Below, in pieces: positions 1 to 64,000 of a stretch of DNA of 64,000 nt. The notes below the pieces were generated by a model. It was given only the letters and a program-made list of their open reading frames with translations. It was not told where the DNA came from and made no database searches. A program made the translations under genes and the position numbers. Where the stretch lies: the IMG/VR virus record IMGVR_UViG_3300036832_000803, positions 5,727 to 69,726 of that record; one strand, written 5' to 3'. The DNA comes from a virus. Positions within the stretch are counted from its first letter, which is position 1. Every line of letters starts with the position of its first letter.

Positions 1-894
1 GGCATCATCACCGATCGCCAAGTCAGCTATGACGCCAATCGCCATCAGGTGCAGCTGATCGGCAAGACGTGGTCGCGCTGGGGCTACAAGTCCAGCGTCG
101 ACACGCCGACCGGCAGTTTCGACGGCAAGACGTTGTCGCAGGTCTATACCGAAGTGATGGGCGTCTACCCGGGCGAAGCAAAGATCATCGGGGTCGTCAA
201 TCCGATTCCATTCACGAAATTGCAGAACGAGGTTGGCGAACTGACGTGGGATTTTCTGGAACGGATATCGCGCCCGCGCGGCGCCGTTCTCGGCTCGGAT
301 CAATTCGGCAACTATCTGTTGATCGGTGATCATGAATATCGCGTCTCGGCCGTACTGAAAGAGGGCGAAAACATCAAGGCTTGCGAGTGCGTCATCAGCC
401 ATGATTTCTTTCACCAAATTTTCGAGTCGCGAGGACAGACGGCCGGCGACGATGAGCAGTCGGGCGCGGCAGCCAATGAACTGAAGTGCATCCTCGCCGG
501 CCAACCGACCCTCTATAGCAAGCTCATCACGCAGCTGGATCATCCGGTCAAGACGACGGCCGAGGTTTGCGATCACGCCCACAACGTCGCGAAGTGGCAC
601 GCCGGCACCGAGATCACGGCGAACATCGTGGTCTATGGATGGACCTATGACGGCGTGCATCTGTGGGAATGCGGTCAGAACGTCTACGTCGACTCGCCGA
701 TGGCGATGTTGAACATGACCTTGAAAATCAGAACCGCGACATTCGAGCAGAACAACAGCGTCGGAACGCAAACCACGCTTGAGCTTGTCGCGCCATGGAT
801 GCTGAACGACCGCAGGGTTTTCGGCGAACCGGACGCCCCGGTCGCGCCGGCCCCCAGCCCTGAAGGCACACCACCGCCAAATCTGGAAGAGTAG
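1..894 (+). CDS. Baseplate hub protein, Mu gp44/gpP-like (5' truncated at window edge)
   Basis: Open frame continuing upstream of the ORF-track start; lies ahead of gp45/46/47/48-like genes; C-terminal W..GQNV.V.SP...GTQTTLELV typical of gpP. Confidence 0.7.
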   Translation, partial: GIITDRQVSYDANRHQVQLIGKTWSRWGYKSSVDTPTGSFDGKTLSQVYTEVMGVYPGEAKIIGVVNPIPFTKLQNEVGELTWDFLERISRPRGAVLGSDQFGNYLLIGDHEYRVSAVLKEGENIKACECVISHDFFHQIFESRGQTAGDDEQSGAAANELKCILAGQPTLYSKLITQLDHPVKTTAEVCDHAHNVAKWHAGTEITANIVVYGWTYDGVHLWECGQNVYVDSPMAMLNMTLKIRTATFEQNNSVGTQTTLELVAPWMLNDRRVFGEPDAPVAPAPSPEGTPPPNLEE

Positions 895-898
895 ATCA

Positions 899-1861
899 AT
901 GCATCGATCGACGCCGATGAACTCATCGTTCCGCAGTTACACGGCCGGCGGCGCTCGCTCGGCCGTGCATCAGGCCGACGACAGCAAGCTCATGCAGGAG
1001 ATGGGTGGCAACTTCATGCATGGCGAGACCCGCAAAGGAGTCGAGTCGCCGCAAAATTACGGCTTTACCAGCGTGGTGATGGACGCCGACAAAGACCAGG
1101 ACGGCAACGTCACCGGCAGCGCCGAATGCATAGTTTCGTTCATGGGCGGCAATCGTTCGTTCCCGGTCGCCGGGCCGATGGACGATCGCCGGCATCGCCT
1201 CAAAGACCTCGATAAAGGCGATGTCGCCATGTTCAGAACCAACAAGGATCAACTGCAATTCCATCTCACGCAGACTGGCGCTTTCTTGACGGGGCCAACC
1301 AACAAGAAGCTGCGCATGCAGCTTGTCGATCCCGACCAGCAGGGTAGCGGCGGCGGCAGCCAGCAGAAAGGGCAGAAGGCGCAGTACAAAAATAATTCCA
1401 AGAAATATTTTGAGCAGACCAATGACAACACCAACCTAGTCCACGACCAAACAATCAACTACAAGACCGGCTTGCACAGTTTCCAGCCGCCCGAGGGCGG
1501 TGGCTCCGCCAGAGCCGCCGGTGGCCCGCTGGTTCAGATTTTCGGCGACAAGTTTACTAATGGTCTCGGTTACTTCATGAAACAGGTGACCGCGGCACCG
1601 CCGACATCGTCGATGCATGTAACGACCAAGGGTTATGTCGACAGCATCATCCAGGGGCTTGGCTTCAATATCCCATCAATTCCCTCGCTGCCGATGCCGC
1701 CGTTGCCGCCGGGAGTGACCTTGCCTCCGGGTGTCTTGCCAACGGAAACGGTGCAATCAGCACCACGGGAACCGGATTCGACCACATGGGTCGATACACT
1801 CTTCCGCAGGCTGGATGCTATCGAGGCGAGATTGGCCTCGCTCGAAGCGAGGATGGGATGA
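899..1861 (+). CDS. Baseplate spike protein, Mu gp45-like, with C-terminal extension
   Basis: VESPQNYGFTSV, GGNRS, DDRRHRLKDL..GDVA motifs of gp45. Confidence 0.8.
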   Translation: MHRSTPMNSSFRSYTAGGARSAVHQADDSKLMQEMGGNFMHGETRKGVESPQNYGFTSVVMDADKDQDGNVTGSAECIVSFMGGNRSFPVAGPMDDRRHRLKDLDKGDVAMFRTNKDQLQFHLTQTGAFLTGPTNKKLRMQLVDPDQQGSGGGSQQKGQKAQYKNNSKKYFEQTNDNTNLVHDQTINYKTGLHSFQPPEGGGSARAAGGPLVQIFGDKFTNGLGYFMKQVTAAPPTSSMHVTTKGYVDSIIQGLGFNIPSIPSLPMPPLPPGVTLPPGVLPTETVQSAPREPDSTTWVDTLFRRLDAIEARLASLEARMG

Positions 1862-1862
1862 C

Positions 1863-2393
1863 ATGGGCCAAGCAAGCCCCGTCCCAGATATCCGAACCGC
1901 GCAAGTATTCGGGGCACCTTATTTCGAAGTAACGATCGACTGGACGCTGCTCGGCGACGGTACGCTCGACGATACGCAGGCGCTCGCGACCGCCGTCGTC
2001 GTGGCGCTCGGAACCAACATGCTCGCCAATATCGACGAGCCGTTGCCCGATCCGGATTCGACCGATCGCGGCGGATGGTGGGGCGACCTCGACGCTGACA
2101 CGATTTGGAACGGATGGGACATCGGATCAAAGCTCTGGCTGTTGCGTCGATCGGCCATCGAGTCGGTTGCTTCGCGCAGCGGATCGACCGTGGCGCGCGT
2201 GCTGGCCTACATCTCGCTCGCCATACAGCCGTTCGTCGATCAAAAAGTCTGCTCCCGGTTCGATGCCACTGCCGAACGCGTCGACAAGCAGCGCATCGAT
2301 GCCTTGATCACGGTCTATCGCGGCCCCGTCACGGCGATCCAGTTGCGATATCAAATTCTTTGGAACGAACTCGTCGACGCGTCGCGAGGGTGA
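1863..2393 (+). CDS. Baseplate protein, Mu gp46-like
   Basis: DRGGWWGD and IGSKLWLLRR motifs; ATG at 1863. Confidence 0.85.
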   Translation: MGQASPVPDIRTAQVFGAPYFEVTIDWTLLGDGTLDDTQALATAVVVALGTNMLANIDEPLPDPDSTDRGGWWGDLDADTIWNGWDIGSKLWLLRRSAIESVASRSGSTVARVLAYISLAIQPFVDQKVCSRFDATAERVDKQRIDALITVYRGPVTAIQLRYQILWNELVDASRG

Positions 2394-2400
2394 AACACAA

Positions 2401-3546
2401 ATGCCATGGCAGACGCCGACACTCAGCACCGTTCGCGGCCTCGTGCGCGACAGCATCCACGCCAAGCTGCCCGGGTCGGACGCGGCCGTGCCCAACAGCG
2501 TCTTGCGCGTTCTTTCCGATGCGATGGGCGCGCTCTGTCACCTTACATTGCAATATATTGATTGGTTGGCGCTTCAACTTCTGCCAGATACGGCAGAGAC
2601 GGTTTGGTTGGACCGGCACGGCCATATCTGGTTGACCAACGCCGATGGGTCGACCGGGCGCAAGCTCGCGACCCAGGCCAGCGGCACCGCGAATTTCGTC
2701 ACTACGAGCGGCACCGTGCTGGTACCAAGCGGCACGATACTCTCCTACAGCACCGGCATGGGTTATCAGACCAGCGCCGACATCCAGACCGACGCAAGCG
2801 GCCTTCCGACACCGGCGCCGATCTTTGCCCTCGACCCCGGCATGATCGGCAATCTCGATCCCGGCACGCAACTCGCCTTGCAGACGCCGCTTGCCGGCGT
2901 TGTCGACTCGATCACGGTCGTCACGCTCGTCGGCGGCACCGACAACGAAACCGATGACGAACTTCGCGCTCGCGTGCTCCGGCGTATCCAGCAGCCGCCG
3001 ATGGGCGGCGATGCCACGGACTACGAGGCATGGGCGCTCGCCGTGCCCGGCGTCACCCGCGCGTGGTGCGCGCCGATGGAAATGGGCATCGGCACCGTGT
3101 CGGTGCGTTTCATGATGGACGATGTCCGCGCCGACAATGCCGGGTTTCCGTTGCCGTCGGACATCGACGCGGTCTCGGCTTATCTCGACACCGTGCGTCC
3201 GGTGACCGTGAAGGAATGCTATGTGCTCGCGCCGCTCAAGCAACCGATCGATTTCGATATCGTCAATCTCAATCCTGACACGACGGCGGTGCGTGCGGCG
3301 ATCGAGCAATCGATCCTCGACATGCTCTACATCTACGCATCGCCTGGGCAAACGATCTTCGCGGCCTGGAAATTTGGTGCCGTGCTGAATGCCTCCGGCG
3401 TGATCTCCTTCGACATGACGACAACCGAAGACGATGTCATGCCGGACGCCGGCCACATGGCGACCTTGGGCGATCTTTACTACAGCACCGCGGCCGTGCC
3501 CCCGCCGGTATCGCAGCAAAGCATCGCCCATTCGAGTCATGGCTGA
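2401..3546 (+). CDS. Baseplate J-like protein (Mu gp47)
   Basis: LLPDTAE, GGTDNETDDELRARVL, PPMGG..DYEAWALAVPGVTRAW motifs. Confidence 0.9.
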   Translation: MPWQTPTLSTVRGLVRDSIHAKLPGSDAAVPNSVLRVLSDAMGALCHLTLQYIDWLALQLLPDTAETVWLDRHGHIWLTNADGSTGRKLATQASGTANFVTTSGTVLVPSGTILSYSTGMGYQTSADIQTDASGLPTPAPIFALDPGMIGNLDPGTQLALQTPLAGVVDSITVVTLVGGTDNETDDELRARVLRRIQQPPMGGDATDYEAWALAVPGVTRAWCAPMEMGIGTVSVRFMMDDVRADNAGFPLPSDIDAVSAYLDTVRPVTVKECYVLAPLKQPIDFDIVNLNPDTTAVRAAIEQSILDMLYIYASPGQTIFAAWKFGAVLNASGVISFDMTTTEDDVMPDAGHMATLGDLYYSTAAVPPPVSQQSIAHSSHG

Positions 3547-4267
3547 ACCTGACGTTCATGCTCGACGCAGCGGCGCCGATTATGCTCAAGCCTTTCTTGC
3601 TCTGTTGCCGCACGGAGCGGCTTGGCCGCGGCATGCATGGTCGACCTTGGTCAAGACGTGCATGGGCTTGGCTGATTATTGGGGCTTCGTCGACAGCCGC
3701 GCCGCCGACTTGTTGGAGATCGAGTCCGACCCGCGGCTGACGGTCGAATTGCTGCCCGATTGGGAACGCGCCTGGGGTCTGCCCGATCCTTGCGTGAAAG
3801 CACCGCAAGGCATCGTCGCGCGCCGGCAGGCGTTGTTGTTGAAGATGACGATGCTGGGCGGGCAGTCGCGCCAGTTCTTCATCGATGTCGCGGCGTCGCT
3901 CGGCTACACCATCACGATCACCGAATATCTGCCCTACATCTGCGGCATCTCGCGCGTCGGCGACACGCGATGGGCGAAGGACAATCCCGACGATCCGACG
4001 CATTTCATGTGGCAGCTGGGGCCGCCGGAGATTCGCTACTACTGGACCGTCCACGTCAACGCGTTGGCGCTCACCTACTTTCGCACCGGCATCAGCGAGT
4101 GCGGCGTCGACCGACTGTTGGCGATCGGTGTCCCCGAAGACCTTGAATGCGTGCTCAACCGCTGGAAGCCGGCGCACACCGTCATCGTCTACGACTTCTC
4201 GTCAGTCGCCTCGCTCGATTTCTCCCAGACGTTCAACAGCTGCTATCTCGGTTTGGGGATGATGTAG
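3539..4267 (+). CDS. Baseplate wedge protein, Mu gp48/YmfQ (DUF2313)-like
   Basis: LLPHGAAW, ELLPDWERAWGLPD, LECVLNRWKPAHT motifs. Confidence 0.85.
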   Translation: MAEPDVHARRSGADYAQAFLALLPHGAAWPRHAWSTLVKTCMGLADYWGFVDSRAADLLEIESDPRLTVELLPDWERAWGLPDPCVKAPQGIVARRQALLLKMTMLGGQSRQFFIDVAASLGYTITITEYLPYICGISRVGDTRWAKDNPDDPTHFMWQLGPPEIRYYWTVHVNALALTYFRTGISECGVDRLLAIGVPEDLECVLNRWKPAHTVIVYDFSSVASLDFSQTFNSCYLGLGMM

Positions 4268-4948
4268 ATGGACAACAAGCAAATCAAAGACGGCGTCGGC
4301 GACGTATTCGACCTGCGCATGCGCGATCTTTCGCCGGGCGGCGACGGCTCGCTGCAACGATCGATGATCCTGGCGACGGGCTATCCGCTCGACTACCAAA
4401 CCGGCGGCATGTTCCAGCACTGCGCCAAGAGCGGCATCATGGCCGCCGGACTCGCCGCCAACGCGCCGATCTATTCGTTCTACTGGCCGGCGACATTGAT
4501 CGGCTTGGTGCGGCGCGTGCGGTTGAATGCCTGGACGCTCGGCACACCATTTGCTGCTGGGCTCGCGACCTTCGACCTTTTCGCCGCCCGCAATTTCACC
4601 GCGAATTACGGCGGCGGCAACGCGGCCGATCTCAGCGGCGAACACGCGCAGCTGCGCACCAGCATGGGCTCGTCGCTGGCGAACATCACGGTCGCCGCCA
4701 CCGCGGCGCTGACGCCGGGAACGCGCACGCTCGATCCTGATCCGCTCGACTCGCGCACCGTCAACGCGCCGGTCGCCGGCAACACGACGTTCACCGCTGG
4801 CGCCATGACGCTCTTTGAAAAGCTCCAGGACGAGCATCCGCTGATGCACGTCACCAACGAGGGCTTCGTGATCCGCGCCACCGTGCCGGCGACGGGCGTG
4901 TGGGGATTCGCGGTGACGACCGAATGGAACGAAGTGACGATTTTCTAG
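4268..4948 (+). CDS. Hypothetical virion-associated protein
   Basis: Abuts gp48-like gene and fibre gene; beta-rich sequence; no recognised motif. Confidence 0.55.
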   Translation: MDNKQIKDGVGDVFDLRMRDLSPGGDGSLQRSMILATGYPLDYQTGGMFQHCAKSGIMAAGLAANAPIYSFYWPATLIGLVRRVRLNAWTLGTPFAAGLATFDLFAARNFTANYGGGNAADLSGEHAQLRTSMGSSLANITVAATAALTPGTRTLDPDPLDSRTVNAPVAGNTTFTAGAMTLFEKLQDEHPLMHVTNEGFVIRATVPATGVWGFAVTTEWNEVTIF

Positions 4949-4961
4949 GAGAGGTTCGGCG

Positions 4962-6326
4962 ATGAAATACAATCAACCGTTCGATCAACCGTCGAATCCG
5001 AACGCGCCTTATATCGACGGCAATCCTGCCGCCGGCATCCAAGGCTCGATCGTGCCGGCAGCGGCGGTCGAATATCCGCAGCGCGAGATCGTGAACACGA
5101 TCCAGGCGGCTGGTCTGACCGGCACCAATGCCGATCTCAACCAGCTGCTCGAAGCGCTCAAGATCGTGGACGTGTTCAATCACTTTAAACTTGGCACGAA
5201 CAGCGGCAACGCCTCGCAATGGAGTTGCACGATCCCAACGCTGCCGATCATGCCGCCGCCGCGCGGCTGCACGATCTGGTTCGAACCGATGCTTGCCTCG
5301 GTCAATGGCGGCACCGTTTTTTCCGTCAACGGCAGCGCGTTCGCTCCGGTCAAGATGACCGACGGTTCGGACATCGCCATCGGCGACGTGGCCGGACCGG
5401 GTTGGTTGTTGTTGTTCTTCGACGGCACCAATTGGGTCATTCTCGCCGGCTCCACGCGCGTCCCCAGCAGCAGCACCGGCGGCGGCGGGACACCACCCCC
5501 CGGCGGCGGCACGATTCCCGCGCTGCAAAAAAATGCAGATTGGTACGTCAACGGCACGACCGGAGACGACACTTACGATGGCACTTCGGCCACCTTTATC
5601 AGTGCCAAAGTCGGGCCGTTCAAGACGCTCCAGCGCGCCGCGAACGAAGTCCCCAAGTACAACATGAACGGCTACAATCAAAACATCCACGTCGCCGACG
5701 GCAATTATGGACCCGTCATATTTGGCAGCCTGAACGGCGCCGGCGAGTGCTATGTGATCGGCAACGCCAACGCGCCGCAGAACTGCACGATCACGGGGAA
5801 TACGAGCGTGGTGCCATATTGCGCCATTGCCCAATACGCCGAAGGCAGCAGCTATGATTATACAGGCTTTCGGCTGTCGACACCTGCTTCCGGGGGCTAC
5901 GACGGCTTCGCAGGCAACGGCGGATATGCGACGCTGCACACCATGCGGTTCGGCCCTTGCGGCCGCTATCATATTTCCTGCAATCAAGACGGCGCTACCG
6001 TCGACCTCGAAACCGGTACGATCTTTATCGAGCCGGGTGCCAATGCCGTAGCGCATATATCCGCCGAGCAACTTGGCTTCGTCACGCACTCGCCGAATTT
6101 GCCGACGCTCAACATTCTTGGAACGGTGACATTCACCAACGGCTTCATCCAAGCAGATCATTTGGGCTACGCGCAGATGCAGTACACGAGCATCACCAAT
6201 CCACAATACGTCACCGGACCAAAGTTCGCAGTATGGATGAACGGCGTCGTCTCGTCCCTTCATGGCGTGAATTACTATCCGGGGAGCGCTGCCGGCACGC
6301 AAAACACCGGCGGCCAAGTCGATTGA
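4962..6326 (+). CDS. Tail fibre / tailspike protein
   Basis: N-terminal QREIVNTIQAAGL..NADLNQLLEAL anchor; WYVNGTTGDD..GPFKTLQRA motif that precedes beta-helix domains. Confidence 0.75.
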   Translation: MKYNQPFDQPSNPNAPYIDGNPAAGIQGSIVPAAAVEYPQREIVNTIQAAGLTGTNADLNQLLEALKIVDVFNHFKLGTNSGNASQWSCTIPTLPIMPPPRGCTIWFEPMLASVNGGTVFSVNGSAFAPVKMTDGSDIAIGDVAGPGWLLLFFDGTNWVILAGSTRVPSSSTGGGGTPPPGGGTIPALQKNADWYVNGTTGDDTYDGTSATFISAKVGPFKTLQRAANEVPKYNMNGYNQNIHVADGNYGPVIFGSLNGAGECYVIGNANAPQNCTITGNTSVVPYCAIAQYAEGSSYDYTGFRLSTPASGGYDGFAGNGGYATLHTMRFGPCGRYHISCNQDGATVDLETGTIFIEPGANAVAHISAEQLGFVTHSPNLPTLNILGTVTFTNGFIQADHLGYAQMQYTSITNPQYVTGPKFAVWMNGVVSSLHGVNYYPGSAAGTQNTGGQVD

Positions 6327-6338
6327 GGATCAACAACA

Positions 6339-6716
6339 ATGGCTGGCCCAGCTTATTACACCGGCACGATGAACATCGCGATGAACGATGATTGGATCGT
6401 GCCGTTCCTCTATGCCTCACTCAACTCGGACGGCGTCACCACGACGCCGATCGATCTCACCGGATCGACGCTCAAGATGGAAATCAGAACCAGCGAAAGC
6501 GATCACAATGTCGCGGTTTCTGTCTTCTCCCCCGACAATGGAATTCTAATCACCGATGCGCCCGGTGGCGCATTCACCGTCACCTTGGATCGCAATCGCT
6601 TGAGCCAACTACAACCGGGAAGCTACGTCAGCGACATCGTGCGGCTGATGCCGAACGGCTGGCAGGAAAGACTCTGGGAAGGCACCGCCACGGTCGTCGA
6701 GGGCACGACACGATGA
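6339..6716 (+). CDS. Tail fibre adaptor / baseplate upper-like protein
   Basis: PIDLTG...KMEIR...Y.SDIV...[15 protein letters not shown] pattern of small phage adaptor domains. Confidence 0.6.
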
Positions 6717-7645
6717 GCGTGCAACTTCTCACGGTCGCGCCGCCGGGGCCGGCTGGCCCGGTGGGACCGATGGGACCGCAGGGCATTCAAGGCCCGCCCG
6801 GCCCGCAGGGTCCAGGCGGCTCGGGCCAGCAAGGCGAACCCGGCCCTCCCGGTCCGCAAGGTCCAGGCGGCACCGGGCCGGCGGGACCGCCGGGACCGCC
6901 TGGACCGACTGGCCCGCAAGGCCCGCCCGGCGGGGTGCCCGAAGCGCCAAACGATGGTTCGATCTATGCGCGCAAGAGCGCGGCATGGACCGCGCTGATC
7001 CCACCCAAGGTTACGGTCATCACGACCAGCGGCCCGTTCGTCGCGTCCACCAACCCGAGCCCCTTATATTCTGTTGTTGAATGCTGGGGCGGCGGCGGCG
7101 CTGGCGGCGGCACAGCAGCGGCGGCAACTAGCGTCAATCAAGGCGGCGCGGGCGGCGGTGCTGGCGGTTATTCGAGGAAACTTGTTTCCGCCGAAGCAAT
7201 GGGCGCATCGCAGGCCATCACTATCGGCGCCGGTGGAGTGGGCGTGGTCGCCGGCGTAGGTGGAGCGGGTGGCGATACGTCTGTCGGTACTCTTTGCGTC
7301 GCTAAAGGCGGCGGCGGTGGCCAGGGATGCAACGGCTTTTGGACTCAAGGCGGGGTCGGAGGTGCTGCGGCAGGTGCTGTTGGTGACATCATTGGAACGG
7401 GTATGCATGGCTTTCCCGGTCAGGTGAGCGGCACCCTAACAGGCAACAACAACTGTGGATCAGGCGCCGGTGGTTCAAGCTCCATAGGCGGTGGCGGCCT
7501 CGCTTTTACAGGCAACATGGGGGCCAATCCTGGGGCTGGACACGCATCAGGCGGCGGCGGTGCTACTTCCTACAACGGATATGCTGCTTCAGCAGGCGGT
7601 GCCGGGACGGCTGGTCTTGCCGTGATTACGGAGCACTTCCACTAA
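6713..7645 (+). CDS. Collagen-like / glycine-rich fibre protein 1
   Basis: Gly-X-Y repeats, [13 protein letters not shown] foldon-like motif, [10 protein letters not shown] glycine-rich domain ending G.AVITE. Confidence 0.8.
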
Positions 7646-8871
7646 TGGCCGGCGAACGATTCAATCTCGCCGACGGCACGCCGCGCATCTTGCTCGTTCA
7701 GAGCGCAACGGCGGAAGATAAAACACTTGCGGTCGCCCCGATCGGGCCGGCGGGACCGGTAGGACCGGAGGGGCCGGAAGGCCCGCAGGGAGCGCAGGGA
7801 GCGCAAGGCAACACAGGGCCGCCGGGGCCAGTAGGATCGCAAGGTCCGATCGGGCAGACCGGACCGCAAGGACCAATCGGCGATACGGGTGCGACCGGCG
7901 CGCAAGGGCCGACCGGCAATACGGGCGCGACCGGTCCGCAGGGACCGATCGGAAATACGGGGCCGGCCGGGCCGACCGGTGCGACGGGCGCGCAAGGTCC
8001 ACAAGGGCCGCCCGGCCCGGTGCCCGAAGCGCCGACCGACGGCAACCGCTATGCGCGTCAAAACTCTGCCTGGATCGGGCTCAATGGCGTGGTCGCGCCG
8101 CTCGCCTCGCCGATCTTCACCGGCGATCCGCAAGCGCCGACGCCTCCAGCCGCCGACAACGACACCTCGATCGCAACGACCGCCTTCGTCAAGACGGCGG
8201 TCGCCTCGGTCGCGACTCCGACTCCGACCGCACCAAAAGTAACGGTTTTCACGAGCAGTGGAACTTACACTCCTTCCACTGGACCGAGTCCAGTGTACGC
8301 CGTCTTAGAGTGCTGGGGTGGTGGTGCCGGTGGAGGGGGTTGTCCTGCGTCGGGGGCAAATAACGGCGGTGCCGCTGGGGGTGGCGGCGCAGGCGGTTAC
8401 TCTAAAAGAACCGTGACATTGGCACAGATAGGTGGTGGTCAAACCGTGACCGTCGGAGCCGCTGGCGCAGCTGGCCCAGCTGGAGCGAATGCCGGTGGGA
8501 ATGGTGGGAATACTTCTGTGGGTTCGTTGTGTGTCGCGAATGGAGGTAGTGGGGGCGGTGCTGGAGTTATGGGACTTGGATTTGGTGTCGGTGGGCTTGG
8601 TGGACTTGCTGGAACTGGTGACATTGCTGGAACTGGTGCGCCAGGAGGTTGGGGCGCTGGATCAGCGAACACTGCTGTGATCCAGGTCATAGGTGGCAAT
8701 GGCGCGTCTACATCAATCGGTGCTGGTGGTCGCGCATCCGGTTATCCAGGACAAAACGCGAGTGGGTACGGAGGAGGTGGCTCTGGTGCGGCGTCTCAGT
8801 ATTCCGGTGCCGCATACCCCGGCGGCATTGGGTCTGCCGGTATTGCTGTCATCACGGAGTACTTCTCCTAA
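7645..8871 (+). CDS. Collagen-like / glycine-rich fibre protein 2
   Basis: Gly-X-Y repeats, [40 protein letters not shown] fibre repeat, glycine-rich domain. Confidence 0.8.
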
Positions 8872-10077
8872 ATGAACGACGGCGATCAATTAAATCTCGC
8901 CAGCGGCATCCCGCGCATCACGCTGATCAAGAGCGTCGCGGACGTTCAAACACTGACGGTTGCTCCGATCGGGCCGGCGGGACCGGTGGGCGCGCAAGGG
9001 CCGCAAGGCGTCCCGGGGCCGCCGGGACCAATGGGGAACCCCGGCATCGGAATGCCGGGCGTGGCGGGACCGCCGGGACCGCCAGGAGCGACGGGCGCGC
9101 AGGGACAGACCGGTGCGACCGGTGCGACAGGTCCGCAAGGCACGACGGGCTCGACCGGGCCGGCAGGGCCGCAAGGACCGCAGGGTCCGCAAGGGCCGAT
9201 CGGCAATACGGGCGCCACCGGCGCGCAAGGGCCGCAAGGCAATACCGGGCCGCAAGGGCCGATCGGCAATACGGGGCCAGCGGGACCGCAAGGGCCGCAG
9301 GGGCCGCAGGGACCGGCCGGCGCCTACACTCCGAGCGCCGGGCGGCTGGTCTGCTCCAGCGCCACCCTGATCCAATTTCTGCCGTTCAATGGCGAGTACA
9401 TCAAGATCAATGGCGCGATCTACAACATTCCGCCGAGCGGGATAAATGCCGCGAACACGGGCGTCTACATCAACGGCGTCGTCGGGAACCTAGCGGCGTC
9501 CACCACCTATTACGTCTATGTGTTCAATAACGCCGGGGTACTCACGATTGATTTCTCGACGACGGCGAGAACGTCGAGCGGTACTGCCGGGAACGTCGGT
9601 GTTCAGATCAAGAACGGTGACGACACACGCTCTCTCATCGGAATGATCCGCACGAATGCCTCCGCGCAATTCGTGGATAGTTCTCAGCTTAGGTATACGT
9701 TGTCGTGGTACAATCAGCAGGACAAGGCCCTACAAATTGGTCTGTCAAACAATTCGACTACGGCTACTGGTCCTGTTCAAATTGGTACGGCCCAGGGCGA
9801 GGCGTTGAATTGGGCCAATCAGCCAGTCAACACGCTGCTGTTCGGGCAGGTTCAGATGACGGGGTCATATGCTGCTTTCGGTGTCTGGTTGGACGGCGTT
9901 CAGTCTGGGGCGATTCAATTCGCTTACAATGGAACTTTCGCGGTTCCAGCGGCCGGTGGTGGATGGTTGTTTCCTGCGGAAGGGAATCACGTTTATGCCG
10001 GGTACTACGGAGCATCAAGCGGGAGCGGTACGGTCACTTTCAACAATGCCACGCTTATGGCGCTGACCAAGGGATGA
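8872..10077 (+). CDS. Collagen-like fibre protein 3 with different C-terminal head
   Basis: Same N-terminus as fibre 2 (NLA.G.PRI.L..S), Gly-X-Y repeats, STTYYVYVF fibre motif. Confidence 0.8.
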
Positions 10078-10219
10078 TGGCGATGTCCTGCCGATCTCTG
10101 CTCCCTTTGGCGGCGCTCGAAGCCCGCAAACCCTAAATTTGATTTCGGCGCCTCGGCGCCGTCCGGCGTTCGCCAAAGCTGTTTCCCTTTGGCGGACAAC
10201 GCTGACGACCCCTAACCTC

Positions 10220-10247
10220 GCCCCGGCTTCGGCCGGGGCTTTTTTTT
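10220..10247 (+). terminator. Rho-independent terminator ending the tail operon
   Basis: GCCCCGGC-TTCG-GCCGGGGC followed by T8. Confidence 0.9.
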
Positions 10248-10307
10248 GTGTCCCAAATCGCTAGGTTAGACGGATTAAACCTCCAAGTGAGCAAAAGGAA
10301 CCGCCCG

Positions 10308-10571
10308 ATGGTCACACGTGACGAGCAAGAACCGGAGCACGCCTATCCGAGCGGCGATAATGATCCGCGCGTGCGTGGCGCCCCGCCGGCCCTGGTCGCA
10401 GCGTTCTCGGTGATGAACCACATCAAGCCCGGCGCGATCAGCGACGCGGTGCGCTTTTATATGGCGGCCGTGATTGTTGGGCTGATCGAGCGGGCCTATG
10501 AGCAAGGCCGCGCCGGCAAGCCGCTGCAATTGAATATTCGAGACTTGAGACCAGAGATAGGCAGCGAGTGA
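10308..10571 (+). CDS. Moron-like hypothetical protein; paralogue of the C-terminus of 54634..55266
   Basis: AAAAGGA SD, ATG at 10308; shared EPEH.YPS..DPR..KPGAIS..AYEQGR.G.PLQ.N. Confidence 0.75.
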   Translation: MVTRDEQEPEHAYPSGDNDPRVRGAPPALVAAFSVMNHIKPGAISDAVRFYMAAVIVGLIERAYEQGRAGKPLQLNIRDLRPEIGSE

Positions 10572-10575
10572 GCCG

Positions 10576-10605
10576 CGCCCCGGCTTCGGCCGGGGCGTTT
10601 TTTTT
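10576..10605 (+). terminator. Rho-independent terminator, near-identical to 10220-10247
   Basis: CGCCCCGGC-TTCG-GCCGGGGCG followed by T8. Confidence 0.9.
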
Positions 10606-10634
10606 GTGCCCGCGGCCGAAGTCGGGTGCCCAGG

Positions 10635-11036
10635 TCAAAGCGTCTTCAGGAACCGCTCGGCCTCACGGCCGGCGAGCGGCATGCGCTTGGTTTCGCCCGA
10701 CTTGGTCGCCAAGAGCTTCGCGATCCGGCCGCGCGCCTTGCGTTTCTTTTTGTCGACGACCTCGGCCTTGATCTCGGCAGCGGCCAGCTTGTCGCGTTTC
10801 AGGAAGGCCGGAATGCCGCCGTCAGGCGCCGATGCTGGCGTCGCCGCCGGTGCAAGCGCTTCCTTGGTGATCTTGTGTTTGCGCTTGACCAGTCGGACTT
10901 CCTCGCGCGCCAACCGCTTCAGTGCGGCCTCTTGCGTGATCAGCATCTTGATCGCCTTGTCACGGTTGGCGGTCGCCGTCGTGATCCTTCTGGAGACCTC
11001 GACGAGTTTCGTGGTCGCACGTTCTAGTGCAGTCAT
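10635..11036 (-). CDS. Basic (K/R-rich) hypothetical protein with its own promoter
   Basis: AAAAGGAG SD; TGCTATAAT extended -10 upstream. Confidence 0.7.
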   Translation of the reverse strand: MTALERATTKLVEVSRRITTATANRDKAIKMLITQEAALKRLAREEVRLVKRKHKITKEALAPAATPASAPDGGIPAFLKRDKLAAAEIKAEVVDKKKRKARGRIAKLLATKSGETKRMPLAGREAERFLKTL

Positions 11037-11088
11037 GATGACTCCTTTTCAAACAGCCCGTCGCGATGGCTTCCCATCCGACGAAGCT

Positions 11089-11097
11089 ATTATAGCA
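11089..11097 (-). promoter_or_regulatory. Extended -10 promoter (TGCTATAAT)
   Basis: Perfect TGnTATAAT on the minus strand about 50 nt upstream of 11036. Confidence 0.65.
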
Positions 11098-11184
11098 AAC
11101 CGACTTTTCGAGATTGCTGGAAACGGCCTGTTTCAAGGCACTTGGGAGTGTTTTCTATAATCCGCTCAACGTAACAAATCGTGA

Positions 11185-11478
11185 TTAGGTGCCGTTTTTG
11201 TTTGTTTGTTGGTCGCGCGATTTACGCATCTCATTGAGGATGAATTCGGCGATCCCGGCCTCGCTTCGCCAGCGGATTGTGGCCCACGTCATTTCGATCG
11301 TAAGGACTTTGTCATCCATCACGACGGCGAACCGGATGCTGTCCAGGCCGCGGGCTTTCTGGATTTTTGCGCCCGGATCGCTGGCGATGATCTCGCCGCG
11401 CTCGGCGGCCTTGAGCGATGCCGCCATCCGGTCGGCTTGCGCTTTCAGAACGCGAAGTGGGGAATGCGCGGTTGTCAT
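11185..11478 (-). CDS. Hypothetical protein
   Basis: 4-bp overlap with the upstream gene in the leftward operon. Confidence 0.6.
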   Translation of the reverse strand: MTTAHSPLRVLKAQADRMAASLKAAERGEIIASDPGAKIQKARGLDSIRFAVVMDDKVLTIEMTWATIRWRSEAGIAEFILNEMRKSRDQQTNKNGT

Positions 11479-11882
11479 CTCAAGTCCGGCAGCAGCGGTT
11501 GAACCTCGCCGGTCTCATACGCGATGGCGACCCGCTCGTGCGTCCACTCGTAGATCGTGCGTCCATCCGGCATGACGATGTTGGCATAGAACGCTTCCTC
11601 CAAGGTCTCGATGCCTGTATCGACGGATTCGAGCTTGGCCTTGATGACCAGCAGCAAGGCGCGCCACCGCTGCCGCGCCTCCTGCTTTTCCTTCTCGCTG
11701 GTGCCGGTCGGCAGCGGGACCGTGATCTTGATGTGGCGCCCTTGCGCCTCGAAGGCAATGATCGCGCGCCCAGCTTTGGTCATGTAGGCGAACGCGGTCG
11801 CGCCGTAGCGCGACAACGTGCGCTCGATCTCGGTGCGGGTCTGATCGACTCCTACGCTGGTCCGGGCGGCAAATCTGGCCAT
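11475..11882 (-). CDS. Conserved phage hypothetical protein
   Basis: TSV..D.TRTEIE..L.RYGA and RQRWRALLLVIKAKLE motifs; AGGAG SD. Confidence 0.7.
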   Translation of the reverse strand: MARFAARTSVGVDQTRTEIERTLSRYGATAFAYMTKAGRAIIAFEAQGRHIKITVPLPTGTSEKEKQEARQRWRALLLVIKAKLESVDTGIETLEEAFYANIVMPDGRTIYEWTHERVAIAYETGEVQPLLPDLR

Positions 11883-12103
11883 GTGGTTGCTCCTATGCGG
11901 CGGCGACGTTTGGGGGTGACGCCCTCGACCAGGATGCATGCGCGCCGGATTTCCTCGCCATCGCGCCGCTCCATGCGGGCCATGAACCGCCCCCACACCA
12001 CCCGTCTCACCCGAAAGCCGCCGCGCTCCTGCCGGCCGAGCGCGTAGGCATCGGCGTTGCGCGCGCGCACGGTCTTTGCCGGCTTAAGGTGATAGTCACC
12101 CAT
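11852..12103 (-). CDS. Arg-rich hypothetical protein (paralogue of 50342..50635)
   Basis: About 45 aa nearly identical to the ORF at 50342. Confidence 0.6.
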   Translation of the reverse strand: MGDYHLKPAKTVRARNADAYALGRQERGGFRVRRVVWGRFMARMERRDGEEIRRACILVEGVTPKRRRRIGATTWPDLPPGPA

Positions 12104-12104
12104 A

Positions 12105-12305
12105 TCAATCATCCGGCGGATCGGGCATCGGCTGCCAATGTGTCGGCGGTTCCTTGATGCGGAATCCGCCATCCCACGAAACCCATTGCGCCGGGCTCGA
12201 TCCTCGCTTTTCTGCCCAATGCCCGCACGTCACGCGTTTCCCACGCCGCAAAATCTTGAGGGTGTCATCAAGCAGGGCCGTCTCTATCGGTCGCCAATCA
12301 TTCAT
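12105..12305 (-). CDS. DUF551-like phage protein
   Basis: WRPIETA ... PTHWQPMPDPP. Confidence 0.75.
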   Translation of the reverse strand: MNDWRPIETALLDDTLKILRRGKRVTCGHWAEKRGSSPAQWVSWDGGFRIKEPPTHWQPMPDPPDD

Positions 12306-13302
12306 ATCCAGACCTCGACAATCACCGGATCATCGTCAGGGTGGCGATCGAGCCGATAGAGCCCGCCCGGCAATTGGCTGCGCAAGTCTTCGAGCGTGGC
12401 GGCGGTGATGATCTCCCGCGTCGGGGCAAAGCCGTCAACCGAGACAAGCGACATGCGCGCGATGAAGCAATCCGGGAAGTCGGACGGATGGTCATAGACC
12501 GTCCAGATGGCGAGCGCGCCGTGCTCATCCTGGTGGGCCATTGCGATCGTCCGACCGATAGATTTCAACGTCCTCGCGCTTGCTGAATTTGGCGAGTCGG
12601 ATCGGCTTGCGGAACACCGTCACCATCTCTTTGGCGACCTTGATCAGCGAATCGAGCCGCTTCTTGTCGGCCGCGATCAGCGGCACCACGCTGCCGTCTC
12701 CGAGCAATGGCGCGGCCACGACACCCTCGCCGCCGTCGTCGATCGACAGGAAAGCCCAAATGTTATCGATGCGGCCGAGATAGTTGGGCGGCGAGACGGC
12801 GACCGCGGCTCGCGGCCTCTGCGCCTCGATCGCGACGTTGATGCATTCGAGAATGAAGTCGCGTTCCTCTGGCTTCCATTCCGGCGAGATCGCGATTCGT
12901 TCCTTGATGTCGATGATGCGCGTCAAATTCATTGCGGCAATCCTATGTCGGCGATCAGCCGTTCGGCCTCTTCGCGGGGGATAACGATATGGCCGAGCGG
13001 CTTGCCGCTCTGCGGCATTCGGAACGCGAGATCGGCGCGTATCTTGGCAAGCACGGGGCTGGCATCGATCCGATCGAGCCGCGCCTGCATTTCAGCCTCG
13101 GTCATGACTTCCTCTGACAGTTCCAAACTTGACCCAACGGCGGGCAGCCAACTCGCATAGCGGCGCCGTCAAGCAAATCCCATTGGCGAAGCCGGCGTGT
13201 GTTGCCCGCCTCTTGCATCCGCACCAACACCGCCGTCGAGTTTGCGTCGGCTGCATATAGCGTCGGTGCTCCGTCGCGGATGCTCGTCCGCCCCCAGGTC
13301 AT
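12302..13302 (-). other. Run of four small coupled hypothetical genes (12302-12568, 12525-12932, 12929-13126, 13102-13302)
   Basis: Overlapping stop/start junctions; first has WTVYDHP.DFP..FIAR...R...DDPVIVEVWI phage motif. Confidence 0.55.
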
Positions 13303-13310
13303 TTGCGTGC

Positions 13311-13754
13311 CTACTTGTCCCGGCAGGGCGCGATCCTCGGATCGTCCGGTGCCACGCCGTTCGCGATGGCCATCGCTCGATAGCTCCGGTAAAGCCGCAG
13401 CCCCGCGCGCTTGATCCTGCCGAAATCGAGCCGCCCATCGGCGAGACGCATCCGCACGACAAGGTTATGTAGGGCGCCCGGCGAAAGCAGGAAGCCGGCG
13501 CACGTCTGCGGAGCGCTCGCCGGGCTCATGTGGCACGCAAAGGTGCTCATGGCCGCATCATAGGCGGTCGGCGCCGAGAGCCGGAACGCCTCGGGCGGAA
13601 ACTGTCCGCGCCGATCGCAACGCCAGGGACATTGCGCGCACGGCTCGACGCGGTAGCCGCGCCCCTTGCCGGCGCCCTCGACCGTGATGACGGCATGATG
13701 GCGCCCGGCCGGCCGGCGCCGCGTGATCCTTGGCCGCTTGCGTGGCTTCGTCAT
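13311..13754 (-). CDS. DUF6283-like Cys/His metal-binding protein
   Basis: PCAQCPWR ... FACH ... CAGFL. Confidence 0.7.
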   Translation of the reverse strand: MTKPRKRPRITRRRPAGRHHAVITVEGAGKGRGYRVEPCAQCPWRCDRRGQFPPEAFRLSAPTAYDAAMSTFACHMSPASAPQTCAGFLLSPGALHNLVVRMRLADGRLDFGRIKRAGLRLYRSYRAMAIANGVAPDDPRIAPCRDK

Positions 13755-14392
13755 ATCGTTGCCGCCGCCGCCTTGATGTCGGCCGCGCATCGCATCGCGG
13801 CATGTTCGGCCTCGGCGATCTCGTTGTTCAGCGTGGTGAGACGGGTTTTCGGCTCGCCATCGGGCAGCCCTTCGATGAACGATTTGGCGATGGTGGCGGC
13901 CGCGCTGATGCGGCTCAACTCGTGCCAGAGACGATCGGTGTGAGTCTTCGCCGGCTGTTTCAATTCGGTCTCCCCTTATCGGCGTGAAGTAAGCTCACGG
14001 CTTGGCGCGTGAGGGTGATGCGCGGATCGGCCATCAGCGTCCGCAATTCATCCGAGCGCGGCTCGCGCAGCTTGCCGCCGCGCGTGAAGATCGCGACGTG
14101 ATTGCACTTCAGGCAGATCGAAGCGTCGCCGCGCTTTGGTTGATCATCGCCCGTGACCGATGTCGCGGCATCGAGCAATTCGTTGCAGCGAATGCATCGA
14201 GTGGCCTTAACGCGATAGGTCATTTTTCTGCGGCTCGATCGTGATGGTTTTCAGGTCTTGGTCCTCGTGGAACCGCTTGCAAAAGCCGCAATAGCGGTGC
14301 GCGACATCGTTGCTGTTGTGGCTCGTCATCCCGCAGCGATGGCATGTGATCGAGCGGCCGTCGGGTGCGATCGTGCAACCTTCGTCGGTCAT
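13751..14392 (-). other. Three small genes (13751-13963, 13960-14223, 14207-14392), two with CxxC..CxxC zinc ribbons
   Basis: CIRC..CLKC and CHRC..YCGFCKRFH motifs; coupled junctions. Confidence 0.6.
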
Positions 14393-14955
14393 CCCAGGAT
14401 CACCTTCCGAGCCTTGGCGAGATTGGCGATGACATCGTGCGCATAGCCGACCTCGGTTGTGCGGGCTTCCGACTTGAAGGCGTTGCCGTGCTGTTCGTGC
14501 CATTGCCCGTCTTCCGCCATCGCGGGCGGGATGATCGAAAATCCGGCTTCCGACGAATAGCGCACCAGGGCGGCAATGCCTTCCTCGCCGCGCCGCGCCA
14601 GATACGCGCGCAAGTCAGGATCACGGTGCGCGTCGGGATAACGCGGGTCGCACCAAATCTGCACGACCTCTATGGTGATCGGTTCGCCGCCGTCGCCCGG
14701 CACCAGCTGGATGTAATCCGGCATGATATCGATGACGTAGTGCGAATGATTGGGTCGCCTCATGCGCCCGGTGTCGTTATTGACCAGCCAGCGACAATTC
14801 CAGATCGCGCACGATGGCGGCATGCCGGCCTTGTGGTAGACGCCGCAGCCCTTCGCGAAAGTCTGATGCCGGCATTTCGTGTTCGCAGGCTTGTCCAACT
14901 CGCGCACCGGCAGCAATCGACAGCACAGCTGACAGTCACCGCATTGCCGCATCAT
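14389..14955 (-). CDS. YkgJ-like cysteine-cluster protein
   Basis: CGDCQLCC ... C.H ... GC.VY ... P.SC..W.C.WL. Confidence 0.75.
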   Translation of the reverse strand: MMRQCGDCQLCCRLLPVRELDKPANTKCRHQTFAKGCGVYHKAGMPPSCAIWNCRWLVNNDTGRMRRPNHSHYVIDIMPDYIQLVPGDGGEPITIEVVQIWCDPRYPDAHRDPDLRAYLARRGEEGIAALVRYSSEAGFSIIPPAMAEDGQWHEQHGNAFKSEARTTEVGYAHDVIANLAKARKVILG

Positions 14956-15557
14956 GGTCGTGCCTCCCGTTGCCGGCCACCATCGTCAGCCCAGCGGCTA
15001 TAGTGATCGCGAGCCCCGAGCCATTCGTCGATCCAGGCAACCGTCAGCTGGTTCGCCCGTTTGGTCTTGCGATCAAACAAACTCGCGAGCCAATGATAGC
15101 CGTCGGCCGTCATCTCCGCGTCTTCGCTTACTCCGATCTCAAACATGCGGTCGCCCCAGGCGGTGAACATCGAGCGCCCGTCGCGATCGGGCATGCCGTG
15201 CATTTCCATGACGCCGCCGCAGCCGATCAATGGCGCCATGAACCATGTGTGAAACTTGCCCGACCGGATGGCCGTGCGGAGATCGGCCGCAAAGCCCGCC
15301 GGCATCAGATCAAGCAATGCAAAGAATGACAGGCGGATGCCGGTTCGCTCGCCCGGCAGCCAGCCGACCCCGGAGCCGCACCACTCGAAATCCTGGTTCT
15401 GGAACACATGCCGGCAGTGATTGTCGGCATCTTCCTCGCTGCGGCAGATTTTGCACCGGATCACGTCGCCGTCGCACTCCTCGCAGAGGCCGGTGTCGGG
15501 ATAGACCTCGCGTTGCTCTTCGCATCGGCGGCAGATTCCTGTCTTCATGTCGTTCAT
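14952..15557 (-). CDS. Cys-rich hypothetical protein
   Basis: Three N-terminal CxxC pairs; ATGA overlaps. Confidence 0.6.
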   Translation of the reverse strand: MNDMKTGICRRCEEQREVYPDTGLCEECDGDVIRCKICRSEEDADNHCRHVFQNQDFEWCGSGVGWLPGERTGIRLSFFALLDLMPAGFAADLRTAIRSGKFHTWFMAPLIGCGGVMEMHGMPDRDGRSMFTAWGDRMFEIGVSEDAEMTADGYHWLASLFDRKTKRANQLTVAWIDEWLGARDHYSRWADDGGRQREARP

Positions 15558-15726
15558 TTGAGCACCACGCGCGCGAGATTCCTTGGTAGATCATATTCGA
15601 CGCGATGGACCGTAAGCTGCGTCGCGTCATCGACGATGACTTCCTCGCCCTCACGCGGGACGGCATCCCATTCAACGGTCTTGAACACGTGCCGCTCGCC
15701 CGGCTTCCTCAAAATAAATTCGATCG

Positions 15727-16872
15727 TCATTCCGCTACCTCGTAGGCTTCGCGCGTCGGCATCGGGCGGCTGGCGTCGCCGCGCTCGAAATCGTGCCACC
15801 AGTAGATTCCTGTGCGTCTGATCTTGAAATGACCGCGAACCTTGTGGCCGCGCGCCTGCTCGCGGCTCAAACCGTGCGCACCGCCGCGCCGGGCCTCGCT
15901 CATCGACAGCGACAGATCGGTGACGTAGTGGGTCAGGAACGGCGCGCGGCCGAGCCGCACGCGCTTGCGATTGAGCCGCGTCAGATCGGCCGGCTTGCTC
16001 TCGACCGCGTTACGCGAATTCATCAGGGCGAGGACAGCTTCCATGAACGGCCCCTCGCCGACCGTGTCGGCTTCCCAGCCTGTTAGGATGCGCGCGATAT
16101 CTGGAGCGCGCATCATTATGCCACCGGCGAGCGCAAAGAATTTCCAGGCGTGGCGCGACACCCAGCGCGCCGATCGCTTGGTCAGGACGCGCAGCGCCTC
16201 GACCTCGCGCGGCATGTTCGCGAACTTGTCCCAGCCGGGGCGGCAATCGGTCATCACCATTTTCAGAGTCTCGTCGCCCAACTCGCGAAGCCATCGGCCC
16301 TTGCCGGCCTCGATGATCAGATCGAGCATGCTTGACCGTTGGTGCTGCGCAAGCCATTCGTCCGCAAAGACGTTCAACAGCGCCGGAATGTCGCCCTCGG
16401 GACGCCAGTCGAACACGAGCCCGAACGGGCAGACGTTGACGGAAGCGCCCGGCATCTCGGGCAGATCGAAATGCACCCAGGCCCACGTCATGGTGCCGAT
16501 CTGGTCGGCAATGCCCTCGATCAGGCAGCCCATCTTGGCCGGCGGCGGCGCGTTGATGCGCGACTGCGGAGCGCCGACCCGCCCGCCCTTCCACTCGATC
16601 CACATGGTTTGATAGGGCAGGCGGCAGAGCGGCAGCGCTGTGACCAGGGTGGACGGTTTCGAGCGGATGATGTTGGCGGCCGCGTCGCTGGCGTGATCGG
16701 TCAGGACGAAGCGCTCGGCGCGCTCGATCCCGGCGCAGACCGAAGTCACGATGCCATGAATGTCGCTGATGCCACCGCGCGCCTCCATCAGATGATCGGA
16801 CAGTCTCACGGCATCTCTCCCCATTTCTCGCCGGCATTCCCCTTGTGGCGATCGTTGACGATCTTCTGGCAA
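15727..16872 (-). CDS. Hypothetical phage protein with C-terminal H.VRGH motif (start uncertain)
   Basis: RLNRKRVRLGRAP...RGHKVRGHFK..TGIYWW. Confidence 0.65.
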   Translation of the reverse strand: MPEDRQRSPQGECRREMGRDAVRLSDHLMEARGGISDIHGIVTSVCAGIERAERFVLTDHASDAAANIIRSKPSTLVTALPLCRLPYQTMWIEWKGGRVGAPQSRINAPPPAKMGCLIEGIADQIGTMTWAWVHFDLPEMPGASVNVCPFGLVFDWRPEGDIPALLNVFADEWLAQHQRSSMLDLIIEAGKGRWLRELGDETLKMVMTDCRPGWDKFANMPREVEALRVLTKRSARWVSRHAWKFFALAGGIMMRAPDIARILTGWEADTVGEGPFMEAVLALMNSRNAVESKPADLTRLNRKRVRLGRAPFLTHYVTDLSLSMSEARRGGAHGLSREQARGHKVRGHFKIRRTGIYWWHDFERGDASRPMPTREAYEVAE

Positions 16873-19800
16873 TCCTCCAGCGTGTATGGCGCCTTGATCT
16901 CATACAGGAACAAATAAAATCCAGGCTGGCGCGGATTGAGTAATCGTTCCTCCAGGCGCGTGACCATGCCGCAGAATTCGAGCATGGTCGTGCAGCCGAC
17001 GCACAACGGAATGATCTTTCTGTCCCGCAGGAGCGCGGCCAGGACTGGTTCTTTCAATGTTTATGCCCCTCCGTTATCGGGGTGCCGCAGGAATCGCAGC
17101 GCACCGCCATCGGTTCTGCCAATGTGAGATCGACGACTTTCGTATTGCAGGTCGCGCACCACACGCGGACGACGGTCGGCGCGATCAGCCCGACGCTCAA
17201 TTTGTACCGACGTTGCGATGTCACGCATCGACGGCAGGCTAAAAACGCGAGGATGCCGCTTTCGCTCATTCCAACTCCGCTTCGTCGCACGCCTCATAGG
17301 CACCGGGCAGGATCGAGTGCGGCGGCATGCCGGCCGCGAGTCGCTTCGCGTTGATCAGCGCCATGCAGCGCTCACAGATCGGCTCGCGCGATCCGTTGAC
17401 GGGAAAGCTCGGCACACGCATCGGGTTGAAGATGAAGGGCACGGTGCAACACACGCACGGCCCTATGCAAAACGCGACGCCCATCGCTTTGCTCCCATCA
17501 TCCGGGCGGCGTCAGATTGACGACCAGCCGCAGATTGCGATCGAGCACGAAGCGCATGTGCGTGCGCTTTTCCATCGCTTGGATGATGGCGCGCGCCTCG
17601 GCGAGTTTGATGCCGAGATCGGTTTGCAGCTTCATGAAATCAGCATCGGCCGGCACCTGATAGGCCGGCGCCTGCGGCTTGGGCAGCGGCGCGGTCGGCG
17701 AGGCGCCATTGCCGGGATTCGGCTCGATGTGAACCTCGCGGATGAATTCCTCATGCGCGTCGATCCAGGCCGGCGGCAGCGGCGGCAGCCGCATGTTGGA
17801 GTTGTCCTTGGAAAACTCGGGCCGCATATAAATCGCCCTGCGCGCGCGGTGCGACAGATCGAAATTCGTGATCGTGGTGGCGAGATAGATCAGCGAACTC
17901 TTGGCCAGAGGTTGAGGCTTTAGTCCCTTGGGATCGCCCGCGATGATGAAGCCGTTCGCCGGCTGACCACGTATCGAGAGCTTCTTGGGATTGCCGATCC
18001 GCTCCAGCATCGGCTTGCGGATATGCAGCCGCAGGAAAAAATAGTCGTTTGCTCCCGAGAAAACCGAGACGCCGACCAGACTATCCTTCGGGTCCGCCGG
18101 CTTGTTCGTCGTAACATCCAACATCGCTCTGCTCCGTTTGGGTTTGGGTTTGGGTTTTTGTTGTTGGTTGCATGGGCGCACCGTCGCGCCATTTATCGAC
18201 TCAGTCATGATGAAGGTCTTTGCCATCATCGTATTGCCAGCGCCAGCAATTGGGCGACGCAAACACACGCGAGCAGGAAGATGCCCCATATCAGGCGGTC
18301 GATGATGCGGCTCGCGGTCTGCACCGCCTTGGCCGCGGCATCGATCGATTGCAGAAGAAGCCGAAACGCATCGGCAGTATCTTGATTGTTGGGAAAATGC
18401 TTGGCCAGTTCCGCGATGATCGGATCGAGCGGTTGCGCCGGTGTTTCATGGGTCATGATGCGGTGCTCCTTTGCGCTGGCGCGTCTTCCCAGGCGCCGAA
18501 CCTCTCGACCAGGGCGGCCACCACCGGCATCCGCCGAAACTGGTCGTTGCCATCGGGGCCGTATTGCCAGCTTTTGTTGCGCGGGTTGTCGAACCATCCC
18601 AGCATGACATCGTCGCCGTAAGCGGTGCTCGCGATCACGTCGAGGTTCCACCATGCGCGCATGCGTTCGTCCGAAAGCGGCAGCGCCAGCATGCCGGGCA
18701 AGTCCCGCCATTGCGGCCGTCGCACCGGATAAAGCGTCGTGTCGATCAGGAATTCGCGGCCACGCGTCTTGACCGTCACGACCATGTGGCCCTTCCAATT
18801 ATCCTTCAATACCCGCTTGTCGTGCGGCGCACCGATCGCGAGCGAGTGCATCAGCTTGCCGTCGCGCTCGGCCCAGATCACGGTCGCGCACGGCCGCACG
18901 ACCGCGTTGAAGCCGACCCGTACCAGGAAATCGCGCACCGTCAGCGAGGACAGGACGCAAGCGTGCCGCGAATAGAACGGCTTGATATCGGGGCGCAGAT
19001 CAAAGCCGGGATGCAACGCATCGGCGATGACCGCGAGCGCCTTGATGAGCTTGGCCGGCGGATACGGCTGCAAGATATGAAGGTCGCCCAGGTTCATCCC
19101 ATCAATCCCTTACTCCCGCGTCCCGGTCTGCCTTCTTTGCCAATGCGACGCAGGCGATCAGGATGACGCCACCGATGGCGCCGACGACGAGTCCAAGGAA
19201 CATCCCAGCTGCGAAGGTCATTTTGAGCCTCCTGTTTCAGGGTTGCGTTCCATAGGGGTCCGAAGTTTCGAAAAGTCCATTCCGACTGTTTGCTTGTTGA
19301 GAACGCGGTTGACATCGTGCGCCGCGCGCACGACCGACGTTCCGCAAGCGGCGGCGATGTCGTCGAGATTGGCGCCGCCGCGCCAGAGCGCCAGGATGGC
19401 GTCGTCATCGGCAGCGCTTTGGCCTTTGCCCATGACACCTGTTCGCTCATGCGTGCCCCGTCACGTCCGGCTGGCCTTCGAAGCGTTTGATCTGTTCCTT
19501 GAAGAGCGTAACGATGTCCTTCCGATCGGCGCCGTTTGAGATGTAATTGCAACGGCCTTCCTTCTCGCCGAACGGAAAGACCAGCAGCACAAAGCCCACG
19601 TCGCGATCTGGGCCGCGCTTGTCGCCATTGAACATTTCGTCCAGCGCGTGAGCCATCCGATTCATCATGTCGCTGTATTGCGGATCGATGGGCGCGTCGC
19701 CAAGCCGTTCCGGTTTCTCTGCCATTGCGTCCCTCCATCTTCCGGTTGCGCTTGCATCCCGTCGCAGCAATGTGCGTGCCCGCAGCCACCACAATCGGCG

Positions 19801-21058
19801 CAGGGCACCGCGATCGGCATCGTGTTGCCCTTGCGGTCGACGTACATCACCACGGCCAGGAGCCTTCCCTTGCAGGTCTCGCAGATCATGGGCTCGCTCC
19901 CATCCGCTTCGCCGGCACGGGCTCGACGCCGACCTTGCGGCACAGTGCTTCGCCCTCCGCGCGCTCCAGCCGCACGCCATGCTGCCAGTATTCGACCGAG
20001 ATGTAGGGGCGCGCCGGAATGATGACGCTCGTATCCGGTGCCACGCGCTGATTGCGTGCGAGCACCGCGACGAACAGCGCCGGCCGCACTTCGTCGACGG
20101 TCGACGGCGAAATGATCGCAGTCGGATTGACGACATCGGTCGGATCGTTCGGCGGCAACGTGCTGCCATTGATCAGCTTGGCGTAGCTCGGCGATGCCAG
20201 ATACGGACAGACGCGGAGCGCATAGTGCGCGCAGGGGCCGTGCATCGGCGGATCGATATAGGCGCCACGCGGATCGAAGGCCGACTTCCCGCCGCCGACG
20301 AACCAGCGACCGCGCGCGAGGCCGCGGCCGCAGATCGAGCAGAGGTTTTGACGGATCACCCGCTGCCGGACACCTTCGTCATTGATCGTGAAATGCGCGC
20401 GGCCGTGCGCGTCGCGGTAGGCCATCACGAAGATCGGGAAGCCGCGATGATCTCGCGGCAGATGATCCATCAGCGGTGGCACCGGGATCGCGCGCCAGTC
20501 ATCCATCGCAATGGCACTCCTTGATGTGACGGCGCACGCTGTCGGAATCGGTCGGCAATTTGTCAACGTCGGAACCCTTGAGCCCGTGCAGCGCGATGCA
20601 GAAGCGGCACCCGAAATGCATCCCGTTGCCCAACGCCACGCGGATGGGCTCGCGCCACGGGATCACCGGATAGCGCTGTTCAAGATCGTGGTCCGGTCGC
20701 GCGCTCACGGCGGATCATCCCGGTGTTTGCTCATGTCATGATCGAACGGCTCTTGCGGCAGATCGGCGATCGGCACGCGCCCGTCGCTCGCCGGATAACC
20801 GCGACAAGCGAAGCGCAGCGCACTGTCGTTGGCTTGATAGACCACCATGCAGAAATCGCAGAGCACGACGACGGCGCCGTCGCACGGCAGGTCGCACTCG
20901 ACACAGCCCCAGCCGTGGCCTTTGACGATGGCCCGCTGATGCAGCATCAGAATGTTGCGGACGCCCTCAGTCGTCTCGCAGATACAGCACGGCCCGAGCC
21001 TTGAAAGATCATCGGCATGGGGTTCATCGTCGAACAGGTGATGATGGTGGCGGATCAT
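16806..21058 (-). other. Dense array of about a dozen coupled hypothetical genes, many Cys-rich
   Basis: ORFs 16806-17057, 17054-17290, 17266-17484, 17498-18289, 18453-19097, 19218-19433, 19447-19724, 19886-20566, 20499-20708, 20705-21058 with overlapping junctions; starts uncertain. Confidence 0.55.
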
Positions 21059-21459
21059 TTCGCCCTCGCATAGGTGACGATGGCGCGGCTGCCGCGCTCG
21101 GTCTCTTCCCAGGTCACTTCCGGCACGATGCGCCCGAGCCATTCGATATCGTTGCGCAGCACTGCAATCGGTATCCGCGGCGCGCAGGTACGCCCGATCT
21201 GATCGGCGCCGATCACGACCGCCGTGCCGGCATAGGGGTCGCGCTGGATCGGCAGCTTGAATGCATAGACCGGCTCGCCACGCTTGAGGCCGTCATCGGC
21301 GACCCAGATGGTGTCGTGGTCACTGCTGATCATTTGGTGATCGAGCGTATCGGCGCCGATCAGCCGGTGCATCTCGATCGAGAGCGCGCGGTCGTTGGGC
21401 GCGTCGATCTCGATCTCGCGAACCTCGCGTTTGAACGGGTCAATTAGAATCGCTTTCAC
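21055..21459 (-). CDS. DUF3846-like hypothetical protein
   Basis: KAILIDP...LIGADTLD...IWVADDGL...YAGTAVVIG. Confidence 0.55.
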   Translation of the reverse strand: MKAILIDPFKREVREIEIDAPNDRALSIEMHRLIGADTLDHQMISSDHDTIWVADDGLKRGEPVYAFKLPIQRDPYAGTAVVIGADQIGRTCAPRIPIAVLRNDIEWLGRIVPEVTWEETERGSRAIVTYARAK

Positions 21460-21959
21460 CGATGCTCTCCGTGCTGGCGGTCTTTGACCGCCTTGCGGGT
21501 GTCGTCGAACGTAATGCCGGGCGCCGTGACATAGACGCCGAGCGCGTCGAGAACGAGCAGGCCCGTGTCGAACAGATAGCCGGTGCAGTCCGAGCAGCAT
21601 CGGCTGATCGAGCCGTCAGGCATCCGCATCAGCGGCAATTCGGAGATCGCGGCGGCGTGACGGATCACGTCATCCTCGGTCATTTCCCACGTCCGATCGC
21701 GCGCCAGCGGCGTGATGACCTTGAATTTGAAACTCTGATGCAGCGCCACCGCGGTCGCATCGCGGCGCGTCGCATCGGCCAGCAGCGCCAGCGCCAGCTG
21801 CGCCGGTCCCGAGCCGGCATAGCCCCATTCGAAGCCGGTCGGCGAGTGGTTGGCGAGATCGAGCCGCAGCCGCAGGGGGCGTATCTCACCGTCGGGAAGC
21901 TCGATTTTGACATGGGCGCCATCGGCAAGGCGCCAGCCGCGATAGAGTTTGGTCGGCAT
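21456..21959 (-). CDS. DUF6166-like protein
   Basis: NHSPTGFEWGYAGSGPAQLALALL; GAAAGGAG SD. Confidence 0.75.
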   Translation of the reverse strand: MPTKLYRGWRLADGAHVKIELPDGEIRPLRLRLDLANHSPTGFEWGYAGSGPAQLALALLADATRRDATAVALHQSFKFKVITPLARDRTWEMTEDDVIRHAAAISELPLMRMPDGSISRCCSDCTGYLFDTGLLVLDALGVYVTAPGITFDDTRKAVKDRQHGEHR

Positions 21960-21992
21960 TTCACGGCTCCTTTCTCAATGCTTTGCGGTTTG

Positions 21993-22436
21993 TCATGCGT
22001 GGCCTTCCTGCCGCGGCACGATCAGTTTGAGCAAATTGATGGCGTGACGCCCAGGCTCGTATTCCTCCATCCAGATCAAGCCCTGTTGGATCGCGGTCTG
22101 GTAATCGATGCCGAACTCGGCCGCGATGCCGATGATGGCTTCGACGCTCGGCATCAGCTTCGGATCGGCGCGCTCGACCGAGATCGACAGGTGTAGGAAG
22201 AGGCCGGCCGGCTGTTCCTCGACGCTGACGGCGGCGCGGTAGCCGATCGGGATCAGCACTTCTTCCGGACGGTGCGGGCGCCGGAATCCCGGCTTACGAT
22301 CGGCGAGCTTGACGACCGCCTTGTCCTCGACCCGGGCTTCCCGAATGAAGCTCAATGGCACCGGATGCGTGCGCGCCCGCTCCATCGCTGCCGCTATCGC
22401 TGTCTTCTCTCTCGATCCAATCAACAGGACTGCCAT
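21993..22436 (-). CDS. Hypothetical protein
   Basis: GAGGG SD, ATG at 22436; SVEEQPAG..HLSISV. Confidence 0.6.
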   Translation of the reverse strand: MAVLLIGSREKTAIAAAMERARTHPVPLSFIREARVEDKAVVKLADRKPGFRRPHRPEEVLIPIGYRAAVSVEEQPAGLFLHLSISVERADPKLMPSVEAIIGIAAEFGIDYQTAIQQGLIWMEEYEPGRHAINLLKLIVPRQEGHA

Positions 22437-22884
22437 TTTTCCCTCGTTTTCGAAGGTCGGGCCGCGCTGCCATCGAGCGGGCCAGGGCATGCAATGCAAT
22501 CTGACAGCTTGGCCGCAGCGCCGCATAGGCGCGCGCCATCCCCACCGCACCGAAAGACCCCATCAGCGCATAGATATCGCCGCCGCCGTTGTCGCTGCGT
22601 TGGCGATCCATGCTCGGATAGAATTTGGCGACCGATACGCCGACAGCGTCGGCGATTTTCTGCAAGCGCCCAGGCGCCACGCGGTTCCTGCCCTTCTCGT
22701 ATTTCTGAATTTGCTGGAAGGTGACGCCGACCGCCGCTGCGAGCTTGGTCTGCGACATCTGTCTCATGACGCGGTGGGCGCGGATGCGCCGGCCGATTTC
22801 GGCGTCAAGCTCGTCAGAACGGGCGCGCAGACCCAGGCTGGTGCGCTTGTCTTTGTCTTTGCCTGATTTGGTGATTCTGCTCAC
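22294..22884 (-). CDS. XRE-family HTH transcriptional regulator
   Basis: IGRRIRAHR..MSQTKLAAAVGVTFQQIQKYEKGRNRV; GGAGG SD. Confidence 0.85.
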   Translation of the reverse strand: MSRITKSGKDKDKRTSLGLRARSDELDAEIGRRIRAHRVMRQMSQTKLAAAVGVTFQQIQKYEKGRNRVAPGRLQKIADAVGVSVAKFYPSMDRQRSDNGGGDIYALMGSFGAVGMARAYAALRPSCQIALHALARSMAARPDLRKRGKNGSPVDWIEREDSDSGSDGAGAHASGAIELHSGSPGRGQGGRQARRS

Positions 22885-22926
22885 GTTTCCTCCGTTCGGG
22901 TTGAAATCCCCTCGATTGTTTCTTTT

Positions 22927-23391
22927 TTAGGAGTGCGTCGCGCGCCAGACCGCCATGCAGCCATCGCAATTCACAACGCCGCGAAGGTCGGAATCTTCGG
23001 CGCCGACCCACTTGTGGTTGGGCGGCCAGTCGACCGGCATGGCCCGCGTGAACAGACACAGCGGCAGTCCGAGATTGAGGATATGCACGACGGCTTCGCG
23101 CTCGATGACTCGGTTGAACGAGAAGCCAGGATTGAGCTTCATCATCTCGACGATCTCGGCGAGCGTCTGGTCGGGCGCATCGCCGAGAATTTCGAAGTGG
23201 CAGCCCGGGTGCGCGCTATCGAAGTCGCGCATGTGCTGCAACCATGCCTGCCCGAGTGCGGCCGGCAGCTTGGCGCGTGCGAAGATCGTGATGTCGCTCA
23301 ACGGGCTATCTCCAAGGTTATAGCCATATGTCGTCCCGCCATATGTTTGGCGGGTTGCTGTCGCGAGGATGGGGAATCCCCCGTATGTCAT
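22927..23391 (-). CDS. Hypothetical protein
   Basis: Fills the gap in the leftward operon; WLQHMRDFD..HPGCHFE. Confidence 0.55.
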   Translation of the reverse strand: MTYGGFPILATATRQTYGGTTYGYNLGDSPLSDITIFARAKLPAALGQAWLQHMRDFDSAHPGCHFEILGDAPDQTLAEIVEMMKLNPGFSFNRVIEREAVVHILNLGLPLCLFTRAMPVDWPPNHKWVGAEDSDLRGVVNCDGCMAVWRATHS

Positions 23392-23491
23392 TTGACAGGC
23401 TATCCTTCATCGTTTCGTCGCACAACGGTTAAATCCGTCGACCTAAACAACAAGTGCGTGAGTGGTGCGATGCTGCCAGTCGTATGATTCA

Positions 23492-24112
23492 TTAGCTCCA
23501 ATGATTGGTGTCGGGCAGCCGTGTTTGTCGGGAAGCTGTCAGCAAACCCATCGCAACGGCGAGCAGCGCCGCGATGGCGAGCGCGAGCGCGCCGATGCGG
23601 TGATCGTTATCAAGATTCGGACTCACGATCGTCGTATTGCGCAGATTTGTCGGCGCTTGCTCACTGAGTCGATCCCCCTTGGTGGGATTGGCATCGATCG
23701 CCAGAAACGTCCGCTCGTCGACAAGCGATGCGACCATGGTCGACGGCGCGGCCGGCGGCTGGTCAGAGATCATCACCGGCGGCGGCGGTGATTGCGGTGC
23801 TGCCGGCGCTGATGGGACTCTGTCCCACGGGACATCGCGGGCTCGCGAGACAGAAAGTCGCACCGTTTTGTCCAACCGGATGGCATGCGGGACGTGGCGA
23901 GCCTGGGCGACGGCGCCGCGCCCGCGCTCGCCTTCGACGTACCAGCAATGGCGGCCGTCGACGATGCGATAGCGGCGCCAGCCGTGATCGGACGGCAGGC
24001 TGTGGTAGTCGGTGACGCATGTGTCGGCCGCGCGCGCCTCGGCCTTCGCTGGCGTGCAGGCGGCGAGCGCCAGCGCCAGGATCGATCCGGCGATGCATGA
24101 GAGGGTTTCCAT
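23492..24112 (-). CDS. Predicted exported/lipoprotein with C-terminal TM segment
   Basis: LALALAAC lipobox-like signal; W..YRIVDGRHCWY; hydrophobic C-terminus. Confidence 0.6.
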   Translation of the reverse strand: METLSCIAGSILALALAACTPAKAEARAADTCVTDYHSLPSDHGWRRYRIVDGRHCWYVEGERGRGAVAQARHVPHAIRLDKTVRLSVSRARDVPWDRVPSAPAAPQSPPPPVMISDQPPAAPSTMVASLVDERTFLAIDANPTKGDRLSEQAPTNLRNTTIVSPNLDNDHRIGALALAIAALLAVAMGLLTASRQTRLPDTNHWS

Positions 24113-24113
24113 T

Positions 24114-24611
24114 TCAGGTATGGGCCGCGCGCGTCTCGGCCACTCCCTGTTCGAGGATCACGCGCGGCTGCTCTTGCAGACCTGCGTCAAGCGCGCGCAC
24201 GGTTTCGAGCACCTGGGTCGCTTTGCAAACGAAGTTTGCGGTATGCTCGCTCGCGATCCGGCTGTGGCCGCGGATCGCTTCAGCGAGCTTCTCCAGGCCG
24301 GCAGCGACCTCTTCGGCGCCATTGCGAATCTCGGCAGCGGCTTGGTCGATCTCGGCGGCGGCTTGCGCGCCGATCTGATCGACGGCCCGAATCGTAATCT
24401 GGCCGATCGTCAGCGGGTCGGCCGCGGACGCGGGCTTGGGCTTGGGCGAGATGGTGGTCTCGGGCTGCGGATCGCGCGGCGCCTTGGGAGCCGGCGGGCG
24501 GCGTTTCACCCGCTCCTCGGGGTGACCGCGCGAATCATTCTGTAACGCTTCGTGAACCGCCGCAACGCCGCGGCGCTCGGCATCGTTCGGATGATTCGTC
24601 GTGTCAGTCAT
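24114..24611 (-). CDS. Hypothetical coiled-coil protein
   Basis: AAAGGAG SD before ATG 24611. Confidence 0.6.
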   Translation of the reverse strand: MTDTTNHPNDAERRGVAAVHEALQNDSRGHPEERVKRRPPAPKAPRDPQPETTISPKPKPASAADPLTIGQITIRAVDQIGAQAAAEIDQAAAEIRNGAEEVAAGLEKLAEAIRGHSRIASEHTANFVCKATQVLETVRALDAGLQEQPRVILEQGVAETRAAHT

Positions 24612-24694
24612 CGGCTCATCTCCTTTGTTTGTCCGCACGCAAAGGCCCTATGGCGTCATGCCGGTGCTTTTGGCGCGCGTTTGTCAAAAAAGAT

Positions 24695-24832
24695 GAGGAA
24701 AATCAAAGGGAAAGGGCGGACTCTGACTCCGTCAATCTAGGTTCGAATCCTAGTCCCCCAGCCAATTGATTTTCCTCGGTTTTCCCAAAATCTAAGCCAG
24801 AACAGGTAGGCCAGTTTACAGGGCAGTTTACC
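24695..24832. mobile_element. attP: core = 3' half of tRNA-Gln(CTG), 24716-24764
   Basis: GCGGA-CTCTGAC-TCCGT..CTAGG-TTCGAAT-CCTAG-TCCCCCA-GCCA with no 5' half; 12-bp inverted repeat GAGGAAAATCAA/TTGATTTTCCTC flanks it; CAGTTTAC direct repeats at about 24812-24831; integrase nearby. Confidence 0.85.
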
Positions 24833-24941
24833 GACGCTCGATCCATTTTTGCCCACTTGTCCTTGTGCCACGGGCGTTTCTTGCATTTTCGCGGTTTACA
24901 GTTGGCCCCCGGCCAGAACTACGGAGCAGCACTCCGTCAGC

Positions 24942-25217
24942 CTATCGCCGCCGCGCCTCATGCGCGGCAACGGAGATGTGCCGCTGCTCGGTCGGCTCGT
25001 CGAAAACAAGCTTACACACTTGGAAGCGAACTCCCTCGATCTCGCCATTGGCCTCGTCGATCTGTCCATCAGCAAGGCGTTGGATTTTGGCCGCCGCCTC
25101 GTCCGCATCGCCCGCCACCACCGACACCGCGAACGTCGCCGTCACCAAGCCGGCATAGACCTTGCGCTCCGCCGGCGGCCGTGGCGGCACCACCGTCGGT
25201 TTCCAGCGCTTGCTCAT
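24942..25217 (-). CDS. Small hypothetical protein between integrase and attP
   Basis: ATGA overlap with integrase stop; GGGAGG SD. Confidence 0.5.
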   Translation of the reverse strand: MSKRWKPTVVPPRPPAERKVYAGLVTATFAVSVVAGDADEAAAKIQRLADGQIDEANGEIEGVRFQVCKLVFDEPTEQRHISVAAHEARRR

Positions 25218-26497
25218 TTCGCCCTCCCGAGATTCTGCGTCGCGAGCTTGGCGAGCCGCGCCTCGCGCTCGGCCCTCGCCCGCTGCCGCGGCGTCAACGG
25301 CCGCGCCCGCTTCGCCTTGCCCGGCTTGAGCCGCACCACATTGTTCGGAAGCACCGTCGGTACCTTGCGCGCTGCCGCTGCATTGAGCCGCCGAATGGTG
25401 TCCAGTTCGAGCTTCTCAATCGCACCGCGCACCATCTCGTCGTCGCGTTTGATGTAGTTGGCATCGAGAATCGAAGCGATCTCCTTGAGGCTGTGGCCGG
25501 TGATCATCGCAATGGTGCGATCCGGGTTGCCGGCGAGCGCCAGCCGCGTTGCCGCCGTTCCGCGCAGATCGTTGAAAGTCAGATTGTCCACATTGTCGCG
25601 CGGTTGCATCAGCCCCGCCTTGATGCTGTACGTGCGCCAAGACGAGCGCAAACCGTTGGGGCCGTCCCGTTTGCCGATCTTCCACGGCTGCCCGTGCTCA
25701 TTGAGCAGGATATGCGTGGCGTCGCTGTAGCGCTCTTTTTTGGCGTCGAGCAATGCCTTCAACGGGCCGCCTACCGGGATCGAGACGGGCACCGGATCGC
25801 GGCGCTTGCCGATGCTCTTGTGTTGCACGAGGTTGAGATGGCTGCCGTCGTAGGCCGCGAGCCTGACGCGCACCAAGTCGCCTTGCCGCTGGCCGGTCCA
25901 TAGCGCCAGGATCAGCGCCTCTTGCAGATGGGGCGGCGCCACGTCGAGGAAACATTTCTCGTCGTCGAGCGACCACACCTTGTCGCGCCGGTTGCCGCGA
26001 TAGCTCTTGTGGCGGCCATGGCAGGGATTGAAAATCAGATCGCCGTCGTCGACCTTGAGCGAGAGGATCGCCGACAATACCGAAAGCGTCATGTCGGCCT
26101 GCCGCGCGCCAATCTGGTCGACCAGTTTCGCATGCCAGCGCCGGATCACGCCGCGAACGACCGGCTCGCGGAAGAGCCGCACCGGCGCTTCGCCGAACTC
26201 CGCTTCGATGCGTGGCATCACCTTGATGTAATCATGCCGCGTGCGCTCGGCGTTGTCCTTGAACTCGCGACTGTCGCAATACTCGCGCATCCAGAGCAGG
26301 AAGCGGCCCGGCGGCAGCGTCTTGCGGTCCGTCACTTTCTGCCAGAACTCGGCGACGAAATCTGCCGTGCCGTGCGGTGCCAGAATGCGCGGCGCCCCCT
26401 TGCCGCGCCACGCAAAATAATAAATGGCCTCGCGGCCGCCGGCCAAAATCTTCGGGACGGCATGGAGCCCCTTCAACGGTTTGCATTTCTCGCACAT
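25214..26497 (-). CDS. int: Tyrosine recombinase / phage integrase
   Basis: TGQRQGD (R), FNDLRGT (H/N..R), ITGHS, DANY (Y); adjacent attP. Confidence 0.9.
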   Translation of the reverse strand: MCEKCKPLKGLHAVPKILAGGREAIYYFAWRGKGAPRILAPHGTADFVAEFWQKVTDRKTLPPGRFLLWMREYCDSREFKDNAERTRHDYIKVMPRIEAEFGEAPVRLFREPVVRGVIRRWHAKLVDQIGARQADMTLSVLSAILSLKVDDGDLIFNPCHGRHKSYRGNRRDKVWSLDDEKCFLDVAPPHLQEALILALWTGQRQGDLVRVRLAAYDGSHLNLVQHKSIGKRRDPVPVSIPVGGPLKALLDAKKERYSDATHILLNEHGQPWKIGKRDGPNGLRSSWRTYSIKAGLMQPRDNVDNLTFNDLRGTAATRLALAGNPDRTIAMITGHSLKEIASILDANYIKRDDEMVRGAIEKLELDTIRRLNAAAARKVPTVLPNNVVRLKPGKAKRARPLTPRQRARAEREARLAKLATQNLGRAK

Positions 26498-26499
26498 TT

Positions 26500-26691
26500 T
26501 CAGTCGTGTTCCTTTAACCAGCGCTTGACTTCATCGTCCTCGTCCGCGAGCGTCGCGCCGTCAGCCGTGACGACGACGATCTTGCCATCGGTGTCGATCT
26601 CGACGCGGGAGACTTTCGCACCCGCGGCCGCGACCGCCTTCATGGCCCGAACCACGTCGCTATGCTTGAATTTGCAGCGACCGCGACTCAC
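26500..26691 (-). CDS. Excisionase-like small protein
   Basis: F..SDVVRAMKA..AAG..VSRVEID.DGKIVV immediately upstream of int; GGAGG SD before GTG 26691. Confidence 0.65.
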   Translation of the reverse strand: MSRGRCKFKHSDVVRAMKAVAAAGAKVSRVEIDTDGKIVVVTADGATLADEDDEVKRWLKEHD

Positions 26692-26749
26692 GCACGCAAC
26701 CTCCATAATATACGGTTAAAACCTTCACGCCACAAGAGGCGAACCTTGG

Positions 26750-27175
26750 TCACGATCTTCGCCGACTTTGCCGTTTGGGCTTCGGCTTGGGCGCCGCGGC
26801 CGGGCTTTCGGCGAGCGCCGCATTGCGTGCGGCCGGCGACATGCCGTGGTCGTAGCGATCCCAGGCGTCGACCGGCGCGTCGGCGAGCGTGCCGCCACCG
26901 CGCTCTTCGGCGCTGCGACCGTCGACCGTATCGAAGTGTTCATCGGCAAAGCGATCGAGATCAGCCAGCACGTTGCGGATCGGCGATACGCTCTTGACGA
27001 TCTCCGACCACAGCGCCGAAAAACTGTTGACGCCCATCGCAAAGGCGCGATCGAAGCCGCGCCGGAATTCACTCTGCGCCTCGGCGCGCGCCACGGCGAG
27101 TTGGTTTTCCAGATCGGCAATCCGCCGCTTGAGCGCCACCACGTCGTCGGCCATGACATTGTCCATCGCGATCAT
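26750..27175 (-). CDS. Hypothetical coiled-coil protein
   Basis: GAAGGA SD; in operon. Confidence 0.5.
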   Translation of the reverse strand: MIAMDNVMADDVVALKRRIADLENQLAVARAEAQSEFRRGFDRAFAMGVNSFSALWSEIVKSVSPIRNVLADLDRFADEHFDTVDGRSAEERGGGTLADAPVDAWDRYDHGMSPAARNAALAESPAAAPKPKPKRQSRRRS

Positions 27176-27178
27176 CCT

Positions 27179-28870
27179 TCATCGTTCGTATTTTTCTTCC
27201 AGAGCGACCAGACGCTCGGCAAGCTCGGGCATCAAGACCCAATCGCTTTTGTCTTTGGGGTCCATCCAATATTCGTCGTGACTGCCGACATCGAAATCCC
27301 TGATCGAGAGATCGGGGCGTGGCACCGTGATCCGCACGTGATACCCCGCCCAATCAAACTCGCGCAGGCCGCGGAAGTGGAACGGGACCGTCTTCTTGCC
27401 TTCCTTGGTCATCCGCTCATGCGGCCGCACGATATGGAAGATGCGCTTTTTGACGCCGGTCTCGGTTAGCTCAATGTCGCGGTCCTGGAAAAAATAGCCG
27501 AGCCGATGCACGTCGACACCAAACACGGCGGTCATGTCGTCCTTTTGCACGTGTACCTTGATCATGGAAAAACCGGCCTGTTCCCAGCGTCTCATGGTGT
27601 CGCAGAACAAGCCGATAAAGAACTGATCCGGTGTTTCGTTGTGAATTTTCGCCCAGCGAACGAAATCCTTGGGGATGCTCCAAGCACGGATCGGAATGGA
27701 TCGCACGTCCAAGCTCCGCTTCAATCCGCGTTTGCCGCCACGGCGGTTGCGCTTGGCGTACAGCTGCATGGTTTCGGTCTTCAGGCTTTTAAGCAGCGCC
27801 AGATCGTCGCCGTCTCGGCTCACAAATACGCCGAACTCATAAGGATGGCCGCCCCCCATCCGCTTCGCCATTTTTGGGTCATGCGTGTCGAACCAGATTG
27901 TCAGCTTGTAGATGTCGCCACCGCTCATCGGCTGCAACTCCGGAGGCGGGCTCGCATACTTGCAAAAGTACATGAACCGTGGATGCCATTTACGCCGGCC
28001 GGGCCGCTCCTTCGATTCCTCGTCCTCAGTTTTTTCGAGATAGGAATTTGTGCCGAAAGCAAAACAGCCAAATGCCGGGCGAACCTGCTTGAACCAAGAC
28101 GGCAAGGTCGGGGGGTATTTCCTCGGCGATTTATCCTCCGGATCGTGCTTGCCGCGAAACTGGACATCGGTCATGAAGGTCGACGCGAGCGGCAGCAGCG
28201 TGATCCCGACCTTCTTATAAAACACGTAGCTGTCAGCATCGTGCTTTTTCATCCGTTTCAAATAAACGAAATATCGCTCCAGTTGATCGAGGATGGTGTC
28301 GCGGAAAGTGAACTCGCCGTATATCTCCTGCTCTTTGATCAGAACCTCATCACCGCGCTTGGTCTCTTCCGCGATCAACAACTCAGGATAATCAAGCGAT
28401 GGCGTCGGCTCGGGCGGCGGCACGATTTGGAGTTTGGGCCGCGGCGGTGCCGGCGCGCGCGTTTGCTTTTCCAGCGCCGGTCCCTTGGGCTCGACGAAGA
28501 TGTCATAGCGCAGCCGATTGCGTTCCAGGCGGCGCCGCATCTTGTCTCTTTCCTCCCGGCGCGGCTTCGCTGCGATCTTGACCGCCTCGACCGCGGCATC
28601 GACCGCCTCGACCGCGGTCCCGACTGCCGCCTTTGCCGCCTCGATCGCGTCGACCTGGGCGAGGGGCTCGCCGGCTGCGCTGGGCGCTTGCGGTCGGACG
28701 ATGTCGAGCGCGCCAGCCAGCAGGGCTCGGTCGCTGACCTTGCGCACTTCGATCGGATACGCCGTAGGCGCCGGCGTCGAGGGCGCGCCCATTGACGGCG
28801 TCACGGGCGGATGGCGGCGCTCGAAAAGTGCGCGAATGTTTCGGAAGAGGCGGCGCAGCCTATCAAACAT
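27179..28870 (-). CDS. Large hypothetical phage protein with C-terminal FHIVRPH.R motif
   Basis: 563-aa open frame; GAGGGA SD. Confidence 0.7.
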   Translation of the reverse strand: MFDRLRRLFRNIRALFERRHPPVTPSMGAPSTPAPTAYPIEVRKVSDRALLAGALDIVRPQAPSAAGEPLAQVDAIEAAKAAVGTAVEAVDAAVEAVKIAAKPRREERDKMRRRLERNRLRYDIFVEPKGPALEKQTRAPAPPRPKLQIVPPPEPTPSLDYPELLIAEETKRGDEVLIKEQEIYGEFTFRDTILDQLERYFVYLKRMKKHDADSYVFYKKVGITLLPLASTFMTDVQFRGKHDPEDKSPRKYPPTLPSWFKQVRPAFGCFAFGTNSYLEKTEDEESKERPGRRKWHPRFMYFCKYASPPPELQPMSGGDIYKLTIWFDTHDPKMAKRMGGGHPYEFGVFVSRDGDDLALLKSLKTETMQLYAKRNRRGGKRGLKRSLDVRSIPIRAWSIPKDFVRWAKIHNETPDQFFIGLFCDTMRRWEQAGFSMIKVHVQKDDMTAVFGVDVHRLGYFFQDRDIELTETGVKKRIFHIVRPHERMTKEGKKTVPFHFRGLREFDWAGYHVRITVPRPDLSIRDFDVGSHDEYWMDPKDKSDWVLMPELAERLVALEEKYER

Positions 28871-28876
28871 CGGGCG

Positions 28877-29086
28877 CTATCCCTCGCTTTTGAACGCCGC
28901 GGCGCGGACGGCGCAATCGCGCGCTTCGACGAGCTTGCGCAATGCGACGGTGCGCTCGGGATTGCGCGGCAGCACGTCGACGATCTGCTTGGCGAGCGCA
29001 TAGAATGACGCGGATAGGTCGCGCATCGGCGCTGACTGATCGAACGTAAAGAATTGCAACATCGGCTCATGCGTGTTGTTGTTCAT
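28877..29086 (-). CDS. Small helical-hairpin phage protein (Acb2/Tad1-hairpin-like)
   Basis: PMLQFF...LPRNPERTVALRKLVEARDCAVRA; GGAG SD. Confidence 0.6.
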   Translation of the reverse strand: MNNNTHEPMLQFFTFDQSAPMRDLSASFYALAKQIVDVLPRNPERTVALRKLVEARDCAVRAAAFKSEG

Positions 29087-29558
29087 TGGACTTTCTCCCC
29101 ATGATGGTGTGCGTGCGGCAATAAGGGCTGCCATGCATCCGCCCGGCGCCGCAAAACCCCCACGGCCGCGACAGCGTTACGGGCCAGCGGCAATGATCTG
29201 GCAAGAGATCGGGCACCTGCACCGGCACTTCCGGTCGGGGCCGCGGCCGCGACGTTGCGGGGAAAAGCCAACCCATATCGGGTCCGCTCTCATATCTGGG
29301 CCGCGGCGTGGTGTTGCGCGCGCGCTTGGGTCGCCCGCCGCTGCGCGTCGTCAGCACGTTGGATCGCGCGGCCTCGCCGACCGGCGTGCGGGGAACCGAA
29401 AGCCCGAGCCGCCAGAGCCGCCCGAGCACGGCGTTGCGGGTCACCGGGAAGTCGTCAAACTCGCTGGCCAGCACGGTCGCGACTTGCTCGGCCTTGTTGC
29501 CTGCGCCGTGTAGCTGGCGCAGGCGCATGTCGCGGTCGTTGGACCATTTGATGGTCAT
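29067..29558 (-). CDS. gcrA: GcrA-like cell-cycle regulator
   Basis: W...R...L..L...G..A..VA....VTRNAVLGRLWRLGL N-domain; L..DHCRWPV..FCG...GSPYC..H C-domain. Confidence 0.85.
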   Translation of the reverse strand: MTIKWSNDRDMRLRQLHGAGNKAEQVATVLASEFDDFPVTRNAVLGRLWRLGLSVPRTPVGEAARSNVLTTRSGGRPKRARNTTPRPRYESGPDMGWLFPATSRPRPRPEVPVQVPDLLPDHCRWPVTLSRPWGFCGAGRMHGSPYCRTHTIMGRKSNEQQHA

Positions 29559-29851
29559 TGCGTGCGCGCCTCGGGCTCGGCCTTGCAACGGGCGGCGGCG
29601 ATCACAGCTAGGTCGACCATGTCGCGAAACGATTCCGGCGTTCCGTTGTGGCAGAACGCGGCGACCAGGAGCGCTTCGGTGGTGATCGCCGACATGACAC
29701 ACTGATCCGGCACGCCGCTTTGCTGGCCCGCATCGATGGCGGCCTGCACGATGACGGCAAATTCAAGCTTCAGGCGGTCGCCGATCTTCATCGAAAGATC
29801 GATCTCCTGATCGTCCATCTGGACGAACCGTCCGTCAGCGGTCGGTTTCAT
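29555..29851 (-). CDS. Hypothetical protein
   Basis: GAAAGG SD; ATGA overlap with gcrA-like gene. Confidence 0.55.
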   Translation of the reverse strand: MKPTADGRFVQMDDQEIDLSMKIGDRLKLEFAVIVQAAIDAGQQSGVPDQCVMSAITTEALLVAAFCHNGTPESFRDMVDLAVIAAARCKAEPEARTQ

Positions 29852-29859
29852 GCGCGTTG

Positions 29860-30235
29860 CCTTTCGAGATGGCGCAAAAAAATATGTGCGGACCAGCAGC
29901 CTTGAACGAGAAATGCCTGGAGAAGAGAAGCGCTCGCAGGCTGCCTTTCTGGGAGCGACCGATCTCCGCACTGACCGACCGAGAAGTCCCGCTTCCCTCC
30001 AACAAATGGCGCACGGTGCGCGAGACCCGTCCGTGCCCGGTTTATCTGACCACCCCGCGCTGCTAAGCCAACGGCATTGCAGTCCTTTCCGATGGCCCCG
30101 ACCTTCTCGGGTGCGTACTTTCCGGCTGCGCATATCCACGTCAGCGGAGCCGGGGTTTTCGGCGGTCGAACCTTGCTCAGTGGGGAGAGGTTCAACATGC
30201 CCTGTGCTGCGGTCGATGATCTCCTTTGTTTGTTT
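29860..30235 (-). ncRNA. Candidate structured ncRNA downstream of the tRNA-like gene
   Basis: No convincing ORF; several 7-8 bp complementary pairs (29979-86/30103-10, 29896-902/29938-44, 29886-92/29965-71). Confidence 0.35.
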
Positions 30236-30240
30236 GCTCG

Positions 30241-30346
30241 TGGCTCTCCCGCGAGGACTCGAACCTCGACCCTCGAAAGGACGGCGCCCTCTGGACCCCT
30301 ATGATGCCCGAAGGCTCCGCGCGTCTACCAATTCCGCCACGGGAGA
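30241..30346 (-). tRNA. Atypical 106-nt tRNA-like RNA with elongated anticodon arm
   Basis: 7-bp acceptor TCTCCCG/CGGGAGA + G + CCA; D arm GCGGAATTGGTAGACGC; T arm CGAGG-TTCGAGT-CCTCG; 13-nt variable arm; 38-nt anticodon arm. Confidence 0.8.
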
Positions 30347-30353
30347 AAACACG

Positions 30354-31562
30354 TCACACCAACTTGTTCTGTGCCGGCTTGAGCTTGGCGACGGCGCTGC
30401 GCACCCATTCCTGCACGGCGTCGAAATCTGGTTTGGTCACGCCGCAGGCATTGCGCATCGATCGCTGGGCGTCGGAGTTGAACCAAGCTTCGAGCGCATC
30501 GGCGCTCTTGGCGTCGTCAACGACTTTGCGCGCGAACCGCTTGTAAGACTCCGCATCCTTCGGCGGACCTTCGTCGCCGCCGCCCGGCGCGGGTGATCCC
30601 GGCTTCGCAGAGTCGGCGGCGTTTTCTGATCCGCCGGCCTCTGGCGTTCCCGGTTTTCCCGCGCCGGGTGGCTCCCCCCGAGTCGGTGGCTTCGGCAGCG
30701 ACTTGCCGCCGTTGCCTTCGGTCTCGTCGGTCAGTGACGGGTCGGCGCCGAAGTGATCGAAAGCGGCCGCAATGTTTGCTGGTCTTTGCGCGGTGACGGA
30801 TTCGGCGTCCTGACGCGCGCGCTGGAAATCGTACAACTCGTCGTCACGGTGCAGCACGCGATCCAGATCGGTCGACTTCGGCAGCACCTTCGAATGACGC
30901 CGCGCGACTGTTTTCTTGGCCATCTCGCCGTAGCTGGCCGGGTTCGACCAGGGGCCTTTCTTCGCGCGCGAGAACGCCTTGCGGATGTCCTCGATCTCAT
31001 CGATGTTCATGACATCGCGCGAGAGTCCGCCGTCCTTCAGCCGGCAAACGCTGTAAGCGTGCGTGATCTTGCGGTGGAGTCCGCCGCTCGGCGCCGGCTT
31101 GTGTTTGATGAACGGCTCATCGCCAAGCTCGTAAGCGAATTGATCGCCCTCATAGACAAGGCTCACGTCCCACGTATCAATCTCGCCCGAATTGCGGGCG
31201 ATCTTGCGCAGGCCGGCGATCATTGGCATCCACGTGGCCTTCGCTCCATCGGTGCGACGACGGCCGCCGTCTTCGTCATCCTCGCCGAATGGCACGATGG
31301 CGCCCTCGCGGCCGTCCGGCAGCAGCCCATCTTGCGCGGCCTTCATGCAGGCGTTGAAAAAGCTCTGCCGATCGCAGGCCAGGAGCTTCGGCGTGTTCTG
31401 CACCGCGGTCATCACGACGCGCATAAACCGCTCCACCGGGATGTGCGCCGGCAGCGCCATTTTGAATTGGGTCTCCATCTTCCCGAGATCGGCGCGGAAC
31501 TGTTGGATGATGGCGGGAAGCTTGGTCTCTTGGCCGGTGGTGACTTGGTTGGGCGTCGTCAT
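30354..31562 (-). CDS. recT: RecT-family ssDNA annealing protein
   Basis: ALPAHI..ERF.R, AAQDGLLPDGREGAIVPF, GPW....GEMAKKTVARR..K.LP.S. Confidence 0.9.
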   Translation of the reverse strand: MTTPNQVTTGQETKLPAIIQQFRADLGKMETQFKMALPAHIPVERFMRVVMTAVQNTPKLLACDRQSFFNACMKAAQDGLLPDGREGAIVPFGEDDEDGGRRRTDGAKATWMPMIAGLRKIARNSGEIDTWDVSLVYEGDQFAYELGDEPFIKHKPAPSGGLHRKITHAYSVCRLKDGGLSRDVMNIDEIEDIRKAFSRAKKGPWSNPASYGEMAKKTVARRHSKVLPKSTDLDRVLHRDDELYDFQRARQDAESVTAQRPANIAAAFDHFGADPSLTDETEGNGGKSLPKPPTRGEPPGAGKPGTPEAGGSENAADSAKPGSPAPGGGDEGPPKDAESYKRFARKVVDDAKSADALEAWFNSDAQRSMRNACGVTKPDFDAVQEWVRSAVAKLKPAQNKLV

Positions 31563-32266
31563 TGGAGCGGTTCCTTTGTCCTGGTCTTGCGATAGCGCTT
31601 GCCGTCGCGCCCGAGCCGGCCCCCGTCAGGTGCAACATCAGGTGCAACATCGTCGGGCGTTGCCGCCAAGGCAGCCCGAGCCCGCTTAACCGTTTGAGCG
31701 CTCACGCCAATCTCGGCGGCGATGGCCCGATCGGAGCGGCCCGGGTCGGCCGCCAGGGCGGCGGTGGCGCGGTCGAATGCCGTCGCTGGCGCAGGCGGTG
31801 GCGCCGGTGCCGGCGCTGCCCACGGGTGCGCGACCACATAGGGCGCCCCGCAACCGCACTGGCAGACGGCGTGGGCGCCGCAGCCCATGCATTCCAGCGC
31901 GCCGCCGCGGAACAGCACCTTGCCGATCAGCCGTTCGATGGCGGCCGGCTCGACCGCCGGCAGACGCGTCGCAATGAATTGCGACCACGTGCGACCATCG
32001 TCGCCGAACGCGCTCGGGTCCGATGCCTCGTACCAGCGGCGAAGCTCGATCAGCCCGAGCCCGGCCGCGGCCAGACGGTCGCAACGGAAGGATTCGCCGA
32101 TGTGCGCGATGCGATCGTCGACCGAGAAGACAACCTCGTCGGCGCGCGCCGGCAACGGCGGCAGCGGTTCCTTGCGCGGTCGCAGATCATCGATCGCCGC
32201 CTTCATGCTGATCTCGCCTTGGGCGAGCGCGGTCTTGGCCGCATCGATGATTTCCTTCGTGCTCAC
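31559..32266 (-). CDS. Hypothetical protein with Cys cluster and C-terminal HTH
   Basis: C..CG....C.CGCG; P.RSDRAIAAEIGVS..TV.RAR; GRDGKRY. Confidence 0.6.
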   Translation of the reverse strand: MSTKEIIDAAKTALAQGEISMKAAIDDLRPRKEPLPPLPARADEVVFSVDDRIAHIGESFRCDRLAAAGLGLIELRRWYEASDPSAFGDDGRTWSQFIATRLPAVEPAAIERLIGKVLFRGGALECMGCGAHAVCQCGCGAPYVVAHPWAAPAPAPPPAPATAFDRATAALAADPGRSDRAIAAEIGVSAQTVKRARAALAATPDDVAPDVAPDGGRLGRDGKRYRKTRTKEPLQ

Positions 32267-32270
32267 CGAT

Positions 32271-32483
32271 TCACCCTCTCGACGCCGCCGTCTCGTCCGA
32301 CTCCCGCACGTGCGCCGGGTCGTCGAGCGGCCATGTTCCGTGCTCAAGCTGGTCGTGGATGATCTCGCCGCGGCAGCCATTGCCGGCGTCGTCGAGCGCG
32401 ACCAGGATTTCCGCGGGCGCCAGCGATACGGCCGCGCGCGCAACCAACTCGAATAGCTGGAGGCGGAATTCACCGAGCGTCAT
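32271..32483 (-). CDS. Small hypothetical protein
   Basis: AAGGAG SD; ATGA overlap. Confidence 0.5.
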   Translation of the reverse strand: MTLGEFRLQLFELVARAAVSLAPAEILVALDDAGNGCRGEIIHDQLEHGTWPLDDPAHVRESDETAASRG

Positions 32484-33424
32484 GCGTCCGGCTCCTTGTC
32501 CTTGGTGATCCGCAACACGCGATAGCTCGTTTCCCGCACCACATATTCCCGGCGGTGCTGTTCCTTGAAGGTGATCCGCCAGCCGCCGCTTACGACCGCC
32601 GCTTCGGCGTCGCCAAGCTTCGCTTTGACCTCGTTGTTGCAGGCTTCCAGCGCTTCCTTGAGGCGGTCGACGGAAGCGGCCAGACTGACGCGCTCTTCCA
32701 ACAATTCGAGAATGCGGTTGTCGCCGCGCAGATCGCTGATCTTGCCGGGAGTTTCGTGCGGGTACAGCGCGGCCAGCAGCGCCCCGTCGCGCTCATAATC
32801 GATCGTCGGCGGCGCGCCGCTATCGACCTTGCGCCAGAATTCAGCCACCGCCTCGCGGATACGTTTTTCGGTGGCCGCATGCCGCGGCACGTCGATCAGA
32901 TGGGTCGAAAATGCGAAGTCGCCGACCACCAGTGCGGCAACGACGCCGAAGTCCGCGTCGTCCAGCATCATTTCTGTCACGCATTGCAGGCCGATCCAGA
33001 ACGGCATCCCGCCGGATTCGAGCCAAGTCTTTTTGTAGATGGAACTTGCCACGGTCTTGGTTTGTAGAATGCCGCGCCGGCCGTTGTCGTCGATATAGAA
33101 GTCGGGCGTCGCCCCGATGCGCCGCTTCGTGTCACGCAAGTAATTGTTCGCCTTCGTGATCTTCCACTCTGGCCGCTTGCGTTGCACTTCGCTCGCGACC
33201 ACACCTTCCAATGCGCGGCCGCGCCGGATGACATCGGTCTCGGCGTGCGCCGGCAATTCGATGCCGGATTTTTCCACGTGAAGCTCGCCAACGGTTTTGT
33301 AGGGATGCAGCGCAAACAGCGCCGCGATCGTCGAGGCCGTCACGTCATGCTTGCGCAGCGCGTGCCACTGATCGTCGTCGACGATCGTGATGCTCTCAAT
33401 ATCGGCGGGCACGTGACGCGTCAT
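32480..33424 (-). CDS. YqaJ-like (lambda-exo family) viral recombination nuclease
   Basis: WHALRK..VTAS.IAAL, RGRALE, GATPD...LQTKT, Q.VTEM; upstream of recT. Confidence 0.85.
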   Translation of the reverse strand: MTRHVPADIESITIVDDDQWHALRKHDVTASTIAALFALHPYKTVGELHVEKSGIELPAHAETDVIRRGRALEGVVASEVQRKRPEWKITKANNYLRDTKRRIGATPDFYIDDNGRRGILQTKTVASSIYKKTWLESGGMPFWIGLQCVTEMMLDDADFGVVAALVVGDFAFSTHLIDVPRHAATEKRIREAVAEFWRKVDSGAPPTIDYERDGALLAALYPHETPGKISDLRGDNRILELLEERVSLAASVDRLKEALEACNNEVKAKLGDAEAAVVSGGWRITFKEQHRREYVVRETSYRVLRITKDKEPDA

Positions 33425-33447
33425 AGGGAACCGCCTCCATCGGTCTA

Positions 33448-33477
33448 AGGTTAAAACCGTGGCGACGGCAATGTCAA
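33448..33477 (-). promoter_or_regulatory. Leftward early promoter (PL-like) overlapped by a GGTTAAAACC operator
   Basis: TTGACA-18-TAACCT; palindrome at 33449-33458. Confidence 0.7.
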
Positions 33478-33621
33478 CCCGTTTGGCGAGTTGGCGCGCG
33501 GTTGCACGCCGCGGCCAATGCGCCCCTAGGCTAGAAAAGCGCAGAAATTTATTTTGTGGATACGTGACTTACCGGCAACGCTGCGAATCGGAAAAAAGGC
33601 GCGCCGAGCGTGGATTAAAGA

Positions 33622-34353
33622 TTAGTCGTGATCTTGCTGGGTGCGAACAAGACGACCAAGAACAAACAAAGACTTGTTCTGGTCGCCGTCAAGATCAGCC
33701 GGCGCGCTGATCTCTGGCGCCAGCTGGGGGTCAGTCGATTCTGTCAGTAATGCGTAACCGCGGGGCCGCTGCACAAGGCGGCGCAAGCTCGTTTCCTCGC
33801 TGCCGTCCGGCAGCCGGCGGCGGATCGCGTAAATGCGGCCATCCAGAAGCGGCTGCGGCGTCTCGTTGAAATCGCGGCAGATCGCATAGTCGCCCGGCTC
33901 GATCCGCTTCGGTTTGGCGGCATCCATCTCGCGCCCGCGCACGAGCAAGCCGAAATAGCTGCCTGCGGGCAGGTCGCAGTCGACCGGGACTTTGATCTCG
34001 CGTGGCAAGCCTTTGGGACGCTTCGCCGATGGCATGACGAAGACTCCACCTTGAGCAATTCCGATGACCTTCACAGTGAGGATTCTAAGATCGGCAGAAA
34101 TGACAATATCGCCCTCACCGATCAATTGCGCAACGGAGACGCCCAATACTTCGGCTATTCTTTGCAGAGTATCGATACTCGGGTTTTTAATTCGAAGGTT
34201 CAGAATGTCGTTGACGGCCGATAAACTCAGGCCGGCTTGCTCAGAAACGCTGGTTGGGGAACGTCGGCGGAAACGCAGTATCGCGTGCAGCGATTCTGCG
34301 AGTATCTCGTAATTCCTTTTAATTTTCTGGCGGTTAGCTGAATGTGGCATCAA
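33622..34353 (-). CDS. cI: CI-like repressor (XRE HTH plus degenerate S24 domain)
   Basis: HTH with NPSIDTLQRIAEVLGVS; FGLLVRGREMD..IEPGD.AI..TSLRRL S24-like fold; divergent from cro-like gene. Confidence 0.85.
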   Translation of the reverse strand: MMPHSANRQKIKRNYEILAESLHAILRFRRRSPTSVSEQAGLSLSAVNDILNLRIKNPSIDTLQRIAEVLGVSVAQLIGEGDIVISADLRILTVKVIGIAQGGVFVMPSAKRPKGLPREIKVPVDCDLPAGSYFGLLVRGREMDAAKPKRIEPGDYAICRDFNETPQPLLDGRIYAIRRRLPDGSEETSLRRLVQRPRGYALLTESTDPQLAPEISAPADLDGDQNKSLFVLGRLVRTQQDHD

Positions 34354-34394
34354 GTTGTATTCTAAAACAGATTCTAAATGACGGTTGAGCGCGC

Positions 34395-34499
34395 CGACGG
34401 TTTTAACCGTCGAACGGCCCTAGGTCAAGTGGGCCGATGGCAGCGGCAGAACGCCCAGAATTCAAAAAATTTGCGCTTAGGTTAAAACCGGGATAGCCT
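34395..34499. promoter_or_regulatory. Immunity switch: two operators and divergent promoters
   Basis: CGACGGTT-TT-AACCGTCG (34395-34412); GGTTAAAACC (34480-89) in the spacer of TTGCGC-17-TAGCCT. Confidence 0.7.
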
Positions 34500-34507
34500 T
34501 GCGGGCT

Positions 34508-34771
34508 ATGGGCAGCATCCCTTACCCTACCGAGCGCGAAATCCGTGCGGCGCTGATCGAGCGCATGAAGGCGTTTTGTGCCGTGACCGGGACCGCGCCA
34601 TCGACGGTCTGTCGGGACGTTATCAACGACACGACCTTCTTCAGCAAAGTCGTCGGCGGCGGCAACTTCACGGTCTCGACCTATAAAAAATTCCAAGCTC
34701 ACTTCGACAAGAAATGGCCGCGCACAGCGTCCGGGCGTTTGCGTTATTCCAGGCGCAACGGCGCGGCGTAG
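34508..34771 (+). CDS. Cro-like DNA-binding protein (probably leaderless mRNA)
   Basis: AF...TG.APST....VINDTTF...V..G.NFTV.TY pattern; ATG 8 nt after the -10. Confidence 0.7.
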   Translation: MGSIPYPTEREIRAALIERMKAFCAVTGTAPSTVCRDVINDTTFFSKVVGGGNFTVSTYKKFQAHFDKKWPRTASGRLRYSRRNGAA

Positions 34772-34846
34772 CTTTATCTGCTTTGCACAATGCAGCGGCG
34801 CGTCCGTCCTCACAGGCGGTCCGATAACCTGGAAAGGAATCAACCA

Positions 34847-35416
34847 ATGGCGAAGAAGAAGACGACGACGAAGGGCAAACCATCGGCGGCGCCAAAGCGC
34901 GCACGCGTCGGCGACAACACCCTTGAAGGGCGCGCGCTGCCATATGTGAAGCGGATCGAAAGATTGTTGGACGATCTCGACAGCGAGCGCGGACGCTACA
35001 TGGCGAATTGTCGGCCGATCCACGAGGACGTTCGCGAAGTGTATGGCGAAGCCAAAGAACACGGCATCCCCGTGAAGGCGCTCAAGGGCCTCATCAAATG
35101 GCGCGAGTTGGAAAAGAAACAGGCCGGCATCGGCGCCGACTTCGCCGATCTCGACGAGAAGGCTTCCTACGATCAACTGGTCGAAGCGCTCGGTCCGCTC
35201 GGCTTCGCGGCGGCGGTCGCGGCCGGCCATCGCAGCGCCGATGAGCAGGAGCAAGATGTGCGCCCGCGGCATCTGCAACAGGCCGAGCACGAGCGCGCCA
35301 ACGGCGGCGAGCATCCCGAGGGCGAGCGTCCCGACGCCGATGCGCTCGCGCATGTCGGCCGCGGCCCGGCGCCGCCCGATGAGCCCGAGCCGCCCGAGCC
35401 GCCGCTTGCAGCCTAG
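34847..35416 (+). CDS. GapR/DUF2312-like nucleoid-associated protein
   Basis: YVKRIERL....EDVREVYGEAK..G..VKALK.LIK.R; GAAAGGA SD. Confidence 0.75.
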   Translation: MAKKKTTTKGKPSAAPKRARVGDNTLEGRALPYVKRIERLLDDLDSERGRYMANCRPIHEDVREVYGEAKEHGIPVKALKGLIKWRELEKKQAGIGADFADLDEKASYDQLVEALGPLGFAAAVAAGHRSADEQEQDVRPRHLQQAEHERANGGEHPEGERPDADALAHVGRGPAPPDEPEPPEPPLAA

Positions 35417-35491
35417 ACCAAGACCAGAAACCCGCACGCGGCCGGCGGCGAAGGCAGGCGCCGCCCGGCTGCCAAGCGAAAGGGTCGCCCC

Positions 35492-36073
35492 GTGTTCATC
35501 GACTTCCCGCCCGGCGGCCGGGTGCTTGCGCTCGATCCGGCGACCAAAACCGGATTCGCGTTCGGCGCGCCATCCGATGCCGCACCGGAGATCGGCACCA
35601 TCGATCTCGGCCGCGAGCATGACGGGCCGGGCGACGTTTTCGGTCGCGCACTGCGCTGGGCCGAGCCCAGGATCAAGCGCGTCCATCTTCTGGTGATCGA
35701 GCCGCCCATCCCGCCGGGCCAGCTTTGGCACGATAGCAACTATCAATCGACCGCCATCCTGCACGGGCTGCACGCGATCTTCGTCGGTCTCGCGGTGGCG
35801 CGCAAAGTGCCCGTGCTCGAAGCGCCCACGCGGACGTGGCGCAAATACTTTCTCGGCAACGGCAACCTCAAGCGCGACGCGGCCAAGCTCGCCGCCAAGC
35901 GCCTCTGCCGCGCGCTCAAGTGGGGCAATCCGGAAACGCTCGACGACAACGCCGCCGACGCCGCCGGCATGTGGGCCTGGGGCTGCGCGATGGCCGCGCC
36001 CGCGGGTGTGCGCCGTCGCATCGAGCCGCTGTTCACTCAATCAACACTGTTTGGACGGGGAGCAAGCGAATGA
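35492..36073 (+). CDS. RuvC-like Holliday junction resolvase
   Basis: VLALDPATKTGFA, LVIE, TWRKYFLG.GN..K, DDNAADA. Confidence 0.8.
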   Translation: MFIDFPPGGRVLALDPATKTGFAFGAPSDAAPEIGTIDLGREHDGPGDVFGRALRWAEPRIKRVHLLVIEPPIPPGQLWHDSNYQSTAILHGLHAIFVGLAVARKVPVLEAPTRTWRKYFLGNGNLKRDAAKLAAKRLCRALKWGNPETLDDNAADAAGMWAWGCAMAAPAGVRRRIEPLFTQSTLFGRGASE

Positions 36074-37197
36074 CCGCCAAAGCATCCACCGCCGTAATCG
36101 CGCGGTCGGCGCCGCCGCGAGCGCAGAAGCCTGTCGCTGATCTGGCCGATTTCAAACGGCAGATCAAGAAAGTGCGCGCGCAAATCCCGTTGGCAGAGAC
36201 GGTCGAGGACGCCTTGCGGCTGGTCGGTATTGCCGACACGATCGAGGACGCGCTGTGCGCGGCGGGCTACCGCACGAACACCGAGGCTATTCGCCCGGCA
36301 AACGAAACCCGCTTCGAGGCGCGCTGGCGGCTCGGGCAGCTGCTGGCGAAAGTGGAGCGCGGCACAGGTCCAGGGCGCGGTAAAAAGGCGTCGCAAGCCG
36401 CGACATCTTTTCGCGCCTACCTTCGCGAGGTCGGCCTGCAAAAGGACCGCGCCAACGAGTGCGAGCGCATCGGGGCGATTCCCAAGGAAAAATTGACCAA
36501 GGCGTTCAGCGAGACGGAGCGCGAGGGTGTGCTGAACACCAGGGAAAGCATGTTCCTGTTCGCGCGGCCGTTCTGGAAGATCAAGGTTCGCTCGAAACGG
36601 CATCGCGCTATTCGGGAGGCGGCGAGCACCGCAGCGATGCCCGAACAGATCGGGCCGTTCACCGTGCTTTACGCGGACCCGCCGACGGAATTCCAAACCT
36701 ATACCGAGGGCAGCTATCGCGGCCCCAATCAGCATTACCCGACGATGTCGTGGGAGCAGATCGAGAACCTTGTCATTGCCGGCAAGCGCATCGAGGCCAT
36801 CGCGCACGAAAATGCCGTGCTGTTCCTGTGGTCAACATCGTCGAATCTCGATCGTGCGCTCAAGGTGATGTCGGCTTGGGGCTTCACCTTCAAGGCCAGC
36901 GCGGTGTGGGACAAGGCGAAGATCGGCACCGGGTTGATCTTCCGCAACATGCATGAGGTTCTTCTATTTGGTGATCGCGGCAAGATGCCTGGCCCGGTGC
37001 ACGTGCCGCCTTCCGTGTTTCGCTATCCGCGCGGTGTGCACAGCGCGAAGCCGGCAGAAATCCGCACCGAGATCGAGCGCATGTATCCCGACTATGACGC
37101 GAGCAGCAGGCTTGAGTTGTTCTCGCGTAACGATGCGCCGGGCTGGACGCACTGGGGGTTCGAAGCAAAAGTGAATTTGACTGACGCGGCGGAATAG
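36070..37197 (+). CDS. MT-A70-family adenine methyltransferase with N-terminal helical domain
   Basis: LYADPPT, HYPTMS, AVLFLW, WGF.FK...WDK..IGTG..FRN.HE.LL, HSAKP, RLELFSR. Confidence 0.85.
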   Translation: MTAKASTAVIARSAPPRAQKPVADLADFKRQIKKVRAQIPLAETVEDALRLVGIADTIEDALCAAGYRTNTEAIRPANETRFEARWRLGQLLAKVERGTGPGRGKKASQAATSFRAYLREVGLQKDRANECERIGAIPKEKLTKAFSETEREGVLNTRESMFLFARPFWKIKVRSKRHRAIREAASTAAMPEQIGPFTVLYADPPTEFQTYTEGSYRGPNQHYPTMSWEQIENLVIAGKRIEAIAHENAVLFLWSTSSNLDRALKVMSAWGFTFKASAVWDKAKIGTGLIFRNMHEVLLFGDRGKMPGPVHVPPSVFRYPRGVHSAKPAEIRTEIERMYPDYDASSRLELFSRNDAPGWTHWGFEAKVNLTDAAE

Positions 37198-37200
37198 CAA

Positions 37201-37785
37201 ATGCCATCCCATAGCGCCACCGCCGGATCGATCATTCTTCAAGAGGCTTACGCCTTGGGCAAGATGATGGATAGCTCTAGCTGGAACGGCTTGCTGCGAA
37301 GTGGAATCACTCCTTCGGACATCGATCTCCCAGGTGTCCAAATGGTGTTCGACAATCGCGGTATGATCATCTTTTGCGACTTCTCGTCCAGCTTCACCAA
37401 ATGGCAAACCGCGCTCACGGGGCAGCGGCTACTCTACGAGGGTTTGATAAATTACAAGCCGCATTGCGCTGTCTTGTGCAGACACAACGTCAAGCCGGAG
37501 TTGGGACGCCCGATAAATACATTGCATGACGTGGAGCATTTCCAGGTGATGATTTGGGACTTTGAGCCCGTGATAACGAAGATTTTTGACGGAGCCGAGT
37601 TGTGGAAGCGCTTCGTGATCAAATGGGTAAATGAGCCCAGCGGGCCGCTTGAAATCAGGCGGCGCATTTTAGGTGAGAAAGTTGGAATGCAGGTGGCGCA
37701 ACAAGTACGCCCGGCGCCGCCGTCGTCGCGCGATGCGATCGATGGTGGTCATGTTGCCGACTACGTGATGGGACGATCGCCATGA
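37201..37785 (+). CDS. Hypothetical protein, possibly a degenerate PD-(D/E)XK fold
   Basis: GITPSDID...IFCDFS...GQ.LLYE; AT-richer than neighbours. Confidence 0.45.
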   Translation: MPSHSATAGSIILQEAYALGKMMDSSSWNGLLRSGITPSDIDLPGVQMVFDNRGMIIFCDFSSSFTKWQTALTGQRLLYEGLINYKPHCAVLCRHNVKPELGRPINTLHDVEHFQVMIWDFEPVITKIFDGAELWKRFVIKWVNEPSGPLEIRRRILGEKVGMQVAQQVRPAPPSSRDAIDGGHVADYVMGRSP

Positions 37786-37807
37786 CCGACCGCAAGGAGC
37801 AACAAGC

Positions 37808-38143
37808 ATGATCAACAAACCCATCTTGAATTCACTATGGCGCGATGATCCGGCGACGCCGGAAGGCAAGTATCTGGTCAAGCGCCGCGATGGATCGGTG
37901 CCGGAATGGCCGAGCTTCGTGCTCGGCGCCCGCGATCCGGCGGCGCCCGCGGCGTTGCGCGCCTATGCCAGTGCGGCGGAAGCCCTGCATATGCCGCGAG
38001 GCTTCGCCGACAGCGTGCGCAAGCTCGCCGATGAATTCGAAGCCTATCGCCTGAAGCATGGACGCGGCGACCCGGAACGCGGCAAGCACCGCGTCGACGA
38101 TCCAGCAATCATCGCGGACATGCGACGGGGAAGATCAGCATGA
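37808..38143 (+). CDS. Conserved phage hypothetical protein
   Basis: GKYLVKRRDGS...FVLGARDPAAPAALRAYA; AAGGAG SD. Confidence 0.7.
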   Translation: MINKPILNSLWRDDPATPEGKYLVKRRDGSVPEWPSFVLGARDPAAPAALRAYASAAEALHMPRGFADSVRKLADEFEAYRLKHGRGDPERGKHRVDDPAIIADMRRGRSA

Positions 38144-38312
38144 CCGAGCGTCGCTACATCCTGCCACCGCCAGCCGGCTTTGCTGATGAGAGCAATCAGC
38201 CGCCCGATCTACAGGAATGGATCGCACGATATGGCTGCTATCAAAACATACCCTGGGATGCATGGGACCGTGCCCATGCGAAATATCAGGCACGCTATCG
38301 GAGAAAGCCAGC

Positions 38313-38654
38313 ATGACCGATCGCCACATCCTGCCGCAACGCCGTTCGACCTTCACGCTCGACATGCGCGACGATAGCGGGCGCGTCGATTTGACGGTGG
38401 CCTATTCGACCTTTGAGCCGCCCGGCGCGCCGCCGCCGCACACGGTCGCGGAAATCTTCGTGACCGCGCGCAAGATCGGCAGCAGCATGGAGGCCATCGC
38501 GCGCGACGCTGCGATCCTGCTCAGTCTCGCCCTGCAATACGGCTGCCCGATCGACACCATCAGGCACGCCCTGACGCGCAACCAGGACGGCTCGGCGCAG
38601 AGCTTGATGGGGCGCGTCGTCGACCGCGTCACAACGGAGGCCCAGCAACAATGA
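38313..38654 (+). CDS. Stand-alone TSCPD-like domain (class II ribonucleotide reductase C-terminal-like)
   Basis: AEIFV...K.GS......RDAAILLSLALQYG.P. Confidence 0.65.
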   Translation: MTDRHILPQRRSTFTLDMRDDSGRVDLTVAYSTFEPPGAPPPHTVAEIFVTARKIGSSMEAIARDAAILLSLALQYGCPIDTIRHALTRNQDGSAQSLMGRVVDRVTTEAQQQ

Positions 38655-39465
38655 AGGACAGTATTGATCTGATGCAAGACGCCGGCTGTACCGGACCGAT
38701 GCCGGACGGCAGCCCGTGCCACGCCTGTCGCATTTTCGAAGCGCTGATGGAAGCCGAAGCGGCGCTCGGGAATGACGACAATCTCGATGACGCGCGTTGC
38801 GCGGCCGCGCTCTATCAGGTGGCGGCCTATTTTGTCGCCGGGCTCGAGGACGACCGTGCGCTGGCATTCGTCACGGCGCTTTACGCCTTAAGCCGCACGC
38901 GTCGCGCGGAGATGGAGGCCGGCGATGACGGCCCGCTCGCACACACGGAGGGCAATGCATAATGTTCAAAAGAGCATCAGAGAACAGTCAATCACGCACG
39001 GATCGGGCCGCCGTTCACAACCGCACCAACGAAAGCGGCGTCGACCCAGCAGCCTTTGCAGCAGCGCACGCTGATCCAGAAGTCGATCGCGCCAAGCTCA
39101 TTCGCGACAAAACCGACGCGGAAGCCAAGCTGGCGCTGATCAATGCACAGCTGCGCCGCGCCAAGGGCGCATTCACTGGCAACACGCGAAATCAAAGCGG
39201 TCATGAGATTGTCGCCAAGTGGGAAAGCCAGCGCGCCACCCTGGTCGGCCGGCTCAACCGCATGAACGCCTTGCTGTCGCAGATGAACTTCGACCGCAAA
39301 ACCAAGCACGCGGATGATGAAGCCCAGCACGACAACTTGCCGAAAGTCTTTATGGCCATGGCGCGCGAAATGCTGGCCGATGAAATCTATAACCGCGTCT
39401 TCGTCGCCGCCGTGCATCGGATGCGCGACGCGGCGGACGACAGGCGGCGGAAGCACACCGAGTAA
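38651..39465 (+). other. Two coupled hypothetical genes (38651-38962, 38962-39465)
   Basis: ATGA and TAATG junctions. Confidence 0.55.
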
Positions 39466-39475
39466 AGAACGATCA

Positions 39476-41581
39476 ATGACGCCAGAGTTTCGCGCATGGG
39501 TCGACGAAGCAAAGCCGGTGACGATCGAAGCGATCGTGGCCCAGCGCGGAGGGCTGCACCTTAAGCGCTCCGGGCGCGAGCTTGCCGGCCCGTGCCCGCA
39601 CTGCCAGGGCGACGATCGGTTTGCCATCAACATCAACAAGGATGTCTTCAATTGCCGCGGCTGCGGCGGCAAAGGCAAGGGCGGGATCGCTTTCCTGCAA
39701 TGGATAGACCAGATCGAGTTTATCGACGCCGTCGAGCAGATCACCGGCAGAGCGCCGCCGCACGAGAAGAAAGAACGCGCCGCCAAGCGCAGCAAAAAGT
39801 CGGGGCCGCTCGGGCCGATCAAGGAAACATACAACTACATCAACGAGCTTGGCGAGCTTGTCTTCCAGGTCGTGCGCCATGAACCGAAAGCGTTTCGGCA
39901 ACGTCGCCCGTCGCCGAACGAAGACGGCGTCTGGATCAACGGCCTCGACGAAGGCGAGTACATGCGCCGCGGGCCGCTCGCCGATTGGTTTCACTTCGAC
40001 GAAGAGAACTTCGCCAAGTGGCAATGCACCGAGCGCGCCCACTTCGATGCGACGCCGTTGGTGCTCTACCACTTGCCCGATCTGATCGAGGCCATCGCGT
40101 GCGGCCAGATGGTGCTGGTCGTCGAGGGCGAGAAGGACGTTGCGACCGCCGTCGAAAAACTCGGGCTGGTCGCCACCACCAACCCCGGCGGCGCCGGCAA
40201 ATGGAAAGGGCGCGGCTACGCGCAATTTTTCCGCGACGCCGACGTGGTGATCATTCCCGACAACGACGAAGACCCCAGGAAGGGGCTCAAGCACGCCAAC
40301 GAGATCGCGCAAGACCTCTATGCCACCGCGGAGCGCGTGCGCATCGCCAAGCTGCCGGGCGGATTCAAAGACTTGACGCAATGGCACGACGCGGTCGGCA
40401 CCCGCGAAGACCTCGACCAGATCATCGCCACCGCGCCGCGCTATTTGAACGGCCATGATCCCGGCGGCGAAGCCGGCGCCAAACCCGACGCGCCGCCGAC
40501 CATACCGACGAAACAGTTTCGCCTCATACCATGCATCGAATTCATCCTTGGCTTCAAACCGCCGAACTATCTGATCGACGGCATATTGCAGCGGAAGTTT
40601 ATCTACAGCCTGACCGGCTTGACCGGACACGCCAAGACCGCCGTCGCGCTCTTGCTGGCCGAACTGGTCGCGTCGCGCGACATCAACACGATGCTGGGCA
40701 ACAACCGCGTGCGCAAGGGCAAGGTGATCTACTTCGCCGGCGAGAATCCCGATGACGTGCGCGCACGCGTAAAGGGCAGCTTCGAGGACTACGATTGCAA
40801 TCTGTCATTCGTCGAGGGCGTGTTCAATCTGAAAGAGATCATGTTGTTGGCGCACCAGGGCGCCGCCGCGCTCGACGGGGTCGATCTTGTTGTGATCGAT
40901 ACCAGCGCGGCCTACTTCCTTGGTGATGACGAGATCAACAATACGCAGATGGGCGCGCACGCCCGCCTCTTGCGCTCGCTCACCGATCTACCCGGCGCCC
41001 CGTGCGTGCTCGTACTCTGCCATCCGGTGAAGCATGCGACCGAACCGGAGCAGTTGATCCCGCGCGGCGGCGGCGCGTTCCTCAACGAGATGGACGGCAA
41101 CCTCACGCTCTTCAAGATCGACGACGAGACCGCCGAACTGAGCTACACGAAGATGCGCGGTCCGGGCTTTCAGCCGATCCGCTTCATTATCGAAACCGTC
41201 AAGACCATGAAGGTCGTCGACGCCGAGAACCGGCCGATGCCCACGGTGCGCGCCCGCGCGCTCTCGCGCCCGGAGGAAGAGCAGAAGGACGTGGAAATGG
41301 CGAGCGACCGCGATCTACTGCTGGTCGCCATGCTGCAAAACCAGGGCGCAAGCTATGCCGCGCTCGCCGACTTCCTCGACTGGCGCGTCGACAGCGGCCT
41401 GCCCAATAAGCAGAAGGTCGACCGCACCATCAAGGACATCGAGAAGTATTCCAAGCCAGCCCTCATCAAGCGGAACATGAAAAAGCCATTCCTGACCCAC
41501 GAAGGCGAGGCCGCGGCCCAGCGCGTCGAGGGCGCGCGGCAAGCAAGAGAACGAGAACGGTCGCAAGGGAAACTGTTTTGA
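39476..41581 (+). CDS. Primase-helicase (CHC2 Zn finger + TOPRIM + RepA/AAA_25 helicase)
   Basis: GPCPHC..FNCRGC; VVEGEKD, IPDND, KDLTQW; GLTGHAKT, LVVIDTS, LCHP.K, PRGGGA. Confidence 0.9.
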   Translation: MTPEFRAWVDEAKPVTIEAIVAQRGGLHLKRSGRELAGPCPHCQGDDRFAININKDVFNCRGCGGKGKGGIAFLQWIDQIEFIDAVEQITGRAPPHEKKERAAKRSKKSGPLGPIKETYNYINELGELVFQVVRHEPKAFRQRRPSPNEDGVWINGLDEGEYMRRGPLADWFHFDEENFAKWQCTERAHFDATPLVLYHLPDLIEAIACGQMVLVVEGEKDVATAVEKLGLVATTNPGGAGKWKGRGYAQFFRDADVVIIPDNDEDPRKGLKHANEIAQDLYATAERVRIAKLPGGFKDLTQWHDAVGTREDLDQIIATAPRYLNGHDPGGEAGAKPDAPPTIPTKQFRLIPCIEFILGFKPPNYLIDGILQRKFIYSLTGLTGHAKTAVALLLAELVASRDINTMLGNNRVRKGKVIYFAGENPDDVRARVKGSFEDYDCNLSFVEGVFNLKEIMLLAHQGAAALDGVDLVVIDTSAAYFLGDDEINNTQMGAHARLLRSLTDLPGAPCVLVLCHPVKHATEPEQLIPRGGGAFLNEMDGNLTLFKIDDETAELSYTKMRGPGFQPIRFIIETVKTMKVVDAENRPMPTVRARALSRPEEEQKDVEMASDRDLLLVAMLQNQGASYAALADFLDWRVDSGLPNKQKVDRTIKDIEKYSKPALIKRNMKKPFLTHEGEAAAQRVEGARQARERERSQGKLF

Positions 41582-41619
41582 TGCCGATCCGTGAAAGTAT
41601 CACTTTAACAAACGGCGCT

Positions 41620-41855
41620 AAAGCCGTCCGTTTTCTGCGGACGCGAGCAAACAAACCAAAATCGCACTTAGCTCCCGTCCGTCCGGAATCTGGACAGCCG
41701 CGGACGCGAACACGAAAAATGGAGCCAACCTATTGAGTAATCAACACATAATTCCGTCCAGAGAGAGCGTGGACGAGTTTGGACTGCGTGTATGCCAAGG
41801 AACGCAGATTCCAAACGTCCGTCCGCTTTCTCTTCCTATATGGAAAGGAGTCCAG
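41620..41855. repeat. Candidate replication origin with CGTCC/GGACG iterons
   Basis: Nine CGTCC/GGACG pentamers in both orientations around A-rich tracts, immediately after the primase-helicase. Confidence 0.45.
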
Positions 41856-41902
41856 AGGAAAACCAAATCGCTCGGTTTTTCGACGATGCCAAAGGTGGCG
41901 CC

Positions 41903-42586
41903 ATGAGCAAGCGCCCACCCCGTCAGCGCGCCAAGCCGGTCCGCAAGCACGACCTGCGGCACCTGTACGGTAACCTGCCGGGCAAGCACCGGGTCGCCAT
42001 CGCCATCAGCGAGCCCGGCGGCCTGCTCTCGTCGGATAGCGCAACGCTCGAAATCGGTCGCAGGCGTAACGGAACGCTGGCGCATCCACGCGCCGCGCCC
42101 GAATGGGTGCCACCGGAGCGACCGACCATCATCGTGGCCCAGAGCGTGCGCAACGATCCGCTCGGCCAGATGTACGCGCGCCACCAGATCGAATACGTCT
42201 GCTACATCGCCGGCCGTGGCTACCAGGAGCTTTCCGAGATCGCGGCCATCGGCAACTACGGCAGCGGCGACCCGTCACGCCCATCAAGCCACGCCAACGG
42301 AACCGCATCCGGCGACGCGCTCGATCGCCAGCGCCTCGCCGGCATGCGGCTGCGCAAGATCGATCTCGCCATCCGCACCGATCTCGGCAAAACCGGGTTG
42401 ACGATCACGCACGCTGTTCTGATCGCACGCAGGACCACCAGTATCACCGGAAAAACCAAACGCGAGAAACAGGTCTTCGCGTACATCTTCCGATCCTGCC
42501 TCAAACTGATCGCCGTGCAGCTTGGGCTCGCGACCCGAACAATTCGGTCACCACGCGCATCCACACACATCGAGCCAACCGCATGA
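41903..42586 (+). CDS. DUF6456-like protein (possible late regulator)
   Basis: RNDPLGQMYAR.QI....Y.AG..Y...L...A..LG pattern; position after replication genes. Confidence 0.55.
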   Translation: MSKRPPRQRAKPVRKHDLRHLYGNLPGKHRVAIAISEPGGLLSSDSATLEIGRRRNGTLAHPRAAPEWVPPERPTIIVAQSVRNDPLGQMYARHQIEYVCYIAGRGYQELSEIAAIGNYGSGDPSRPSSHANGTASGDALDRQRLAGMRLRKIDLAIRTDLGKTGLTITHAVLIARRTTSITGKTKREKQVFAYIFRSCLKLIAVQLGLATRTIRSPRASTHIEPTA

Positions 42587-42924
42587 CGCAGCACGTCGAC
42601 GACTTCGAGCCCATGACTGATGCGCAGCTGATCGCCTACGCGAGCGCGTTCCGTCTCGGCATCATTGGTCGCGGGCCGTCAGCCGGAAGATGCTTCATAG
42701 TCTGCGCACCGCTCGCCGCCTTGCTCTCGACCATCGGCGTCAAAGCCGATCTCGTCGAAAGCGATCTTGGTTGGATAAATCATTTCTGGCTGCGGCTTGC
42801 CGACGGCCGCGCGCTCGATCCGACCGCAGATCAGTTCAACAATGTCGACGACGCAAAATTGCCGGCGGTTTATCTCGGGCCGCCGCTGACCAAGTATCAC
42901 AAGCAGAAGGAGACGCGACCGTGA
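42583..42924 (+). CDS. Hypothetical protein
   Basis: C..VC.PL..LL, NHFWL...DG..LDPTADQF (transglutaminase-like C/H/D spacing). Confidence 0.55.
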   Translation: MTQHVDDFEPMTDAQLIAYASAFRLGIIGRGPSAGRCFIVCAPLAALLSTIGVKADLVESDLGWINHFWLRLADGRALDPTADQFNNVDDAKLPAVYLGPPLTKYHKQKETRP

Positions 42925-43220
42925 GCGTGTCGAGCGCACATCTGCGCGCGGTGCTCCAATTAAAGGCGCCACTTTCCCCTGATGAGGCTGCGCGCTTTCG
43001 GACTCGCTGGCGTGAGATGATTCGCGACGGCGGTCAAACGATCATTCTAGAACCAGGTGAGCGGGTTGATCTGTTCCAACCATCAGGCATCAGTCGAGTG
43101 CCTATCGTCCGTCCGGCGCCGTTGCCCTGGTACTACGCTTGCGATCCTATGATCCTGCTTGTGGTGATCACGGGTGTCGTCATGGTGCCGATCGCGCTGA
43201 TCATCATCGCTGGAGGCTGA
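42921..43220 (+). CDS. Small membrane protein (paralogue of 47414..47656)
   Basis: S.SSAHLR.VL N-terminus and WYY.CDPMILL..TM C-terminus shared with the paralogue. Confidence 0.6.
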   Translation: MSVSSAHLRAVLQLKAPLSPDEAARFRTRWREMIRDGGQTIILEPGERVDLFQPSGISRVPIVRPAPLPWYYACDPMILLVVITGVVMVPIALIIIAGG

Positions 43221-43221
43221 C

Positions 43222-43665
43222 ATGGTCGCGTATTCGTTCCAGCGCCGTTTCGTCAATCCGATCCGCGTCGGGCTCGGGCTCGATCCACTGGCGCGCTTCC
43301 CGCCAGCGCACGGTCCCAAGCGTCACACCATCCGCGCACCCAGACTTCGTGATCATGCGCGTGAAGGCCAGCGGCTCCAATTGTATTTCGCGCAAAGGAC
43401 GCAGCATTGCTTCCTGATCGCACACACCGTCTGCATCGGCGTCGCGCCCATCACGCTCGTCTTCGATAGCGACCCGGAATCCGAAGGCGTGATCTCGCCG
43501 GGCCTAGGAATCATGGAATGGGGCTATGCTTCGCTCGATGCGTTCGCGGTCGGCGACGGTTTCGAAAGTTGGGCCGCACTGCGACAGTTCTGGCTGGTCG
43601 AACGCGGCTGCGATGAATTCGCGTTCAAGGGCAACATCATTTTTTGGGAGACCAACAATCGATGA
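43222..43665 (+). CDS. ASCH/PUA-like protein
   Basis: YSFQ.RF..PI, K.HTIR, G..LQLY, FA..DGF.SW..L..FW. Confidence 0.7.
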   Translation: MVAYSFQRRFVNPIRVGLGLDPLARFPPAHGPKRHTIRAPRLRDHAREGQRLQLYFAQRTQHCFLIAHTVCIGVAPITLVFDSDPESEGVISPGLGIMEWGYASLDAFAVGDGFESWAALRQFWLVERGCDEFAFKGNIIFWETNNR

Positions 43666-44062
43666 CGGCGCACACGATCAAAGGCACGATCGCGTTCAGT
43701 TGCGATGAATGTCCCGAGAGCATCGAAACCAACGAGCAGGATTTCGCCGACGCGTGGAATTACGCTCGCAGTCTGGGATGGCGCGCCCAACGAAATGCGC
43801 GTGGCCACTTCGAGCACGAATGTCCCAGCTGCGCCGGTTCCGTCACGACCGCCAAGCCATGATCGAGATTCTTGCCCAGGTCAGAGCACAGAATTTTTGC
43901 GCCGGTCTGGTGCTCTGGGACGACAAGGTGATCGAGACCGCGCCCCTCCTGCGCCGGATGAAAGGCTGGAGCCGCGCCCATGTGCGCGACTACTGCCGAG
44001 GAAAAGGCTGGAAAGTCGAAGTCATCCACGCCCTGCAACGCGCCAGACCGGTACCCGGTTAA
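43662..44062 (+). other. Two small genes (43662-43862 Zn-ribbon; 43859-44062)
   Basis: CDEC..H.CPSC; FCAGLV...APLLR.M.GW. Confidence 0.55.
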
Positions 44063-44077
44063 ACCCTAAAAAGACCA

Positions 44078-44215
44078 TTGACGCATGGCCCGCCATGGGC
44101 ATAGGTTCCCTACCCAGGTCGAACTGCGTTCGGAACGGCCTACCTCTTTCGGAAACCTCCCCAGGGTTTTGGACCTCATCGTCGCCGTGGCACGCACCAC
44201 GGCGACGATGATTTT
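44078..44215 (+). promoter_or_regulatory. Candidate late promoter with leader attenuator hairpin
   Basis: TTGACG-18-TAGGTT; perfect 15-bp stem 44176-44211 followed by TTTT. Confidence 0.5.
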
Positions 44216-44238
44216 GGGAGCGACCATTTGGTTGATTG

Positions 44239-44577
44239 ATGACAAACCCAATCCTGCCACCAGCAGCCCAGCGTCACTGGAGCACTTGGTACACCACAAG
44301 GCGCTGGCGTAGACTGCGAGCCCAACAGCTGCTGCGCTTCCCACTCTGCGCGTTCTGCCTCGCTCGTGGCATCACCACACCCGCAACGATCGCTGATCAC
44401 ATCAAGCCGCACAGTGGAAACTGGAACGACTTCCTGCTCGGCAAGCTGCAATCACTGTGCAAGCCGTGTCACGATATCACCAAGCGTTGCCTCGATCTGC
44501 ATGGTTATACGGCCGACATCGATAGCGATGGCTGGCCAACCGATCCGCGCCATCCAGCAAATCAAGGTGGCTTATGA
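44239..44577 (+). CDS. HNH endonuclease (HK97 gp74-like packaging HNH)
   Basis: RWRRLR..QL...PLC.FC, ADHIKPH, LQSLCKPCHD, DGWP.DP.HP. Confidence 0.85.
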   Translation: MTNPILPPAAQRHWSTWYTTRRWRRLRAQQLLRFPLCAFCLARGITTPATIADHIKPHSGNWNDFLLGKLQSLCKPCHDITKRCLDLHGYTADIDSDGWPTDPRHPANQGGL

Positions 44578-44879
44578 TCAAGGTCGTGGTCCAGGTGTCA
44601 GCCAAGGCCGGCCTATGGCATTGGTCCGCCATGGGGATGATAGGTCGATCCGCAACGCCATTGTTGGACGCCTCCCGGCGCGTCCTCGCAGAGCATCCCC
44701 ACATGGCCAACGAGCCGATCGAGATGTGGCACCGTGGCTGCGATCACGTCGCATTGCAGAGCACAGTCGCGCACGCTGCCACCTTGGCCGTGTCGGATCG
44801 CAGTCCTAGACGCATACGGTTCGAGCCGTGGCAGTCCTATCCGAGCGAACTTCGAGGACGCCAAACCGAGCCGAATTAA
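44574..44879 (+). CDS. Hypothetical protein
   Basis: G.S.TPLLDASR; ATGA overlap with HNH. Confidence 0.55.
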   Translation: MIKVVVQVSAKAGLWHWSAMGMIGRSATPLLDASRRVLAEHPHMANEPIEMWHRGCDHVALQSTVAHAATLAVSDRSPRRIRFEPWQSYPSELRGRQTEPN

Positions 44880-45009
44880 AATTCCCCCGCTTTCGCAAAC
44901 GTCGCCAATCCTGGGAAGGCCATTGCGTAGGGCATAGGGAAGCCCATGGACGCGCGGGGATCACCTGGGCTGGGGAGGATGCCCCGCCGGGGAGACGCCC
45001 ACGGGCGGC

Positions 45010-45120
45010 CTCGGGAGGGGGGGGGATGGGGAAATAATTATCTCCCCCACGCGGCAGCCGCGGCGGCGGTCCGATTTTAGCGGCCGCAAAATACGACAGA
45101 CCCCCACTCCGAAATCGGCC
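45010..45120. other. Possible cos / packaging region
   Basis: Non-coding, G-run (G9) then GCCGCGGCGGCGG, shortly after the HNH gene; followed by about 400 nt of G/T-skewed sequence. Confidence 0.3.
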
Positions 45121-45549
45121 CATAGGCGTGCGCGGTGGCGCCGTGGGTGCGTTTTTTCGAGGGGGGCCTATGTCTGGGAGCGCGCGACCTGGGAAAACGC
45201 GTATGGGCGGGCGTCTGAAATGGCTGGTTTTTAGACGGGTGGCCGTTTAGCCGACTTTTGTCCCGTGATAATACGTTGATTTTATTGCCTTTTTTCGCAC
45301 CCTTTTGGCGGCCTTGGGGAGCCCCGTGGGGGGCCTTCCAGGGGAGCCGTATGAGGGTAGCCCGGCGGCCCGGGCGCCGGTTGGGCGCCGTTTGGGGCGG
45401 GTTTTGGCGGGGGTTCCGGGGCGGTCGAGGGTCGGAAGGCGCGCGTTTGGCAGGGTTTAGGGGCTATTTGGCAGGGGGTTCGGGAAAGGCGCGGCGAGGG
45501 TAGCGGGGCGGTCCGATTGGCCAATGGGGCGCCCCGGGGTCGACGCCGG

Positions 45550-45834
45550 CTACGCCACCGCCTCGACGTGCTGGAGCAGCCGGGCGGCGCTCTTGCGCGC
45601 TATCGCAAGATCATAGGCCGCCTGCAAATTGATCCAATATTCCGGCGACTGCCCGAGCGCCTTTCCGAACAACAGTGCCAGTTCGGCGGTGACGGGTCGC
45701 GAGCCCTTCACCACATGCGAGACCCGCATGGCCGATACGCCGATCGCGCGCGCGAATGATGCCTGCGACAGGTCAAGCTCGGCGAGAATTTCCGCCAAAA
45801 ATTCTCCTGGGTGGATGGGCGCAAGTCCACTCAT
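45550..45834 (-). CDS. higA: HigA antitoxin
   Basis: PIHPGEFL, R.VTAELAL..GKALGQSPEYWINLQ..YDL; AAGGAGG SD. Confidence 0.9.
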   Translation of the reverse strand: MSGLAPIHPGEFLAEILAELDLSQASFARAIGVSAMRVSHVVKGSRPVTAELALLFGKALGQSPEYWINLQAAYDLAIARKSAARLLQHVEAVA

Positions 45835-45847
45835 ATTGCAACCTCCT

Positions 45848-46129
45848 TTAGTGATAGTCCGTGATTTCAACATCAAACGCATCGCCGTCGACGAACCGAA
45901 AACAAATACGCCATTGATCGTTGATGCGAACCGAACGTTGTCCCGCCCGATTGCCTTTCAACAATTCAAGCCGATTGGACGGGGGCAAACGCAAGTCTTC
46001 GATGTTCTTCGCGGCGTTCAATTGCAGTAGACGCATCGTCGCTCGCCGCAGAATTTCGCGAGGGAACCGTCGACTTTTGCCGGTGACGACAAATCTCTCG
46101 GTTTCAGTATCGGCAAACGACCGGATCAT
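45848..46129 (-). CDS. higB: HigB (RelE-family) toxin
   Basis: MIRSFAD.ETE, DLRLPPSNRLE.LKGNR.GQ.SVRINDQWRICF, DVEITDYH. Confidence 0.9.
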   Translation of the reverse strand: MIRSFADTETERFVVTGKSRRFPREILRRATMRLLQLNAAKNIEDLRLPPSNRLELLKGNRAGQRSVRINDQWRICFRFVDGDAFDVEITDYH

Positions 46130-46135
46130 CACCGT

Positions 46136-46165
46136 CCATATAAACAGACTGTTTATGGTAGTCAA
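46136..46165 (-). promoter_or_regulatory. higBA promoter with palindromic operator
   Basis: TTGACT -35; ATAAACAG-N-CTGTTTAT inverted repeat in the spacer/-10. Confidence 0.7.
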
Positions 46166-46243
46166 GGGCGCGGGGCGGGTCGATTAGCCAATGGGCGCTC
46201 CGCGGCTGGCGCCCGGAAGGGGGCGGAAAGGAAAGAGGCCGGC

Positions 46244-46837
46244 ATGTTGCCCGAGACGATGCGATCAGAGCTTGGCGTTCGGCCGATCGACTGGCTGGGA
46301 CTCCATCGCGAGTATCAGAACGCAGGCGAGATGGAAATTCTGGTCGCCCTGGCGCGCTCGATCGACGCGCGCAGCATGCTCGAAATTGGTTGCCGCGACG
46401 GCCGCACGGCGCGGCTCGTGCTCCGCAACGTCGAGACGCTGGAACGATATGTGGGAATCGATGTCGCTCCGGGTTACGAGCCGCGGCTTGAGTGCCAGCG
46501 CAGCGAAGTGACCGAGTGTCCCGGGACGCTCGCGCTTTCCGACCCACGCTTCGATCTGATGCTTCGCAAACGCGGGTCGCTCGATCTGACGGCGGTGGAT
46601 TTCGCGGAGCGCTTCGATATTTGCTACATCGACGGCGACCACAGTGCGGCCGCGGTCCGGCATGATAGCAGTCTCGCGCTCGCCATCACGCGGGGCCTGA
46701 TCGTCTGGCACGACTACGGCAACGCGGCGGTCGAGGTCACCGGCGTCCTCGATAGCCTCGATCTTCCGCTCCGCCGGATTTCCGGGACTTGGTTCGCCTT
46801 CCTGCCGCTGCCGGTCGATCAGGAAAGGCGCGCATGA
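46244..46837 (+). CDS. Class I SAM-dependent methyltransferase (Methyltransf_24-like)
   Basis: LEIGCRDGRT; FDICYIDGDHS...VRHD; IVWHDY. Confidence 0.8.
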   Translation: MLPETMRSELGVRPIDWLGLHREYQNAGEMEILVALARSIDARSMLEIGCRDGRTARLVLRNVETLERYVGIDVAPGYEPRLECQRSEVTECPGTLALSDPRFDLMLRKRGSLDLTAVDFAERFDICYIDGDHSAAAVRHDSSLALAITRGLIVWHDYGNAAVEVTGVLDSLDLPLRRISGTWFAFLPLPVDQERRA

Positions 46838-47406
46838 AGGTCGCGGTTGAATACCGGCCGCTCGCGGCCTTGAAGCCGGACCCGCAGAACGCGCGGCTGC
46901 ATTCGGACGCCCAGGTCGCCGAGATCGCGCGCTCGATCCAGCGCTTCGGCTTCGTCAACCCGGTGCTGGCGCGCGAGGACGGCCAGATCATCGCGGGCGA
47001 AGGGCGCTGGCGCGCGGCGACCAAGCTCGGGCTGATCGAGCTTCCGGTCATCGAGCTACGCGGGTTGACCGATGCGCAGTGTCGCGCGCTCGGGCTCGCC
47101 GACAATCGCATCGGGCTCAATTCGTCCTGGGATGAAGAGTTGTTGGCGAAGTCGATCGAAGAGTTGACCGCGGCCGGCGAGTCGATGGCCGATCTTGGTT
47201 TCGATCGCGATGAGCTTGCAGCGCTGATGAACCCAGGCACCGTGTCGGTCGAGGCGGTCAACGTCGGCCCGCTCGAAGATCGATTCTGGATCGCGGTGCG
47301 CGGTCCGCTGAAGGATCAGGCGCACGCCTTGCAGCGCATCCAGATCGTCATGGCGGAATTCCCCGCCATCGAAGTCGAGCTTGGCACCGTCGGCATCGAG
47401 GATTGA
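46834..47406 (+). CDS. ParB/Srx N-terminal domain protein
   Basis: LKPDPQNARLHSDAQV..IARSI.RFGFVNPVL, IIAGEGRWRAA, LADNR. Confidence 0.85.
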   Translation: MKVAVEYRPLAALKPDPQNARLHSDAQVAEIARSIQRFGFVNPVLAREDGQIIAGEGRWRAATKLGLIELPVIELRGLTDAQCRALGLADNRIGLNSSWDEELLAKSIEELTAAGESMADLGFDRDELAALMNPGTVSVEAVNVGPLEDRFWIAVRGPLKDQAHALQRIQIVMAEFPAIEVELGTVGIED

Positions 47407-47413
47407 AACCCGG

Positions 47414-47656
47414 ATGAGCATGTCGAGCGCCCATCTACGCGAAGTTCTATCGAGGCCGCCGATGGGATATCAGCCGCGATCGTCGGGCATCGATCGGCCG
47501 CCGCCGCCGTGGCCCGCGCGAGGCTGGAACCGCGCGCCCGTTCGGCCGCCTCCGCCGCTTGCTTGGTACTACGTTTGCGATCCCATGATCCTGCTCGCAC
47601 TGATCGCGGGCGCTGTCATGGTGCCGATTGTGTTGATCGTCGCGGTGGCCGGGTGA
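47414..47656 (+). CDS. Small membrane protein (paralogue of 42921..43220)
   Basis: Shared termini; C-terminal TM. Confidence 0.6.
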   Translation: MSMSSAHLREVLSRPPMGYQPRSSGIDRPPPPWPARGWNRAPVRPPPPLAWYYVCDPMILLALIAGAVMVPIVLIVAVAG

Positions 47657-48279
47657 TTGGGTCGGTCAGCAAATTCAAACTCGGGCGCGTCGGCCAGATC
47701 AAGAACGCGCATGCGAGCAAGCCAGCCAAGATTGGACTCCGCAGCCACGTGCTCGAAGCGGTCGGCCGCGACGCTGCGGTGTTCGATGCGTTTGCCGGGG
47801 CCGGCGAGATGTATCGCGGCATCTGGTACGTCGCCCGCGCCTATGTGGGCTGCGATCTGGAATGGCATCGCGACGGCCGGCTGGCCTATGTGGCCGACAA
47901 CCGGCGCGTCATGCGCTGCATCGATCTTACCCAATTCGCGATCTTCGATTTCGACGCGCACGGCTCGCCGTGGGAGCAGGCCGTGATCCTCGCCGCCCGA
48001 CGCCCGGTCGCGCCCGGCGAGCGCATCGGCCTCGTCATCACGGAAGGTTCGGGCCTCAATCTCAAGACCGGGAAGCTCGGCAACGCTCTGGGCCAGCTTA
48101 TCGGGATGACCGTGCGCGTTGACGGAATGATGCGCTGGCAGGATGAAATCCTGACGCGCGCGATCAACGCCATCGCCCGCCGCATGAAGTGCGACGTAGA
48201 GCTACGCTGGCAGGCAAAGGGAAAAACTGGCGCCGCGGTGGTGTACGCGGGCGTCGTTCTGCGCGGACGGCTGAATTGA
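47653..48279 (+). CDS. Rossmann-fold methyltransferase-like protein
   Basis: VFDAFAGAGEMY (motif I-like), FDFDAHGSPW (motif IV-like); GTG at 47653. Confidence 0.6.
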   Translation: MIGSVSKFKLGRVGQIKNAHASKPAKIGLRSHVLEAVGRDAAVFDAFAGAGEMYRGIWYVARAYVGCDLEWHRDGRLAYVADNRRVMRCIDLTQFAIFDFDAHGSPWEQAVILAARRPVAPGERIGLVITEGSGLNLKTGKLGNALGQLIGMTVRVDGMMRWQDEILTRAINAIARRMKCDVELRWQAKGKTGAAVVYAGVVLRGRLN

Positions 48280-48291
48280 AGGAAACGTCAC

Positions 48292-49416
48292 ATGAACATC
48301 GTCATCTCGTCTGGTCACGGCTCGAAGGTCCGCGGCGCCAGCGGCTATCTCGACGAAGTCGACGAGGCCCGCAAGGTGGTCGAGGCCGTCGCCGATCTGC
48401 TGCGCAAGCAAGGCGTCGGCGTGAAGACATTCCACGACGACACTTCGGATACCCAGAGCGAAAATCTAGAGACCATCGTGGACTATCACAATGATCAGAG
48501 CCGCGATCTCGATGTCAGCGTACATTTCAACGCCTATGAGACCACGACGAAGCCGATGGGCTGTGAAGTGCTTTACGTCACGCAGGGAGAACTGGCCACG
48601 ACATTGTCGAAGGCCATTGCGGACGCCGGGAGCCTAACCAATCGAGGCGCGAAATATCGCGACGATCTGTATTTTCTTGGGAATACGGAAATGCCTGCGG
48701 TCCTGCTCGAATGTTGTTTCGTGGATAGCTCGGCCGACGCCGATCTGTACCGGCAGAAGTTCGACGGCATTTGCGCCGCGATTGCATCGGCGCTCTCAGG
48801 GCGTGACGTAAGCGTTCCTCCGTCGCAGCCCGAGCCCGAACCGCCGCCGCCCGATGCAGCGGACAATCGCGTGGACATTCTCGGCGCGGTCGAGGGCGAT
48901 GTCACCGTCATCATCAACGGGCAGCGAGTAACCGGCGGCGCGCGTTGTCTCAACCTCGTCAATCTGAAGATCAAAATGCAGGGCGAAGTCGTGGTCTCAA
49001 TCAACGGCCAAGACTTCCACAATGCGCCCACCATTCCCGCCAACCAGAGCAACATCATCGCGACCGTGTTCGGCGGCGCGAGCGACTACAACGTCAGCGC
49101 CTACGATGAAGACAAGGTGCTCAACGACACTGATCTTTATGTCGCGTTGCCAGATCGTTTCGAGGGCGAACGTCCACAGGTGCGGGTCTACAATTACGCG
49201 ACTGGCATCAGCGCGACGGCCGAAATCTGGGATGTCGGACCTTGGAATACCGACGATCCGTATTGGGCCACGGACACGCGCCCACAGGCAGAGAGCGGCA
49301 CGGACATGACCGGCCGCACCACCAACGGCGCGGGAATAGACCTATCGCCGGCACTGGCCGAGGCGCTCGGAGTCGACGGCATGGGCAAGGTGGACTGGCA
49401 GTTCATTTCATCTTGA
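48292..49416 (+). CDS. Endolysin: Amidase_3 plus C-terminal DPBB/RlpA-like domain
   Basis: ISSGHG..E..SVHFNA..PAVLLECCFVDS; DVGPWN..IDLSPALA..LG; AAGGA SD. Confidence 0.85.
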   Translation: MNIVISSGHGSKVRGASGYLDEVDEARKVVEAVADLLRKQGVGVKTFHDDTSDTQSENLETIVDYHNDQSRDLDVSVHFNAYETTTKPMGCEVLYVTQGELATTLSKAIADAGSLTNRGAKYRDDLYFLGNTEMPAVLLECCFVDSSADADLYRQKFDGICAAIASALSGRDVSVPPSQPEPEPPPPDAADNRVDILGAVEGDVTVIINGQRVTGGARCLNLVNLKIKMQGEVVVSINGQDFHNAPTIPANQSNIIATVFGGASDYNVSAYDEDKVLNDTDLYVALPDRFEGERPQVRVYNYATGISATAEIWDVGPWNTDDPYWATDTRPQAESGTDMTGRTTNGAGIDLSPALAEALGVDGMGKVDWQFISS

Positions 49417-49849
49417 TGGACTCGGACTGGTGGATCGCCATCGGCGTCGTCGTCTTGGTGGTGCTCGTCGTGGTGTTGTCGAACGGAGCCAACGAGTAGC
49501 GCAATGGTCAAGCAGCTTATCGGCAACGTGGTCGACAACCTGCGCAGTCAGCCGCTCGCGCTGGCGCTGGTCGTCGTGAACGTCGCGTTCCTGGTCGGCT
49601 TCGCCTTCATGTTCCACGAGATCGCCAACTCGGTCGAGCGCAAGGACGCGCTCGTCGTGTCGCTTCTCCAACAATGTGGGAAATAGCACCATGCAGAACA
49701 TCGGCCTGATCTTGTTGGTCTTCGCCTTCGTGATCGCATGCATCGCGACGCGGATTCAGAACGTCGGCCCCTGGCACCTGGGCTGGCTCGCGCTCGCGTT
49801 CTGGATCGCGAGCGAGGTCATCGGCGGCATCGCGCGCATCGCGCATTGA
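49416..49849 (+). other. Three small membrane proteins (49416-49499, 49504-49686, 49691-49849): holin/lysis accessory candidates
   Basis: Each has 1-2 hydrophobic segments; directly follow the endolysin. Confidence 0.6.
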
Positions 49850-49872
49850 TTTGAAAACCAAGGGAGGCAACC

Positions 49873-50223
49873 ATGACGCTTGAAGTTCTCAACGGCCCGA
49901 TCATCCAGGCAGGCGAGTCGCTGTCAGACGCGCTCGATTGCACCGGCGGCACCATCGTCCGCATCACCATGCCGGGACAATGGACGCCCGCCAATCTGAC
50001 GTTTCAAATTTCGTCGGACGGCGAATTGTTCAACGATCTCGTGGACCGGCAAGGCGACGACATCATGGTTGTAGTCGTGCCCGGATCGGCGTTGGTGGTC
50101 GCGCAGTTTGGCGATTTTCTCAAAGCCGTTGCGTTCCTCAAGGTGCGCTCGGGCACGCGTAGCAATCCCGTCGTGCAGCAAGAGCTACGCGAATTCGCCA
50201 TCGCCATCGAGCCGGCGGCGTAA
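49873..50223 (+). CDS. Hypothetical protein
   Basis: GGGAGG SD; I.AGESLS...MP..WT.ANLTFQ.S.DG...LKVRSG. Confidence 0.65.
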   Translation: MTLEVLNGPIIQAGESLSDALDCTGGTIVRITMPGQWTPANLTFQISSDGELFNDLVDRQGDDIMVVVVPGSALVVAQFGDFLKAVAFLKVRSGTRSNPVVQQELREFAIAIEPAA

Positions 50224-50341
50224 GCCGTTTGCGACGAATAGATCAGATACCGATTCCGGTTCTCCTGCTCGCCACCTTCGCCCTGATTGCGTTGGCGGTC
50301 GCGATCCTGCATCCGTGGTCCAACGTCGGGGTCAACCCCTG

Positions 50342-50635
50342 ATGGACTATCATCTCAAGCCACCGAAGACCGTGCGCGCTCGCAACGCCGACGCCTACGC
50401 GCTCGGCCGGCAGGAGCGCGGCGGCTTCCGGGTGCGGCGGGTGGTGTGGGGCCGACTGATGGCGCGGGCCGAGCGGCGCGCGCAGCGAGGAAATCAGGCG
50501 CGCATGCATCCTGATCGAGTCCGGCAAGCGCTCGCACAAACAAGTAACTACCTGAATATCTGCCACCGAATCACTTCAGCCCCTACCTGCTCGCGCGTCT
50601 TGGCTCCGAGCTTGCGCATCGTGCTGGCAGTGTAA
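50342..50635 (+). pseudogene. Frameshifted copy of the 11852..12103 gene
   Basis: Identity to the paralogue continues (EEIRRACIL.E) in a shifted frame after one extra base near 50480. Confidence 0.5.
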
Positions 50636-50919
50636 GTCCCGACGACGCGCTCCTTGATGCCAAGATTGCGTGCGATCAGCGTATCGCTGTGCCCTTGCAA
50701 TTGGCACCACAGTATCTTGAGTGCCCGCGAACTTAGGTCCGGCTGTACCGCCTTGGCGCGCGTGGAAGCATCGCGCGGCAACGGCGGCCACGCCCCGTTT
50801 AATCGCGCGGTAAGTCGGTTGATGGCCTCGGACATGCGGCGCATCTCGGCGCGCAGCTTCACGATCTGGTCGCGCTTCTGCGGTTTTGATTTCTTGCGCC
50901 GGCGAGTTGCGCGGGCCAT
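50548..50919 (-). CDS. LuxR-type HTH protein
   Basis: LS.R..KIL....QG.S...IARNLGI.ER.V..Y....MRKLGAKTR. Confidence 0.7.
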   Translation of the reverse strand: MARATRRRKKSKPQKRDQIVKLRAEMRRMSEAINRLTARLNGAWPPLPRDASTRAKAVQPDLSSRALKILWCQLQGHSDTLIARNLGIKERVVGTYTASTMRKLGAKTREQVGAEVIRWQIFR

Positions 50920-50927
50920 TGCCGCGT

Positions 50928-51394
50928 TCAGCCGAAATACTTGATGGTGGCCAGCGCCACGCCGCCGGCCACAAGCATGACGGCGAAGCGGATCGTGAGA
51001 ACGCGCACGGCCCAATCGATCTTGGTTTCGAGCGTGCGGAAGGCGTCAGAGATGTCGGGCTTGGTAATCCCTGCAACAGCTTCACGCGCAAGCTTCTCGC
51101 GGACATTGATCATCGCGCGCGCTATCCGAAATATTTGATGGTGGCGAGTATCCCGATGATCGCCGCGGCCATGGCGCCGCTGCGGATTGTCATATCACGG
51201 ACAGCGAGATCGATCTTGGCATCGACCCTAGCTATATCGCTCTTGAGTGCTGCGATGTCGCTCTTGGTCGCCACCGCCTCGCGCAGCGCAGAGTCGATCG
51301 CATCGGCGTGGGCGCGGGCCTGATCCTCGCCGATGCCGGCGCCTTTCAGTTTGTCGATGTAGCGCAGTCGATCGAATAGAATTTGCTCGTTCAT
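50928..51394 (-). CDS. Tandem DUF1640/CCDC90-like coiled-coil + TM paralogues (50928-51113, 51122-51394)
   Basis: FD.L.Y..KL..AG....QA.A...ATKSD; both end KID.AVR..TIR...LATIKYFG. Confidence 0.65.
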
Positions 51395-51614
51395 GGGGAC
51401 CGCTCCGAACCTTCGTCAAGAGTTGGCTGACCTTGCGAGCGCAGCCGTACCTCGACGGTCAGGCCGTCAATCGCGCCCTCCAGCCGGATCGCGAGGCCCC
51501 TGATGTCCTTACGCAGCGAGCCCAACTCGGTCAGAATGCGCTCGTTCTGGCACGTCAGGAAATTGAAATCAGGTTCGGTCATGTGACGGTTTTATCCTGA
51601 AGTCGGCCGGAACG

Positions 51615-52037
51615 CTAGCGCCCTGTTGGCTGGCCTTGCGACGAGGCGCGGCCCATGACGTTGCCGCGCGCGTCATAGAGCGTCGTCGTGCCGCCAGTCG
51701 TCGTCGTCGTGCCGATGGTGCGCCCCTGGGCGTCGCGGAACGTCGTGGTGCTGCCAGAGCTATCGGTTGTGGCCGTGCCGACGCTGCGCCCGTCCGGCCC
51801 ATAGAGCCGCGTCTGTTCGCCGGTCATCGCGGTGCCGGCCGCGAATAAGACGGCGCCGATCGCCATCCCTGCCAAGACGGCGAGCCACGGCGCGCGCGTC
51901 TTAGGACGCCGGTCGTCGTCGTCGTGCCTGACCGTTACGTGGACCCGGTTCATCGCCCGGGCCAGAATGACACTCACGAGCACTGCTAACACGCAGAGGC
52001 TCAATATGACCAACCAACCAAGCAATTCCGATTTCAT
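51615..52037 (-). CDS. Membrane-anchored protein with three T.(Y/F).A.G..(V/I)G repeats
   Basis: Two hydrophobic segments; TRLYGPDGRSVGT / TTFRDAQGRTIGT / TTLYDARGNVMGR. Confidence 0.55.
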   Translation of the reverse strand: MKSELLGWLVILSLCVLAVLVSVILARAMNRVHVTVRHDDDDRRPKTRAPWLAVLAGMAIGAVLFAAGTAMTGEQTRLYGPDGRSVGTATTDSSGSTTTFRDAQGRTIGTTTTTGGTTTLYDARGNVMGRASSQGQPTGR

Positions 52038-52209
52038 TTTCCTAGCTCCGTTTGTGGAACGCGCGCGGCGAAATCTGCCGCGTCGATCATTTGGATCACC
52101 GGCTCACTGTGCCCGCATTTGCAGGCGCGACCGTTCCAGGAATCGGCGCCGCCTTTGCGCCAGCCGCATCGCATGCAGTACGGATGCAACGATCGCGTAT
52201 TCTCGTGGT

Positions 52210-53196
52210 TCATTGGAGCGCTCCCTTTGCGAGTTGCACGGCGGCGGCGTGGCCGGCTTCGGCTTCGTCATAGGTCGCATAGCGCCATTGTGTGAGATCG
52301 CGCACGCCGCCGAAGATCATGGTTTCAAACAACATGGGGCGCCCTGAATGCACGGCGAAGCCGATGAAAATGGTCGACACGCACGCGTCGCCTACATCGG
52401 TTTGCCAAAGCCGGTCTGACAGCGAGCCGCGCTCGCCGACAACCTTGATCCATTCAGAAAATTCGACGCGCACCGGCACGCGATCTTTGAGAATGTAGTG
52501 GGCGCCGAGCGCGTTAAATTGGTCGCGCAATGTTTCATCGATCATCGTGCTGCACTCCGCAGTAATTCGGCGAGCGTGCGCTTGGCGCGGTCGAGTTGGT
52601 CGCGGGTGACGCCGAGCACGTTGCGGTTCGGATCGTCGGCTTGCGCTGCAAGCCGCGCTACTTCGGCGATCATGTCGGCGACCGCGTCGTAAAGATCAGG
52701 ACTCTGGTTCATCGGCGGTGCCTTATGATGCTGCCGTGCTGGATGATGTAGGACTCGGGCGCGAACGCGATGGCGACCGTCGGGATCGGCGGCTTGGCGT
52801 TGCGCCCGTCGTCGACCGTGGTCGCCGTCATGTGGGCGCTTACGATCTTGATCGCGTTTTCTTCGGTCGCCGGATAGATCGCGGCGCAGACCTCGCCGTC
52901 GCACAGTACCTCGACGATTTCCTTGTCGTGGAACGCGGTCGCCAGTCGAAACGTGATCGTCATGTCGGCGCCCTCTCGATCTCGATCGGTTCGTTGTTGG
53001 GCAGGCAGCGATAAACCCCGGCGTCGTCGAGCAGCAGCGGCATCGTGCCGATGCAGCCGGCGATCATGGCCTCGGTCGCGAACACGTCCCACTCGATGAA
53101 CAGCGAGCGCTCGTTCTCCGACGCGATCATGATCCGGCCCGGTACTTCCTTGCCGCGCCACCTGATGATGATGGAGTCGCCGGTGCACAGCGTCAT
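52210..53196 (-). other. Four coupled small genes (52210-52545, 52542-52712, 52709-52963, 52960-53196)
   Basis: ATGA overlaps; VST.F.G..P.LFETMIFGG..RY.T..EA.AGH phage motif in the first. Confidence 0.6.
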
Positions 53197-54092
53197 GTTC
53201 CGGTTCTCCGATACGGAAGCACGATGCGGCCTTGCGCGGCGATCTGGCGTAGCTCGCGCTCCATATGGCCGCACGTTTTGGCGATGGCGTTGAGTCGATC
53301 GGCCATCGTGCCGGCGCGATCAAGGCTGACGCGCGCGGCCACGACGCATTCGCCGTTGCGCCAGCCGGCGCCGAGAAGCTTCGACGCCTCTTCGATCCGC
53401 GCCTCCATCGCGGTGAGCCTGCGCGCCTCTTCGCGCGACGGCTTGGGCGCGGCATCGCCGAAGATGTCGGCTTGGGTCGCGCCTTCGATGATGGCGTCGA
53501 CCGCGTTGCGCACCGCCTTCCAGCCTTGCAACTGCCCGCGGCTGATCAGGCGCAGAATGCGATGCTGTGCCCGGTGATCGGTCAGGCGGGAAATTTCCAT
53601 CGCCTGTTGCCGGTCGATCTGGTCGGCCTCGAATAGCCGCAAGATCGGCGGCGCCAGATTGAGCAGCTGGAGCCGCCAGCGCACCCGGAAGACGGCACAG
53701 CCGACTTGCTTGGCGATTTGCTCGGGCTCCAACCCGCGTTTTGCCAGTCGCGCAAAGCCCCTCGCCTCTTCGATCGGCGAGATGTCCTGGCGCTGAAGGT
53801 TCTCGACGATCGCGGCAATGTCGCGGGCGAGATCGTCCAGGCGAACGACGGTCGCCTTGATGGTCGAGAAGCCCTTGATGCCGCGGTCGGCCAACAGCTT
53901 GTGCGCGCGCCAGCGGCATTCGCCGGCGACGATCTCGAAGCGGCCGCGACGGTGCGGGCGCACGGTGATCGCTTGCAGGAGCCCTTGCGCGCGGATGGAT
54001 GCGGCCAAGCCTTCGATATGCGCCGCGTCGAACGTCTTGCGCGGCTGATCCGGATTCGGATCGATCTTGGCGAGGGCGATGTTGCGCGTCAC
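53193..54092 (-). CDS. ParB/Spo0J-family protein
   Basis: I.PNPDQPRKTFD, GLLQAITVR, IVAGECRWRA, ENLQRQDISPIEEA, HTH. Confidence 0.9.
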   Translation of the reverse strand: MTRNIALAKIDPNPDQPRKTFDAAHIEGLAASIRAQGLLQAITVRPHRRGRFEIVAGECRWRAHKLLADRGIKGFSTIKATVVRLDDLARDIAAIVENLQRQDISPIEEARGFARLAKRGLEPEQIAKQVGCAVFRVRWRLQLLNLAPPILRLFEADQIDRQQAMEISRLTDHRAQHRILRLISRGQLQGWKAVRNAVDAIIEGATQADIFGDAAPKPSREEARRLTAMEARIEEASKLLGAGWRNGECVVAARVSLDRAGTMADRLNAIAKTCGHMERELRQIAAQGRIVLPYRRTGT

Positions 54093-54130
54093 AGGTGACT
54101 CCGTTTGGTTGTTCGCCGTTTGCAGCGGCG

Positions 54131-54652
54131 TTAGTGGCGCGTCCCGCGGGCCGGAAGGAAGCCGACCATGCGGCCGTGGGATTGGAACGTGCCGCCGCGC
54201 GGGACGTGCGGAAGGTCGGTCAGCATTTCGAGCGGCGCGAGGTACGGGCGCCGATGGCGCGGCCGAATGATGCGGCGATGCGCGGCCAGCATTCCCGCAT
54301 CCAGGTCTTCGCCCAGGATCGAAACGACTTCGACCCGATCCGGGTGCGCGGCGACGCCGTGTTGTTCGATAAAGGCAATCTCGTCGTCGGAGATCAAGCG
54401 CGCAAGCGTCCAGGATTCAAAGACGAATATATAGCGCACGACATCGCGAAGCTCGAAGTAGGCGCGGACCATCGCGACGGCCATGTCTTTGTTTGGGTGC
54501 GGCGGCTCCAATTCGAAATATTCGCTGGTCGCCGTGACGCCGTGCCACGTCGGGGAGACCACGCCGGTTTTGTTGAATAAGCGTTCGCTCCCGGTGGAAG
54601 CAAACGCGATCATGTCGCGCAAATCTTTTTCGCTCATGTCGGCCTCGGCCAT
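54131..54652 (-). CDS. Hypothetical protein
   Basis: F..ESW...HPDRVEVV...ED motif; stop abuts the repeat. Confidence 0.65.
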   Translation of the reverse strand: MAEADMSEKDLRDMIAFASTGSERLFNKTGVVSPTWHGVTATSEYFELEPPHPNKDMAVAMVRAYFELRDVVRYIFVFESWTLARLISDDEIAFIEQHGVAAHPDRVEVVSILGEDLDAGMLAAHRRIIRPRHRRPYLAPLEMLTDLPHVPRGGTFQSHGRMVGFLPARGTRH

Positions 54653-55266
54653 TTTTTCGAGCGATTGAATTGCAGCGGCTCGCCGTCGCGGCCCTGCTCA
54701 TAGGCGCTCTCGATCACCCCGGCGATCAGGCCCGCCAGATAGATGCGCGCCGTATGGCTGATGGCGCCGGGCTTGAGCAAGTCCATGATCGCGAACGCCG
54801 CGACCTGGGCCGGTCGGGCGTCTGGCGCGCGCGGATCATGCAGGCTCGGATAGGTGTGTTCTGGTTCCGGGTCGGGCGCTTTGCCTTGCGCGAAGGTGGC
54901 GCCCATGCTGGCGAAGCCGGCCTGATAGATACGGCCAAGCTCGGCCATGCCCTTGGCATGCTCGCGCAAGCCGGGTTCGGCCGCGCCCTTGGCGATGAAA
55001 TCGAAAGCATCGGCCTGCGAGCGCATCACCGCCAGCATGCCGGGATGCGCGTTGACGAAATAGAGCGCAATGTCGCGATCTTCCTCGCGCTGGAAATTGG
55101 CGATCAACATTCCAACGTCGTCAGCCCTTGCAATGCCGTAATCCCCGAGCGACCCAGGCGCCTTTTGCCACGGCGTCGACGAATGCTGGCCGCCAGTCGG
55201 GTTGGCGGTATCAATCAAATGCCGGATGTAGGCGGCTTCGGCTTCGATCTGTTCACGCGTGACCAT
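54634..55266 (-). CDS. Hypothetical protein (long paralogue of 10308..10571)
   Basis: Shared MVTR start and C-terminal ~70 aa. Confidence 0.65.
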   Translation of the reverse strand: MVTREQIEAEAAYIRHLIDTANPTGGQHSSTPWQKAPGSLGDYGIARADDVGMLIANFQREEDRDIALYFVNAHPGMLAVMRSQADAFDFIAKGAAEPGLREHAKGMAELGRIYQAGFASMGATFAQGKAPDPEPEHTYPSLHDPRAPDARPAQVAAFAIMDLLKPGAISHTARIYLAGLIAGVIESAYEQGRDGEPLQFNRSKKWPRPT

Positions 55267-55280
55267 GTCCGTTTCGCCTT

Positions 55281-56087
55281 TCAATGGTGCTGCGGGACGC
55301 GCAGCGGGTTGGGATAGCCGGCGGGCAGGTAGGATTGCAGATCGCGCTTGATGTAGTGGCGCGCGTCGAGCCAATTGAGCACGGCGACCATGCGGTGCGT
55401 GTAGTCGCACCAATCGGTCGTCTTCGTCATTGGCAGATAGTTGACGCGGCCGACCTTGTAGAGATCGACGAATTCGTGCGTCGCCTTGACGATCGCAATC
55501 GACGCGTCAACGTCCAGCGTCGGTTCAAGCGAAACCCAAGTGAAGATGCCGCGATCGTGGAACGCCTTGATGGCCGCGATCCGATCGGCCGGGAGCGCGG
55601 CGTTGCGTTCCCATTTTTTCGAAAAGCGTTCGTCGAGCGACGTGAGCGTGGAAGCGAAGGCGTCGCGATCCGCGCGGAATAGATCGATGTCGCGGAGCGC
55701 GCGCGTGCCGCCCTTGGTGAGCGTGCAGATGCCGAGCCCGGCGCCGATCAGTGTTTCGAGCGTCGCCCGCGTCAGGCTGTTGTCGCCCGGATGGTACGGG
55801 TCGGTCGTGAACGAAAGCATGACCTGGGCGCGCACGCCCGCGGCCTTGTACTTGGCGGCGTCGGAGCGCAGTACGTCGAGATAGTCACGGCGCGGGACAG
55901 CGCCCGCGTCGAATTCCGCGCGGGGCTGATGCGTGACCAGCGGCACGTAGCAATAGGCGCAGCCGTGGCCGCAGCCGCGATAGGGATTGGTCGCGAGCGG
56001 CGAGTATTCGCCGGCCTGCCCTTTCGGGGCGTAGATGATGCGGCAACCCCGAACGGAGACGCCGTCGTCATTTAGTGTCGGTTTCAT
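55281..56087 (-). CDS. Radical SAM protein (spore photoproduct lyase-like clade)
   Basis: NPYRGCGHGCAYCY (CxxxCxxC), SFTTDPY, LTKG, WVSLEP. Confidence 0.85.
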   Translation of the reverse strand: MKPTLNDDGVSVRGCRIIYAPKGQAGEYSPLATNPYRGCGHGCAYCYVPLVTHQPRAEFDAGAVPRRDYLDVLRSDAAKYKAAGVRAQVMLSFTTDPYHPGDNSLTRATLETLIGAGLGICTLTKGGTRALRDIDLFRADRDAFASTLTSLDERFSKKWERNAALPADRIAAIKAFHDRGIFTWVSLEPTLDVDASIAIVKATHEFVDLYKVGRVNYLPMTKTTDWCDYTHRMVAVLNWLDARHYIKRDLQSYLPAGYPNPLRVPQHH

Positions 56088-56290
56088 GCGATCCTCTTCG
56101 ATGCGCGCGGGCGGTCGACCAGCAGCGTGATCGCAACGCGGGTCTGTCGCTTTATCGGCTGCTCGCCTTGCTCCCAGCGGATGACGGTGCGTTTCGATAC
56201 GCCGAGTCGCGCGCCGAATTCGGTCTGCGTAAGGCCGAGACGTTCACGCGACTGGCGGACGAATTCGGCGTCGGTTGGGTGCGGTGTCAT
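56084..56290 (-). CDS. Small XRE HTH regulator
   Basis: RERLGLTQTEFGARLGVSKRTVIRWEQGE; GGAG SD. Confidence 0.85.
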   Translation of the reverse strand: MTPHPTDAEFVRQSRERLGLTQTEFGARLGVSKRTVIRWEQGEQPIKRQTRVAITLLVDRPRASKRIA

Positions 56291-56319
56291 GGGGTCTCCG
56301 GTTCATATTGGTCCCTAGC

Positions 56320-56351
56320 GTTTATATGTGCCAAACTGTCACCTGCGTCAA
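56320..56351 (-). promoter_or_regulatory. Promoter with GTG(A/C)CA-GTT-TGGCAC operator
   Basis: TTGACG -35; operator 56328-56342; ATATAAA downstream. Confidence 0.65.
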
Positions 56352-56360
56352 TGTGTTTTG

Positions 56361-56408
56361 GTCGGCAAAGTGTTGGGCCAGCTTTCGCAAGTCGGCAAAG
56401 TGTTGGGC
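56361..56408. repeat. 18-bp direct repeat with 30-bp period
   Basis: GTCGGCAAAGTGTTGGGC at 56361-78 and 56391-408. Confidence 0.85.
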
Positions 56409-56597
56409 AGACTTTCCCTTGACCCGACTCGATGCGGGCGCCATATCGATTTGCGCCCGCCGCATTCTCCCGCCCAGGCGATGCTGTGGCGTCCGGGTCT
56501 TGCAACGGCTCGGTTTTTGTTTCGATCGCTGGGGAGTTTGTTTCCGTTTGTTTGGCTCCCCCCTGGGGCCGGCTTTGCAGGCGCGGTCCCGTCGAAC

Positions 56598-56636
56598 AAA
56601 AAAAAGCCCCCGGCATCTCTCGCGGATGTCGGGGGC
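56598..56636 (-). terminator. Rho-independent terminator
   Basis: GCCCCCGACATC-loop-GATGCCGGGGGC followed by T8 on the minus strand. Confidence 0.85.
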
Positions 56637-56650
56637 GGTTGTTTCCAGAT

Positions 56651-57115
56651 TCAGTGCGTCAATCCCTTCGCCGGTTCCGGCCGGGCGATGTTCCAGCCGG
56701 GCGACTCATCGTAGCCGGGCAGGCGCATGATCGCGCGCTTGCGGATGGCATCGATGATCGTGCAGGCGATCGATGATTTGTAATCGTCCGTTTCGCACGC
56801 CTGATAGTCGAAGCATTCGCAAGCCTTCAGGATCACGAGCGGCGACGGCGTTCGCGCGAACGGCCGGAACGTGTAGCCCGCGGCGTCGTCGCCGATCGAG
56901 CCGGGCAGATCGCCCAGCGCGTCGTCGGGATAGCGGTGGCGAACGCTGCGCTCGTTTTCGGTGAGCAGGATGCGACCGATCTCGGTCGCGTTGGTGCTGA
57001 CGATCTCGATCAGCGTTTCGTTAGCCGTGTAGACGACGCCGCGGCCGTAGCTCTTGCACAAGGCGAACGTAAGCAAGGCGTCGATATGATCGTGATCGAC
57101 GATGTAGGCAGACAT
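56651..57115 (-). CDS. Conserved hypothetical protein of mobile elements
   Basis: MSAYIV...HID.L, N..SV..RY, LKA..C.DYQ.CE...Y..S.A. Confidence 0.7.
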   Translation of the reverse strand: MSAYIVDHDHIDALLTFALCKSYGRGVVYTANETLIEIVSTNATEIGRILLTENERSVRHRYPDDALGDLPGSIGDDAAGYTFRPFARTPSPLVILKACECFDYQACETDDYKSSIACTIIDAIRKRAIMRLPGYDESPGWNIARPEPAKGLTH

Positions 57116-57162
57116 TGGTGACTCTCCGTTTGGTTTGACGCCGTTTGCAGCGGCGGTCGGGT

Positions 57163-58456
57163 TTAAGCTAGGGGCTCGGTTGATCGCCAGTAGTGCATCA
57201 CCTTGAGGCCCGGCGGATTGGCGAAGGTCCGAAGGTGGGAGATCACGAGCCCGCGCGCGACGAGACCGTCGAGCGTGGCCTGGGTCACGCCGCGCGCTTC
57301 GAGCGCTGGGCCGGTGGCGCCGGTGCTACAGGTTGCCAGGAGCGCAAGGGCCTTGCGCTCCGCAGCCGTCAGTTTTTGATTGTTGGTCATTGTTTCGGGA
57401 TCGCCAGCAGCGTCTTGACCCAGCCGAGATCGTTCATCGCGTCATTCAGTTTTTGAATGTACGGAAGCAACGACCCATAGGAGGCGCAAAACTTAAGTGG
57501 TCCGGCCGCATTAAGTTCCTCTTTGACTTCGCTCGTAACCTCTGCGCCGATCTTGTGGCGTTCGTCTTCGGGGATTTCCTTTACAAGGACGTTCAACAAA
57601 TCGAGGTTATCGACGGCCAAACCATCGCGCTTCCCAACGAACGGGACATCGCAAAAATGCGAGGCGATCATGGCCTTGGTTAGGACTTTCGAGAACGATG
57701 GCAGCTGCTCCCGAATTCCAGGCCATGCGGCGGATGACGTAAGGGCAGAGGGCAGTTCGGCGTGTGCCGGGAGTGACGCGCAGAGCGCGATTGTCGCGGC
57801 GATTAAGGTCTTTCTCATTTTGGTGAACTCCGTTTGGTTGTTCGCCGCTTTGCAGGCGGCGTGATGCTGGATGCATCAATGCTGCGGCCCGCGGGCCGCA
57901 GTGTTTGATGGATCGGCTTTTACAGAACGAAGCGATCTTCACTGGCCTCGCGGTTCATTGGGCGATTCCTTTCCGGTAGCTCACGACCAGATCGAAGGTC
58001 GCGGCGTTGAAGACCTGATAGGTGATGGCGGGACATTGCGTGCTGCGCCATTGCGCGATGTCGCGGGCCAGGGCTTCGTCATAGACGAGCGCGAGCCCTT
58101 GCGACTTGGCTGTGCCGCCGATCGCGGAATACGCGACGATGGAAAAGAGTTGGTTGATAGGTTCGTGGTCGTTTGGCATTGGTGACTCCGTTTGGTTGGC
58201 CGCTTTGCAGGCGGCGCGGTTATCTCAATCTTTCGTCGCCGTACTTTTCGAACAACGCCGCACGTTCCTTATCCTCTTCGGATAGGGCGGTGTCATCGGG
58301 CCAGTCGTCCATCGCGTCGATACGACCGACGGCCTCTTTCAATTCGTTGAATGAGGCAGTGGCGCCGTCAGGATCGCCGCTCGCGAGCGCGTCGCGGACG
58401 TTGCGAACGCCACGCTCGATTTCGTCGAGCAAAGCGTCCAGGTCGGTGTGGTTCAT
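57163..58456 (-). other. Four small genes (57163-57390; 57387-57818 with signal peptide; 57955-58179; 58220-58456)
   Basis: Three start directly after the repeat element; 57818 begins MRKTLIAATIALCASLPAHA. Confidence 0.7.
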
Positions 58457-58514
58457 GGTGACTCCTTGTGTTTGATTGGTGAGCCGGATGGCCCGTAGGC
58501 CACCCGGTAGGTTT

Positions 58515-60020
58515 TTAGTGGGCGCCAACGTCGATCCCAGGCGCTCCCCACGGCGCGGTCGCGATCAGCGAGCGCACCGCTTCGGGATAGCCGGTCACGG
58601 CGAACAGCACGGGGCAATGCGGCTCCGGGCCGGGGTCGCCGATGTAGAGATCGGTGAAGCACACGATCAGCGACGCGTCGTCGTGCTCTTCGGCAACGTA
58701 ACGGAAGAGCGGGCGAAGGTCGGTCCCGCCGCCGCCGCGCGGATCGAAGGTGATCTCGTCGCCGGTGCGGTACGTGTCGACCCGGGTGACCCGAGTGTCG
58801 CCGTAGACCGCAACGACTTCGTCGACCACGCCGTCATCGAGCGCGGCCTGGGCTTCGGTCGCGATCAGGCGCAGCGCGACCTCGTCCATCGAGCCGCTGG
58901 TGTCGATCAGGAACATCGCCTTGTTGACGCCGTCGCGTTGCGAGCCCGGGAGGATCAAGCCTTGCCCGATAAACCGACGATTGGGCCGGTTCCAAGTTTC
59001 GGTTCGCAGCGCGCCCTGGTCGAACCATGCCCGCAACACTTCGCGCCAGTCTTGCGTCGGATTGTTCGATCGCTCGATCTCGCGCGTAATGTGGCCGGGC
59101 AACTGTCCGACCGCCTTCGCGATCGAAGCCGCCTGACGCACGACCCGGTCCCACGTGCTATCGATGTCCGAAAGGTCGGCGGTGTCGTCGGCGGCGTCCA
59201 GCACTTCGCCGCAGCGGCCGGGGTCGTTGGATTGCTGCGGGCCGTTGCCTTCGCCGTCGGGTTCGCCATCGGCATCGGCGCCGCGACCGGGCTCGTCGCC
59301 GCCTTCGTCGCCGTCGCCAGCTTGGCCGCCGGGCTGGTCGCCGGCTTCGCCTTCGTCGCCGTCGTCAGCGTTCGAGCCTGACGTTTCGTCGCCGTCGTCG
59401 GCTTCGTCGCCTTCGCCGTCGCCAGGATTGCCCTGGTCGTCGGCGTCGTCGCCTTCGCCCTGGTCGCCTTTGCCTTCGGCGTCGTCGGCTTCGTCGCCCG
59501 CGTCCTGGTCGTCGGCGTCGTCGCCGTCCGAGCCCGACGATTGTTCGTCGTCTGACTCGTCGTCGCCCTCTTGCGGTTGCGGCGGTTGCGGCTGCGGCTG
59601 CTGGTCAAGCTCGCGGCTCCGGTAGATGTCTTCGGCGGACATCCCGCGGTATTTTTCGTCGAGTAAGACCCATGGCGGAAGATCGAAACCCTCGTCGCGA
59701 AGGTCGACGTTGATCGCGTAGTCGCAAGCCTCGTTCCACTTTTCAGGATCGCGGCCCCGCCGCCGCGTCGAGTGGTGCCGCGCGTCGTGCTCGCTTTCGT
59801 GGGCCTGCACCGCGAGCAGCTGCATCTGAGTCAGCGTCGCGATGAAGTCCGGATTGTAGAAGTGGCGCTTTGAGTCGGTCGCCATCGTCTGTACCTTGCG
59901 CGACGGCACGGGCTCGACGTTCGAAACCAGCACGCCATAAAAGCGGCGCGCCATGATCAACTCGGCGCGCGCCTTCAGCACGCGCTCGGTCGCGGTGCGG
60001 GTGACTTGGTCGGTTTCCAT
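58515..60020 (-). CDS. DUF2201-type metallopeptidase + VWA protein
   Basis: TMATD, HESEH (HExxH), WN.ACDYAIN, acidic linker, IDTSGSM MIDAS, GGGGTD, FTD. Confidence 0.9.
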   Translation of the reverse strand: METDQVTRTATERVLKARAELIMARRFYGVLVSNVEPVPSRKVQTMATDSKRHFYNPDFIATLTQMQLLAVQAHESEHDARHHSTRRRGRDPEKWNEACDYAINVDLRDEGFDLPPWVLLDEKYRGMSAEDIYRSRELDQQPQPQPPQPQEGDDESDDEQSSGSDGDDADDQDAGDEADDAEGKGDQGEGDDADDQGNPGDGEGDEADDGDETSGSNADDGDEGEAGDQPGGQAGDGDEGGDEPGRGADADGEPDGEGNGPQQSNDPGRCGEVLDAADDTADLSDIDSTWDRVVRQAASIAKAVGQLPGHITREIERSNNPTQDWREVLRAWFDQGALRTETWNRPNRRFIGQGLILPGSQRDGVNKAMFLIDTSGSMDEVALRLIATEAQAALDDGVVDEVVAVYGDTRVTRVDTYRTGDEITFDPRGGGGTDLRPLFRYVAEEHDDASLIVCFTDLYIGDPGPEPHCPVLFAVTGYPEAVRSLIATAPWGAPGIDVGAH

Positions 60021-60076
60021 TGTGGTGACTCCGTTTGTTTGAAGGGAAGCCCCGGCGTTTGCAGCGCCGGGTTAGG

Positions 60077-60979
60077 TCAGGCCAGAAATTTCGAAACCGT
60101 GGCCACGATCTCGTCGGCGCTTTTCTGCACCGACTCGCGCGCGGCATCGTTCTTACGAAGATCGGCCGCGTCTTCGGCGCACAACTCTTTCTGAATGCGC
60201 TTGATGACCGCAGCGAGTTTCGGGTCTTCGGTCAGGTTGAAGGCCGGTAACAGGCCCACGAGATCGCGGACGTTGTCGATCAGCGAGTCGAGGAAGAAAC
60301 TGCGCTTGCCCTTGCCCTTGGCGCCCGCGTTGTATTCCTTCAGCTTCGTGCCGACGTGTCCCACGACTTCGATGATCTGCTCGGCGGTGTGGCGCATGGC
60401 GTCGTCGACCACGCGAGACGACGTTTCCGCGATCTCGCGCCGGATGTCGTCGACCGTGTCGTCGTCAAGATCGGAGCGAAAGTCGGCCGCGTCAGGAAAC
60501 GGCATGATGCTCATTTCGAGCTTGAATTTCGCGCGGATTTCCGAAACGTCCGGATAGTCGGACGAGTCGAACATTCCGTTGAGCGCGCGCTTGCGCTCTT
60601 CGACGAAGCGCGGATAGCCGGCCGCGAATTCGTTTGCGGCCTGCTCAAACTCGCGCTTGAGCTTGCGGAACTCGTCGGAGAATTTGACGAACAACGCGTT
60701 GGGCAGGATGCGCGGGCCTTCGTCGGCCCACGGGCGCGTCATGCTGTAGTGCAGCGTCCGCGCGGTGGAAACGAGCGTGTTGATCTTGGCCAGTCGCTCG
60801 GCTTCGATCAGGAGCTTGTTGTAGCGGCCGGCGTTGTCGGCGGCGCCGTGCTTGCGGTTGACTTCGTCGGTCACACGCTTGTCGAGCTTGCGCGCGGTCC
60901 ACTGCGAGATGTTGACCGAGACCAGCACGGCCTTGCGGGCGAGCGGCGTGGCGATGTTCTTCGTTTTCGTCTTTGTCAT
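60077..60979 (-). CDS. DUF3150-like protein
   Basis: LVSVNISQW.ARKLD, K.LI, PW...G.RILP, DYP...IR.KF, FNLT.DP.L; between the AAA and VWA genes. Confidence 0.65.
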   Translation of the reverse strand: MTKTKTKNIATPLARKAVLVSVNISQWTARKLDKRVTDEVNRKHGAADNAGRYNKLLIEAERLAKINTLVSTARTLHYSMTRPWADEGPRILPNALFVKFSDEFRKLKREFEQAANEFAAGYPRFVEERKRALNGMFDSSDYPDVSEIRAKFKLEMSIMPFPDAADFRSDLDDDTVDDIRREIAETSSRVVDDAMRHTAEQIIEVVGHVGTKLKEYNAGAKGKGKRSFFLDSLIDNVRDLVGLLPAFNLTEDPKLAAVIKRIQKELCAEDAADLRKNDAARESVQKSADEIVATVSKFLA

Positions 60980-61091
60980 GGGTGACTCCGTTTGGTTTGA
61001 TTGGAGGGGGCGGCGCCGATTTGCAGGCGGCGGCCTTGTGTTCGACCATGAACACTATCGGACGGCGCGAACCGCGCGCCGCCCTGAGTGC

Positions 61092-62114
61092 TCACGACAT
61101 CTGCAAGATGATGTCCTGATTTTCGACCGCCCATGCGCCATAGGCCGTCGTCTCTTTCAGCTTCTCGTCGCGCGTGGTGGCATCGTGAACCACCAGCACT
61201 TCGCTTTCACGCGGCAGGCGCTTTGCATACTTGATGATGTTCGGAAGTGTCTTGCGGGTCGCCATCCGTCCGAGCCCGGTGCAAACCGCGTACCGGGAAG
61301 ATGCATCGGTCGGCAACGGCGCGGTCGCAGGGCTCGCGATGATGTCGTCGAGCGATCCCAGGTTCCGGTAAAGCTCGATGAAGCCATCAAGCTCCGCGGC
61401 CGGCGCGTCGCCGATATGCGATGCGAACAGCCGCAGGCGTTGCGTCTTCGGCGCGTTGACGTACTTGGCGGCCTTGGTGAGCGACCGCGGCGTCGGAAAG
61501 GCGTTCTCGTCGCCCTTCGGCATGACGTGAATTAGCTCACGTCGAAGCCGCACGAAGGCGACAACCTCGGGCGCGACATTGCTGCGGTTCGCCCAGGCAC
61601 ACCACGCGTTGACATCGGGCGTGATGAAGAGATGGGCGAACCGATTGCGCAACGCGGTCGGCATGCGTTGCGCCGCGGCTCGATCGGAAACGCGATTGCC
61701 GGCGGCGACGATGACCCAGCCGTCGGGCAACGTGTACTCGCCCACGCGCCGATCGAGCACAAGGCCGAACAGCACCGCCATCATTTGCGGGCTCGCCGTG
61801 TTGATCTCGTCGAGGAAGAGAATGCCGCGCTCGCCGTCGCGTTCAGCGTTCGGCAATTCGTCGGGGATAAGCCATCGCGTCGTGCCCTTGGCGAGATCGG
61901 GCACCGGGATGCCGCGAACGTCGACGGGCTCGCGAATGTTGGCGCGATACTCGATGACCTTCCAGCCGCGGCCGGCGCCGACTTGCCATGTGGCTTCCGA
62001 TTTGCCGATGCCGGGCGGACCCCAAAGCATGACGGGGTCGCGCCCGTCGATAAGGATATTGAGAAGGCTGACCGCTTCGGCGATCGTGACGCATTGCTCA
62101 AGAATGGCAGACAT
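61092..62114 (-). CDS. MoxR-like AAA+ ATPase
   Basis: GPPGIGKS, LFLDEIN, AAGNR..D, ALRNRF, TPRS. Confidence 0.9.
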   Translation of the reverse strand: MSAILEQCVTIAEAVSLLNILIDGRDPVMLWGPPGIGKSEATWQVGAGRGWKVIEYRANIREPVDVRGIPVPDLAKGTTRWLIPDELPNAERDGERGILFLDEINTASPQMMAVLFGLVLDRRVGEYTLPDGWVIVAAGNRVSDRAAAQRMPTALRNRFAHLFITPDVNAWCAWANRSNVAPEVVAFVRLRRELIHVMPKGDENAFPTPRSLTKAAKYVNAPKTQRLRLFASHIGDAPAAELDGFIELYRNLGSLDDIIASPATAPLPTDASSRYAVCTGLGRMATRKTLPNIIKYAKRLPRESEVLVVHDATTRDEKLKETTAYGAWAVENQDIILQMS

Positions 62115-62155
62115 TGGGTGACTCCGTTTGTTTGATGCCGTTTGCAGCGGCGGGT

Positions 62156-62353
62156 TTAGATGACAGTCGGACGATCGTCGTCGTCCTGGTGATATGCAAA
62201 ACGGCCGACGACCGCGCCGTTCGTGTCGCTGATGGCACCAGATTGGTCGCCTTTCGCGACGCGGTCGGCGACATTGCGCAGGATCGTGAAGGCTTCGTTT
62301 GCGAAGTTGTCGACGAAGGCTTCGTTCTCGGTGTTGAATGTGACGGTGAACAT
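62156..62353 (-). CDS. Small hypothetical protein
   Basis: T.N.AF....E...ILR..A.....G.I.D.NG..VG motif; repeat copies on both sides. Confidence 0.7.
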   Translation of the reverse strand: MFTVTFNTENEAFVDNFANEAFTILRNVADRVAKGDQSGAISDTNGAVVGRFAYHQDDDDRPTVI

Positions 62354-62396
62354 TTAGTGACTCCGTTTGTTTGATGCCGTTTGCAGCGGGCGGGGT

Positions 62397-62618
62397 TTAG
62401 GTAACGTCGGGATATTCCGCATAGTCATCGTGGTCGGTTGCGTACCAAGCTCGCTTGGCCTCGACCGCGCGGCGCAGGAACTTTTGCGCTTCGAATAGTT
62501 CATCGAGCGCTTTCTGTCGGCTTTCGTCCGTGAACGAATGCGCCACGGACATTTCAGCGCACGCGATCGCGTTGTGCGCACTGTCGATGATGCGGTCGGC
62601 TTTGGTTCGAAAGTTCAT
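62397..62618 (-). CDS. Small hypothetical protein (first gene of the block)
   Basis: ACGGAGTCACC SD element before ATG 62618. Confidence 0.65.
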   Translation of the reverse strand: MNFRTKADRIIDSAHNAIACAEMSVAHSFTDESRQKALDELFEAQKFLRRAVEAKRAWYATDHDDYAEYPDVT

Positions 62619-62629
62619 GGGTCGGTGAC

Positions 62630-63090
62630 TCCGTGTTCTGGACCGCACCGCAAAGCGTCCGAAGGTCTGGCGATTGGTTGCGCGCCGTCGTTTGCCAAGA
62701 CGAGCAACAATCCAATCGGCCGCTTTGCGATGCGGTTTGATGCGAGATGCATCAATGACGCCGCCCGCGTGGGGCGGCGCTTTGATGTATTCAAATCTGA
62801 AAATTTGGTTGGGGCGCTTTGTCTGATGGCAATATGACCGCGCTAAGCAGTTCCCCGTTTCGTCATCGCCGCAATCGTCGCTTCCCACTTGAACCCCGCC
62901 ATCGTCCCCGCGATCGATTCGCGAGCGGCACCGGGCACAGGAGCTATTTTCCGCATGACGGTAATGGTGGCTGCGCCCGTGGGCCTCGCCGGTTGCCATG
63001 CGATTGGCGTTCCGCCGGAGGTTTGCCGTTCGACCAGGGGCTGCTTAGGTTCCGGAACCGCAGGTGGAACTAGCTACTGCTGCCACCGTC
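62630..63090 (-). ncRNA. Candidate structured leader RNA
   Basis: Long hairpins 62642-62736 and 62746-62790; 62955-62/63085-92 pairing; lies between promoter and first gene. Confidence 0.45.
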
Positions 63091-63093
63091 ATT

Positions 63094-63122
63094 AATATAG
63101 TGCCAAACTGGCACCTTTGCAA
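63094..63122 (-). promoter_or_regulatory. Promoter of the leftward block with palindromic operator
   Basis: TTGCAA-17-TATATT; GTGCCA-N3-TGGCAC (63100-63114) fills the spacer. Confidence 0.75.
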
Positions 63123-63173
63123 GTGTTTCTGGCGCATTATAAGTGGCGGAAATCATTGGCGTTTTTGCCGCTT

Positions 63174-63217
63174 TTGTCGTCGGCGCCCCTAGGCGTATAG
63201 AATCCGCGGTTAAAACC
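63174..63217 (+). promoter_or_regulatory. terS promoter with GGTTAAAACC operator
   Basis: TTGTCG-18-TAGAAT; palindrome at 63208-63217. Confidence 0.55.
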
Positions 63218-63280
63218 ATGCTTCCCGGACGCCCGTTTTTCGGCGCGCCAGGAAGCCCGCAAAACAGGAGCGAACCGAAA

Positions 63281-63778
63281 ATGAGCCCAGGCCCACGGCC
63301 GATCCCGACCCATCTCAAGGTGTTGCGCGGCAATCCAGGCAAGCGCGCCTTGCCGCAAAACGAGCCCGAGCCGACGCCGTTGCTGGAAGTCCCCGACGCG
63401 CCCGTCTTCCTGCAAGGGTACGCGCGCGTTGAATGGAATCGGATCGCTGAAGAGTTGGTGCGGCTCAATCTGTTGACGGTCGTCGATATCAATGTGCTGG
63501 CCGCATATTGCGTCGCGTATTCAAGATGGCGGACCGCGGAAGAGGCGCTCGTTGAAATGGCGCGGCGCGATCCCGTGCTCGCCGGTTTGATGTTGAGAGT
63601 CGGCAAGCACGGGACGCCGATGCAAAATCCACTGGTCGGCACCGCCGCCAGGGCTGCCGCAGACATGGTCAAATATGCCGCCGAATTTGGACTCACCCCC
63701 TCCGCCCGGGCACGCATTGCCGCCGGGCCTCTTGCCACTGCCAAAGCCAATAAGTTCACGGGACTCATCGCCCGTTAG
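63281..63778 (+). CDS. terS: Terminase small subunit, P27 family
   Basis: GPRP.PTHLKVLRGNPGKR, EW.R, YC..YSRW, QNP, EFGLTPSARARI; CAGGAG SD. Confidence 0.9.
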   Translation: MSPGPRPIPTHLKVLRGNPGKRALPQNEPEPTPLLEVPDAPVFLQGYARVEWNRIAEELVRLNLLTVVDINVLAAYCVAYSRWRTAEEALVEMARRDPVLAGLMLRVGKHGTPMQNPLVGTAARAAADMVKYAAEFGLTPSARARIAAGPLATAKANKFTGLIAR

Positions 63779-64000
63779 ACGCACCGCCTACGGGCGGAAG
63801 CGCGCGCGCGAAGTCATCGAATTCATCGAAGCACTGACGATTCCGAGCGGCGCCGGCGAAGGTCAACAGTTCAAGCTCGACAAGTGGGAAAAAGATTTCA
63901 TCCGCGACATCTACGAGCCGCATCGCAAGCTGCGGCGCGTGGTGCGGCGTGCGATCCTCTCGGTGGCGCGCAAGAACGGCAAGACCGCGCTGATCGCGGC
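63732..64000 (+). CDS. terL: Terminase large subunit (N-terminus only; start uncertain)
   Basis: VIEFIEAL..P.G...G..F.L..WE..FI..IY...RRAILSVARKNGKTAL Walker A; open to the window end. Confidence 0.85.
   Translation, partial: MPLPKPISSRDSSPVRRTAYGRKRAREVIEFIEALTIPSGAGEGQQFKLDKWEKDFIRDIYEPHRKLRRVVRRAILSVARKNGKTALIA

What the first reader, a model, noticed from the sequence alone, without database searches (positions are those of the whole stretch)
30241..30346. 106-nt tRNA-like RNA with a roughly doubled anticodon arm
Seen (minus strand): perfect 7-bp acceptor stem, G discriminator, encoded CCA, Leu/Ser-type D arm, canonical T arm, and a 13-nt variable arm (CCT-TTCG-AGG). The anticodon arm is 38 nt instead of 17 (CGGAGCCTTCGGGC-ATCATAG-GGGTCCAGAGGGCGCCG). 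It can fold as a ~13-bp interrupted helix capped by a loop resembling a CAU anticodon loop. Every other arm pairs perfectly, which argues against decay. Knowledge: SerRS ignores the anticodon and reads the long variable arm; phage tRNAs can counter anticodon nucleases. Inference: too long for normal decoding, so it may be a tRNA mimic or decoy, an aminoacyl donor for non-ribosomal chemistry, an RNase P processing signal in the early transcript, or an intron-containing pre-tRNA.
Basis: partly seen in the sequence, partly recalled or inferred. Interest (0 to 1): 0.8.

Follow-up and report, generated by a model that had tools for sequence, protein, structure and literature searches.

The report
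Anticodon-less tRNA look-alike in soil phage
A soil phage carries a well-kept tRNA-shaped RNA whose decoding arm has become a long plain hairpin, so it almost certainly cannot read codons; its job is untested.

Summary
Window 30241-30346 (minus strand) encodes a 106-nt RNA with a perfect acceptor stem, G73, encoded CCA, a leucine-type D arm, a canonical T arm and a small variable hairpin. Its anticodon arm is a 38-40-nt hairpin of about 14 pairs.

It is not private and not an assembly slip. Four other high-GC viral contigs, of which the two long ones are related phages, carry the same scaffold almost letter for letter. Their anticodon arms are 20, 24 or 40 nt. None has a 7-nt anticodon loop in its most stable fold.

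The scaffold (U1-A72, C2-G71, U3-A70, G73, CCA, Leu-type D arm) is that of a large family of phage long-arm tRNA(GUU) genes. Of 48 such genes, 47 sit directly behind a catalytic-core-only class IIb synthetase gene. All five soil elements lack both the GUU loop and that enzyme.

My reading: an orphan, non-decoding branch of that family, selected for its acceptor/elbow half. It most likely acts as a tRNA mimic or ligand. An RNase P punctuation signal is the main rival. Intron and SerRS readings are disfavoured.

This scan had already noted the marine enzyme-tRNA pair and other extended-arm phage tRNA look-alikes on other DNA. The soil orphan form was not among the notes returned. Function is untested.

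The parts
30241..30346 (-). Whole 106-nt tRNA-shaped RNA gene (5' end at 30346, CCA at 30243-30241).
   Evidence: Sequence read. Rfam tRNA 38.8 bits. Family alignment.
30340..30346 (-). Acceptor stem 5' strand UCUCCCG. It pairs with 30245-30251 (CGGGAGA). Pairs 1-3 are U-A, C-G, U-A.
   Evidence: Pairs 1-3 are invariant in 20 of 20 aligned family members.
30321..30337 (-). D arm GCGGAAUUGGUAGACGC (3-bp stem, leucine-type loop with G18 G19).
   Evidence: D stem is 100% paired in 20 of 20.
30281..30320 (-). Remodelled anticodon arm: positions 27-66. Hairpin of 14 pairs with an A.G mismatch and a bulged A. No GUU and no 7-nt loop.
   Evidence: -21.1 kcal/mol, z = -3.4.
30269..30280 (-). Short variable arm CCU-UUCG-AGG plus GU.
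30252..30268 (-). T arm CGAGG-UUCGAGU-CCUCG.
30241..30251 (-). Acceptor 3' strand CGGGAGA, discriminator G (30244) and encoded CCA.
   Evidence: G73 plus CCA is found in 53 of 55 elements that start UCU and in 0 of 95 others.
30354..31562 (-). RecT-family recombinase gene. Its stop codon lies 7 nt before the RNA gene, on the same strand.
   Evidence: PF03837, E = 1e-38.
30041..30353 (-). 313-nt stretch (the RNA gene plus 200 nt behind it) that one contig of a diverged relative skips.
   Evidence: joint 30040 to 30354 in run X2, one contig, side 30 letters, laid at 80% likeness. This is a hint only.
29852..30240 (-). About 390 nt behind the RNA gene without a convincing ORF. It holds a terminator-like hairpin (30010-30022) and a long hairpin followed by a U tract near 29875-29971.
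   Evidence: Pfam and NCBIfam find nothing for the ORFs there.

Best explanation
This is a real, selected, non-decoding tRNA-shaped RNA. It is an orphan soil-phage branch of the phage 'class-II-shaped tRNA(GUU)' family.

What it keeps and what it has lost (shown):
- It keeps the family's acceptor end (U1-A72, C2-G71, U3-A70, G73, CCA), leucine-type D arm, T arm and elbow.
- The 17-nt anticodon arm has been remodelled into a roughly 14-bp hairpin.
- The synthetase-like partner gene seen in marine phages is absent.

Likely course of events (inferred):
1. It is co-transcribed with recT in the early operon.
2. RNase P and 3' trimming cut it out as a stable RNA of about 106 nt ending in CCA.
3. It cannot place an anticodon in the decoding centre, because the arm is about 9 pairs (roughly 25 A) too long and has no anticodon loop.
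4. It lacks the anticodon that AsnRS or non-discriminating AspRS need.
5. It therefore acts through its acceptor/elbow half, as a mimic, decoy or ligand for a protein that reads an Asn/Gln-type acceptor end.

The identity of that protein is unknown.
For: Scaffold conserved, middle free:
- W, L113 and L069 share 29 nt at the 5' end and 28 nt at the 3' end exactly.
- L134 differs by a compensatory C6-G67 to U6-A67 change and two T-loop bases. L192 differs by one D-loop and one T-loop base.
- The anticodon arms are 38, 40, 24, 20 and 20 nt.
- Three of the four distinct arms fold better than shuffles: z = -3.4, -2.8 and -2.1.

Family membership:
- Of 150 unique Leu-type-D-arm elements with perfect acceptor and T stems, those starting UCU have G73 plus CCA in 53 of 55. 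The others have it in 0 of 95.
- Acceptor, D and T helices are 100% paired in 20 of 20 aligned members. Pairs 1-3 never vary. The covariation score is 0.538 against 0.160 in shuffles, and 0 of 500 shuffles reach it.
- 48 of the 53 have a 5-bp stem and an NNGUUNN loop. Only the five soil elements do not.

Partner gene:
- 47 of 48 GUU members have a catalytic-core-only class IIb synthetase gene directly upstream. The 48th has only 5 nt of upstream DNA.
- 0 of 5 soil elements have it.
- PF00152 finds nothing in four soil records.
- tblastn with five of these enzymes against three soil-phage genomes, two of them at least 96% complete, gives a best E of 0.089.

Selection and mobility:
- G000, G001 and G004 are related phages, yet the element sits after recT, upstream of the primase gene, before terS, or after the capsid gene.
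- Between G001 and G004 the element plus its trailer is 92% identical over 287 nt. The neighbouring primase gene is 76% identical.

No canonical charging route, from passages of PMC9976931:
- Asn identity needs the anticodon plus G73.
- G73 is an antideterminant for LeuRS, and C2-G71 for SerRS.
Against: - No RNA data exist, so expression, processing and charging are all inferred.
- There are only five soil members, from viral records with close sample numbers. Scaffold identity could partly reflect recent spread.
- Support for the long helix from comparison is thin. W and L113 share it mostly by identity: one one-sided compatible change, one indel that turns a bulge into a pair, and two pairs broken in L113. 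L113's arm does not beat shuffles (z = -0.5).
- The link to the marine family rests on shared characters, some of which my search patterns imposed.
- The only exact 24-nt match to the 3' half outside the group is an ordinary tRNA-Gln(CUG) in a phage tRNA cluster (L112). Recombination or convergence is therefore not excluded.
- Loss of the anticodon coincides perfectly with loss of the enzyme, which would also fit early decay.
- The identity rules quoted are those of E. coli, not of the unknown host.
Confidence: 0.55

Rival explanations
1. It is only a punctuation or processing signal. The tRNA-shaped fold recruits RNase P, and 3' processing follows, to cut the early transcript right after recT. 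This sets mRNA ends and half-lives, and the released RNA has no job of its own. It would work like mitochondrial tRNA punctuation or the mascRNA element behind MALAT1 (both recalled).
For: - The element starts 7 nt after the recT stop, on the same strand.
- In relatives it also sits a few nt after an upstream ORF: 15 nt after the capsid gene in L113 and 5 nt in L069.
- Only the parts that RNase P reads (acceptor, T arm, elbow, CCA) are conserved.
- The arm is free to vary.
- A long structured, ORF-poor trailer follows in G000, G001 and G004.
Against: - RNase P does not need particular bases at pairs 1-3 or at position 73. Yet U-A, C-G, U-A and G73 are invariant in 53 of 53 family members, while pairs 4-7 covary freely.
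- The Rfam match to mascRNA is noise: 18 bits against a threshold of 42.5.
Confidence: 0.2
2. It is a relic or a hitch-hiking cassette. A former tRNA(GUU) lost its partner enzyme and its anticodon, and persists or spreads without use to the phage.
For: - The GUU loop and the enzyme are absent together in 5 of 5 soil elements and present together in 47 of 48 others.
- The element lies at four different places in related phages.
- One contig of a diverged relative appears to lack it (weak).
- L113 has lost the variable hairpin, and its arm is not better than shuffles.
Against: - Decay should hit all arms. Here acceptor, D and T stems are perfectly paired in 5 of 5, with one compensatory double change.
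- The element is better conserved than the flanking primase gene between G001 and G004 (92% against 76%).
- No transposase or homing endonuclease was seen beside it in the window.
Confidence: 0.12
3. It is a pre-tRNA with a short removable insert, or an unusual decoder. Cutting out 9-21 nt would leave a working anticodon arm, for example Arg(UCG) as ARAGORN -i proposes.
For:
- 'Enigmatic' introns have been reported in Lak phage tRNAs (passages of PMC6784885).
Against: - The proposed introns (9, 11 and 7 nt) sit at non-canonical positions and need stems with mismatches.
- L069 and L192 give a different call, Ser(GCU), with two stem mismatches.
- There is no bulge-helix-bulge motif and no room for a ribozyme.
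- No GUU is left to restore the family's own anticodon.
- Among 48 ORFs of the window put through Pfam and/or NCBIfam, none is an RNA ligase, a splicing endonuclease or any other tRNA enzyme. ORFs under 90 aa and many of the mid-sized ORFs were not scanned.
Confidence: 0.05
4. It is charged by an anticodon-blind enzyme (SerRS, LeuRS or another) and serves as an aminoacyl donor outside the ribosome.
For: - G73 plus a variable hairpin resemble serine tRNAs superficially.
- CCA is encoded, and the acceptor and T arms are intact for charging.
Against: - C2-G71 is listed as an antideterminant for SerRS and G73 for LeuRS in E. coli (passages of PMC9976931).
- The variable stem has only 3 pairs in W, and it is missing in L113.
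- No synthetase-like or transferase-like gene was found in the phage.
Confidence: 0.05

Closest known systems
Phage long-variable-arm tRNA(GUU) that follows a catalytic-core-only class IIb (Asn/Asp-type) synthetase gene in marine phages. I found no paper on it. Earlier notes of this scan describe it.
   Same: - U1-A72, C2-G71, U3-A70, G73 and encoded CCA.
- Leucine-type D arm (identical 17 nt in many members).
- T arm and extra variable arm.
- Placed a few nt behind an upstream ORF.
   Different: - W has no GUU loop.
- Its arm is 38 nt instead of 17.
- The phage has no synthetase-like gene.
- The hosts are high-GC soil bacteria, not marine ones.
Ordinary bacterial and phage tRNA-Asn and tRNA-Gln (for example the tRNA-Gln(CUG) of the phage tRNA cluster in L112).
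   Same: - U1-A72 and G73.
- L112's tRNA-Gln shares acceptor stem and T arm with W over 24 nt exactly.
   Different: - Those are class-I tRNAs of 73-76 nt with a 4-bp D stem, a 7-nt anticodon loop and a short variable loop.
- W has a Leu-type D arm, a variable hairpin and no anticodon loop.
Engineered 'tRNA scaffold' RNAs (Ponchon and Dardel; PMC3753655, of which I saw only the search listing and the start of the abstract).
   Same: An intact acceptor, D and T frame carrying a foreign hairpin in place of the anticodon arm. Such RNAs are expected to be processed and stable like a tRNA.
   Different: Those are man-made carriers. Here the design is natural and the hairpin has no recognised cargo.
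mascRNA behind MALAT1, and mitochondrial tRNA punctuation (recalled; Rfam RF01684 exists).
   Same: A tRNA-shaped fold directly behind a gene, where RNase P cleavage would set the end of the upstream RNA. The anticodon arm is not used for decoding.
   Different: Those are eukaryotic. The Rfam score of W against RF01684 is 18 bits against a threshold of 42.5. W keeps a full D arm and specific acceptor bases.
'Enigmatic introns' in tRNA genes of Lak megaphages (Devoto 2019, PMC6784885; passages read).
   Same: Phage tRNA genes that are too long for bacterial tRNA finders because of extra sequence in the anticodon region.
   Different: In Lak phages, removing the insert gives a recognisable tRNA type. 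In W and its relatives no common anticodon is regained.

Membership tests
Canonical tRNA (Rfam RF00005) | Cloverleaf acceptor, D and T arms with the T-loop and D-loop consensus | tested here: met
   7/7, 3/3 and 5/5 pairs; UUCGAGU T loop; G18 G19 present. RF00005 scores 38.8 bits against a threshold of 29 in the local scan.
Canonical tRNA (Rfam RF00005) | 17-nt anticodon arm with a 5-bp stem and a 7-nt loop | tested here: not met
   38 nt forming a hairpin of about 14 pairs. ARAGORN default finds no gene. The hit is not listed in the whole-window or own-genome gathering searches.
Phage class-II-shaped tRNA(GUU) family | U1-A72, C2-G71, U3-A70, G73 and encoded CCA on a leucine-type D arm | tested here: met
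   All are present in W. The combination is found in 53 of 55 elements starting UCU and 0 of 95 others. Pairs 1-3 are invariant in 20 of 20.
Phage class-II-shaped tRNA(GUU) family | Anticodon loop NNGUUNN on a 5-bp stem | tested here: not met
   48 of 53 have it. W, L113, L134, L069 and L192 do not.
Phage class-II-shaped tRNA(GUU) family | Catalytic-core-only class IIb synthetase gene directly upstream | tested here: not met
   47 of 48 GUU members have it and 0 of 5 soil members do. PF00152 is absent from G000-G003. tblastn best E is 0.089 in G000, G001 and G004.
tRNA-Ser (SerRS substrate) | G73, a long variable arm and a permissive acceptor stem | tested here: not met
   G73 is present. The variable stem has only 3 pairs and is absent in L113. 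C2-G71 is listed as a SerRS antideterminant in E. coli (PMC9976931 passages). ARAGORN's Ser(GCU) call for L069 and L192 needs two stem mismatches.
tRNA-Leu | A73 discriminator with a Leu-type D arm | tested here: not met
   The D arm is identical to that of true tRNA-Leu genes, but position 73 is G. G73 is listed as a LeuRS antideterminant.
Intron-bearing pre-tRNA (bulge-helix-bulge or group I) | Insert at position 37/38 with a BHB motif or a ribozyme, and the same anticodon regained in relatives | tested here: not met
   There are no 3-nt bulges and the extra sequence is only about 21 nt. ARAGORN -i places 9-, 11- and 7-nt 'introns' at odd positions, with differing anticodons. Rfam finds no intron family.
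tmRNA, and Y RNA-like (YrlA) tRNA mimics | tmRNA: tag reading frame and a TLD without a D stem. YrlA: permuted tRNA-like domain on a Ro-binding stem. | tested here: not met
   ARAGORN -m finds nothing. There is no Rfam match to either family at E up to 10. The RNA's ends are at the acceptor stem.
Substrate of RNase P and CCA-end enzymes | Cleavage at -1/+1 and a stable CCA-ending product | not testable with these tools
   The structural requirements are present. No RNA run holds the sequence.

The most novel reading that the evidence does not exclude
The soil phages keep an anticodon-less 'top half' with an Asn/Gln-type acceptor end because that end, not decoding, is what the whole phage tRNA(GUU) family is for. 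On this reading it is a dedicated ligand, cofactor or decoy for an enzyme that reads U1-A72/G73. Candidates are an amidotransferase, a host relative of the marine mini-synthetase, or a defence toxin that attacks tRNA acceptor ends. The hairpin would be only a structural handle. That would make it a natural minimal tRNA cofactor or decoy.
Probability: 0.2. Interest if true: 0.8.

Novelty: new variant of a known kind. Interest (0 to 1): 0.55.

Why it matters
Phage tRNA genes are usually explained by codon supply or by escape from anticodon nucleases. Here a phage lineage has kept every part of a tRNA except the part that reads codons.

It also carries the acceptor-end signature of a widespread but uncharacterised marine phage pair, a synthetase-like enzyme with its own tRNA. 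This makes the soil elements a natural dissection of that family. If they are functional, the conserved acceptor end has a role that needs neither the anticodon nor the phage enzyme.

This gives a concrete handle (pull-down, charging assay, deletion) on what non-decoding tRNA look-alikes do in phages.

Tried and rejected
**Searches that found nothing**
- blastn of the region against 50,697 phage records gave no match.
- Two exact-string scans of genome contigs, one for the 3' half and one for the 5' half, gave 0 hits each. No prophage copy or host was found.
- The scan for GGTAGACGCGCGGAGCC returned three loci, of which only L113 is a relative.
- The arm tip has no second copy or complement in the window with up to 3 mismatches.
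- No flanking direct repeats mark the cassette.
- The sigma-70 promoter scan found 0 sites. That consensus may not fit the host, so I do not use it as evidence.

**Sequencing runs**
- No RNA holder is listed. Two soil DNA runs hold the stretch or part of it.
- The pieces listed in table 8 leave 30269-30319 unbridged, and 44 pieces were not shown. I draw nothing from that.

**Readings dropped**
- A recurring GAUAG-like motif in the wider set of odd Leu-type elements looked interesting. It is not universal and those genomes are AT-rich, so I dropped it.
- The idea that the loop is a CAU anticodon loop was dropped because L113 does not keep it.
- The SerRS, LeuRS, intron, tmRNA and Y-RNA readings are covered under Membership tests.

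**Literature**
- Literature searches found no paper on an anticodon-less or long-armed phage tRNA of this kind, nor on the mini-synthetase/tRNA(GUU) pair.
- The library omits most subscription journals, and supplements were closed. Supplementary tables of PMC6784885 and PMC10690425 could list similar RNAs.

- Searches returned 0 elements because of my own regular-expression errors. This was corrected.
- crashed on a division by zero. This was corrected.
- One search compared stop-to-stop frames, so many of its clusters are shadow frames. I use it only to say that the three phages are related.

Full report
**What is there**

The window is part of a 69.7-kb IMG/VR virus record rated 96% complete. 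On the minus strand, 7 nt after the stop codon of a RecT-family gene (30354-31562; PF03837), lies a 106-nt tRNA-shaped gene (30346 down to 30241).
- acceptor stem UCUCCCG/CGGGAGA;
- G73 and encoded CCA;
- D arm GCGGAAUUGGUAGACGC;
- T arm CGAGG-UUCGAGU-CCUCG;
- a small variable hairpin CCU-UUCG-AGG;
- 38 nt in place of the 17-nt anticodon arm.

Positions 27-66 fold into 14 pairs with one A.G mismatch and one bulged A. The energy is -21.1 kcal/mol, z = -3.4, and 1 of 200 shuffles folds as well.

Standard tools gave mixed results. ARAGORN with default settings finds no tRNA in the window. Rfam's tRNA model scores 38.8 bits (E = 1.5e-6) in a local scan, treating 38 nt as an insertion. It did not report the element in the whole-window or whole-record gathering searches.

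**Genomic setting**

The phage is temperate. The genes found point (from recalled knowledge of GcrA, GapR and CcrM-type methylases) to an alphaproteobacterial host:
- integrase (25214-26497), with the 3' part of a tRNA-Gln(CUG) beside it;
- GcrA, YqaJ-type exonuclease and a CI-like repressor;
- GapR-like protein and an MT-A70 methylase;
- primase-helicase and a Mu-type baseplate.

Of 48 ORFs put through Pfam and/or NCBIfam, none is a tRNA enzyme, RNA ligase or splicing endonuclease. ORFs under 90 aa and many of the mid-sized ORFs were not scanned. The record holds no ordinary tRNA gene.

**Close relatives**

Pattern scans of IMG/VR found four other elements with the same scaffold: L113, L134, L069 and L192. 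All come from viral contigs of about 62% GC (GC). The last, most specific scan returned exactly these four.

The scaffold is almost unchanged:
- W, L113 and L069 are identical over the first 29 and the last 28 nt.
- L134 has a compensatory change in acceptor pair 6-67 (C-G to U-A) and two T-loop changes.
- L192 has one D-loop and one T-loop change.

The middles differ completely in length and form:

| Element | Arm length | Fold | z |
|---|---|---|---|
| W | 38 nt | 14 pairs | -3.4 |
| L113 | 40 nt | about 13 pairs; no variable hairpin | -0.5 |
| L134 | 24 nt | 11 pairs including four G.U; UCCA loop | -2.8 |
| L069, L192 | 20 nt | 8 pairs; 6-nt loop | -2.1 |

W and L113 clearly share one ancestral extension:
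- They have the same first 10 nt and the same A.G mismatch.
- W's bulged A is paired with an inserted U in L113.
- Two pairs are broken in L113, and the tips differ (AUCAUAGGG against GUUCGAGG).
- The 3' strand of W's arm (GGUCCAGAGGGCGCCG) aligns with L134's loop plus 3' strand (GCUCCAGCGGGGGCCG). I read this directly.

So the 'CAU anticodon loop' is not conserved. Comparative support for the helix is modest.

**Relation among the carrier phages**

G000 (the window), G001 (L069) and G004 (L192, with terminal repeats, rated 100% complete) share many genes in the same order. Yet the element sits at different places:
- after recT in G000;
- about 155 nt upstream of the primase gene in G001 and G004;
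- before a terminase small-subunit-like ORF in L134;
- 15 nt after a capsid-like ORF in L113.

Between G001 and G004 the element and its trailer are 92% identical over 287 nt. The adjacent primase gene is 76% identical.

In one soil DNA run, a contig with a diverged recT (about 87% identical) joins the recT stop directly to 30040, skipping 313 nt that include the element. Another contig joins 30240 to 30100. These are single contigs with 30-31 letters on the short side, laid at 80% likeness, so they are hints only. Together the data describe a small cassette that moves or is lost, and is conserved where present.

**The wider family**

A scan that fixed only UCU at positions 1-3 and the D arm returned 20 loci. 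Of these, 16 end in AGA-G-CCA.

A second scan fixed only the T loop and the AGAGCCA end. It returned ordinary 75-78-nt phage tRNA-Asn(GUU) genes, and many 85-113-nt genes with a Leu-type D arm, a long variable arm and a GUU loop.

I pooled all loci on hand and kept only elements with perfect acceptor and T stems. This gave 150 unique elements:

| First three bases | G73 + CCA | Other 3' end |
|---|---|---|
| UCU | 53 | 2 |
| other | 0 | 95 |

This count is biased by my patterns. The first scan, which did not fix the 3' end, shows the same link.

In an alignment of 20 members, the acceptor, D and T helices are paired in 100% of cells. Pairs 1-3 never vary, while pairs 4-7 and the T stem covary. 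The covariation score is 0.538 against 0.160 in shuffles.

Of the 53 elements, 48 have a 5-bp stem and an NNGUUNN loop. Of those 48, 47 have directly upstream a gene of about 275 codons that matches only the catalytic domain of class IIb synthetases (PF00152, E = 6e-15; weak AspRS/AsnRS/LysRS/AsnA matches in NCBIfam). The 48th has only 5 nt of upstream sequence.

The five soil elements are the only ones without GUU, and none has that gene nearby. PF00152 finds nothing in four soil records. tblastn with five of the enzymes finds nothing in G000, G001 or G004 (best E = 0.089).

Earlier notes of this scan describe the marine pair many times. They also describe a looser class of phage Leu-type 'upper halves' with swappable cores. 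I saw that class myself. In one search, 7 of 17 metagenome loci with this 5' half had long odd middles and 10 were ordinary-length tRNA-Leu genes.

**What this means for identity**

Passages of the tRNA-identity review PMC9976931 state the following:
- Bacterial Asn identity rests on the anticodon and G73.
- U1-A72 directs the amidotransferase.
- G73 counters LeuRS.
- C2-G71 counters SerRS in E. coli.

W has G73, U1-A72 and C2-G71 but no anticodon. By these rules none of AsnRS, non-discriminating AspRS, LeuRS or SerRS should charge it.

The acceptor end is also that of tRNA-Gln. The one exact 24-nt match to W's 3' half outside the group is a normal tRNA-Gln(CUG) in a phage tRNA cluster (L112). 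The acceptor/T half may therefore have been exchanged with such a gene. The descent of the soil group from the marine family is probable, not proven.

**How it most likely works**

*Shown:* the fold; the conservation pattern (scaffold fixed, arm free but helical); the family signature; the absence of the GUU loop and of the enzyme.

*Inferred:* co-transcription with recT; release by RNase P and 3' trimming; inability to decode; action through the acceptor/elbow half.

The invariance of pairs 1-3 and G73 across marine and soil members argues for a protein that reads the acceptor end. That is why I rank 'mimic or ligand' (0.55) above 'mere RNase P punctuation' (0.20). Even decay would not spare three arms, so 'relic' gets 0.12. 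Intron and aminoacyl-donor readings get 0.05 each.

**Novelty and verdict**

I found nothing in print on this RNA or on the marine pair, within an open-access library and without supplements. The nearest published ideas are:
- engineered tRNA scaffolds (PMC3753655, search listing only);
- unexplained inserts in Lak phage tRNAs (PMC6784885, passages read);
- tRNA-like punctuation (recalled).

I class it as a new variant of a known kind, the tRNA look-alike. Interest is 0.55: a real and clean natural experiment, but with five members, no expression data and no partner.

Noticed in passing
window 24694-24761 (+), beside the integrase gene at 25214-26497 (-): The only Rfam tRNA hit at gathering score (29.1 bits) is the 3' part of a tRNA-Gln(CUG): anticodon arm, T arm, 3' acceptor strand and CCA. 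Its 5' half does not pair. It is probably the phage attachment site.
   Followed up: partly
window 29852-30240 (-): About 390 nt behind the tRNA look-alike have no convincing ORF. The stretch holds a terminator-like hairpin (30010-30022) and a long hairpin followed by a U tract near 29875-29971.
   Followed up: partly
L140-L142, L146, L148-L154, L158, L159 and about 35 further loci (L162-L268): Marine-type phages carry a catalytic-core-only class IIb synthetase gene of about 275 codons. It ends 4-9 nt before an 85-113-nt tRNA(GUU) with a Leu-type D arm, U1-A72, G73, CCA and often U37. 47 of 48 such tRNAs have the enzyme upstream.
   Followed up: partly
L002-L111 (viral) and L118-L126 (metagenome): Well over a hundred loci hold tRNA-Leu-like acceptor, D and T arms (mostly A73, no CCA) with 46-124-nt middles that do not form a normal anticodon arm. 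Some loci hold two or three different ones (for example L074). Some middles recur as sequence families (for example UAAGCGUAGUAAG...ACGACG in L011, L030, L037 and L073).
   Followed up: partly
L278 (G001:13600-13800) and L279 (G004:25790-25990), minus strand: In the two sister phages, about 230 nt of ORF-free sequence follow the element. It holds several strong hairpins, two of them built on the repeated word GAGGGCCGGUGC. This trailer is conserved together with the element (92% over 287 nt).
   Followed up: no
L112:468-1755 (-): A phage tRNA cluster (Met, Asn, Gln, Lys, Trp). Its tRNA-Gln(CUG) has the same acceptor stem and T arm as the window's element.
   Followed up: partly
window 55281-56087 (-) and 58515-62114 (-): A radical-SAM protein of the PA0069/Rv2578c type, and a MoxR-type AAA protein with a DUF2201 metallopeptidase/VWA protein, both in a phage genome. 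Their roles there are unknown.
   Followed up: no

Follow-up and report, generated by a model that had tools for sequence, protein, structure and literature searches.

Most genes of one accessory operon of an uncultured soil phage are preceded by the same unit, which consists of a stable RNA-type hairpin and a fixed ribosome-binding box. On the minus strand of the window (i.e. the whole 64,000-nt stretch that was analysed), the region from 52.0 to 62.7 kb holds 8 full copies, 2 box-only copies and 2 degenerate ones, a full copy being made up of a GC stem, the loop CTGCAAA, the returning GC stem, an A/C-rich linker, AAACGGAGTCACC and a start codon. We put about an even chance on the explanation, drawn from sequence comparison, that each copy serves as a per-gene mRNA cassette (for translation start and/or stability of the segment) and doubles as a recombination handle. 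The repeat would in that case be the standard gene-junction cassette of one accessory module.

This module, situated between lysis and terminase genes of the (temperate) phage, encodes a MoxR ATPase, a DUF3150 protein, a VWA/metallopeptidase, a ParB-like and a radical-SAM protein and several small ORFans, as well as an HTH regulator of its own (68 aa, 56084-56290). At its junctions the order is stop codon, 0-7 nt, GC hairpin, G-poor A/C-rich spacer, GGAG in the fixed box, and start codon. A larger, three-hairpin form occurs in the operon leader (62720-62780) and at two further places (61014-61084 and 57843-57901), and was recovered as family D13 by an independent repeat finder, which gave the same families for the other repeats (D2-D5). 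The parts are the following.

63094..63122, minus: predicted sigma-70-like promoter P1 of the upper operon (-35 TTGCAA, -10 TATATT, 9/12 match), whose 17-nt spacer holds the palindrome GGTGCCA-N3-TGGCACT (from sequence)
62720..62780, minus: three-hairpin unit as found in the leader, sharing 75% identity over 51 nt with 57856-57906 (D13) and made up of T (GC hairpin, 62759-62780), A' (hairpin, TGATGC...GCATCA, 62738-62754) and a B-like hairpin (62720-62735, loop ATCGCAAA), all three from sequence
62616..62636, minus: box-only copy ACACGGAGTCACC (62624-62636) and ATG of a 73-aa gene (sequence and box search)
62351..62394, minus: full copy, 3-bp stem, loop 62380-62386, box 62356-62368, ATG of a 65-aa gene (D3)
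62112..62155, minus: full copy, stem GCCG/CGGC, loop 62141-62147, box 62117-62129, ATG of the MoxR-type AAA ATPase
60977..61084, minus: three-hairpin copy and ATG of the DUF3150-like gene (sequence, box and loop search), with T (61060-61084), palindrome/hairpin A AGTGTTCA...GAACAC (61037-61056), B (5-bp stem under a 9-nt loop in which CTGCAAA lies at 61020-61026), a long CCUCC-tract linker and box 60981-60993
60018..60072, minus: full copy, 7-bp stem CCCGGCG/CGCCGGG, loop 60058-60064, CUUCC-tract linker, box 60024-60036, ATG of the DUF2201 metallopeptidase/VWA gene
58454..58507, minus: UACG-tetraloop hairpin in the usual slot, followed by the second box-only copy ACAAGGAGTCACC (58457-58469) and ATG of a 78-aa gene
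58177..58217, minus: full copy, stem GCCGC/GCGGC, loop 58204-58210, box 58181-58193, ATG of a 74-aa gene
57816..57901, minus: three-hairpin copy and ATG of a 143-aa gene, with T (57882-57901), A' (57862-57878), B (stem CGCCGC/GCGGCG, loop 57849-57855) and a box with one inserted T (57822-57835)
57113..57157, minus: full copy, stem CGCCG/CGGCG, loop 57144-57150, box with an inserted AG (57117-57132), ATG of a 154-aa gene
56600..56640, minus: predicted intrinsic terminator of the upper operon, 13-bp GC stem then T8 (from sequence)
56540..56590, minus: degenerate orphan copy immediately downstream of the terminator, followed by no ORF, loop word 56574-56580
54090..54132, minus: full copy of the lower operon, stem CGCCG/CGGCG, loop 54119-54125, box 54094-54106, GTG of the ParB-like gene
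52035..52062, minus: degenerate box half CAAACGGAGCTAGG (about 52040-52062) ahead of a 140-aa ORF (from sequence)

The gene-by-gene architecture on the minus strand, the tally of copies and all of the stems quoted in an earlier, sequence-only reading were found again as that reading had given them. Its further observation that the copies are co-oriented and confined to this block is borne out by the box, loop-word and model searches alike. With 0-1 mismatch, AAACGGAGTCACC occurs seven times, always on the minus strand (54094-62636); with two mismatches the copy at 58457-58469 is added, the sole other match in the window at this level being 11037-11049, and at up to three mismatches there are 23 matches versus 13.9 ± 3.6 in shuffles. 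The exact 12-mer of the box is found 0 times forward and 6 times in reverse in the 69,726-b record, all inside the block (control pattern 0/0). CTGCAAA has 18 matches versus 7.4 ± 2.8 expected, of which 10 are on the minus strand at 52118-62386, and the composite of loop word, stem of at least 3 bp and GGAG within 45 nt was found 7 times, compared to a mean of 0.055 and a maximum of 2 in 200 dinucleotide shuffles; the eighth full copy is the one with the 9-nt loop and 5-bp stem (61020-61026). The 8 copies score 21.4-28.7 bits in a covariance model of the hairpin, by construction, because they formed its seed, and the next best match in the window on either strand reaches 13.3 bits (E = 1.4). 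Box, loop-word, composite and covariance-model searches located no further unit elsewhere in the 69.7-kb phage record. All window copies lie on the gene strand within one module, 30 of the 31 covariance-model matches are gene-sense, and GGAGTCAC occurs 10/0, 6/1 and 9/0 times (forward/reverse) in the whole records of relatives, clustered in the same module.

The claim that the stems co-vary around a fixed loop was examined on 25 distinct copies, chosen by loop word and box within 45 nt (i.e. pairing was not used for the choice), and was confirmed. Pairing at the five inner stem positions is 88-96%, and GC/CG swaps occur there (e.g. GC 11, CG 10, UA 1), while paired cells overall amount to 72% versus 24-46% when the partner is slid, and none of 500 shuffles reached the observed covariation score. 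Among 84 control loop words without the strict box pattern behind them, 56 have a 0-bp stem, and of the 9 with stems of at least 4 bp, at least 4 are real copies with variant boxes. Within the same genome the stems differ and the loop is identical, which points to a constraint on the loop beyond gene conversion, because gene conversion alone would homogenise stems and loops alike. The comparison supports the hairpin as a real structure under selection.

The modules of these phages contain 96 distinct perfect hairpins with 4-nt loops, among which UNCG or GNRA loops number 18 when read sense versus 5 when read antisense (two-sided binomial, ~0.01 by our own estimate). Such tetraloops are extra-stable, and their enrichment on the gene-sense strand therefore favours a role in RNA. 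Wobble counts do not discriminate the strand (hairpin A, GU 6 vs AC 4), and the spacers fold more stably antisense in 58 of 84 cases, which is a composition effect. The predicted accessibility of GGAG is only 0.08-0.47, so the idea of an unstructured ribosome site is unsupported by folding, and the conserved UCACC after GGAG does not seem to be explained by rRNA pairing. No RNA run was found to contain the stretch. RNA-level control (antitermination, translation control or processing), as had been proposed for the element, is favoured by the selected structure, the gene co-orientation and the tetraloop bias, but a palindrome shared with a promoter points to DNA-level sites too (see below). In the sense RNA, the hairpin could act in one or both of two ways. 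It may be a structural insulator and 3'-exonuclease barrier, so that the start of each gene has an identical context regardless of the upstream sequence, or it may be a docking site for a trans-acting factor, which is suggested by the loop staying constant while the stems drift.

Related uncultured phages have the same architecture and the same MoxR-ATPase/DUF3150/VWA module, but the loop (consensus C-Y-G-N-R-A-N) and the ribosome-site box differ from lineage to lineage, so that the loop described as invariant is so within the window's lineage and not across relatives. The loop is CUUGCAA in L243, L245 and L251 and CCGCAAC in L252 to L255, whereas L250 carries CUGCAA or CUUGCA with box AAAGGTCAC at 7 successive junctions, each of them a GC hairpin, a run of 3-4 U and then two further hairpins. 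L262, where the ATPase shares only 39% identity, also has a box of its own, together with 10 gene-sense hairpins whose loops read CUGGAA(A) or CUGUGA. The pairing of this hairpin with the ribosome site, also claimed earlier, is usual but not strict: L351, L357 and L358 have only a tetraloop-capped hairpin with box AGGAGCAAC, the slot after the VWA gene is taken by a UACG-capped hairpin in both the window and L239 (the hairpin and box at 58454..58507 are conserved in L239, the gene behind them differs), and L247 has the box without any hairpin at 11.6-13.2 kb. Intact box and hairpin also stand without a gene behind the operon terminator in L239, L245 and L251, and these orphans count against an mRNA element, which would for the most part go untranscribed there. 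No Rfam family matches the element, and among deposited phages neither a match to it nor a close relative of the phage was found.

The sequence-only reading had also suggested that the repeats are homology handles for the exchange of single genes, and this is directly supported by gene content that differs by single cassettes with junctions in or at repeats. The difference between the window and L242 is exactly one unit of 65-aa gene plus repeat, with the crossover inside the repeat; the repeats on both sides of this gene are 95% identical over 40 nt (D3), and a soil-metagenome contig (run X1) joins 62134 to 62372, the same joint as in L242. Homology to L239 breaks off at three points (2 nt ahead of the 58458 ATG, at the 57115 ATG and at the 54130 stop codon), and homology to L241 begins at 62163, 8 nt before the hairpin. 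Because the intergenic DNA here is almost all repeat, breakpoints at repeats are not separable from breakpoints between genes, the two repeat-to-repeat joints excepted. At the DNA level, the 36-45-nt repeats would be homology tracts at which single genes are deleted, inserted or exchanged, plausibly by the RecT (PF03837, 9.6e-39) and YqaJ exonuclease (3.7e-13) that the phage encodes.

Whether the box and/or the palindromic parts are instead oriented DNA sites for the 68-aa HTH regulator, placing a stoperator-like roadblock or silencing at every junction in the lysogen and leaving ribosome use of GGAG secondary, is a question to which we think a positive answer rather unlikely. Palindrome A of the larger units and the palindrome that separates the -35 from the -10 of P1 belong to one family, with 7 copies in L251, and the P1 architecture (-35, palindrome in spacer, -10) is conserved in L241, L240, L244, L247 and L262. 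This palindrome, AGTG...CACT, is likely a DNA operator, and since it is shared with a promoter the spacers of the block are not wholly RNA-level. In addition, the box is conserved beyond the need of a Shine-Dalgarno sequence, is lineage-specific, occurs behind a terminator without a gene, and on the other strand (GGTGACTCC) starts with GGTGAC, resembling GGTGACA and GGTGCCA, the half-sites that make up the promoter palindromes; the HTH gene lies inside the module. We also counted for this rival that Pope et al., in their treatment of SAS, contrast these with the stoperators of cluster A phages. Against it, the box behaves as a ribosome site would, with a fixed distance of 5-10 nt to the start codon and, in all lineages, a GGAG or AGG. 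The promoter sites are palindromes but the box is one asymmetric half-site, and in L252 to L255 and L262 it is unlike the palindrome. Stem covariation with a fixed asymmetric loop and the sense bias of UNCG/GNRA are likewise unexpected of double-stranded DNA sites.

Two further explanations appear improbable to the same degree. In processive antitermination, the hairpins would be RNA signals of the boxB or put type, which a phage peptide reads or which act directly on RNA polymerase, reloaded at each junction so that transcription passes the weak terminator-like T hairpins that precede many genes in relatives. The GNRA core of the loop consensus in a short GC hairpin, the stronger constraint on loop than on stem, and the hairpin-and-U junctions of L250 fit such a role, but most window copies have no T hairpin to overcome, L351, L357 and L358 have a T-type hairpin only and no B hairpin, no N-like protein was noticed incidentally, and nut and put sites are known only as single sites close to the start of an operon, not ahead of each gene.

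The other would make the copies composite PeSL-type promoter cassettes, in which the loop word (CTTGCAA/CTGCAA) is the -35 and the box, ~16-17 nt downstream, the -10 region for an as yet unidentified sigma factor, yielding near-leaderless single-gene transcripts. The P1 -35 does read CTTGCAA, the loop word of L243, L245 and L251; the orphan copies directly behind a terminator resemble terminator-promoter cassettes; and the loop-to-box spacing peaks at 16-17 nt in 13 of 26 copies (our own count), but it spans 13 to 31. Furthermore, a sigma-70 scan gave 2 sites in 12.5 kb versus 2.1 expected and 0 at the repeats, GGAGTC is unlike a -10 hexamer, the sigma-factor domains PF04542 and PF08281 have 0 matches in the phage, and compensatory changes in the stem are not accounted for by a promoter.

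Least probable of all is that the repeats have no function of their own, being relics of cassette copying and exchange (duplication and gene conversion) in which only GGAG matters and any stable hairpin is tolerated: lineage-specific variants common to the copies within a genome (as concerted evolution would give), the degenerate copies at 56.57 and 52.05 kb and the hairpin-less boxes of L247 agree with it, but stems that diverge by compensatory changes around fixed loops, an architecture kept, in wholly different sequence, at ATPase identities as low as 39%, and the sense-strand UNCG/GNRA excess argue for selection.

As a per-gene mRNA cassette and recombination handle, the repeat would be kin of the SAS/ESAS and PeSL elements, which are known kinds.

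The element is real and non-random, and its architecture is conserved within a group of soil phages that are uncultured. A full copy consists of a hairpin with a GC stem and the loop CTGCAAA (hairpin B), an A/C-rich linker and a ribosome-site box holding GGAG, which sits 5-10 nt ahead of the start codon. Box AAACGGAGTCACC was found seven times in the window at 0-1 mismatch, every time on the minus strand (54094-62636), with one more copy at two mismatches at 58457. An independent recount arrived at the numbers of the sequence-only reading, i.e. eight full, two box-only and two degenerate copies, and also bore out its statement that the copies are co-oriented and confined to one block, as the exact box 12-mer occurs six times in reverse and never in forward orientation in the whole record and all copies are on the gene strand of a single accessory module. 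The loop word CTGCAAA is present 18 times where 7.4 are expected (ten of them on the minus strand of the block), and the composite of loop word, stem of at least 3 bp and GGAG within 45 nt seven times, compared to a mean of 0.055 in 200 shuffles. The same repeat families were recovered independently by a repeat finder, and a covariance model of the hairpin (R1) scored eight copies, all of them members of its own seed, at 21-29 bits versus at most 13.3 bits (E of at least 1.4) for the rest of the window. Hairpin B can also form the last part of a larger unit, in which a long GC hairpin just past the stop codon (T) and a palindrome or hairpin AGUG...CACU (A) precede it; this unit occupies many junctions in the relatives and three in the window.

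The module that carries the repeats is flanked by the lysis genes and the terminase genes and runs leftward (62.6-51.6 kb, minus strand); it is composed as follows:

Upstream end of the module, minus strand: two small open reading frames
Next, minus strand: MoxR-type AAA ATPase (PF07728; phrog_1297, 4.9e-84)
Next, minus strand: DUF3150-like protein (score under the Pfam cut-off)
Next, minus strand: DUF2201 metallopeptidase/VWA protein
After the VWA gene, minus strand: five small open reading frames
56600-56640, minus strand: intrinsic terminator, the true terminator of the upper operon
Beyond the terminator, minus strand: Xre-type HTH protein, radical-SAM protein, two open reading frames, ParB-like protein and more small open reading frames

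The trio of ATPase, DUF3150-like and DUF2201-VWA genes (58515-62114, minus strand) is the conserved core of the module, with distant homologues from many phyla in regions that resemble prophages, and the small genes flanking it vary between phages. The VWA/metallopeptidase gene contains a long acidic low-complexity stretch (59240-59570) with a D/E/G-rich repeat of 9-nt periodicity (repeat family D1). The source record, 69,726 bases in all with a completeness estimate of 96%, of which the window takes bases 5727-69726, is that of a temperate tailed phage, judging from its gene content: baseplate and tail proteins, an integrase, RecT, a YqaJ/RecE-type exonuclease, a primase-helicase, an MT-A70 methyltransferase, an endolysin and what we take to be a P27-type small terminase (apparent start ~63285, plus strand). 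The stretch, with a G+C content of ~62%, is present in two soil-metagenome runs, both of DNA and in the form of contigs, and no RNA run is listed as containing it.

A search with the ATPase yielded 25 viral contigs, 80 metagenome loci and 80 bacterial or MAG loci, the latter being distant (the best at 47% identity). The plan of the junctions is common to every lineage down to ~54% ATPase identity, and to L262 at 39%, while the sequences themselves are lineage-specific, with C-Y-G-N-R-A-N as the loop consensus over the lineages.

Loops and boxes of the junction element by lineage (L numbers are related uncultured phage and metagenome contigs)
Window, L239-L242, L244, L247, L356: loop CUGCAA(A); box GGAGUCAC(C)
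L243, L245, L251: loop CUUGCAA
L250, L347: loop CUGCAA or CUUGCA; box AAAGGUCAC, at seven junctions in succession
L252-L255, L348: loop CCGCAAC; box AAUGGAGA
L350: loop AUGCAAA
L262: loop CUGGAA(A) or CUGUGA, on ten hairpins in gene sense with two different stems; box GAAAGGAUCGAUG
L351, L357, L358: a single tetraloop-capped GC hairpin; box AGGAGCAAC

In the whole records of the relatives the box is likewise limited to the module and to the gene strand, and 30 of the 31 model matches are in gene sense. Outside this group the element was not encountered: the hairpin model found only three chance-level matches (E 0.9-4.6) in 1.24 Mb from the 80 bacterial loci with distant ATPase homologues, and a strict pattern returned ten stretches on nine IMG/VR contigs, each already found via the ATPase, and no IMG/VR contig from elsewhere. 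Among the matches listed for two looser IMG/VR scans chance matches predominate, and a metagenome scan gave mostly the same lineages, the new ones being L350, L351, L356-L358 and L397. The block had no megablast match in 50,697 deposited phages, and a 45-nt query with the element gave only chance matches there (E ~9); ATPase identity was below 60% in all 861 matching records of deposited phages, and 28.9-38.2% among the 25 matches listed.

Regarding the structure, copies were picked blind to pairing, as any CTGCAAA or CTTGCAA with a box within the next 45 nt in the window and nine related contigs; with one window copy that has an AG insertion in its box added, there were 25 distinct 21-mers, which align almost without gaps (A1). 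Covariation in this alignment speaks for a paired stem, since each of the inner five stem pairs is formed in 88-96% of the sequences with swaps between GC and CG (for example 11 GC, 10 CG and 1 UA), all seven stem pairs show changes on both sides, and the covariation score was matched in none of 500 shuffles, a figure that is not a probability because the copies are related. Sliding the partner by 1-3 columns lowers pairing from 72% to 24-46%, and the stem before the VWA gene reads CCCGGCG, UGCCG, CCGCG, CCCCG, CGCCG, CUCGCG or CCCCGC depending on the phage, paired in every case. These slid controls and orthologous comparisons are a stronger argument for selection than the shuffles, and on the strength of the alignments the hairpin is under selection. 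The full-length MAFFT alignment (A3) moved the register of one stem class, and for that reason only the gapless hairpin alignment was modelled; loops picked across lineages by a broad 7-mer criterion, a mixture of 6 and 7 nt in length, were left out of the counts.

Within a single genome the stems vary and the loop is identical, which means that the loop is under a constraint of its own and may be recognised by a factor or adopt a specific fold. The earlier description of a fixed loop on a covarying stem stands for the lineage of the window, but it does not extend to the group as a whole, as other lineages have other loops.

The element is very probably functional in the sense transcript, in so far as this can be judged from sequence comparison. 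This reading is favoured by the asymmetric and strictly oriented loop, by the compensatory stem changes, by the substitution of a UACG-capped hairpin for hairpin B (window, 58.5 kb, and L239) and by a strand test, in which UNCG or GNRA loops among 96 distinct perfect module hairpins with 4-nt loops were counted 18 times in sense versus 5 times on the other strand (~0.01 by our own binomial estimate). Wobble pairs in hairpin A amount to 6 GU versus 4 AC and do not distinguish the strands; a count for hairpin B was dropped because it took the C and A beside the loop for a pair. Folding energy turned out to be uninformative as a strand test: the antisense strand is the more stable one in 58 of 84 spacers, because the sense strand is A/C-rich. 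The idea of an unstructured ribosome site was not supported either, the predicted unpaired probability of GGAG being just 0.08-0.47 in a prediction for the copies alone. In the longest linkers (60040-60055 and 60995-61010, minus strand, before the VWA and DUF3150 genes) CUUCC and CCUCC tracts can pair with the GGAG of the box, and these copies have the lowest predicted accessibility of the Shine-Dalgarno sequence (0.08 and 0.12).

Of the alternatives, that of a binding site on the DNA draws on the fact that, against a pure RNA picture, box and hairpin are kept directly behind the operon terminator, with no gene after them, in L239, L245 and L251, even if the orphan copy at this place has decayed in the window. 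In addition, palindrome A and the palindrome that the module promoter has in its -35/-10 spacer form one family in six lineages, and the promoter-embedded palindrome must act as DNA; the 68-aa HTH protein probably has its operator in this family. The palindrome, AGTG-N(6-11)-CACT, is present in the window at 63094-63122 and ~56318-56350 (minus strand) and at 61037-61056, as well as in L251 (seven copies), L250, L241, L240, L244, L247 and L262; its inner bases change symmetrically, and it also occurs inside the intergenic three-hairpin units. The alternative that the repeats are promoters, as in the repeated cassettes of T4-type phages discussed below, is opposed by a sigma-70 scan for sites of the consensus type, which gave 2 promoter-like sites in 12.5 kb versus 2.1 expected, none of them at a repeat copy. 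A dedicated phage sigma factor was rejected as well, both the Sigma70_r2 and r4_2 domains being missing from the record in a domain search, and anticodon-loop mimicry, kissing loops, sigma-54, CsrA/Hfq sites, RegB-type cleavage and REP/RAYT were set aside as unsupported, part of them because the motifs failed across lineages.

Several other features of the region were observed. About 240 nt without an open reading frame lie between the orphan repeat and the HTH promoter (56300-56540, minus strand) and contain a 20-nt direct repeat, ctgcccaacactttgccgac, twice, which could be binding sites, e.g. for the ParB-like protein. The B-like hairpin sequence of the operon leader (62640-62740, minus strand) can alternatively pair ~80 nt downstream, just ahead of the first box, and could in this way switch between two structures before the first gene. 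The phage has far fewer GANTC sites than its shuffles (146 versus 329 +/- 17), and nine boxes each hold one such site in the form GAGTC (54097, 57120, 58184, 58460, 60027, 60984, 62120, 62359 and 62627). GANTC is the CcrM methylation site of Alphaproteobacteria, and the pattern hints at this host group and at possible methylation of the box; the methyltransferase of the phage itself (35836-37197) belongs to the MT-A70 family.

Besides its probable role in the transcript, the element is demonstrably a site of cassette exchange, as far as the compared genomes allow this to be read. The window and L242, whose ATPases are 89% identical, differ by exactly one unit, consisting of a 65-aa gene plus one repeat (alignment A2). 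The two window repeats that flank this gene are 95% identical over 40 nt, and the junction in L242 has its left part in common with the upstream junction of the window and its right part with the downstream one, the changeover lying within a shared 45 nt. A contig from soil run X1 has a joint (62134-62372) that represents the same deletion, which is supporting evidence rather than independent proof because flank lengths are not shown. Furthermore, long homology with L239/L241 ends at 62163 (8 nt ahead of the hairpin), at 60077 (stop codon) and 60042 (linker), at 58458 (2 nt short of an ATG) and 57115 (the ATG), in the latter two cases with a different gene beyond, and at 54130 (stop codon). 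The repeat after the 75-aa gene is followed by a 154-aa gene in the window and by a 69-aa gene in L239, and in a contig from soil run X2 by the 74-aa gene that the window has at another place. A joint of 59994 to 62126 in X2 is best accounted for by the aligner putting a repeat on a paralogous copy, and not by a deletion.

Nearly all intergenic DNA in this region is repeat, so that most of these breakpoints show only that genes were exchanged 'between genes', and the repeat-to-repeat indel is the specific evidence for exchange at the repeats. The proposal that the repeats serve as homology handles is in this way upheld for the unit that differs between the window and L242, but not by the other breakpoints. 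RecT-type recombination systems need only tens of bases of homology, and the RecT/YqaJ pair of the phage is a plausible engine of the exchange.

Taken together, we would put at about even the chance that the repeat is both an mRNA cassette and a recombination handle, the remaining weight being spread over the alternatives of DNA binding, antitermination, promoter activity and, at odds with the selection on the hairpin, no function at all. A more specific and rather unlikely version is that the hairpin loop (C-Y-G-N-R-A-N) and the extended box together label the junctions as belonging to a private post-transcriptional regulon, with the labels doubling as recombination sites. A factor encoded by the module or elsewhere by the phage would then read the loop or the box on every mRNA junction and turn expression of the entire accessory module on or off, via translation or mRNA decay, and loop and box would co-evolve with this factor in each phage lineage. 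The labels would at the same time be the recombination sites of a recombinase-free, RecT-driven cassette system resembling an integron, in which a captured gene would at once come under the control of the module.

Phage accessory regions are a trial ground for new genes, often for defence or counter-defence, and how such genes are captured and expressed is poorly understood. The useful features of the present repeat, i.e. clear structural covariation, a loop that is more constrained than the stem and natural variants differing by one gene-plus-repeat unit, make it a clean test system, with the practical limit that phage and host are uncultured. Two questions could be addressed with it: whether cassettes of this type serve mainly for expression, mainly for recombination or for both, and whether the start-associated repeats of mycobacteriophages, which were described 15 years ago and have had no explanation so far, have RNA-structured counterparts elsewhere. 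It would also be a natural case of the standardised, insulated translation-start unit that synthetic biologists design.

As for known systems, no Rfam family was matched by the hairpin, at gathering or at permissive thresholds. At the gathering threshold Rfam 15 gave nothing in the whole window but a borderline tRNA match at 24694-24761 (plus strand; 29.1 bits versus a gathering score of 29, and no ARAGORN call). This match adjoins the integrase gene (25214-26497), and a possible reading of it is a fragment of a tRNA that belongs to the attachment site. Only chance-level matches were obtained with E up to 5 for the block (one, to a miRNA) and with E up to 1 for L250, L245 and L239 (one). A literature search found no description of the repeat family and nothing nearer than the SAS/ESAS and PeSL elements. 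By these searches the repeat family is new.

Lambdoid boxB/nut hairpins and the put RNAs of HK022 are short GC hairpins with a GNRA-like loop core in early or accessory phage transcripts, and resemble the element in that the constraint on the loop sequence exceeds that on the stem. The loops described here contain GCAA, GGAA or GUGA, but as 6-7-nt loops with a 5' C-Y. Antitermination would build on this likeness, but nut has one site per operon near its start, as opposed to eight or more copies here, one per junction, and neither a boxA-like conserved partner at the repeat copies nor an N-like protein was noticed. Intercistronic stabiliser hairpins, REP-type palindromes and the RNase III sites of the T7 early genes are hairpins in polycistronic transcripts as well, and a stable hairpin just past the stop codon could similarly shield the RNA segment upstream of it or indicate where processing takes place. 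The stems here are, however, too short (4-7 bp) for a substrate of RNase III, and, unlike stabilisers and REP sequences, the element is fused to the ribosome site of the next gene and private to one phage module instead of genome-wide in a host.

With integron attC arrays the module shares co-oriented small promoterless genes that each have a hairpin-forming repeat, relatives that differ by whole gene-plus-repeat units, and a terminal orphan repeat. The hairpins differ from attC in being only 17-21 nt long and lacking the attC box structure, and no integron integrase stands beside the array, the only tyrosine recombinase (Phage_integrase family; 25214-26497) being ~26 kb away. By the sequences at the joints, the exchange looks like ordinary homologous recombination in repeats of 36-45 nt.

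The sequence-only reading had named the mycobacteriophage and T4-type repeats as analogues of unrelated sequence. The PeSL (promoter-early stem-loop) cassettes of T4-type phages are, in the passages of Arbiol et al. 2010 (PMC2839356) and Comeau et al. 2014 (PMC4122927) drawn on here, small repeated regulatory cassettes around small non-essential open reading frames in a plastic region, and consist of a strong sigma-70-like promoter and an efficient terminator. Recombination between copies leads to insertions, deletions and replacements among close relatives, as is also found here. Unlike a PeSL as described in those passages, the present repeat holds a ribosome site inside a polycistronic operon with one promoter and one terminator; none of 15 terminator-like sites is a B hairpin, hairpin B in the window being followed by A/C-rich sequence without a T run, and in L250 the stem of the T hairpins is followed by a run of only 3-4 U.

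The SAS/ESAS of cluster K mycobacteriophages, which had no known function in 2011 (Pope et al. 2011, PMC3203893) and of which the role was still termed unverified in the cited part of a 2025 paper (PMC12699233), come closest together with PeSL. As far as the cited text of Pope et al. describes them, they are short asymmetric boxes with a Shine-Dalgarno core a few bases ahead of many start codons (PMC3203893), in one orientation and only in the non-structural part of the genome, as is the window box, with an inverted repeat ahead of about half of the copies and with consensus variants by sub-lineage. The 13-bp SAS consensus as given there (PMC3203893) has no match in the window at up to two mismatches, and host and phage groups differ. 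Moreover, the ESAS arms are 17-bp repeats conserved in sequence, of which the departures do not support RNA pairing according to the authors' statement in that text (PMC3203893), whereas the arms in the window are 4-7 bp long, freely variable and covarying round a fixed loop. Because the SAS consensus is absent, the arms covary (which those of ESAS do not) and promoter and terminator are lacking, the element belongs neither to SAS/ESAS nor to PeSL. By analogy, it would work like a blend of the two, in which a start-associated box of the SAS kind is combined with an RNA-like hairpin and with gene shuffling of the PeSL kind.
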